DNA from: Callorhinchus milii
Lineage: Eukaryota
DNA: 64,000 bases
Assembly (NCBI RefSeq): GCF_018977255.1
Contig: NW_024704742.1
Coordinates: forward strand, 4,900,001-4,964,000
Direction: 5' to 3'
Shown here: one piece after another, positions 1-64,000 of the stretch
How the letters are laid out: each line of letters opens with the position of its first letter
Numbering within the stretch: position 1 is the first letter of the stretch
Position numbers and translations under genes: made by a program
Notes under the pieces: model-generated
What the model saw: only the letters and a program-made list of their open reading frames with translations
The model's database searches: none
What the model was told of the DNA's origin: nothing

Positions 1-63
1 TGAATTTTAATTTTTTTAAAAAAAAAGTAAATCAAGACAAAAGAACCCAACTTGCTACTTTAC

Positions 64-195
64 CTGAAAAACTACAAGGAAAAGGTTCTTTTGTTCACTT
101 TGAGCAGATTCGACCTTCTCCTGCAGACGTTCAATCTGATCTTCCAGAGGGCCGTCTTCCTCATCACTGTTATCGTAGTCTTCATCACTATCTCG
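64..195 (-). CDS. NCBP1: NCBP1 exon 21
   Basis: [44 protein letters not shown]. Confidence 0.93.
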
Positions 196-3100
196 CTTTA
201 CGAAAATAAGAGACTTTTGTTTACTTTGCAAGCGGTTACAAGTTTAAGACTTGATTTCTCATGCAGTTGCGATGCCTCTGCAGTGAATAGCTGCACAAAC
301 ACTCACTGTCAAGGCTCACGCAAATATTGGAAGATCGGGAGAGGTACTGGAAGATACCCTACACTGTTGAATTGTATTCCATTGTACACAGGTCCAGGCA
401 GGTCTGTGTGTCTGCCCAGTAAGCCATGATCCTAGCATTCCCTCTCGTGATTGGCACTGAAAATACTCCTGCTCGCCCTTCATCTATGAGTAAATTTTGA
501 TAACTCAAACCGCAGAACAAACAGCTTAACGTGAATTATACTCACTCTTTTATGCTGCTTATCTAGTTTATCTTTAGTCTCGTCAAGCTCCTTCTGGACT
601 TTCAACACATGCTTGTTCATTTTCCTTATGGTGGAATGAAGAATTTCCCAGACATACATCCTGTAGAGCAATCACCAGCGGGGTTAGTATTGTGGAATTT
701 TTATTTCCAAATCTTATTGCAAGACACCAGAGCACCTACAGCTGTTACACATTACCTAGTAAAATCGGGAGACATCTCCGAGGAGAAGATCCAGTTTGCT
801 ACTGCAGCACAATCGACAATTTGTGTTCGAATCATTTTATCAACTAACATGGCCATCATCTGCAAAATGAAACGGCAGGAGTCTGATCAAATACGAATAC
901 ACAATATAATAATAATAATCCCTGCATTTGATATAGCGCCTTATCACGTCTTTGAGACGTCTCAAAGCGCTTCACCAAATGCGCTGTTAAGGAACTGACT
1001 GGATATTTTGTGGGCGAAAGGCAGCAGCCAATTGCGCACAGCAGCGTCCCACAAACAGTCGTGGATTGAGGCCAAATTTCTTTTTTTTTGTCACAATGCG
1101 AACGGTAGCACAGTTCTAAAGCAGAACTAAACCTTAACATTGTTAAAGAGGAGAAAACGCAGAAAGAAGAGGATTTGCCTTTCAAAGACATAGGGATCAG
1201 AAGTTTGGCTATTAAGTTATTAATTCTGAATAAGCACAGCTACAGAATCTAACTCTACCCAAGTAGGTAACCCCAGTTATCCTGTTCAGAAAAGTACTTT
1301 GTAACCCCACAGCCACAATTTTCTCCAGTGTGGGACAGAGGAGGGCAGAGAAGGGTAAAAGCACACACACAAAAAAACAACTTACCTGAGGATGACACTT
1401 CCAGACATCATACATAACTCTTAGAACATGTAACTTGCCGTCATCCCCTTCAGCCAACACCTTAAACACCTCATGAAATCTATGAAGAATGAATAAAAAC
1501 GGTTAAATATTTACAAGTCGTGGAAAACACGCTCTTTTTTTGTAAGAAAAAAATAAAATGTTGCACATGCAGTAAACCTATTCACCTCCCTCCAATTTTA
1601 CTCCTGCACTTTTTTAATAATAATAATCCTTGCATTTGATGTGGGGCCTTTTCACCTCTTCGAGATGTCTCAAAGTGCTCCACAGAAAATACTGTGAAGT
1701 GAACTGACTGTACATTTTGTGGGTGGAACACAGCAGCAAACAGTCGTGGATTGAGTGATCAAATTATTATTATTTTTTTAAAAATTAAAAGGGATTATTA
1801 TCTCTAGGAAAGCAGCTGCTATCTGGTAGCACTCCCCAAATCAGGAACTCAGGGAATCAGAAGTCACACCCTCCACAGAAAGATGGGAGCACCAATACAC
1901 CAACTGAAGCACACGTGTGTTTAAATAATTTATATCAGTCAAGCAATTAATGGGCAACAGTAAAACACGGAGGGAGGAGGAAGAATTAATGGGGTAGATG
2001 AGCACAGTACACCTGGCTTTTGGCACTGACGAGTTGACTTCCTGCACTATACAAAATGGTCACTTCCAAGTTGTCAGGTCCCTCACTTCCTGCTGAAGCC
2101 ACTTTGCAAAGGACGCGATATCAGAAGTACTGCATGTACTTAATGCACATGCCCCAGGGTGCAGACATGACATCGGCCTGACCATTTCCCCCCTGCTCGG
2201 GTCATGACCCAACTGTGCAGCGCCTTGGGACGTCCTCCTGACGTGAAAGGCGCTTTATAAATGGAATCTTGTTGTTGTTGTTGTTGTTCCTGTGCATGGC
2301 AGGCAACAAGTTACATCGGCATCGATCCGACACATTGGAAGGTGGGAGATTTTTCCATGCTTCGTTTTAGTGCAAGGGTTCGAGTTCTTGGATCCAGACC
2401 ATTGCAGTAGAACAGTGTCCGATACCATATGTATATTGTCCTCTTATCAAGCAAAATGGTAACTGGGGCATACTGGGTTTTATTTATTTTGTTAATAACG
2501 ATGAACACACTTACTTTGCCAAAGCACTAAAGGAATGGCTGAAGGACTTGGAGGCCAGGTAAAGTAAAGTCTGCACAAAAACATCAATCTTCAGAGGATT
2601 AAAGCTGAACCCTTCATCTGAAATCCAGTGGAAAGAGCATAGTTGTAGCAGGTTAGAATCAACCCGTTACAGTAATTCCACAAGTAAGATGACAAAAGTA
2701 ATTGTATTACATACTAACTCAGGTCAAACCATAAAACGGTGATCACAAGAGCAGGAAACGGACTGGACATCTTGCAAAACCCAACATTAATGTGAACATG
2801 CACTTTATATGCCAATCAAAAAAAATCATTTAATCACAACACATTCATAAATAATGCTTTTGAAGACAATATTGAATAGGATATATATGTAGATCTCCTT
2901 CCATTGGTTTTACGATTAGCTTCGATACGCACTGTCATGGTAGTTTTTGGAGATGGAAGATCTATTCAGAAATGAATCTAAAGTATTTTGGAATCCTAAA
3001 CCAAGGCTGTGGGTTATTCCTCTTAGACATTATTCATCAAAATGGGAAGGTTGTTCATTTCCTACAAAGCTCCTGATTCTACATAGAAATAAACACGAGT

Positions 3101-6100
3101 GTGTAATATGCAGGTTTATTTCTATATGGCATCAGGAGGTATGTAATGTGTGTAAAAAAACACTGAACAGGACTCTCAATCCTTCAATAAATCAAAAACA
3201 ATTCCTTACCATCATCATCATCTTGATTAGGATTGGGAAGGTCCTTCAGGAAGCTCACAATTTCATCGATGCCAGCTTTGGTTTTAATAGCAGTGCAAAC
3301 ACTGACAGCCACTTGGTAGCCTGGCAGAGAACCTGGTAGGTAGGGACAAACTTTTATTTCACTTTTTGCAACCGTTTGAATTAGTAACTTCGTTTTTGGT
3401 GCCAAAGTGGGCTCCAGACAGGAGGCAGACACATTGCAAGCTGATCCGGACACGTAGGTTGGAAGGGACTGAAAGTAACAAGATGTTCTTTCATGTTGGG
3501 ATATGCAAAAAAAAAAATGAGTTACATTGATATGGAAGATACTCCCATGTGATACTGTTTGTTCAAACGGCATCTATTCACTCAAGAAAAATGTAGAATG
3601 GTTTCTTAAGAGGATCAGCAGCTGAAGTAGGAGCCTAACCCGTGATGTCATGCCATAGGACTGACTGCCTTGCCCCCTCTTTACCAGTCTTCAACCCCCC
3701 CACCACCCCACTTCCCCCAGCTCGGCATCAAACTCCACCATTGTTACCGCTCCGAGAAGCTACCCAACACCCCCACCACCCCCTCACGTTGGAGGTGTTC
3801 AGCCCTTTTTTTAAAAAAAAGAGCTTACTTACCGCTTATGGAGCTGGAATTTTCTAGGATCCCCCCCCCCCCCCACCCCCAGCTAATATTCTTACCGTGT
3901 TCACACAGAAATTAATATATTGTACTTACTGTTGCTCTCATCTCCGTACTTGTAAATACATAAGGATTTGCTGGCAACAAAGCTGCAAAGTTTTCAGGAA
4001 CAATGTCCACTAATCTTTGATAATACGAGAGTCTATAAACAAGACAACAGAGCCATTAAATGCAAGTAGTTTTCTTTACGGTGTATCTTTTAATTTAAAA
4101 ATGTACTTACAGAATGTTGACAACGATATAAATCAAATGCAATACAATGCAACTAAGAGCCCTATGAAATGTCTGTTGAGATTTTATGTAATGTGATAAT
4201 CAGATAGATGTTACAGAGGAAGCTTCTCTAGTTGAAATCCCGCCAATATGCGAGAATGTGTCTCCCACACAGACACACACACCACAATCCCCACCCACAC
4301 CACACACTCCTCCCCCCCTACTCCCCCATAACCCCAGAAAAAGGCTCTACTCCTTAATATCCGAAGCACCAAAGAAAATGAATGCTGAGGCAAATAGAAA
4401 CTCGAGTTATTCTGGCTGGCCTGGTGCTCACACTAACAACCAGCGCGTGGAACTCAGGAATTCACTGACCCCTGTAGAAGTGTGAGAGGCAGTGAGAATG
4501 GGCATGGATTCAAGAGTGAAAAGTAAAAACCAAATAAAGAAATAAATGCCACTTACCTCATACATTTCTCCAACACTTCACGCACAAATTTTGGTCTGGG
4601 CTTGTCAGGGTCCAGAGCCAGACAATCAGACCTGTGGTTTTAACAAGCAATTGATTAGGGGATGCAAAGGAAAGGCATGTGGTTTGTCGACACAGAATGT
4701 CAAAGAGCAACTTCAAACAAACCTTCCTCCCCACACACTTAGTTAGATTAGCAATAAAGTCCAATTTAACCTCCACATAAAATATAGTGCCCAGGTTTAT
4801 TCCCTCAAAAAGACAGGCTCCCTTAATACAAGCAAATAATTCCAAGAACTATTCCCTCACAGGCTCAACCCATGCAGGCTCAGCGAGCTATACCAGCAAG
4901 TCCTGCCACTTTGCCAAGATTCCCAGAAACTGAACTCCTTGGAGCTTGCAAAACTATTCATGAGCCTGAAACCAGATCATTAAAAGTAGTTTAAATCACT
5001 ACTGCTTTACAATTATGTATGAAGTTTGAAGTTTCAGTTCTTTCCCCTTAGCCTCTCTCAAATTCCAATCTGTTTAAAGCCCACACTATGATTTTCAATG
5101 TATTTCAACTAAAAAACTATAATCTAATTGAAAAACCCTTCTGGGAAACCGAGATAAAACAATTTAGGCTCAGAATATTGTGACTATTTCTGCAATATTC
5201 CTTTAGGTGGTGTTATTAATAACACCAATGCTTTGGGAAGTCCTGCTTGTATTGTAATTTGTACTGTAGAATTTCTCAGTGAATACTGGCCTGCTTCATG
5301 TCCCACCGCCCTACCCACTCCAACATTGGCGGGCGGACTATCAGCTATTCTGATCCCGCTCTCAAGAACTGCATTGCAGAATCCTGCAACTCCCTCCCTA
5401 CCACCGTTCAAAGCCCATCTCAAGACATAATAATAATCCTTGCGTTTGATAGAGCGCCTTGAGACATCCTCCCGACGTGAAAGGCGCTCTATAAATGTCA
5501 TTTTGCTGTTGTTGTCTCAAAGCACTTCACAGAATATACTGTAAGTGAATTTTGTGGGTGAAACGCGGCAGTCAATTGCGCACAGCAGTGTCCCACAAAC
5601 AGTTGTGGATTGAGTGACCAAATTATCAATTTTTAATTTTTTTTAAAAAGGGCTATTACCTTTATTAACTTATTTTATTTTTGAAGGGATTATTATCCGC
5701 AGAACTCCACATAAATCTCTTTAGCTACGCTTTCAGTCATCTTTCCCGTCTCCACCCCTTTGTCTCCCATCCCCAGCTCGGGTGCCCAATCCAGGAGCGT
5801 CAAACTCTTTTGAGTCGTCCTCTCAACACGAAGACGCTATATAAATGTAAATTGTATTGTACTGCAGTGTGTAATCAGTGAATAAATACTCCTTCCTCGG
5901 GTGCCTTTCTGCAGACTTCAGTACTATTTTTGAAAGGCTTCCAGTTATTTTTGCTACCCTGAATTACTCGTTTATTCAATTCCAAAGCGTTTATTAATCT
6001 TGAAAAAGGTTTCAAGTTATCATTATTAATGTGCTGAAAGTAAACTCGCTGCGATATGGCAAGAAAAAAAAGTTTTGCACATGTGCGTGAAATTTAAGCG

Positions 6101-9100
6101 TAAAGTTAGCACAGCTGTGAGGGGAGGGTTCATTTTCACAAGTGCACAAAATAAACGGTCAATTCACTTTACAGTATATTCTGTGAAGCGCTTTGAGACG
6201 TCTCGAAGACGTGATAAGGCGCTGTATCAAATGCAAGGATTATTATTACAACGTAGAGTTAGAGACTAAACAGACAGAAACAAAGAGAGAGAAAAATAAA
6301 CTCAGCACAAACAATGGACAGCGAGACAGAAAAAGAACGATCAGGAAGAGAAATCAGGAAGCCGGCTACCTCACCCTCGCCCTTCCCACTCTCGCTTCTC
6401 CCTTACCACCCAAAACGTTGCTTCAGTTCAGGCCAACTACCTCAATAGAAAGATTCAAAGCAAGGACTCTACTCTGTATGGCTCAGTGCTCTATGAGCAG
6501 CTGCTAGCGAAGCTGCTCTTACAGTTTTAAATCCTAATTCAATAGGATTGCATCATATAAAAATTCTGGAAAATCAACCTACCAGTCATCCCAGCTCCAC
6601 CGGAATTGAAAGTTACTCAAATGATGGGAAAACCAATTGATAAATCTGAAAGAACAGAAACCACGGTCAAAATCATTATCCAAGTCGACGAATTCAGGCA
6701 CATTTCAGGTACATTTCAGGTAAAATTCCCAATTGGATGGGGAGCAGCACAGTTAGATTTCAGGCAACCACGTAATAGTAGCCAGGATTGCCCCACACTG
6801 AACATGAACTTAAGAAGAGCTGTTCAAGGTGTTGGACTGATCCAAGGCTTGTGCATTGTCTGGAACCCCAAAGTGGCAATGCAGTTCACCAAAACAATCA
6901 CTACGCCCACAAAACATACAGTCAATTCACTTTACAGTATATTGCGTGAAGCGCTTTGAGACATCTCGAAGACGTGATAAGGGGCTGTATCAAATGCAAG
7001 GATTATTATTATGCTTTACCAATTGCCAAATCAGTATAATTGTAAGCGGACGTTGGCTGAGCCTAAACAGAAGAGGGGGGGGGGGCTACGTTGAAGTCAG
7101 AGTAAGTCAGGTTGAATCAGAGAGGAAACCAAGGGAAGCCATGCTATTGAGTGAGGCTGTGATTGGGAGGGGCAGAGGGTACCTGGCTGATGCTGCTTGA
7201 AACAACACAAGTTGGCTGCCAAATAGCTTCTTGCATTGTGCATGTACAGCGTGATGTGCAATAGCATTTCCTCTACAATTCTGCTCTATACAAGGGCATG
7301 GAGCTGAGGTACTGGAACCTCGCTCTGGAGACCGCATGTGGAAGGTGTAGCATCGAGCACAGAGTGCTCCTCACCCTGCAAAAAAGTCATGGGGGTTTAG
7401 GACACCCCAGTCTGCGTTCAACTGCTGTACAGTTGTCGAAGCCAGAGAGCACGAGACTAAACCCAGATTGTGCGAGGGCACACACTGCCCTTTTTATGAG
7501 TTACAATATTGTGATAAAAGTAGCATAGCATATTATTTTAAAAGAAATTCAGCGACGGAGCACTTGTACTTACAGTCTTATTAGTCTAAGCACGCCTGCT
7601 TTAATCTGCAAAGCTGACATACGTTTGACAAGAACATTTTATCAGTTACAAACTTTTTTTGCGGGCGGAAAAAGAAGCAACAATCAAATTACCTGTCTAT
7701 GCAAATTGTGTTCATAGAATCCAAACGCATATATAACATCTCCGTGGCTTGTGCAAGCTGAGGTTTACATGTTAAGTACAACAGGACGTGAAATGCGATC
7801 ATGAGGGAGGGGAGAGGAATCTAAAAGTTTCTAACTTTTAAGATAAGGCGTTTATAAGTACATTTGGTATCAGCTAAAGAAAAATAACAGCCAATTATTA
7901 CTGCCTTTTGACAAGCAACTAAAGGCCCACTTATTCACTTATTCAGCAACTTAGCTGTAGGAACCTTTCCAATATAATCAAACCCCCAATACACTGTGCT
8001 TTGGTAGATAATGCGGATGTACTTTGGACCCACAATATAGTAGTGGTAAACTTCCAGCCCTGACTGATCTTGATATTTCTTTTACCAACTGATCAATCGC
8101 AAAAGTTTTGACGTGATTTTTGAAGCTGTGTGGGGTAAGTACTTTAAACTGAAAGCTAATAAACAACAACTGAAAGGATACCACTTGAGGCAAAGAGCCA
8201 GGTTGCAGTTTACAGAGTTCAATCAACAGTGTTGTGTACATGACTTCAATGTGTGGAGGTACAGGCAATTGGAAGAGCTCTCCAAAGACAACCTACAAAA
8301 ACAAAACAAAAGCAATATCATTAGTAAAACGTTTTTGTCAAAAATAAGTGCCAAAAGTGAAGAAGCGAAAGTCCGACATTTTGCCTCAGATAACGTTGCC
8401 ATCATCCTCATCTCATGGCCTTTGAAATTCCAACACCCTAACATAAACACAAAACTATCAACAGCAAACTAAGATAATAGTGCATTCAGCTTTACACACA
8501 GAGCACGATGATTGGCTGGTTACAAAGATGCAGCTTAAACTAATGGACCATAGCGTCTCATTCCCTTTCATTCTCTCACTTTGGGATGTCTGTTTCTGAA
8601 CATTTGGTTAGAATAGTTACAACTCAACTCCTAATACTGTATGTCAAGCAATTAAAAGTGCAAAGATCTGTCCTGAGATTTTTTTTATTTAAGGTTATTT
8701 AGATCAAATGTACATACTTTTTTCTGATATATTCTTACTGTATACAGAATATTTTTGATATATTCTTACTACTTTTATATTCCGAACAACTTAAGTTTTC
8801 CCCGCTCTAGGCAGCCAATTTTACTGTGTTGAAACAAAGTAAAATTGAATATTAGTTGCTTTGCAATCAAAACAGCCAAGGAAAACGCTGTAATCAAGTC
8901 TATCACAAGTATAAAGCGAGTCTGCCAATCAGTATCACTGGCAAAAAGGTACAACATTAAACCATTTTGGAGAATGCATTCAGAAATTTGAACTAGAAAT
9001 TAAAATTATACTACCTTGAAAAATAAAAGCTAATAACAGTTTACATTATAAAGACGCACGCACCTCCACTATGTGATAATTCAGAGGAATCTTGTTCTTT

Positions 9101-12100
9101 CCAGGATAGCTGAGTAATTGTGCAGCACTGTAAGGAAAAAGGAGAGAAAAGAAAAAAAAACAAGAAATTCACCCAAGGCAGATTAAAACTATATTTCAGA
9201 ATATTACCCCTGGATAAATTGCAGAAATTCTACTTAAAGTAATATAGTGGAAGATATGCACTTGTTTGAAAATAAAATGATAAACTCATCATGTCCATAA
9301 CTGCACTCAGCTGCTCTGTTTTTTTCTTACCTCAAGCATCACAACTTGTACTGTCTGTAATTGCTGGAACTTACCTTTCTGGACCATTTAATGGCAATTG
9401 AACAGTGCTCTCTCTACAGTTAGCAGCACCGATCCAGTGTCCTGGCCTCAGCCATCTTTCCTGGTAACCTATTTCGGGTGTTAATTACTCTCAAATACAT
9501 TTTCCTGCTTGTGTCTGTCCTGAAATTGTCCTTTATAACCCTATTGTTCTTTTACTTCCTCGATACTATCTAAGACCTTATGTATTTATATAATCTACAG
9601 GTTGTTTCAATTACTTCTGTATAACTGCAATTTTAGCTTATGCTTAACCCATTTGGCAGGACTGCTGAAAGTCCTGCAAACATAGAAAAGTTTCACTGAA
9701 CATTACAAGACTCAAAGTTCTGTGAAAAGCTCCCATAAAAAAAAATTGCAGAAAGCTTAACTGTAACACTATAAATAAAACAATCTTTCAGTACAAAATG
9801 TAGGCATACCAGTTTTTTCTTTCCTTCCAATGAGATCTGATGATACAGCGCAGATTTTCCTCAATTACAAATCTCTCAACAGAGTGACTGCCAGGCATAA
9901 CTGGACCCTAAAAGAAATAAAAGGCTCAATAATAATAATAATAATAAAGTGAATTGACTGTGTATTTTGTGGACAAAACGCAGCAGCCAATTGCACACAG
10001 CAGTGTCCCACTAACAGTCGTGGATTGAAGTGACCAATTTTTTTTTTTTTTTTAAGGAATTTTTACCCCCAGAAAAGACAAGTGCTTAACCACTGAGCTA
10101 GAGAACTCCATCCCCCGGAAAGCAATCCGCCAATCGACTAACAACCAGGTTCCTACTTGCTAGATAAACAGAGGCGTGTGGAGTAAGGAAACTTGCCTTC
10201 GGCTTCGCCCTGCCCAGGAATCAAACCCTGGTCCTCTCACTTGCGAGGCGAGTGCGATAACCAATACATTACACAAACTGTGCCCTTTACTACAATTGAA
10301 TTCCTAGCCTGGGGTTCAAAGGGCTGAATGGTCTCCCTTTGCGGTACGATTCCATGATCACTACTCAATTCCTCTTGGCAGGCAAGTGGGTGGATAGGGG
10401 TGTAAACAGGATCAACTTAGCGGTTTGCCCTTCATGAGTAAATAGCTAAACTGCTTCACTGCCAAGGATTGCACATGAAGAATGTCTATCTTGGGAGAGG
10501 GACAGGAGAGGCTGCCAGTCAATGCCCATGGAAGTGTACCAGAATAAGACTCAGAGGAGAGCAGAAAAATATAATAACCGTAGGCATCAACCTCCATGGT
10601 TGCACACTTCAACTCACCAAGTCAGGAACCCAGGTGTCTTGTTCGACCCTTAACTGTCTTTTTTTCCCCACATCCAAGCCATGACCCGTTCTGATTTCTC
10701 TCACCTCCGTAACATCGTCTGACTCCGCCACTACCTCACCCCTCAGGCCGCTGAAACTCTTGTTCATGCCTTCATCACCTCCAGGCTCGACTATGCAAAC
10801 GCCCTGCTTGTCATCCTTCCCAACTCCTCCCTCCACAGGCTGCAGATAAGCCAGAACTCTGCAGCCCGTGTCCTCTCCCGCACCAAACTCCGTGACCCCA
10901 TCTCCCCCACTCTTGTCTGACCCCACTGGCTCCCTATCCTTCAGAGGATCCAGTTCAAGATTCTGGTCCTCACACACAAAGCCCTCCATGGCCTCGCCCC
11001 ACCCTACCTCTGTGACCTCCTAACCCCCTATCAAGCCACCCACTCCCTCCGCTCAGCCGGCTCTGGCTGCTCCACGTCCCCCGACCCACCATTGGCGGGA
11101 GAGACTTCAGCCACTCTGCCCCCAACCAGTGGAACTCCACCCCCCAATCACTCCGCCTCGACCCCTCCTTAGCCTCCTTCAAATCCCGCCTCAAATCCCT
11201 CATCTTCGACCATGCCATTGGTCACCCCCCACTTCCCCTCCTCCCCCGACTCCAACTCTGGTCTGAAATGCTGTACACTGTCCGGTGCCTTGGGACGTCC
11301 TCCCGACGTGAAAGGCGCTATACAAATGTAATCTTGGTGTTGTTCCCTCTCACCATATCATGAAATACATTTGCTTGTCTTAAGAGTGGAGCGATGGAAT
11401 AAGTGTGGAGAAACAACCCAGAGATTGAGCAATTTAGATGACCAACAATGATAGAGTTGGTAATCATTTTAACTTGAAAACCCAAATGATTACAATTGTA
11501 ATCATATCTTAAGCTACTCTAGTTAAATTGATTGGGGGGGGGGGGGGGGTGTAGGAAAAGACTGGGTGGAATATCTGTCCAGACTGCGTCTATCTATTGG
11601 GTGTCCCGATTCATTATCTTGGCCACTGTATTTATAGAGTGTGATTGACTCAGCAGCCTATAACTTCCTCATGTATCTTTTAAAGACCTGCAGATCAATA
11701 CTAAATCCTTATCTTAAGCTAATTATCGCTCCCCCCACCAAAAATGTGGTCAACCATTCCCTGACCATTTGTTGGCTACTGTGTTTTGCCCACAAAATAC
11801 AGTCAATTCACTTTACAATATACTCTGTGAAGTGCTTTGAGAGGTCTGAAAGACGTGATGAGGCGCTATATCAAATGCAAGGATTATTATTATTATAAAT
11901 CTTGAATGTAATTCAATAATTATTGATGCACCAACAAATTTCAAAGAGTGCTGTCTCATACAGCATATTGTGAAACCCCAACTACCATAGTTTTGCACAC
12001 CCACTTAATCTTTCTGTCCCCGTTGCAATTTCCTGCTGTCCTCTTCGCAATTTGCATCACCTCACAGCTTTGAGTCACCTGTAAGCATAAAAAATTCTCC

Positions 12101-15100
12101 CCTCTATTCCTATAGCCAGGTCTTTATATATAGGGTGAAAAGCTGGAGCTCCATCACCAATTCTTTGGGGATACCACTTGTCAGGGGATACAAATCAAAG
12201 AATGTCTGATTTTGTCTCTGCCTCTTATCTCTCAACCAATTTCCTAGCCATGTCACAGTATTGCCTTCAATTTCATGTGCCTTCATTTTTAACTGGTAAT
12301 TTTTGGTGGCATCTTATCAAATGATTTCTGAAAATCCAAATAAATCATGTCCATTGATCCTCCTTAAGCGATCGCTTCTGTGGTTCTGTCAAACAATTCC
12401 ATTAGGCTTGTGAGACATGATTGATCTTTAACAAACCCAGTTCTGCAAGACTCTATCGCAAGAGCCCCAAGGCCTAGAATTATCCATATCAATACTGTTT
12501 GCAATACACCAATAAACCTAGTAAGGTTTGCACAATTGCACACATCATTTATAATGGTAGCATATAGTCCAGATCTTTTGGTTAATGATCAACAATCATA
12601 CTCAAATCACCACACCTAACACACCCATTTCAAAGTCTATTGAATTCATCCCCGAGTGCAGCCCAAAATAAAATAAACTGCAAACACCCACGACACTGGG
12701 ACCTCAAGAACAGGTTATAATAATAATAATCCTTGCTTTGATAAAATGCCTTATCATAACATCGATACGTCTCAAGTCACTTCATAGTATATCCTGTAAA
12801 TTGGATCAACTGTATATTTTATGGGCGAAAGGTTATAATCAGTACATCATATAACAGATATCCCATATCCAAAACAACATTTTTGTTACATTTTATCATT
12901 TGCTTTCCCCTCCCTGTCCAACTTCTATTCTACATTTCCTTTTACAATCATTTAAGTCTTCACTTTTCCGCTGCTTTTCTCCAGGAATCCACATCACATT
13001 AAGGGCTCAGAAATAATCCTTTCACAAATCATGGGCCACTTACTATAATTCACACAGATTAAGTTACTACTTACTTCAGGAGCATCTGTGTAGTCAAACA
13101 TTCTGAAAATAATTTTTGGTACAGGGTACACGGAGCCTTCTGTATGAGGAGGTGGCGTAAAAGGTGGCAAGTTATGCTGCAAGGCCTCACACAGTACACT
13201 GTCAAAGGCCAAGTATGGTCTCAAGATATGTTTCTCCTGCCAACGATCCTTTTTCATCTTCTGTATCTGTGCCCACAGACAGTCCAAGTACTGTGAAAGA
13301 AAGGGAAGATCATCAAAATAATCCAGGAAAACAAGCAGAATTTTCATTTTTGCTGATAGCACCTTCTGGTTTAGAAAGTTGTGGGTTCAAGCCCCCGATC
13401 AGGATATCGAGCTTATAGTCTAGTCTACACTGCCATCCTTCAGATGAGACGTAAAAGCAATTGTGAGAATTATTATCTAAGTTCCGTGTGCCTCTAGATA
13501 GACTAGACAGACACAGAGACAGACACAGAGACAGACACAGAGACAGACACAGAGACAGACACAGAGACAGACACAGAGACAGACACAGAGACAGACAGAC
13601 AGATAGTGTGTCTAGATAGACGTTGGCAACAAGCGGGTGAGACTTCAGTTTAACATCTCTGAAATACTCTCTCAACACTGCACTGGACTGGACATGAAGC
13701 CACAACCTTCTGATCTAGAGGAGAGAGCGCTACCAACTGAGTGAGGCCGACACCATATTTCTATGCATAGAAATTTCCTTTTGTCCAGAGGATTATAAAA
13801 TTATAATTAAAATCATAACGCATACGTCTACAAAATTTGGGAAAGTATTAGGCAAAAGCAAAGGCTCGAGCACTCCAGAGGACACGTTGGGGAACTGCTG
13901 GAGTTGAACCAGCTAAACGCATACAGCTTTGGTTTTGCAACGAAAAGGCAGGCAATTGCAGATTTGGTTCTATTTTACATTTTCAAAATCAATAAAGTAT
14001 ATGCATGAGTAAACTGTGACAATGATTTTTGCCACAAAATCAGTATAATATATCCAAGTTTTTCCAGCTGGTCTACTGGTTTGCTGAATATTCTTTGGAG
14101 CAAATCTAATCACTGGCAGGTCAGTCTGATCTGCAGGACAAGAAATGTATGTACTTTGGTATTGGTGGCTTTGTGTGTCAGCCTGGTTCAGTTGATAGAA
14201 CTCTTGCTGAGAGGGAGTGGGGGGGGGGGGGTTTCATTGTCAGAGGTCTTTCGGATAAGATGTTAACCGAGATCCTGTCTGCCTGTTCAGATGGATGTTA
14301 AAGATCCCACAGTACAACTCGAAACGGAGGGAGTTTCTCCCAGTGTGCCGGCCAACAATACTCCAAATGTAATTGGTTACTTATTTCACGGCTGTTTGTG
14401 GGACGTTGCTGTGTGCAATTGGAATGACGCATTGCATTCACTTACAAAAACAGAGATCACTCCATTTCACAATAAATCCTGTGAAGGAAGTTCAAATTGT
14501 CCAGCGCCTTGGGGCGGCCTCCCAATGTGAAAGGCGCTATAACCTCATGTAATTTGTTGTTGTGGTTAACCTAATGCATCTTTACCCGCTGCACTATCGG
14601 GGGACTTTCACTTATTCTCAACCGCGAGAGCGGCAAAGTATAAACTGAAAGTATGAGATGGTTCAATGCATCTTGTCAATATCACTGATAGAAATAGCAT
14701 GACTGAGCAGAACTAGTCCAGGACTTCCTTCCACTCCACTCGGATGCAGCATTCAGCTGCCTTACAGTCACAACTAGTAAAACATGGCTAACAAGGGCAT
14801 TTCAAATGTTGAAAGCTCCAAATAAAAAGGAACACTGGGTCGCATCTTGCAACAGGAAGCCACAATTTCGCCGGCCACTTCAGTCATGACGAGTGCACTT
14901 TGCATAATAACTGTTCCATAGGAAAGGCAAGCAAAACATGTCTGCACGTTTTTTTTTAAAAAAAGCTCTCACCTCTTCTTGCACATGAGGCTGTGCACTG
15001 TTCCAACATTGCAGCATAGGCATGTGAGCTTTTTGACGTCCCCTGGAACAGGCAAAGCATTTGAGTTACAGGTGTTAGAAGCACAATTTTTACCCAAATC

Positions 15101-18100
15101 TACATTCTAAGCCAATTCTTATTGCATTGCAATATCTGCATTTGCTTTGACAGATGTAATATTAAACTTCTATATTTCCAGGTCTTGACATTGGTAGACG
15201 GTCACATCCCAAGCTTGATCCACAGGAGAGACTATGTTTCCCACTTTCCAATTGCTCCACTTGTTTGTTTGAGTGTCTCCCAATGGTTCAATGAGTAAAT
15301 TGCACTGCACCAAATATAAAAAAAAATGTCTGAGGTATAAACTTGGGCTGAGTGTGCCAATCTCAGAAATAATTCTCACCTCCAGTTGCTGTCTATTACT
15401 CCCCCAACCCCCACCATCCTCTGTGTGAGGTCACTGTGCAAAGACAAGATTGGGCTCTGCTGTGAAGCCTTTGCAGTTTATCAAGCACCTGCTGATATTT
15501 ATGCTTATGTTCGCATACAACAGCCAAGGGATGAATTATGGAAAGGAATGTCTTATGGCAGGTCGTATACTTCTGTACAAGTCAACACAACACCTTCAGG
15601 AGGGAGAATATTAAAATAACATTGCATTTCATGTAAAGGTCAAATTAACCTGCTATAATCAGTTTGCTCAAATGCCCACTGACTGTTTCCATACACTCAA
15701 GCACTTCGTCGCCAGTGGTAGTTTTAAAAACCTGCTATATGCAACCCCAGAACAAATCAAGCCACAGATCAGTCGGGAACTAGCTTTGAATCACAATTAA
15801 CTATGTTTCAGTGATAGTCACATCTTGGAACTCAATAGTAAGGAAGTCCCTCCTAGGCCCTGCACAACCATCCGTCTCATTCCCTGTACCCTGCACAGCC
15901 AATCCATCTGATCCCTCCTAAATTCTGCAAATCAATCCATTTATTCTAAACACTGTTTACTCCATCCCTTTTAAACCTGCACCATCCCAAATGGAAAAGG
16001 GTTTGTGATATCTGTTGTAATAGGACCACACTGGACACTATCCATCTGCCTGATGTGAACTAGTGTTTATGTTAAAACAAATACAATCTGGTAAACGTGT
16101 TATTGAAAAAAGAGGAAAGCGATTGAGCCAAACAACAACAAATTAGATTTGTATAGCACCTTTCACGTCAGGAGGACAATCAGGGCTTTGGACCCAAGCA
16201 GGAGCTTGGGATAAGGAAGGGTGGAGGGCAGGAATAGGAGAATGATCGAGCATTGCACCATAGAAAGGTGTCTGAATGAGCTCACCTGTATCTATGGTTT
16301 TAAAAAAAATCCCTAAATAAAATTGAAATTTTAAGTTTGTTGAACATAAATACGTGGCTTTAAAATTGAAACGGTACTCACTTCAGATAACCATCAATCA
16401 CAGATAACATTCGATCCATCTCGACATCCTTTTTCTCATAGAGCTCTTTTCCAACCCAGGGCAGAGAACAGAGCACAGTGTGCACATACCAATCACAACG
16501 TACCTAACAGCACAATAACAAAATCAGGATTTGAACAGCAACCAAAGGTGATGGATTTTCATTTCACAAGTTTACTGGGAAAAACTTTTTTGTTGATATA
16601 AACAACCCCATAATAAAAGCAGGGAGGGTCTTACCTGTGGCGCATCTTCTTCCTGAGTTACATTGACAAAGTTTTCAAACATTGCCACCATTGAAGGAGC
16701 GGCAATAACATGGCAATTAACGAGATCACACAAAAAACGGACCTAGAAAGAGAATATGTGGCCATCTTTAGTTTAACAGGTCTCAACTTTCCCTTGTCAC
16801 AGGTTACTTTTTTTTTTTAAGTTTTGAAAAATGAACCAAAAAATAACTTATGCGCTGTGATCTGTACCAACTGTTATTATTTAAGTATCTGTTTTCTGGA
16901 GAGATGTAATACTTTGCGGTCTGCCTTTCTCAATGGCAATGCCAGAATGCCTCCTTCAGGTTTGTGTGTGAGGTCTCTGGTCTCATTTAAAAAGCAGCTT
17001 GATGCTGTGGTGGGTGTTCAGGAGAGATGAGAACAGAATGGCCAAAGGGCCTTCTTGATTCAAATCAATCTTGTGATCCGGTGAACTGTTAAGTTAGTGG
17101 GATAAAGGCTATGATGCCTCTGAACAGTTCAGGTCCATCTCAGTCACATCCAGGTACATCTGATGTGAAAAATATTGAACACACTACAAAACTGCAGTGG
17201 CTTAGCATGTGTACTTTAATCAGCTACACAAAGATTGTAATACTGCAGTTTGTTTACTTGACAAAATCTACAAAACAGTCCATTTTTTTGGCATTTTCAA
17301 CTTATTTTAGTTTATACTTAGAACCAAAGGGTATATAAAATTGACCTTTTTAATTATGAAACTGATATCTAATGTTTGGGGTATAAAGTTACAATCATTC
17401 GCTAATATAATGGACATTGGATGTAGCCACAATGGTATCACTAATTCTATGCTAAAAGCTTTTGATTTAATTGATGTAAATATTGAGCGACTTGGTATAC
17501 CGTTTTATCCAATATGTTGAAAAGCACTGCCAGAGAATTACAAAACGATTCACTATTTGTCAATGGTTAACTAAAAAAAACTGAAGTGCATATTAAATAC
17601 TTATGATCTAAATAAAGGCATATGATCTGTTCTAATATCACTTTGTAAATATCCGTATTAAAGTAGTCCCTCCACAGTAGAGAATCTTATATGTAAGAGA
17701 CCAGACCAGCTTTACAGAAAGAGGGCCCAATCAACCGGTAACGTATCGTTAAGTTGTATCTGCGGCTCAATCATTAATAAAAAACAAAATGTGAACACTG
17801 CACTGAAGGAGATGATGCAATATAGTCTCTTCAGAGCACAACAGAAACAACAACAGGCAATAAATAGTAAACAATAGAAAAAAAGGCAACACTTACAAGA
17901 AACACTGCCTCATTATACAAATTATTTTTCAAAGCTTCCTTGAGTTGCCTAATCATGGCTTCGACAAACTCTCCACCAAAGTTATAGTTTCTGGCATTCA
18001 GCAGTCCCACCAGCGTTGTGTACACAGTTAGCTTTTCAGGAAGCATACGAGCTCTGGAAGATAAATTGTATTATCAACATCCACAGGTATAACGTCTGGC

Positions 18101-21100
18101 TGCAATAATACCCACTAATGTGACAGGAGGGAATGATATTTTAACCAATTCGGAATTATATCTAGCATATTCTATCGCCTGAAGCTCTGAATACAGTATG
18201 CTAGATAAAATTCCACCTGCCTAAATTATTAAAATGTTGTCATTTTATCCAGATTTGCTATCTCAAAATTGCACAAGATTTTCTGATTAAAAAGAACACG
18301 ATTAAAAATGTCCTTGCACTGCGTACACTTAATCATTCTGATGACATTTTTTATTTGGGTCATCCCACTGGAAGAAATATTTTACACAAAGATTTGTGTA
18401 ATCATACCATATCATAGCACATATACCATTGTACAAAGTAATGCTTCATCCAACTTACACGGAGCAAAGTATTCTCAGGATTTTACTTTTATAGTTCGGC
18501 AGGTCAGCTTCTAAAACTCCAGCCAGGCCTTCCAGGTTACTTTCCAATGAGGAAGTGCTCTGTAAATCAAAAATTAAAATAAATACCTCGTGGAATATTC
18601 AGAACATTGCATGCATAGTACACACTGGAGAATTATGGCGCCACAAATCACTGTCCGACAAATACAATGGTGAACGAAGTACATGATTTACAATCACGAT
18701 TTATGACCATTATGATACCTCTCAAGATAACCATAGTTTTGAATACCGATTTAAAATGCACAATTTGGAGATTAAATAAAACATAACATTTTTGAATGAT
18801 ACAATCAGAATTAGATGATTAATCTCATTTATAAATCTTAACCTTAAGAGATCTGGACTGCTTGTTAATTAGTGTAAAAACACCACCACATACTAGTTGG
18901 ACCAAATGGCCTGCTTCAATGCTGTACAGTCTACATACAATCTAAGTAATCTATCCGCATACTTATATTCAATTTGTGGTGCCTTATAGGAAAACAGATA
19001 AAGTCATTGAAGGGATACACATTTCAGAAATAGTTCATATGAAACATTGAAAAAAGCTAGCGAAACCTTGGACAATAATGTGGTGCCTTTAATCAGGAGT
19101 TAAAGGGCAAACCAAAATATCAATTGCAGAGAAAATTACATTAATGAGGGATAGGACACCTCAGGCGATGTGCTTAAAGAGTTAGAAGAGAGCGGACCCT
19201 CTAGAAAAACTCCAGAAGCTGTCAGGAGTAATTTCAGTAACCAAGTCAGATGAACAACAAGCTTACTATGTATTTCACAAAGCTCTGTGCATGAGGGGTC
19301 AAAGTATTTTAAAACAAACACTACACAAAAGACGCAATCTCAGTGATGTCAACAGATCAACCACTTTGACAACACATTTAAAGACACTTGCTTGAACTGG
19401 GAGGAAGGATGCACAAATAGATTTTACATCAAGAGATTGACAGATTTTGAAGCATTTCTAGATTTGTAAGATTAGCTCCTCAGTAAAAATCAATTGGTAC
19501 TTTGAAATAAAAGCCACATTCCATCGCTACAGAAGTATGAAAATCACGCTGAAATAAAGTCCTGTACCTTTTCTCCAACACGACATATCAAAGATTCCAG
19601 ACGGTCTTCGATTTCAATTGGCTCCGATGTCCTTCTCCTCTTGTGAGGTTGCCCTGTTTAAAAAAACACAAATTATTTGCTGCAAAGTCTTTCGAGTCAA
19701 TCTGCACATCAGTCGGTAAGTGACACATTTCAGATTCTGTATTAGCTATTGCTGTGGTGCCTCTTCTACGAATTCAACTGTAGGCCTCATCATGAATTTA
19801 AGAAAACGAGTGAATTAAAAAGTTCAAATGATTGAATAAAAGTTCAAGTAACTTCATAAAATAATTCAGAGAACTCATTCCCTTGACATTTGACCCTCAG
19901 GACCTCAAGACTACACCACAAGAGCAAATATTATATCAAATCAATCTGAAAGCATCACTCGGAATTCCCAATCTAATGGATCTTGTCTCTAATTTTAAGG
20001 CAATCAATATTCCTTAAGTGGCATTGGTTGGGATAAAATCATGGCAGCACTACATAAATTAAGAACACTCTTTGTTTCAAACTTGTTATAAAATACTCCT
20101 GTTATCCTACAAAGTGGGGTAGACAAGTGGAGCAGGCATCTGCTATGCAGTTGTGCTCAGTTTTAATAAGCGATAAAGGCCAGGAAGGAACAAAGTCAAT
20201 CTCTGATTCATTCTAAATTAGTTCAGCTGGGACAGGAATAGGTGCACTCAAATGATCTTCACGAGTGAATTATTCATTGCGATACAGTGACGTTTGCTGA
20301 AACATGCTTTTGTGTAAAGGTTAGGTGTGAACTGGGTTAAGACTTGAAACCCCATATCCATCATATTGGAGACTAAATTGCAGTGTTCTTAATCAGATTA
20401 AACGCCCATCCATAACTTTGTCTCTAATCCAATGTTTTCTCTTCTGATCTTCCCATTTCTATTCTTTTACATACTTCAATTGAACCACAGATCCCCATGC
20501 TGAGTCCTGTCCCACATTCCCATCACTATGACTTTGCTAAAATACTTTCTTCTGTTCCTCAGCTGATCAATCTGAAGATCCTTTTCCTCAGTTTCAATCC
20601 CTTTGTGACTTTACTCTATTATACCTGAGCAATCTTCTCCAGCCCACATCTCCCATTCTCCATCAGAAGATAATAATAATAATCCTTGCATTTGATATAG
20701 CGTTTTTCACGTCTTCTCGACGTCTCAAAGCGCTTCACAGAATAGACTGTAAAGTGAATTGACCGTTTATTTGTGGGCGAAACGCCAGATAGTTTAGATG
20801 ACAGCTTAGGCATCATTTGTCTGTCGACTGAAATATTTAGATCGTATAACAACAACAAAATTACAATCGCCCAAGTCATACATCTACTTAGGTCCCATTG
20901 AATTTCTGATCACGTGGAGAGTGAAGGGGACGTGTCTCTGTGTACTATGAATGGGAACTCTGCCCATTCGTGTCTTGACTGGAGCACAGTTTCATGGCTA
21001 CAAGAGCAGTGCTGTACTGAGGACTGAGGTGCGCATGTTTAATCTGTTCAAAGCAGGCACTGGAAACAAAGTTTTTGACCCGGCAGCTGATAAGTTCCAT

Positions 21101-23317
21101 TGCAGCATTTTGAACTGTGCGACTGTTAATACGGTTTCCTCCAACTGTGTAAAGCATAAGGCTACGCCTAATATAACTTTATAACCGAGGCAATTAAGTG
21201 GACTCAACATCAACTCTTAAATAATTCACGCATTTGTATCATTTCCTACTACAAGAAAAATAAAATAAAATCAGGGAAGGTTGCAGGAACATTCAAATAT
21301 TTACAGATATTTAAACCGGTTGAAAACTACATGAAAATGGCTGTTCTGGAACATGATGGTCTGAAAATTTCCTTTTTGAAACCTTGCCTTAATGTCACTA
21401 GCCAATTCAGTACTTGTGTGTTTGTTATGTGCAAATCATATGAAATCTGACTTACACACAACTTTACACAAGCCATATATGAGACGACTTTATGGAAGTT
21501 TGACACAACTCATACTTTGCATAAGTCCTATTGGTCCCAACTGATACGACTTATGTGAGGTTCACTATACTTCTCATAATCTCTCTCTGCATTGAAACGT
21601 ATCTATATGACTACGACTTTTCTTTTTGCCCACAAATATACGGTCAATTCACTTTACAGTATATTCTGTGAAGCGCTTTGAGCCGTCTAGAAGACGTGAA
21701 AAGTGCTACATCAAATGCAAGGATTATTATTATTTATGCCTAGTTATCTCTAAAATCAATTCAAATATACATGAACTGTTCCAATTATGCCCTTCAAGAT
21801 GTTCTTTTATGTGAACAGCGCTACATAAACACAAATGAGTTACTGACTCATACTGTAGTATGAATGCAAAATACCCTGGGTCTTTTCTTCAGAACCAGGC
21901 CGGAGATTGTAGCGTTTCTTGAGGCAGTTTCTTAACAGTATCAAATGAAGTTGCCACCCAGCAGCAAACAGTGCATCACATTGACCCTCAGGAACTCGCA
22001 GTTTAATGTAATCTACTTCCAGAACAGCGCCACTGACAAAAGTCAGGTGTCGGTACCTAAACTGAGTTTTTTTTCCCTCTCCTCAGCTGAGACATTTTTC
22101 GTGCTTCCAATCTCTGCCCTGGCTCCCGATCAGCCAACGGCACAGACGGCAAATCAAACATAGAACCTTCCAGGTTTTTTGCCCGCACAAGTCATATTGT
22201 GACCCCCAGCTTTTCCGGGCGTAATAATCCCTTCAAATGTTTTTTTTTAAAATAATAATTTGGTCACTCAATCCCACAGCTGTTTGCGGAGACGTCGCTG
22301 CGCGCAACTGCCTGCTGCGAGTCCACCTACAACGTATACAGTCGATTCACTTTACAGTCGATCCTGTGAAGCGTTTTGAGGCGCCTCGAAGGCGTGATAA
22401 GGCCCCGTATCAAATGCAAGGATTATTATCGGGGGTCCTGTAGCTCGGTGGACTAGAGCGCGAGAGACCTGGGTTCAATTCCAGGCCTGGCCCAACCTTG
22501 GGCAAGTTTCCTCACTCCGCTCGCCTCATAATAATCCCCTCCGAAAAAGAACCACAAAACAATAATAAATTGGTCACTTTCAATCCACGGCTGTCGGCGG
22601 GGACGCTGCTGCGAGCGACCGGCTGCCGCGTTACGCCCGCAAGCGACGTGCGGTCAATTCGCTTTGCGGCGTGTGCCGCGACAGCGCGTTGGAGACGTCG
22701 AGCAGACGCGAAAAAAGGCGCCGCATCGAATGCCGGGATTATTATCATTATTACCAGCGTGTATTATTATTATTATATTATTATTATATTATTATTATAT
22801 CATTATTAGGTATCATTAGATATCATCATTACGCGGCCGTTAGAAACCGAGCCACAAGTTTGCTCTCAGTGAAGCCTGAGGGTCTCCCAGGAGCGTTTGC
22901 TGCTAACCCCCTCCCCACCGCCCTCACCACCTCCTCCTCCTCCCCGAGCTACAGCAGGTCGGAGTCCCGGGGGAGGAGTGGGGGAGGAGTGGGGGGGAGG
23001 GGGGAGGAGTGGGGGAGGAGTGGGGGGAGGGGGAGGAGTGGGGGGGGGGGGAGGAGTGGGGGGGGGTGGGGAGGAGGGGGAGGAGTGGGGGGGGAGGAGT
23101 GGGGGGGGGGGAGGAGTGGGGGAGTGGGGGGGAGGGGGGGGGGGAGGGGGAGGAGTGGGGGAGTGGGGGGGGGGTCTGGCTTGGGCCCTGTCCAGCCCCG
23201 GCCCCACCGCCTCAATGGCGCCCGCTCGCAGGCCGCGTGCGGCTCGGCTCGGCTCGACGCGACTCGACGCTCGGCTTCTTTACCGTCGTTGTCGTCGCTG
23301 TGCCGCCTCCTGGACAT
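64..23317 (-). CDS. NCBP1: Nuclear cap-binding protein subunit 1 (CBP80), coding exons 1-21, spliced; 3' end lies beyond the window start
   Basis: 21 GT-AG exons translate to [23 protein letters not shown]...[20 protein letters not shown]...[18 protein letters not shown]...[16 protein letters not shown], matching vertebrate CBP80; summed length 2144 nt is 1 nt short of frame (exon 15). Confidence 0.97.
546..660 (-). CDS. NCBP1: NCBP1 exon 20
   Basis: [38 protein letters not shown]. Confidence 0.95.
756..859 (-). CDS. NCBP1: NCBP1 exon 19
   Basis: [34 protein letters not shown]. Confidence 0.95.
905..1090 (-). mobile_element. SINE 3' half with (ATT)n tail; similar copies near 1615, 5430, 6140, 6905, 11770, 12715, 20670, 21625, 35157, 38320, 46960, 48560, 53460
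   Basis: Recurrent GTCAATTCACTTTACAGTATATTCTGTGAAGCGCTTTGAGACGTCTCGAAGACGTGATAAGGCGCT...AAATGCAAGGATTATT. Confidence 0.85.
1386..1479 (-). CDS. NCBP1: NCBP1 exon 18
   Basis: [31 protein letters not shown]. Confidence 0.95.
2515..2617 (-). CDS. NCBP1: NCBP1 exon 17
   Basis: [33 protein letters not shown]. Confidence 0.95.
3210..3332 (-). CDS. NCBP1: NCBP1 exon 16
   Basis: [40 protein letters not shown]. Confidence 0.95.
3930..4032 (-). CDS. NCBP1: NCBP1 exon 15 (contains an apparent 1-nt deletion)
   Basis: [23 protein letters not shown], then a frameshift, then [10 protein letters not shown]; 103 nt where the flanking phases need 104. Confidence 0.9.
4557..4631 (-). CDS. NCBP1: NCBP1 exon 14
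   Basis: [25 protein letters not shown]. Confidence 0.95.
6583..6645 (-). CDS. NCBP1: NCBP1 exon 13
   Basis: [21 protein letters not shown]. Confidence 0.95.
7693..7757 (-). CDS. NCBP1: NCBP1 exon 12
   Basis: [22 protein letters not shown]. Confidence 0.95.
7758..8181 (-). other. NCBP1: U12-type (minor spliceosome) GT-AG intron, NCBP1 intron 11
   Basis: 5' splice site GTATCCTTT; branch-point-like TACTTAAC (7771-7778) 13 nt before the 3' splice site; no polypyrimidine tract. Confidence 0.9.
8182..8292 (-). CDS. NCBP1: NCBP1 exon 11
   Basis: [37 protein letters not shown]; donor GTATCCTTT. Confidence 0.95.
9064..9127 (-). CDS. NCBP1: NCBP1 exon 10
   Basis: [21 protein letters not shown]. 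Confidence 0.95.
9810..9907 (-). CDS. NCBP1: NCBP1 exon 9
   Basis: [32 protein letters not shown]. Confidence 0.95.
9928..10275 (-). mobile_element. tRNA-derived SINE with (ATT)n tail
   Basis: Head, body and tail homologous to other copies. Confidence 0.75.
10600..11345 (+). mobile_element. L2-clade LINE 3' end
   Basis: [20 protein letters not shown]...[29 protein letters not shown]; tail GTGAAAGGCGCTATACAAATG...(TTG). Confidence 0.88.
12010..12440 (-). mobile_element. Old CR1-clade RT fragment
   Basis: Minus strand reads [12 protein letters not shown] and SGIPKEL-like RT motifs. Confidence 0.55.
13075..13290 (-). CDS. NCBP1: NCBP1 exon 8
   Basis: [49 protein letters not shown]...FDYTDAPE. 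Confidence 0.95.
13500..13600. repeat. 12-bp minisatellite (GACAGACACAGA)n
   Basis: About 7 tandem units. Confidence 0.95.
14170..14565 (+). mobile_element. Deu-domain SINE; further copies near 29510, 30160, 34530 (+) and 37340-37960, 49620, 56020 (-)
   Basis: Same core TTTCGGATAAGATGTTAACCGAG...AAAGATCCCAC. Confidence 0.7.
14973..15042 (-). CDS. NCBP1: NCBP1 exon 7
   Basis: [23 protein letters not shown]. Confidence 0.93.
16382..16503 (-). CDS. NCBP1: NCBP1 exon 6
   Basis: [40 protein letters not shown]. Confidence 0.95.
16635..16742 (-). CDS. NCBP1: NCBP1 exon 5
   Basis: [36 protein letters not shown]. Confidence 0.95.
17897..18053 (-). CDS. NCBP1: NCBP1 exon 4
   Basis: [52 protein letters not shown]. 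Confidence 0.95.
18459..18559 (-). CDS. NCBP1: NCBP1 exon 3
   Basis: [38 protein letters not shown]. Confidence 0.95.
19568..19653 (-). CDS. NCBP1: NCBP1 exon 2
   Basis: [33 protein letters not shown]. Confidence 0.95.
22432..22810 (+). mobile_element. tRNA-derived SINE, GC-shifted copy with expanded (ATT)n tail
   Basis: Head GGGGTCCTGTAGCTCGGTGG...GGTTCAATTCC; body and tail align to other copies. Confidence 0.8.
22968..23175. repeat. G-rich tandem repeat (GGGGAGGAGTGG)-like
   Basis: Directly visible; many G-runs. Confidence 0.95.
23284..23317 (-). CDS. NCBP1: NCBP1 exon 1 coding part ([12 protein letters not shown])
   Basis: GCCATG start, 34 nt, donor GTAAAG. Confidence 0.95.
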
Positions 23318-23470
23318 GGCTACTGCTGCTGCTGCTGCTCCCGCCCTCGCCCTCGCCGCCGCCCGACAAACACAACGACCCGCCGCCGCTGCTACTGCTA
23401 CAGCCGTCCGTCCCCCCCCCCGTGTGTGGCCTGAGCCGGAGCCCCGCACCCACCCAACGCCTCTCTCCCG

Positions 23471-23505
<35 letters not shown>

Positions 23506-24165
23506 TCCGACCCACACACCCACAGCGGCGATGATGGCGCCTCTACTAGCGCTTCCGGGTCACAGTCCCGTCTCGCGCTCTCTCTCTCTCCCCCCCTCCC
23601 CCTTACCTCCTTCCGGCACTGCGCCGCCACTTCCGCTTCCGGGGGCACCGCCGGCAGAGCGCGAGCGAGTCAGCGCCGCAGGAGCCGCCGCCGCCGCCGC
23701 TCTCACCCCCACACACCCCACCACCGCCACCGCCACTGAGGTGTATATCTCTCTCACTATTACACACTCACACTCTGAGAGTTCGCACATAATAATAATA
23801 ATAATGACGATGGTAATGATCCTTTGCGCCTGACCCCGCGCCTGACCCCTCCGCGTCTGTCGTCCGGCAGCGGCCCCGCGGGGGGGTGAGGTGGGGGGAG
23901 GGGGTGAGGGGGGGAGGACGGGCCCCCGCGTCCCTCCCGCCAACACCGCCCGGTCCTCATTTCGCCCTTCGCGCCGCTCTTCCGTTCCCCGGGCGGCGCT
24001 CTCGAGACGGCGGGGAGACCGGGGGGGGGGGACCGGGGGGGGAGGGGGAGAGGGCGCGACGAGGTGAAGGCGAAGGATGGGGAACCGACCGACCGACCGC
24101 GCCGCGCGTCCTGCGGGCGAGACCCGGGCGGCCGACCGACGGCGCGCAATCGGCGTATCCCCTCC

Positions 24166-24555
24166 TACACCCCCCACACACACACCCCACCCCCCCACAC
24201 ACACACCCCCCCACACACACACACACCCCCCACACACACACCCCACCCGCCCCCACACACACACACACACACCCCCACACACACACACACCCCCCACACA
24301 CACACCCACACCCGCCCCCACACACACACACACACACACCCACACACACACACACCCCCACACACACACCCCCCCTCACCCCCACACACACACACCCTCC
24401 CCCCCACACACCCCCACACACACACCCCCCCCCCACACACCCCCCCCCACACACACCCCATCCCCCCACACACACCCCCCACCCCACACACACCCCCACC
24501 CACACCCCCCCCCACACACACACACACACACCCCCACACACACCCCCCACACCCA
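24166..24555. repeat. (CA)n/(CCCCA) compound low-complexity tract
   Basis: Directly visible. Confidence 0.95.
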
Positions 24556-24599
24556 CGAACAGTCGAGGGTCACCGAATAATTTTCTATATTTTCTTTCC

Positions 24600-24796
24600 T
24601 TTCGAAGGGGCCGTTGTTGTTTCCGGCCGGAAGAGCGATCCCGCCGCTCGACTATAGACCACCGGCTGGCTGTTTGCCGCGAGGTAAACGGGGGAGAAAG
24701 GAGACTTGCCCAGCGTTTCGCCGCCTGCCCGGGAATAGAACCCGGGATCCGCTCGCCTGTGGGGCGAGTGCTCGAACCACTGAGCTACAGAACTCC
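24600..24796 (-). mobile_element. tRNA-derived SINE 5' half
   Basis: Homologous to 62600-62776. Confidence 0.75.
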
Positions 24797-25176
24797 ACAA
24801 AGTACTCTGCCTTGCCGACAGAAATATAGGTATATACACATTCACACTGACTCTGAGAGTTTATACTCTGTGAGGTTTTTATGTATATATATATATATAC
24901 ACTGACTATGTAAGAGCCTAATATATATAAAATTTATACCGACTGTGAGAGACTAATTAACTGTATATAAAATATATACTCATTGACTCTGCATGCGTGT
25001 GCGTGAGAGAGACCATGAACACACAGAAAGTGACTGACTGAGAAAGAAAGATTACAGAGAGTGTTTGTCTGAAAATGAGTTTCTGAGAGAGTGAGTATCT
25101 GTGAGGCTGAGCATTCGGCTGTGGTGAGAGTTATAATAATCTTTGCATTTCAGTTGCTGTGAGTATAATCTATGCC

Positions 25177-39395
<14,219 letters not shown>

Positions 39396-41509
39396 TTTCA
39401 TTGACATTTATTCGGAGTTTAGCAGTATTTTTTAAATGAATCAAATAAGTAAGAATAAGGCGAGCGTGTTTAAATTGAAGTCACATTTTCTTAGCAAAGA
39501 TGTCTTTTCGCTGCACTACATCTTACAACGGTGTAAAAAAAACCACACACATGAATCGGTTTTAATTCAATACGCTTCCAATTAAACTATTTGAAAAGGT
39601 TATGTTACCTGTCCTTTCTGGTACAAATTGTGGTAGCGCATTCAGTAAACACTGCACATCAACCACATGCACGTGTTTTCATATCCGCAATGGGTCACAA
39701 ACGGTTCAGATGAAGGGGCTCTTCTGCCTTAGCGCAATTGCCTGAAAATATCTTTCTACAAATGTACTGCAATGCGGGAATAAAATACAAAATGATATCC
39801 TGTTTCAGCCACACTGTATATACTGTCTTTACATTTAATCAAAATACTGTAATGTTAAGTGGTGTTAAATGCAGGACAAAGAGGCAACACAACAATATTA
39901 AAAAAGGCCCATTTTCCCTCCCTCTACAGAGGTGGTGGTGGCGGCATAATTAGTATTTTTCACGTACAGGTTATAAAAGAAAACGTTACTATCAATACTT
40001 TGGAAAAGATGCAGCGGTGACAGAAATGAAAGCCATTGCATTGGGATCAAATCCTGCACAAGTTGAAAGATGTTTGAAAAAATGAAATCGCTGTTCTCCT
40101 TTGGTAGTATAATAGGAAGTTTTTATTGACTTTGTCAAAGCACGTGAAGCTACAAAATGCCCCAAATTGTAACCATTTTGCTTGCCCTAAAGTGCAACGA
40201 TTAACACATTCTACCTTTTGAAACCATAAGAGTAGATTTAAAACCAATCTTGTAATTTAGTTATTGCTTCAACCAGAGCCTGCTCTGTACGTTAACGGCT
40301 TTTTCCACCTGCCAAAACCAATTCAGTGACGTGAGTTGCTTACGAAGGTTCGTGTCTGGTTCCGAGAGTGGTTCGGCGCTTCGATAAAAGTGGCCCGGCT
40401 TTAGAAATACAACATCAAATTTCACGGGGGAAAAAAAGGAATTGAAAATGAACATGGTCTTAAAACCTGGTCCAGACTGATTTTCTTTTGATGACTTGTT
40501 CAAAATTCGGACAGGTTTATTTTCAAACGTAGAGCAGACTCTGAATGGTTTATTCTTTCTTAAAAATTGTTTTGAAAAACATGGGCTGTGGATTCTCAAA
40601 ATACCTGCTTTGTTTACAGAGCGCAACGAAACAAATACGGCCAAAAAAATAAATAATTTCAATTATTGCTTGCTCTGCACTTTCTCACCTGCGGAGAAAA
40701 ACTTTTTCAGTGACGGACTCCAAACAGCGGCCGTATCCCATCACACCGACTTTACTCAAACTCAAAAACGAAGGCTAGTATTTGTATACCATTCCCATTA
40801 GCTTTTAAATCCACCCGCGTTAAAACATTTTCACTTAAAACAACAACAAGTTTGGGATATATTCCGAATTTCTTTTTCATAAGCAACACGCGTCAGTGTA
40901 GGTATTAGTTTATGTGCAAACTCTCAAAAGACGGCTTACAGTAAGTGATGCGCACAATTTTCAGGCAGTGCGTGACTTCAATGTTTTCTCACAAAGTCAG
41001 CTAAAGAACTCTGTGCTCTTACAGTACGTTGCAGCAGCTCACACACAATGAGGAAATTCCCTGGTATCAAGTTGTATAAATAAAGCAATCTCTATGTTTC
41101 TACAGTAGGTTTGATCATGCACAACATACTACAGTTTCACCCCAAATCCACGTAGAAATGTACGCATCAACTGAATGGTGGATCGATAGCTGATGTTCAT
41201 TCAGACTTCACATTTTCTAGTGGTGTATGGCCCTAATCGGATTTAAACACAGATTTATGCTACACGTAGTGCTATTTTCTACAAGACAAAATGCACATCA
41301 AACTGTAAAGACTACTGTTGCACAAACTGCCACTGTACTTCTCACTAAATTTCTACGAGTTACCTTGTCCCATCACAAAACACGACAAAAATGGCGCCAA
41401 CAACAGAGAATTTGGAAGGCACTTTTGACTGCAGGTATGCTCCTTAAAAAGTATAAACCGTCAGTGTAAGGTGTGCTCTGTAAAGGCATGAAGTCGTCAC
41501 AAACAGTAA

Positions 41510-41574
41510 TTAGACAGTCATCCGGCACCTGGGGAAGATGGGGCCGTTGAGACCCTCAAGTCTCATCTTCCTCA
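41510..41574 (-). CDS. TMOD1: TMOD1 last coding exon
   Basis: [21 protein letters not shown], stop TAA. Confidence 0.93.
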
Positions 41575-44500
41575 CTAGAAAAAAAAAGATTATTTTTACA
41601 TCAGTTTACATTTTAAATAGAAATATTCATGAGCCACTGCAGGCACCATGTTAAACTTACACCCTCTTACCAGAATCATTTTGGCATTAATGCTTCTCTT
41701 GACCATTGGTAAATGACCCTAACTTTGAAACTTATGACAGATTCCAGACTATAACTCTGCCAATTAATGCTGAAATGCCATTTGCCTTAAACTTGTGTCC
41801 TGGATAAACCTTTTCCACTATTTAAAATATATTGTACCTTTTCTTATTAACACGTGCTTTCCTTTTTGTCAGAAATATAAAAAATGTACAAAAAATATAA
41901 AATGTACAATTTCCGAAACAGGAAGGAAATACCCCTCTCGAAATTCAAATGGGAAAACATTCAACTGTGAGCGCAATTCTCCACTGTTAAAATGACTCGT
42001 GGCCTTGAATATTTTAACCTAGCATTCTCTTTTAAATACTGTCTGGGTATACTAGCCTTAGAGGGTGTCCAGTGATGGACTGGATTAACACCCGAGTTGA
42101 AAGGGTTTAGCTATGACGAGAGTGAAAGGCTGGAGTAATGTTCCTGAGAACAGAGTAGATTAAGCGTGATTTGATTGAAGAATTGTTTAAATAATCAAAG
42201 CTATCGACAGGTTAGTAATGGATGATTCTCCGCTAAGGTAGAGAGCTCCAATACGAAGGGGCTTAGCTTTAAATCAGAACCCAGATAATTAGAACTGAGG
42301 TCAGAAACCCCTTCTTCACACAATAGAAATATTAAAGGGTACGGCCAAAGGCATTAGGAATGAAAGATCTGTCAAGACCTAACAAACCGGGGGCACAGGC
42401 TTGATGGGCTGAATGGCCTTCTTCAGCTCGGATCCATAACTCTGCATGTCCAGCGCCGTGGGACGTCCTCCTGACGTGAAAGGCGCTATACAAATGTTGT
42501 TGTTGTTGTTGCTGCAGGAATTGTGAGTAGCCAAACGGTAAAACGCAAGGGGCTTACGTTTGGTCATGGATTTTAATGACATGGCAAATAATGTGACGCA
42601 CGTAATATGGAACGGCGTTCAGTGTTGTGACAAAACCTTCTCTCCGCAACGTTGTTTGTTCGCGAGCCTCTCCCTCCTCCGTACAATGTGAAAAATCTTT
42701 CAAGATGGCTTTCTGTGTGAGGCACCTCACGTTCTAAATGATTGGTTATAAAGCTTGGTTCATAAAACAACACACTTGTTATCCACGGAGTTTGTGAAAC
42801 TGTAATAAATTTCACCTACAAAGTACACAGTCACTTGACATTACAGCACATCCCGTGAAGCACTTTTAAGACATCCTCCTGACGCGAAAGGCACTATACG
42901 AAATGTAAGGATAAGTAAAGATCAACGAATGCACAAATGGAGTGGATAAAGTGAAAAAAATAAGGAATGAAACAGAAAGAGACACTCGTGTAGGAAACAG
43001 TCCAGATTTGACATTTAGAAGCGTTTCTACAAACCAGCCTCGGTGTCGTGGTTTCACATGCCAATCATTGCAACGCCTTACATTCTCTTGCCTGCTTAAT
43101 GATGCACTGAGCGTGTGAAATTCCTTCAATGTGGATAATTCACAGGTGATTTAAAAAGCTGACACACAAAACCACGAGCGGATCAGGGGGAAAAGATTGC
43201 CCGGGGAACGGACGAGGCAATGCAGAGCGTCAAGTGGAGGGACTCCCCCAAACAGTTTTAAATCGTTGTTCGAAAAAAAGTGACACATCCAGAATGAAGC
43301 AAAATCCGTTGCGTCGGCAAAGAAGCAGCGAAAAGCAGTGGAGTACGGAGGGAGCAATAGGGAACTGCACGAGAAGGAGAGTGGTGGAGAGAGAGGAAAA
43401 AAAACAAGTCTGAACGTAGTAGAGAGGCAGTGTAAAGCACTGCAAAATTTAGTGGAGGGAGACTAGGACCAAAAAATACTATATACTGTACTTATATCTG
43501 TTGCAATTCCAAAGCTGAGTAGTTAGGCCAGGAACCATCTGCTCTGCTAATGCGAGCTGTAACAAAAATTCAATCAATGAGACCATATATAAATTGCATT
43601 ACAGTTGCTTCAGATTGCGTCTGAGGACCCCCTCTTCGGTCACCTCTCCCTGGCCTCAAGTTCCCCCGCTTGTCAGGCGCTCTGAGAACCTACCCTGCGT
43701 GGAGGGCGCTATCTCCATACAAGCTGTCGCTGTACGTTTATTACAAACCAAGGGATTTAAGCAAAAACATACTCGAATGCAGGGGGTTTTCGTGGCCCCC
43801 AAACAAACCCTAAAAGCTAAAGTCACAACACAATACTCAGCGCCTCACCTCCAAATGTCTCCGTTCGCTCCACGTAATGAGTTACATTTGCAGTGTCCGG
43901 GCAGTGACTTTTTGATCGCACGGAAAAATTAGATAAATACTTAGAAAACGCATCGAACGAAACGTTTCTGGCACTTAAGTGAATTTGGATGAGGGGTTGA
44001 CATCGGTGCGAACTTCGCCTACACGGTATCGTTCCTTAACCGTGAAACAAATTCACCCACAAAAGTGACAGTAATTTTCTGCTCCATACTTGACGTTGTG
44101 TTTGTTGCAATTTCTTTGTAACCTGCCCCCCACGATTTGGGTTTTGATTTCTTTTTTTAAAAAAAGCACAGGCGACAGGAAGGGCATATTTGATGCAGTC
44201 CTGTTAAAACTAGAACACTCTCCCTCAATCCTCAATCCCTCCGCCTTGCCCCTTCTCCCCCCCTTTTCAAATCCCCGCCTGAAAACCTTCCCCTTCGACC
44301 GTGCTTACGGCCACCTGCCCCCCACGCACCCCACGGCTCGGAGTCAGGCTCCGCCACTGTTAAGCGCTCTGAGACGCCACCCTTGCGTGGAGGGCGCTGT
44401 ACAAGTGCAAGCGGCTGTCGTTAGGACGTACGCAAGTCGGCTGCTACAACAGGGATTACTAAGAGTGCTTTTGAGATGTTTCAAGTGCAAGTTCTTTCTC

Positions 44501-47500
44501 AACGTGTGGCGTTTCATATTCAAGGTGCTTGACGTGGTCTTGGATTGCTGGAGCTTTAGGTCAGGCTCCGCTTCCGAACAGTCTAAGTCGAAGCATAGTT
44601 TTGTTGCAGAAATAAAATAAAATGCAAAACTACAAAGGCTGGAACTCGGATGTAAAACGGTGTTGCTAGAAATAAATGCACAGCGGGTTGATTAATATCT
44701 GAAAGAGAAACTTTGATTTGATATTTTTTTTTACTGACCCAGGGTCCTCCCTCGTAAGAGAGGTTTAGATTAAAAATGTCCTACCGCCCATTTGATCTCG
44801 TTTCTAACAGAATATTAACCGACAAGCTTCCCATTACAGCATCAAGTTGTTTCTGGCCTCTACCAAGGGAATCTGGTTCCTCCACACAAACAGTTTTAGT
44901 TGAATCTTTTAGAGATGCGCATTAAAAGTATTTTTTTTAAAAAAAACAACCTGCTGCATACATATTACTATGTTATCAGACCGTTCGTTCACTGCTGCTA
45001 CGAAAGCATTACGTCCATATCTCAATCCAATTTTTTAAAACTAGCAAAAGTTATTGGAAAAGCCACTTTGAATTGCACTCTATTGGTGGTAAATAGTAAA
45101 CGTGATCATTTATTAAAACTACTGAAATATTAAATTGAAAGTGCAAGGATCAATATTGCAACTAAAACGTTTACAACGTCAACGGTCCCGAACCCACTGG
45201 TCACAAATACCAATGGTGCAAATGTGTGCCTCTGCTTACCGAGATCATTATTATTCATCATTGCATTGGATGCCCGAAGCCTTGGGCCCTGTTGAGTGAA
45301 GTGATAGCCAAACTTAAGAAGTGTCGTATTTTGTTCTAACATATTAGCGATCTCCATTTCCACTTTGTTGCCCAGCTGCTGACACTGTTAAAAACAGGAG
45401 AGGAAGGAGTTACAAGACGACAAATTTCTTCTACAGCGTAGGCAATCGGCTGAGTTTTTAAGCAGTATCTACCAGGACATGTCTTTAAGACTGGCTGAGT
45501 TTGCTCTGTCCCTCAGACGACCAAATTTGAGCTTCAATTTGACCTAAACGGAAATGTTAGCTGAGATTGTGATTTGTTCATCGGTCTTCTATGTGGGAGA
45601 CTGACTCTTGGATCATCTGTTTGTCGTTGTTTTGTCGTTAAAGCGTTGGAGAGACGTAGAGAGAGAGGGAAAAAAAAACACAAGGGTTGATTTGTGTTTT
45701 CGGGGGCATATGTTAAAAGAAGGGAAGCTTACAAGAGTGCTCAACTCGTTTTCATCAGAGAAAAGGTTAAGGGGATCGTAATCCAGGCCTTGAACATGCT
45801 GAGATCCTGGTCCTCACATACAAAGCCCTCCATGGCCTCGCCCCGCTCTACCTCTGTGACCTTCTAACCCCCTACCGACCCACCCGCTCCCTCCGCTCAG
45901 CCGGCTCTGACCTGCTCCACGTCCCCCAACCCACCCGCCCCACCATTGGCGGGAGAGCCTTCATCCACTCTGCCCCCAACCTCTGGAATTCCATCCCCCA
46001 ATCACTCCGCATCGCCCCCTCCTTAGCCTCCTTCAAGTCCCCGCCTCAAGACCCTCCTCTTCGACTATGCCATCGGTCACCCCCCTTCCCTTCCCCTCCC
46101 TTCAACCCCAACCCGGGTCTGAAATGCTGTACTCTGTGCAGCGCCTTGGGACGTCCTCCCGACGTGAAAGGCGCTATACAAATGTAACCTTGTTGTTGTG
46201 TTGTTGTTGAGATACCTGGACAATGCAGATGTAAGCAGCCTATTCAACGTGGCATCATCAGTAGAACTAAGAAACACAAGACTTTTGTGTTTTAATCAAG
46301 CCTTAATCAAGAATTGAGGCCACGCCACTCAAAGCGTTAAATGCCCAAAGTCTTGGGCTTTGTTGAGTGCAGTGATAGCTAATCTGAAGAGGTGTTGTAT
46401 TTTGCTCAAACAGCGGAGATCACCAAGACACCCAACAAAAGCAGCTCATCGAGTTTTACATACCCCCAATCCTTCAAAAAGTGCTGAATTAATTCATGCT
46501 CAGAAATGGAATGAAGGTTTATAGGGATCAGTGTATATTCCATGTTTTTTTTCCGATGTTGTGATCGAGTAAATGTCTTGCGGGGAAAGCAAGCAGTGAG
46601 AACTGAATAACCCACATAGCATGGATATTCTGGAGCTCTACAGGATTATCAGAGATTCAAAATGACAACAGCCATGTTACAGCTTTGATATTACTGCTCC
46701 ATAAACAGCATCGGCATTCTAAAGGCCAATCATTTACCCACCTGTCCCGATTATCGGACCAAACTGACTACCTTAGTATTGCAAACCTATCTTCGTTTCA
46801 GCATTTTTTTTTATAAGCAGTTAAATAAAGAGCTCACAGCACTCTTCCCTTTATCTTTCATCATTGGAAAAACATACATTGCGTCTCCCCTCAGATTTCT
46901 TTTCTCCAACACACTACATGTTTCAGGAGTTGGGATATTATACAGTTCCATCAGTTCTTATAATAATAATAATAATAATAATCCTTGCATCTGATACAGC
47001 GCCTTATATCACATTGCTGAGACGTCTCAAAGTGTTTCACAGGATATACTGTAAAGTGGATTGACTGTGTATTTCGCGGGACTTGTTGGCCAGAGCACCG
47101 GTTGAAACTTCCCTTCTCTTTTCAAATAGTGCTATGGGATCTTTAACATCCACCTCTGTTTAACATTATGCTAAAAAGCAATGACACCTCCAACAACATG
47201 CCATTAAATTGCATATGCCTTAAGGGAACCTGAGTATTTTTCAGTATGTTATTTTGCAGCGCAAAACTGTAACCCACTGTTCATATCATACAGGGTGAAT
47301 ATACAGGAATATGTCACGTTAATAATGAGATATAATGAATACATCACCATTAATATTCATCTTACTTACTTGGTTGTCAATTTTAAGTTCCATCAATGAG
47401 GTATTATACTGGAGAGCTTTCACTAGTGCCATGATGCCATTACCAGTAATGAAGTTCGATTCCATGTTCAAACTCTTCAATGTTTTGTTAACCTTCAACA

Positions 47501-50500
47501 TTTCTGCAAAAGACTTCAAAAGGAGGAAGGGGCACAGTCTCAAATCAAACTTGGAAGGGATTACACTGAGGGGTAGCCATGCACCAAACACACGTTTAAC
47601 TGCCTTCGACATTGCCTTCACTAAGAGAGAAATCCCCTATAATGCTGTCCTCTGGATCCAATATCTCTGAAGCACGTACGAGGAGAGCGTGTAAAAATGA
47701 CAAGAAATGAGGGTGGAGGGGAGGCTTATAATTGGGTTGCCCTGTACTTTAATCAAAAGATTATTTGTACCTCTGTAAGGAGGCCAAATAGCAATTAAAC
47801 TACCTGTCCGCTCCCCTCCGCTCAGCAAGCTCCAGCCTGTGGACATCCCCCGCCCGGCCTGCCCCACCATCGGCGCTCAGGTCTTCAGCCTTTCTGCCCC
47901 CTACCCTTTGAAACTTCATCCCACAGTCCCTTCACCTCGCTCCCTCCCTCCCTCGCCTCCTTCAAAGCACGTCTCAAGACGCTCCTCTTCAACCGTGCCT
48001 TCCCCCACCCTCCTACTCCTTACCCCCTTGCCCTACACCCCTTCTGAGTCCAACCGCTAGCTCGGGTTTAAATCCCCGACTGTCCAGCGCCTTGGGGCAT
48101 CCTCCCGATGTGAAAGGCCCTCTACAAATGTAATTCGATGTTGTCGTTGCTGTTATTATATCTTATACAATATATATCTATGTATGTGTCTTTGAATCCT
48201 GTGTAAAAACAACTTACGACAGCCACAGGATCATTACTTCGTGTTGCGACTAGACTGAACTTCGTCACGTAGGTGTTATCCTTCAAAGCGTCTGCGTATG
48301 CTTTTAAAGTTGATACGGGAATGTTCTGAGAATCACACAGTCGTTCACGTTTTAAAACAAAATAGATTTTGCGATAAAAAAAAATTCTCGTCCCACAATT
48401 AAGAACAATGTCCTATCGCTTCTCTACGCCGATCATGAGTAAAGGCATCGTTCACTGATCAAAAGGGCTCGCACACAGGTGCTTCTTGACCTCTTGACAT
48501 GAAACAATTCCTGTCTTTAATTTTACAATGTGGTTGCTCAAACAGCGGCTCAAACTTATAATAATAATCATAATAATCCCTGCATAATCCTTCGCGACGT
48601 CTCAAAGCGCTTCACGGAATATACTGTCAAGTGAATTCACTGTATATTTTGTGGACGAAACGTGGCAGCCAATTGAGCACAACAGCGTCCCCTACAAACA
48701 GTCGTCGATTGCGTGACCAATGTTTGTTTTAAGCGATAAAGTAAATAGGACGTACTGACAGCTGACCCCGAGCCCTACTCAAAGAGGCATTTTCCACCAG
48801 CGCCTCCTGAGGGGTGGCTGTGGGGGTGGAGATGCCCTGAAACCAATATAAACACTGTCTCTGGAAGCTGCAGTGAACATGCTTTCTGGTTGCTAGTTTA
48901 CAGAGGCGTACTGACTGCTCTGTACAGCGATCGAGAGGATCTGGCACACAGGAATTACATTGTCAAACATGATCCGCAAATAATCCAGGGCAGCCTTTGA
49001 ATTGTAACTGTCGATTCAAATCACAGTCCTTCAACACTTATTAAAGTGACTCATTGCTATAAAGTAGGTGTAAGACATCAATCACAACCGCATGAAACAG
49101 TTACTGCATCTTAAAAGCCCCTGTGGGTGTATTGTATTTTTAACAGTAGCGTTTGACATTACAGGCTGCCAAGCAATTTGCTTAAATCAAAACATTCCCT
49201 GTTCGGAAATTCACCGTCTCTGCTCCCATTTCTTTACCAGCAGAAAGGATATTTTGGAAGACAGGGAGAAATCTTCTTCTCACTAACACAATCGATTCTC
49301 AAACCAAATTGAAATTCGAATAAAACCTCACTTTAGGCAATAACAAAGTATCAAAATTATTTTGTGGGTGAAAGAGGGAAATGAACTTTTTTTTTAGCAG
49401 TTAAAACAGTTAATGAATACCAGAAGTAAGGAGGCGATAGATAAGAATGCTTATCCTTTCTGTGTATTTGTTTCTTTGGAACGAGAGTAAAATTGACCTT
49501 CAGGCTTCTAGGAAATACTTTTTATTTTTAAAACACTGCTGTAGTACATCCTTGACTCAGCTGTTTTCATAGATTAGTTAAGGGAAGTGGGATAATAGGA
49601 TCTTATAATATCTATCACATGATTGACTGTAAAGTACAATGACGGTATATTTTGCAAATGAACATGCAGACAATTTGCATGCAGAAATGTCCCCCACACA
49701 GCCATGGTATGACAGAACAACCTTATTTCAGGGACTGATGGCCAGAACACTAGGAGAAATGTTCTTTCTTTGCAAATAGTGTCATGGGATCTTGAAATCC
49801 ACCTGATCATGAAGGCTCAGGCTGCGGACTTGCAACATAAAACTATCCATAATTCAAAACTATTTGGCACTAAAAAAAATAGTTTCACTCATACGATAGC
49901 TGTTGTGGAAAATTAACACAACTAAATCACACCGTCATTGCAGGGGTACACAACAAGCGTTTGAGTTACGATATGTCTGGCTCGCTGACTGTGAACGTGT
50001 GTACTTACAATGGAAGCTGAAGCTGACTATCAATAGCAAACTAGTCACCAAGCTAAACAACATTTTAGAACATATTCGATACGTATTTATATTCCAGGAG
50101 AAGATATAGATATATCAATAAGATATAGATATATATAGATATATATAGATATAGATATATCAATATATCAATAAGATATATCAATATCAATCAATATTGC
50201 AATATCTTATCAATAATAAGATATTGCAAAAGCTGCAAGTGTCTTGTCACGATTCGGTTACCTTTATATTATTAAGGTTAATCTCCTCGAGCTCAGGGTC
50301 GTTTTCCATCACTTGCTTTAAAGTCTCTTCCACGTCTGTTGAGTTCGGCAATTCATCAGGCACCGGCTTGTACTGCGTCGGTTGGATGATGCCTGTCGGA
50401 GGCAACAACAACAACAACAACAAGTTGCATTTATATAGTGCCCCTCATGCCGGGGATCATCCCGGAGGCAGACAAGCTGAGCGACAACAGCAGTTTCAAA

Positions 50501-53500
50501 ATGGTTAGATCATAATTTCAACAAGATTAGTTTGGTTAAACAAGGCCCTTGGGTCCATTCAATCTCGTCCTTCCAGACTACCCAGATTCCTGGCCTCAAT
50601 CACCCTTTCTGGTAACCTGTTCAAGTTGACAATTATTGCCCTTTCCAAACCTAAACCTGGGTCCTCTTGTTCTGCTGTTTCAGTACACCCAGTGCACAGG
50701 TGTCAGCCTGGCTCAGTTTGGTAGCACTCTCGCCTCTGAGTCAGAAGGTTGTGGGTTCAAGCCGCATGTTGGAACTTTGAACTCACAGTCTGGGTTGACA
50801 CTCTGGGGCTGTGCTTTGTTGTTGGGAGTGCCGTCCTTCAGATGAGATGTTATACTGAGGTCCTCTCTGCCTTCTCCGGTGGACATTAAAGATCCCACGG
50901 CACTATTCGAAAAGAGAAGGGAGTTTCTCCTGGCCAACAATCCCCAAACCAAACTGGTCGATCACTTCATGACTGTTGTGGAACATTGCTGTGTGCTGAT
51001 TGGCTGTCGTATTTGCCGACAAAATACGCAGTCACTACATTTTACAGTATATCCTTTGAAGCACTGCAAGACGTCCTCCTGACATAAAAGGCACTATATT
51101 AAATGCAAGGATTATTTATTTGATCCAAAAGGATTGTTCTGGTTTCAATTTCGCAATCCCATTTACAACCTTAGAAACCTCCAGGAGATCCTCTCTGAGA
51201 TGTCTCCTTTCAAGCCTGAAGAGCCCGAGCTTGTCGAATTATTACTTATGGCTCATTCCTCTAACATTGAAGGTTATCCTTATCTAGTTTTTCTCTTATC
51301 TTACTCCTCGATACTTATGATCTTCATTAGTCTCATCGGCACTATGTCTAGAGCTGTGCAATCCCCTTTATGTGAGAACCATAGTAGTTTACAGCACAGA
51401 AAAAAAAAGCAATTCGGCCGATTCAGAGCTTGAGATTATTTCTCGTTAGATGTGTATCTAGTTTCTTCTTGAAAGTCAATATAGATTCTGCCTCAACCAA
51501 CACACCTGAAGGACAATCCACATCGTAACAATTTTTTGCTCCCTTGCTAACTAGTGCCAGTGAGGAGGTCAGTGATTAATAAGCTAAATCCTATCAATTC
51601 TCTGGGTAAAAAATAAATAACCGGCGAGCTGAGGGCATCTGGGTTTTTAAAAAGATGTTTGACATCATTTTTTTAAAAATCTATTGACTGAAGATTTCGG
51701 TGACCAACAGAAGCTGTTATAATATGAATCCACACGGAAGTCATGCCCCAAACACACTAAGCCACGATGTGAAAAAATAACACTGTAAATCCAATAAAAA
51801 TGGCACAAATCGGTGCCTCTGAATGAAAGATCTGGCGTGAGACAATAATAATCCTTGCAGTTGATACAGCACGATCCAAAGCGCTTTACAGGATGCCCGC
51901 GCGTGCGTGCGTGCGTGTGTGTTGTGGATAAGTTGCACTTTACCCTTTACCGCAGGTGCTCTACACTTGCTTCTGTTCTACTCACTGTTCAGGCCTTCCT
52001 TGTTGACGATGGTGCTGCTCGCAAGAGCTTCGTAATACTGCTGGTTGCTCATCAGTGTGTGCATCCCGAGGATGGCTGCAAAGTTTAAGGAATTGAAATG
52101 AATTGAAATGAATGCAACAGAAAGCAATTGGCCCGTGGACTCTTGACGTAGAAGCAAAGTGAGGGCACTGGAATTACCCTGAAACACATACAATCATGTC
52201 AAAGCAACGTTCGCGAGGGCTGATGGCCTTTTCATGCGCCTTCAATTGCTGGAAGTGACTATTAAGTTTGCTTGCCATCAAAATAATATTTTTTTTAAAA
52301 ATGCTGCATCTCCCATGTGTCACAGGGGCTATCGCACAGTATTCTGACCCCACTATGTATAGTTCGTAGTTACCGGTTAAGTATTAAAGTTGTAAAAATA
52401 AAGATGAATGGAAGCCCCGGTGAGGAAGATTTATTTGTGTAACTGTTTAAACCATTTTTCTTTGCCAATACCTGTAGTAGTGATGAAAAAGTATTGATGG
52501 AAATCACTACCGCACCTCATTTGCGTCACTGGTTGAAGTAATGCTACGGATCACACAAACCCTCGGGTTAATATTTGGCTCCTGGTTCCTCATTGCAAAC
52601 TAAATCATTATTGTGTGGTCTGAAGTTGGTTGTCCTTTGCCCTCTCCCCGCTCTCTTCAATGAGATGGAGACAGGTGGCATTTCCAAGTACAGGAATGCA
52701 GACACCTTGTTGACATCAGTTCAATCAGAAGTGCATAAACACATCAGGATAAACGCTGTTCATCAACAGTTTTAGTTGTTTAATGAGTACAGCTGGTTAA
52801 TTGTTGGGCGCACGGTAATAATAAAATTTCAAAGCTTTGTCGCTGGGTGCATCGTTTTAGATGATTTTAGAATTTTCTTGGTGTGTCAGGTGTTTAAATT
52901 TTTATATTTTTTTAAAAAAGCCATAATTACATTCATTTCCCTCCGAGTTATTCATAAACAGTTCCGTTATTAAAGTGTACGTTGAACACCCTGAGACGAC
53001 ATATATTTTGCTGCACGCAGACAAATGGTAATGACTGTACTACTCGTGATTTCAACCCCCAAAAAAAGTACTTCGTGCAATTGTCAACAACAGCCAAGAC
53101 CTTGATCTATCCGCTGCTGGAGTTTCTGCTGAGGCAACGGCAAACTATCCCACAGTATTAGCAGAATGTGAATGATTCAGAGGCATGTAATGGAAAATTT
53201 GTCAGCTCCACAAAACTCTTTGTATAGTCATTGGCCTGATATTGACATGAGATTGCATCTGCTATAGGGGGAGCTGTTGTCAGCTGCGTTTACAATGAGT
53301 AAAAAAGTTTCACTTCAACAGAAACAAAAACAGAAGTCGCTGGGAAGACTCAGCAGGTCAGGCAGCATCTATGGAGAGAGGAAAGCGAGTCAATGTTTCG
53401 GGTCCACGACCCTTTGTCAGATCGCTCTCATGGATCGGCATCTGAACACCAAGTTTCCGCCCCGCAAAGTATACAGTCAATTCACTTTACGGTATATTCT

Positions 53501-56500
53501 GTGAAGAGCTTTGAGCCAATTGCGCACAGCGGTGTCCCACAAACAGTCGTGGAGTGGGAGTGAGTGACCAGATTATTATTATTCGCTTATTTCATTTCTT
53601 GCATATTTAATTCTTTTTGGAGGGATCGTTACCCCCAGAAAGCGATCCGCCAATCGGCTTAACAACCAGGTGCTTACTAGGTAAACAGAGGAGTGAGGAA
53701 ACTCGTTCAACGCTTCACCCTGCTCGAGAATCGGACCCGCTTCTTCCCGCTAAATAAATAATTCTTTTGTTAAATAAATGCCAGTTGTTGTTGTACAGTT
53801 TTTCTTAGCAAGGGGGTGGGGGTGGGGGTGATGGGGAGAAAGCAAAGAAAAACCACAGCCAGGGCTGTTGCTTCTGACTGCTATCGAGTGACCCGCTGCT
53901 CAATCACAGTGCACAGTAACAAGCCATATAGCTTATCCGTTTTGTGCTGGTGTTTTGCTTCACATGATTCAATCCCACTGTCCAGCTCCCAGATATGCGG
54001 AGATTATGGAAAGGTTGAAGCCGTGAAGGAATTTGAAGCCAGTCAACCAGGGGAATGGCAGCGTGGTGCATTAATTGACAATCTCTGCCAAAACTCATGG
54101 ATTTCAGCAATATTCACAAGAAAAATGAACATTGTTTCTAAACCTTTTGTAATAAACTGTTAAATATTTCCTGGTACAGAGATTACGTATCGGGAGTGGG
54201 AATACAGTGTGTTTACGTGTGGCAAAGTAAGAAATAAATCACAAGTTACATTTGTAAAGTGAAACAAGTTACTGCATGTGGAAAAAAAACCATAGAGTCA
54301 TCATAAGTCACCACTCTCATTGAAAGGCTTACAATTACAGTGGTCAAGAGTGTATTACAATACAGATATGAAACGAAAACCGCTTGATCCAACAGCAGTA
54401 AACAAAGAGGGCACCAGCAGCACTTAACCGTCCCAGCCAAGAAACGTTTGGTTAAGCTCCAGCTAAGCCTGGCACACAGCCTCGCAATCCCGAATCAAGA
54501 ACATCACACCAGAGCGTAAAGAGTTTGAGTGGTACAATGAGGATCTTACAGAACACACAACCCTCTTAATCAAATGAACAGTGATATGGATTTGTCAATG
54601 AACAGAATGAAGGCTGGAAAATAAACGATGGAAGAACAGTTCCGATAAATACGCATCTCCAATTATAGTTTACTTTTAGCCCCTCGATTGTCAACTCATG
54701 TTTTGAAATTAAAAGTTCAAGGAAACCAACTGTGTTTTTCTGCTCACTAAGTGGGTTTATCATGTAAGCAATTGAGCCATACAGACCAAGGTCATCCCAG
54801 CTTCAGTGTCTGGTCTGTGCTGGGTTAGCTGATCTCGCTGTGGTCAGAAATAGGAGCGAGTCAATTGGCGTCAGCTCCAGGAGGGAGAAAGGATAATTAT
54901 CCCTGTTGGAGCTGTCAGTATGGATGCAGATAAGGCAATGGTAGGACCAAGGTTGGCTGTGATGCCTCCCACAGTCAAACAGCCTGCCGATACTCAATGT
55001 CAAGGATGGCGTGTGAATAATAGCCATGGGGGCAAGAGACCAGAGGGACTGCAACCCAGGAGAAGCAAATGCGTAAGTGTCTTCAGAGGAATTTGTAAAA
55101 AAAAAATTATTATACAGAACGATTGGTGGAGAGAAACTAATGAAGGAAATAAAGTCTACAGTATATGGGTTTGAGTGACGGGAATATCTATTAAATCACA
55201 TCTATTAAACTCATTGATATCGTCTAATTCTAGTTCCTGATCATGCCAGCTTTGGGAGATGGTCAGTGGTAAAGCATCTGCCGGCAATACAATGTAGGGT
55301 CTAAGCTAACATGGGCTATTTATTCAGCGTTAGTGGGCCCCTGTGAAGTTCAAAGGACAGTGGTAATGAAGCCAGGAAAAGTGGTGTGATTTTAGTGTGA
55401 CCTGGTAGTGGAGACTGGCTTAGTAAAGAATCCTTAGGGAAAGGCTAGACGATCACTATGCCAGTCTCAGCCAACTCCAAGCAGCCAGGTCAACAACACA
55501 TCACTGGGCTGGGATCAAGCTGTTAGTCAGGGATAACTGTGTGGCTCGGGAGGAATGTTTAAACAGAGAAAAAATACAAGAAGGACCAATGCCTTCCACA
55601 CAAATTTAACAGTATATCAAAATGTTGATCAAGAAAAAGAAACGTTTCATCACTGGATGACCTGACGTTCCAATAAGATTAACGTTTCTCACCTGCAATG
55701 TCACAAAGTTCAGCATCGGTGGCATTCGCCAGGGCTTCCTCCAGCTCCGGCTCCAGAGTAACGCTCTCAAGCACCGCCTGGACTGGCTGCTCTTTAGCAA
55801 CCCAAGGCTTTCCTGCAACAAGAGAAGCACAAAATGCATTTTAGTACATTATTTAGTCGATAATAAATTACTGAACCGACCTGAAGATGGGGAAGGAAGG
55901 GACAAGATGGAGGGATTGAGGAAGAATGTTTCAGAAGGTCGGAGGCAGTTAAGCCGTGGTAGTTCAGAAGCCTAATAATATATAATAATAATAATATATA
56001 AGAATAATATATAATAAAAAGAATAATCCTTGCATTTGATATTGCACTTTTCACATCAGGAGGACTTCTCAAAGTGCTACACATGAGTTGAGTAGTGTAG
56101 TGACTGTGTATTTTGTAAACAAACGTGTTACCCAATTGGAACACAGCAATGTCCCCAAAACAACCATAAAGTGAATGACTAATTTTATTTGGGGGATTGT
56201 TTTCCAAAACCCTGTAAGAATCATCCTTCTCTTTGTGAACAGTGGCATAAGATCTTTAATGTCCACTTGAACAGGCAAGTGGGATCTTGGTTTAACATCT
56301 CAACCGAAGGACGGCACCTATGGTAACGTGAGCCTGAATATATGAGGCTCAACCTTGTGAAGGTAGGGTAGGGGCAGGACCATGGAGGGATTTAAAAGGG
56401 AGGACGAGGATCTTGGGGTGAGGAGCCAATGCAAGACGCACACGAAGGGGAGATGACAGGCTCACGGAGTCAAGTGTCAGAGAAGACATGAGCTGCAGAG

Positions 56501-59500
56501 TCCTAGATGGTCTGTAGCTTCTCGAGAGAAGACTTGGGAAGTCTGGTGAGCAGAGAGCTGGCATAGTCAAGCCTTAGACATGATAAAAGCAGAAAAGGAT
56601 CTCAGCAGCCCGAGGGGAGACATAATGGGGGTAGTGGGCAATGTTGCAGAGGTGGGGGTAAGCTGAACGGGTCATGGCACGGATGTGGCGTTTAAAGGAC
56701 AGTTGAGAGTCAAACAAGTCATTGGGTTCCACCCTGACCCTGTGAGGTGGAGTGTCCATGGAGATACTGATGCTGTCAGCTCCTGAGGTGAGAAGGTGCT
56801 AACAGGAGCCAAGCAGGAAAGGCAGTGAGGAATAGAATGGTCGACAGTGTCAAATAAATCAGGAAATTTCCAAATTGCCCCCATGAATGGCTCCCAACGC
56901 TTAGCACCCAGTGTAGCCTTGTTCTGAAGCTCCACTTAAGCCCGACAAAAGTTTTTAAACGTACGGATGTTTTATGCTTTTTGGTGCCCCCTGTTTTACC
57001 CAACGTCACAATCCTGAAGCCTTTCGGGGGAGTCAGTCTGCCACTGAGTGCAGGGAGAAGACAGAGCAAAACCGGGAAGCGACGAGTCATTTGAGAGGAA
57101 AGGGAGGTTGCAGATAGGATGGCAAGTTATGGAACAGGGATGGGTCGAGGGAAGGTTTTTTGAGGATGCAGGTGATGACAGCTGTTTTGAATGGGGTAAG
57201 AACTGTGCCGGTGTACAGAGAGAGGTTGATGACGTCTGTTTGCAGGGCAAGGAGGTGGGGTGTCCTGCACCAAGCTCGGTGACCTTATCACCCCCAAGTT
57301 TTGCGACAAGTATATTTTTATAACACGTGAGACAAGTATATAGTTTATGGAGCTGTGCGGCTTTTTCTGCTGGTCTGGTACCTGGGGAGCACGTTGTAAC
57401 TACTAATATGGCTGCACTTCCTTCAAACCACTGGCCTGGAGCCCTGCCAGCTCTATATAAAGAAAAAAAGTCTCCAGCCACCACTCTAAATAGCCACTAG
57501 ACGTACCACCAGAAACATGTGATACCAACCTCCAGAGAACAATGTGTTCACAAAGTTTGCCAACAGAATAGTCGCTGCATTTTGCAGTAATTGCTTATGA
57601 GAACAGTAATGGAGCTGAGAAGAGAACATGAAGCTGGATCTCTATAACATGAAATAAAACAGAAAAAGGAGGAGAAAACTGATGCACTGAGCGTGGAACA
57701 AGGCAAAGGGGACATGAGGAGAATCTGCTAATGTTAATGACTGAAGAATCAGTAAGAGGGAGCAGTGACCATTTCAATGTGTGCTATGATTGGGAAATCC
57801 CATCATAAGTGGACATTAAGTGATCACCACACAAACTAAATGGGTAGGACAACACCCTACAGGTACTAAAGGAGTCAAAGGAACAAAGTAAAGGAAGGAG
57901 TGTGACTGAGAAGAACTTAACGGAAATCAGAAGACTAAATTCTATACAAGTCAAATTGACGTAAGGTTCATATGAGACCTTATCAACCTTCAGTTTTCCT
58001 CTAAACTTTGGGATAACTCTGCAATGTAGTGGCAATGAGGTCATTCAGCCACAGTTCAGTGAAGCAAAAAATGTATCTAAATGTTCACAAGGATTACAGG
58101 ACTTTGTTGGCATAAACGGTTGCTGCGTTTGTCGATAAAACAGCTGCTGCATTTTGAGGTCATGATCTGTGAAGTGGTCTGAGACAGGTCATAAGATGTT
58201 ATTAAACTGTGAATTCTTTCTTTCCTCTATGATGATGATCACAGAGCACCAGGAGTACACTGCTTGCAACACGCAGAGGTCTACAGCCCAGTGACGGAGG
58301 GATCGATTTCAATAATAATCCTTGCATTTGATGTCCCGACTTATCATTTGGAAACGTCTCAAATCACTCACCTTCACGGAAATTTCTGTAAAGTGTACGG
58401 ACAGCGTATTTAGGGGTAACATTTGATGGGTTTTTTTTGAAAAAAAACCTTAAGAAATTTCATCACTGAGTCTTCGCTAAGTCATCACGTCTCAGCCACA
58501 GGAGCAGTGAGAAACACCAAGACTTTTGCTTCATTGCTATCACTGACACAGAGGGGGAAAAAAAATTAGCTAAGGTTTCTGCTCCTGATTGTCATCCAGT
58601 GATCCTTATTCACAAGTGTGCGCATGTGGACAACGGAGAAAGGAAACGAAAGGCAAAATACTGCAGATGCTGGAACTCTGAAATAAAAATAAAAGTCGCT
58701 GAGAGCACGCAGCAGGTCAGGCAGCATCTGCGGAGAGTGGGAGTCGGTTCAGCTCACGCTGAAATAGCCTCCCGACCCTCGCTGTTCAATTCCGCAGATG
58801 GAAATAGGCACTTGGGAGCAGTGGCAAGGGCCGTTAGCTGCCACGGAACTAAACCACTCACTAACTTCAGTAAAGGTGGGGAGAAAATTGGGAAAAAGTT
58901 CAGCTACCTTTATTGGATGAGGCATTTTCATTCCCGTGAACAAGCTACAAGAACTCAAATGCGATCATGCAACAGCCTAATGCTGAGACTAAATTTAACC
59001 TGACAATCTCCTCAGGAATTTGAGAATAGAAGGCAGGGCGTTGGGTGGGTAAAATGTGTAAGCTGGAGCACACAGCAATGTGCGAAATAACACCTTTGTT
59101 CAACATTTAATGATGAAGCAACTCCATTTTCAATGGATTCCTCTTCCCTAAATCTGTCTTTCTTCACAGGAGCAACATTGCCTGGATTAGAGAGGCTCGG
59201 AGTACCAGGAGCTACAGTCAGACTCAGAGGGCCATTGAACAGGGGAGTATCTGCATCTCAAAATAATCTAATGAATAGTCAAGGTGGTTTAAAGCAAAGG
59301 TAGCCAAAACTTTTCAAATAAAATATTCTTCTCTAACCATTTTTGTGAAGGACAAAGTTATTATGTCTACAGTTATTATGCCACATAAGTCATATCAGTT
59401 GGGATCATCACATTTAATACGACGTATGCAAAGTATGAGTTATGGCAAACTTGCATAAGTCATATCATAGGAAGGACGGGATTGTGGAGGTTCTGGAGGA

Positions 59501-62500
59501 ATGAGATTGGATGGGCTGAAGGGCCTTCTTCATTCGAATCTCTTCTAATCCTGCGAGACAATTTATGCTTCTGTATTCGTAGAGTTATAGAATAAATTGG
59601 CGAAGAAACCTTTTGATGGTACATGGTAGAGCCCCAATCCCCAGAGAATTATTAAAAAATACCTACATAACATAAGTTCAATTCATGGTATAGTATCATA
59701 GACAACAACAACAACTTGCACTTACATAGCACCCTCCATGCAGGGTAGTGTCTCAGAGCGCTTAACAGTAGAGGTACCTAACTCCGAGCCGGCGGGGAGG
59801 GGGGAGGTGGGACCCAAATTGACCTGCAACAATGCTTTCCAGGACTTTAGCAAAGAAGGGTAGGGTTGGAGATGGGATGGCAGTGTGTGAGATAAGAGGG
59901 ATCGAGGATGGGTTTTTGAGGAGAGGTGTGATAACAGTGTTTTTCAGGGGGAGTGAAACGAAGCCTGAGGAGAGAGACTGGTGTTGGCCGTGTTGGCCAG
60001 CAGGAGGGAGAGAAGGGGGAGTTGACTGACCAGCAGCTGGGTGGGGAGGGGGGTCAAGGTAGCAGGGGGTGAACTTTATCCGGGTGATTGTGGTTGAGAG
60101 GGAGGAGGGAAAAATGGGGGCAAAGGAGTGTAAGGAGGGAGGAGTGGCAGGAGCTGTGGTATGGCAGCTCATAAGAAAATCCTTGCTCCACTCTCTATAT
60201 CTAACTTTGACTTTTATCCTCCAATCCCACAAATAATAATATTTGCATTTGATAGAGTGCTTTATCACGTCATCAAAACGCTTCAGTGTTCCACAGGATT
60301 TCCTGTAATGGGTAGTGATTGTATTTATAAGTAAACGAATATGGCAGCCAATTTGCGCACACAAGTGGTCGTGAAATAAATGATCAATTTTATCTAGAAC
60401 CTGGTTGAGGGGCCACCGAATATTGATGCATGGAAAATGGAGGGAAATTACTAAAGGTTCATGGTTTTGCAGACAATAGTACTTGGCTACCACACCAATT
60501 CAAGCCAAGATACCAGAAATTCACTGTGAGTCACTATATAGCCCTTTTGATAATCCAGGCGTTGAACCATGGATACGAGTCAAAATAAGTGTATTCTGAG
60601 CATAACAATCAGAAGTATGGCATTTACTGGCACTCTTCCAACAGAAGGTGCTCCAGATGATACTCTCATCATGGAAGAATTTTAGTTTGCTTTGTGACTG
60701 CAATGAATTATAAATCCCGATGCCGAGGCATTAGGGCGTGTCCGATTAATTAATCAAAAACAGTCTTTAAATCAACCAAATCGGTACAGTCGGTCTAAAG
60801 TTTAGATTTCTGTATTCTTAAATTATTTATTTGCCGAGAATGCCAAAGTAGCAATTCATTGCGAAACAAACATCCTTAGACTTGTCCTATTCCACAACCA
60901 CAATACTGTACTTAAACTTTGTTAAGTCTGGGAAGATCAATGCGCCTCCTTCAAATGTTCCAGTAATTTACAATTAAATCCACTCAAGCATTTGAAGGTC
61001 AGCTGTTGGCAGATTTTGGTGGCTGTTGGAGCAGAGTTGGTTGGGGGGAATTTAAAACAAAATTGGATAAACCAAAAACAGAGGAAGGATATTTGACGAT
61101 ACAGGAAAAGAGAAGTGAAATAAGATCAGGATGGATAGCAAACACCAACACAAAAATGCCGTATATTTCTCTGGTTCGATAGGTATAAATATAGAATGAT
61201 TTATTGTAAAAGGTACTTTTACTACACTATTTTTGAGTGCCAGTTTGCTTAGAACAATACTTTGGAAAGCAATTTTAAGTCCTTTAACAAATGTGCCAGT
61301 AATGTTCCTAGTTCCAGGATGCAAAACCAGTTCCATTCCTCCCTTTTCAGTCTATCTCCCACTTCATCAGCCTCTAGTTGTGTCTCGTGAGGAATGTTGT
61401 GGGAACAATCATTACCCAGCTCTGTTATCTCTGCCCTATTTTCTTTCTAATTTCTATTCTTGGCTCCGAGGCAAGATAAACCCTTCAATCTGCAAGAACG
61501 CCTAATGGTTTCATTTACTACAGATGTGTAAGTGTTTATAATCTTTTTGACTCAGAGCAACTGCACAAACAATGGCCTTGCTGCAGCGCTCTAAAAGAGA
61601 CTGGTAGATCTATTTCTAATTCTAGTTATAATCTCTACAGCTCAATTTCTCCTGTGTGGATGTTTTCTTGCTGACTACTCCTGGTATTTGGAGGATATGT
61701 GATGAGCAAAACCATCTATCCTCCAGGACAATCTGTCAAACTCCAATGAGCCTTTCGCACTACATCACTACACCATGCTCGATAAAAGGGCACAGATTCT
61801 GATCAGCGGTAATTAGAAAACTCCCAAGATAAGAAACGCAAACCATGAAGACATATGAACCTAAAAAAAACAACTCAGAACAAATCAGTGGCACTCACTT
61901 GTCTAACAAACAAGAAAGCAATCAGTTACCAAGCACATGAAAGTACCAAGCCTATGATATAACAACGACGACAAAGTTATATGTATATCGCGCCTTTCCC
62001 ATCGGGAGGACGTCCCAAGGTGCTGGAACGGACAGAGTTACGGACCCGAGCTGGGGGTCGGGGTAGGGCAGGGGGGAGGGCAGGGAGGGAAAGCACAGTC
62101 GAAGAGGAGGGTCTTGAAGGTGGCGAGGGATCGGGGGGTCGAGACGGAGGGACTGCAGGATGGAATTCCAGAGGGTGGGCGCAGAGTAGTGGAAGGCCCC
62201 CCTGCCCGCTGATAGTGGGGCGAGTGAGGCGGGGGACGTGAAGCAGGCCGGAGCCCGCTGAGCGGAGGGAGCGAACAGGATGGAAGGGGTTTAGGAGGTC
62301 GGAGAGGTAGGGGAGATATACGAGCCAATCTGAAGAGTGCGGAGGGGAGGGAGCAATTCTCTCCTGTGCTGATTGATAAAAGCAGCAATCTTTCCACTAT
62401 ATTTTAAGAATTAGTGGAAGCTGGAACCCAAGGACTGCAAAACTGCCAATTGTAAAGAATTTAAAAAATAAATAAATAAACTTAGATGACTCAGTTGTTA

Positions 62501-63019
62501 GCACTTTCACCCGCGGGTCAGAAATATGGGTTCAAACCTTCTCACCTCAGGCAGCAACAACAGCAAATTGCATTTATATAGCGCAAAATTTTTGAAGGAA
62601 TTATTACCCCCGAAAAGCGATCCGCCAATCGACTAACAACCGGGTTCCTACTTACTGTTAGGTAAACAGAGCCGTGTGGAGTAAGGAAACTGGCCCAAGG
62701 TTTCGCTCTGCCGGGAATCGAACCCAGATCTCTCACTTGCGAGGCGAGTGCTCTGACCACTGAGCTACAGGACTCCACAGTCCTGTGTGTACCGACAATT
62801 GAGAATAAAAAAAATCATTGCGACCTCCATAAAAACTGTTCCTACAAAGACCATGTACATACCTCTCTTTTCTCCTGTATAAGGAACCAGGTCTTCTCTG
62901 TCCTTGTGCTCTTTCGCTTCTTTCTCCAGGTGATCGAGAAGCTGATCTCTATTCAGAGGACCTGTGGGTTCCTTTTTTGTCTGATCTTTCTGCCTTAGTC
63001 CTGCAGGTAGGAGGTCATT
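41510..63019 (-). CDS. TMOD1: Tropomodulin-1, last 8 coding exons (319 aa); first coding exon lies beyond the window end
   Basis: [14 protein letters not shown]...[21 protein letters not shown]...[46 protein letters not shown]; the C-terminal tail and position next to TSTD2/NCBP1 favour TMOD1 over paralogues. Confidence 0.93.
42030..42440 (+). mobile_element. CR1 3' end fragment
   Basis: Similar to 28500-28980, ending GATGGGCTGAATGGCCT. Confidence 0.6.
45240..45384 (-). CDS. TMOD1: TMOD1 coding exon 8
   Basis: [48 protein letters not shown]. Confidence 0.95.
45803..46209 (+). mobile_element. L2-clade LINE 3' end
   Basis: Very similar to 10960-11345; (TTG)n tail. Confidence 0.85.
46330..46413 (-). 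pseudogene. Decayed intronic duplicate of TMOD1 coding exon 8 (pseudo-exon)
   Basis: Gap-free match to 45259-45342 at 66/84 nt by hand count; [28 protein letters not shown] vs [28 protein letters not shown]. Confidence 0.85.
47370..47513 (-). CDS. TMOD1: TMOD1 coding exon 7
   Basis: [48 protein letters not shown]. Confidence 0.95.
47795..48152 (+). mobile_element. L2-clade LINE 3' end
   Basis: Same 3' UTR and tail motif as 45803-46209. Confidence 0.75.
48218..48325 (-). CDS. TMOD1: TMOD1 coding exon 6
   Basis: [36 protein letters not shown]. Confidence 0.95.
50102..50225. repeat. (GATATA)/(ATATCA)-type low-complexity repeat
   Basis: Directly visible. Confidence 0.85.
50262..50392 (-). CDS. 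TMOD1: TMOD1 coding exon 5
   Basis: [43 protein letters not shown]. Confidence 0.95.
50700..51115 (+). mobile_element. Deu-domain SINE (SacSINE1/AmnSINE1-related), near full length
   Basis: tRNA-like head plus GATGAGATGTT...GAGGTCCT...ATTAAAGATCCCACGGCACTATTCGAA Deu-like core and L2-type tail; family name from recall. Confidence 0.7.
51986..52075 (-). CDS. TMOD1: TMOD1 coding exon 4
   Basis: [29 protein letters not shown]. Confidence 0.95.
53320..53425 (-). mobile_element. Penelope-like terminal repeat fragment; related copies at 58655-58740 and 44620-44710
   Basis: Shared CTCAGCAGGTCAGGCAGCATCT..GGAGAG; degenerate hammerhead-like core. Confidence 0.5.
54770..55060 (+). mobile_element. Ancient SINE-like repeat (AmnSINE2-like by recall); fragments also near 285, 10441, 15340, 20170, 22060(-), 53850, 58550, 63460
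   Basis: GAGCCATACAGACC...TGGTCTGTGCTGGGTTAGCTGATCTC...GGCTGTGATGCC...AGCCTGCC; multiple diverged copies in the window. Confidence 0.5.
55693..55812 (-). CDS. TMOD1: TMOD1 coding exon 3
   Basis: [39 protein letters not shown]. Confidence 0.95.
56360..57300 (-). mobile_element. Degenerate L2-clade LINE ORF2 fragments
   Basis: [33 protein letters not shown] motifs on the minus strand. Confidence 0.7.
59703..60170 (-). mobile_element. L2-clade LINE fragment with tail
   Basis: [11 protein letters not shown]...[11 protein letters not shown]; (TTG)n tail at 59703. Confidence 0.75.
61960..62345 (-). mobile_element. L2-clade LINE 3' end
   Basis: Reverse complement of the L2 3' UTR seen at 45803-46209. 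Confidence 0.78.
62551..62776 (-). mobile_element. tRNA-derived SINE (tRNA-Ala-like head), internally deleted
   Basis: Head GGAGTCCTGTAGCTCAGTGG...GGTTCGATTCC with Pol III A and B boxes; body shared with 10060-10275, 24600-24796 and 53620-53750. Confidence 0.8.
62863..63019 (-). CDS. TMOD1: TMOD1 coding exon 2
   Basis: [52 protein letters not shown]. Confidence 0.95.
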
Positions 63020-64000
63020 CTGGTGAAGCAATGAAATACAATTTAAATATGTTGCTATGATACGTAAATAGACAGTGCTTTCCAATTACTTAGCCTTGAG
63101 ACAGACCTCGAGTGAAGACAGTGGTGCATGACGTTATAATTTTGTTTCTTCTCAATTCCTTCAGTAAGGGAGCTGGTGGAGAACTTTCTCAGAAGCCACA
63201 ACAGTGCTGGCGTCTTCTTAGATACCCAATGTAGAGGATGGGGCAAACCCCACTCCTGTCCCATGTGCCAGAGGGTGTTACCGTGTTGTATTATTTCTTC
63301 TGTTTTCAATTTATGTTTCAATTTAATTACTGTAACGGAAAGGTGGGAAATCCGAACAGAGAAGCTGCCAGCAAGGCTCATATTAGTGCGAGCAAAGTGG
63401 CGGAAATCTCTTCCGCTGACGGAGGGACAGCAGGGGTGGATGATATGAAGCAGGAACCAATTGCCTAGATAGCAGTCCTGATACCTGGTAAACTCTGAAC
63501 GCTGGAAGTTCAGCATATGTGAACAACAGGTGAGAACAGGATTGGGCTACAATGTGTGGCTCCCCTCTCCCAGACTGAATAGCCTGCCAAGGCTCAGAAC
63601 ATTAACTGTCTTTTTGGGTAAAGCATTTAGCAGGTTGTAGACACCTGTGGAATGATACACTCAGCGTCAGGATAGGGATGAATTAAAAAAGAATACACAC
63701 ACACACAAGAAATATTCCCCCCCCCAAAAAAAGCCAAGGTTGAATATTGAATATTAAATATTATCACCAATAATAGAAATAATAAATGAATGTGAAATAA
63801 AAACAACTCCACTGTAACAGGAAGAAAATGTATTAGCCCAAATCTGCACCAAATATTCACACACGTAAAACGAATAGACTTTAACACACGTGGGCCATAA
63901 CAAAAGTAACAATGATAAATTATACTTTCTACCACGTATACCAATGTTTCCACCTCCGTCTGCACCTCACAACCGAAACCCTTGTCCACGCCTTCGTCAC

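Follow-up and report, generated by a model that had tools for sequence, protein, structure and literature searches.

Intron 8 of the tropomodulin-1 (TMOD1) gene of Callorhinchus milii contains a short, diverged duplicate of part of the exon that follows it. The locus raises the question of whether this duplicate is a fossil of tandem exon duplication or a cryptic last exon giving a truncated isoform, the two possibilities put forward in an initial annotation. The window that we analysed, a stretch of 64,000 nt from contig NW_024704742.1, carries the TMOD1 gene on its minus strand, and the translations of the exons are 100% identical to four proteins of 361 residues that are named by their sources as C. 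milii tropomodulin-1, isoforms X1 and X2.

The exon limits were defined by the joints in spliced contigs. An exon at 48327-48218 (minus strand, as are all TMOD1 features given below) precedes exon 8, which comprises 144 nt at 47370..47513 and is delimited by the joints 45384^47370 and 47513^48218, present in all four sequencing runs used. The 3' end of exon 8, at 47370, lies in phase 0 (translation ...IDNQ) and was the partner earlier proposed for splicing to the duplicate. Exon 9, the parent of the duplicate, comprises 145 nt at 45240..45384, as given by the joints 45384^47370 and 41574^45240. Its translation corresponds to residues 292-338 of TMOD1 in PDB entry 8f8t_T (E 1.5e-23) and also matches entry 1IO0 (E 2.7e-25). 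The last exon, 10b, extends from 41574 downward. The database versions of each isoform (P0001 and P0003 versus P0002 and P0004) differ at residue 102, reading KQQ in one and KEQ in the other; the window encodes the Glu, and the Gln/Glu difference is probably allelic. On the opposite, plus strand, open frames at about 36200-39400 read like a rhodanese-domain gene that converges on the TMOD1 3' end and that, we presume, resembles TSTD2, the neighbour of TMOD1 in tetrapods.

The duplicate occupies 46330..46413 on the minus strand. Its 84 nt, read as 46413-46330, align without gaps to 45342-45259, equivalent to positions 43-126 of exon 9, with 66/84 nucleotides identical; the second-best placement gives only 32/84. 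The extent and identity first described for this copy are thus exact to the base. The Smith-Waterman score against exon 9 is 50, compared with 11.5 +/- 1.4 (maximum 18) for 200 shuffled sequences, and blastn gives 79.8% identity over the 84 nt with E 1.9e-16 in a comparison of 1.5 kb by 2.5 kb. The relationship is also seen at the protein level, where 17/28 residues are identical between copy and parent (tblastn E 3e-5 within the window). A six-frame search of the 991.5 Mb genome matches the protein of the copy with E 0.006, and a 36-residue translation of the copy matches tropomodulin in the PDB (1IO0, E 2e-4). The copy lies 1071 nt upstream of the parent segment, on the same strand and in intron 8, in agreement with the distance of about 1 kb and the shared orientation reported for it at the outset.

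Only 84 of the 145 nt of exon 9 are represented in the copy. On the same diagonal, identity drops to background outside the core, with 9/42 matches beyond its 5' edge and 2/19 beyond its 3' edge, and hence neither of the parental splice sites was copied or has survived. A match of 17/42 between the 5' part of exon 9 and the sequence at a shift of -2 is not significant after the 17 offsets tried. When the 120-nt flanks of the copy were compared with the parental intron-plus-exon flanks and with cDNA-type flanks (exon 8; exons 10a and 10b), shuffle p values of 0.42-0.98 were obtained in five tests, and no flank homology points either to a genomic or to a cDNA (retro-copy) origin. In a relaxed blastn comparison of the intron with the exon 9 region, aimed at a larger collinear duplication, the only similarity beyond the core was a pair of repeats. 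One member lies at approximately 45800..46240 (minus strand, as delineated by contig depth and alignment), about 90 nt downstream of the core, and is 64.6% identical over 195 nt to the second, at 44410-44230; we interpret them as two separate insertions of a dispersed element.

Several dispersed repeats are found in this part of the window (about 45800-46240, 44230-44420, 46909-47175 and 42370-42636). In each of the four runs, contig depth over them reaches the thousands or tens of thousands, and the bins between 45574 and 46374 are very deeply covered. We take these repeats to be SINE-like, of a family with a conserved 'gcgcctt...gacgtcccaaggcgct' core. Intron 8 also contains an (ATT)n microsatellite at 46962-46990, and reads are cut at 46949-46989.

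Compared with the whole 991.5 Mb genome, the fragment and its two flanks each occur just once, which indicates that the fragment is not part of a mobile element. Four paralogous exons are present in the genome, one of them tropomodulin-like and three associated with long open frames (482-519 aa), the latter being taken as leiomodin-like from these frames and from PDB matches; no extra exon copies occur within 1.5 kb of any of the four. The fragment has no DNA match to these paralogous exons, whereas for TMOD1 exon 9 a match to one of them persists, with 75.5% identity over 49 nt. We conclude that the fragment was derived from TMOD1 exon 9 itself.

The 18 differences between copy and parent are spread over the core, fall 7, 3 and 8 on the three codon positions, and comprise 11 nonsynonymous and 7 synonymous changes. 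The replacements affect 11/28 codons (M>L, L>F, L>P, K>Q, F>I, G>S, F>C, G>S, R>W, S>F and M>L), and all 11 of the replaced parent residues are invariant in six aligned sequences that range from the chimaera through whale shark to quail, a bird, so that the replacements must have arisen on the lineage of the copy. A model in which the copy is neutral and the parent accepts no replacement predicts 65% nonsynonymous changes, and the 11/18 seen is in line with it (binomial p 0.81). The early description of the changes as mostly non-synonymous and suggestive of decay fits these counts, within the low power of so short a segment. The dN/dS ratio, proposed at the same time as a check, is less clear-cut: the pairwise value for copy and parent is 0.33 (Fisher p 0.055), from 28 codons that give almost no power, and by itself it could hint at past constraint on the copy. 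Overall, the changes are compatible with a copy that drifts neutrally next to a parent under constraint, again with the low power of 28 codons.

Other signs of decay and age are seen. An in-frame TGA at 46420..46422 (minus strand), three codons upstream of the core and located just where it was first described, closes the reading frame on the 5' side, and the stop-to-stop frame that holds the copy is 38 codons long. The divergence of the copy from its parent is 0.21 per site, or 0.25 with Jukes-Cantor correction. C. milii has been described, in the excerpted text of PMC3964593, as having the lowest neutral rate and the slowest-evolving genome among the vertebrates examined there, and at such a rate the divergence implies that the copying event is probably old.

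On this evidence we consider it very probable that the fragment is a non-functional, exon-derived relic in the intron, an inert pseudo-exon. An 84-nt internal piece of exon 9 would have been copied into intron 8, 1071 nt upstream and with its orientation kept, probably through local duplication of DNA or an insertion made during templated repair; a larger tandem duplication that later lost its edges by deletion is an alternative. Having no splice sites, the fragment would then have drifted neutrally to its present divergence of about 21%, and would be transcribed only within the intron of the pre-mRNA, to be lost on the joining of exons 8 and 9. The sharpness of its edges, with about 79% identity inside and background outside, is unexpected under uniform decay of a whole duplicated exon. 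In that case the flanks derived from the exon would be expected to match the parent as well as the core does, and it follows that the copy either was partial from the start or was altered by a second event; a one-step partial insertion offers the simplest account. The idea of a fossil of tandem exon duplication thus survives as regards the fossil, but this fossil corresponds to 84 nt from the interior of the exon instead of to the whole of it, is sharply bounded and lacks the parental splice sites.

These sharp edges, with exon-derived flanks that are fully randomised, also lend themselves to a different interpretation, in which the similarity of the core does not reflect a recent origin. The core might instead be a gene-conversion patch on an older duplicate that is no longer recognisable, or might be held by selection at the RNA level, as a decoy for the splicing factors of the exon. 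A dN/dS of 0.33, instead of about 0.5-1, would be in keeping with such a history. However, the flanks show no homology that would speak for an older and larger duplicate; the 18 substitutions run across the core, at 7, 3 and 8 by codon position; and there is no sign of a structured RNA, as the intron has no match to any Rfam family and the predicted folding of the region is on a par with that of shuffled sequences (z -0.38). Since the edges are explained more simply by a one-step partial insertion, we regard conversion or an RNA-level role as unlikely.

The proposal that the fragment acts as a cryptic or tissue-restricted terminal exon is more specific. Exon 8 would be spliced to 46383, 26 residues would be added before a stop codon at 46305-46303, and the transcript would be polyadenylated after an ATTAAA hexamer, giving a TMOD1 of roughly 318 residues that has neither the last LRR, nor the cap helix, nor the basic tail. 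The sequence elements that this requires are all present and their phases are compatible. The acceptor-like motif CCTCTTCAG at 46384..46392 is followed by ATT at 46383 in phase 0, compatible with the end of exon 8 at 47370. From there a hypothetical open frame of 26 codons plus TAA (46305-46303) extends over 46303..46383; the ATTAAA hexamer follows at 46291..46296, and about 16 nt further lies TGTGTTTCTT, a GU-rich stretch that adds to the case for an exon. The frame, its stop codon and the hexamer (46296-46291) are all found where the initial annotation had placed them.

The acceptor had been attributed to substitutions in the copy. A site does end at 46384, in phase 0, but the parent reads CTTCTTAAG at the same place, so that the motif is largely inherited from coding sequence. 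The A>C change at -3 is the sole one to improve it, that at -7 (T>C) exchanging one pyrimidine for another. The site is weak, with 10/18 pyrimidines at positions -20 to -4, where the acceptors of exons 8 and 9 have 16/18 and 15/18, respectively, and intron 8, 1985 nt long, contains nine YAG sites of this quality in all. The remaining elements are also commonplace. Frames are open for at least 26 codons at 27% of intron positions, and at 3.9% of minus-strand positions an AATAAA or ATTAAA starts no more than 30 nt downstream. The acceptor-like site, phase-0 fit, open frame, stop codon and ATTAAA with its GU-rich stretch are unremarkable individually, and it is their joint occurrence that is uncommon. 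We attribute the CAG, the short open frame and the ATTAAA to leftovers of coding sequence plus chance.

Information on the use of the copy in transcripts comes from assembled contigs of four runs (X1, X2, X3 and X5, out of 13 listed) from two studies. The run type entered in the record is a guess ('RNA?'), and GT..AG-type joints are found at every TMOD1 exon boundary, from which we conclude that the four runs do contain spliced RNA. In all four, 45384 is joined straight to 47370, skipping 1985 nt that include the copy, with depths of 654.8, 263.6, 22.6 and 8.1. Stretches without contig cover were counted as evidence only where they are bridged by a joint. The depth bin that spans the proposed acceptor, 46375-46641, is 0 in three runs and 20.6 in the fourth, X2, and this last value is explained by a single unspliced contig of 403 nt at 46449-46851 (28.6 x 193/267 = 20.7), so that no assembled contig enters the proposed exon. 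Between 46375 and 46448, proposed acceptor included, there is no contig in any of the four runs, whose contigs bridge the region.

A junction 47370^46383 had been named as the test of a cryptic exon, and in the assembled contigs of these four runs no contig lies over the acceptor. Assembled contigs drop rare variants and show no RNA ends, and the joints considered are 15, with 34 more in the full listing. The contig result argues against a major isoform that uses the copy, not against rare use. The unspliced contig of run X2 (46449-46851, minus strand) is itself unusual, as its depth of 28.6 is 4-9 times that of other intronic contigs (3-7.1), compared with 263.6 for the exon contig; it ends 36 nt upstream of the pseudo-exon core and could be pre-mRNA noise or a separate transcript.

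Protein databases, queried with the translations of exons 8 and 9, give a consistent picture. Four proteins match exon 8 with 100% identity, and all are of full length, 361 residues, with no truncated form among them. Shorter isoforms in sharks (321, 325 and 343 residues) result from the skipping of internal exons or from retained sequence, and all of them keep exon 9; they are exon skips, not C-terminal truncations. Among the short shark TMOD1 isoforms (among P0023, P0013, P0122 and P0029), the skipped exon is that for residues 95-134 or that for residues 209-244, which is one LRR. In one catshark isoform, ...NNNDL is followed by 18 inserted residues, suggestive of read-through past the donor of exon 9.

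The product expected from the cryptic exon would have no counterpart of the 23 residues encoded by the first 69 nt of exon 9, and it would carry radical changes at residues of the LRR cap that are invariant in the six aligned sequences; with both defects it would probably not fold like the LRR cap. A functional truncated isoform encoded by the copy is unlikely, judging from its sequence. Taken with the exon 8-exon 9 contigs of all four runs, which are assembled across the copy and leave its acceptor without cover, the full-length proteins, the weak acceptor and the commonplace hexamer, these features speak against the cryptic last exon and truncated isoform of the initial annotation. A cryptic or tissue-restricted exon is in our view very unlikely, even allowing that rare isoforms can escape assembled contigs. 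In its most specific form, a latent or rarely used terminal exon confined to a tissue or stage outside the four runs, with exon 8 spliced to 46383 and an end after ATTAAA to give a protein of about 318 residues, the proposal is likewise very unlikely. If true, it would represent a C-terminally remodelled TMOD1 in which the LRR cap is swapped for a diverged half-copy of itself, and the lineage-specific birth of a terminal exon from a partial exon duplicate.

That the similarity is fortuitous, or an artefact of low complexity, is refuted by the Smith-Waterman score of 50 against a shuffle maximum of 18, the blastn E value of 1.9e-16 and the match to tropomodulin in the PDB, and the likelihood of either is practically nil.

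Comparison with known systems places the copy, as an inert pseudo-exon, among relics and not among working exons. Alternative exons derived from tandem exon duplication are mutually exclusive or alternative terminal homologous exons (Kondrashov & Koonin, as cited in the excerpted text of PMC8373072). The copy resembles them in repeating sequence from an exon of its own gene, within the intron next to that exon and in the same orientation, with homology visible in both DNA and protein. According to the same excerpt (PMC8373072), functional tandem-duplicated exons are preserved whole, with their frame and splice sites, are included in mRNA and in most cases are conserved among jawed vertebrates. 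The copy, unlike these, comprises 84/145 nt of its parent, has no parental splice site, has a TGA upstream, and is accompanied by no transcript evidence in the data analysed. Homology is thus present, but the complete exon unit and, as judged by the contigs, inclusion in mRNA are not. Conversely, the copy has lost its exon integrity and, as far as 28 codons can show, its substitutions are free of the protein constraint on the parent, both of which characterise an exon-derived intronic pseudo-exon. TMOD does not occur in the main text of the catalogue of tandem exon duplications (PMC8373072), and a full-text literature search on tropomodulin exon duplication returned nothing relevant.

Like other intronic pseudo-exons, the copy has features that resemble splice sites and an open reading frame, is ignored by the spliceosome and is removed with its intron. 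Its origin is different. Most described pseudo-exons, judging by the abstracts listed, arise by chance or from transposons and are noticed on mutational activation, whereas this one goes back to a true coding exon of TMOD1 itself.

An alternative C-terminus of TMOD1 does exist, further downstream in the gene. A cassette exon of 65 nt, exon 10a, lies between exons 9 and 10b at 43556-43492 (minus strand) and is optional, its limits being given by the joints 43556^45240 and 41574^43492 (exon 9 to 10a to 10b), which are present in two of the four runs, X1 and X3. The final codon of exon 10a is TAA, with a GT donor immediately after it. Inclusion of the exon replaces the last 21 residues of the protein and turns exon 10b into 3' UTR, while exon 9 is left intact; the resulting form is the one annotated as isoform X2. 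A C-terminus of the 10a type is also annotated in isoforms of whale shark and sawshark. The peptides encoded by exons 10a and 10b show a faint similarity (shuffle p about 0.01), and there is no similarity between them in DNA.

Exon 10a shares with the proposed cryptic exon the property of providing an alternative C-terminal end of TMOD1 downstream of the LRR domain. In contrast to the copy in intron 8, however, it is truly spliced, annotated and conserved in sharks. No C-terminal splice forms of TMOD1 were apparent among the literature matches listed, as judged by their titles and abstracts.

The biological importance of the intronic copy is small. It adds another case in which a piece of a coding exon has been copied into a neighbouring intron and has persisted there as a recognisable relic. 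The copy also carries a warning for gene predictors and for readers who work from sequence alone, in that similarity to an exon is not enough to define one, even when accompanied by a CAG, an ATTAAA and an open frame. Attention is thereby redirected to the real, conserved alternative C-terminus of TMOD1 in cartilaginous fishes, provided by cassette exon 10a, which changes the basic tail behind the LRR cap.
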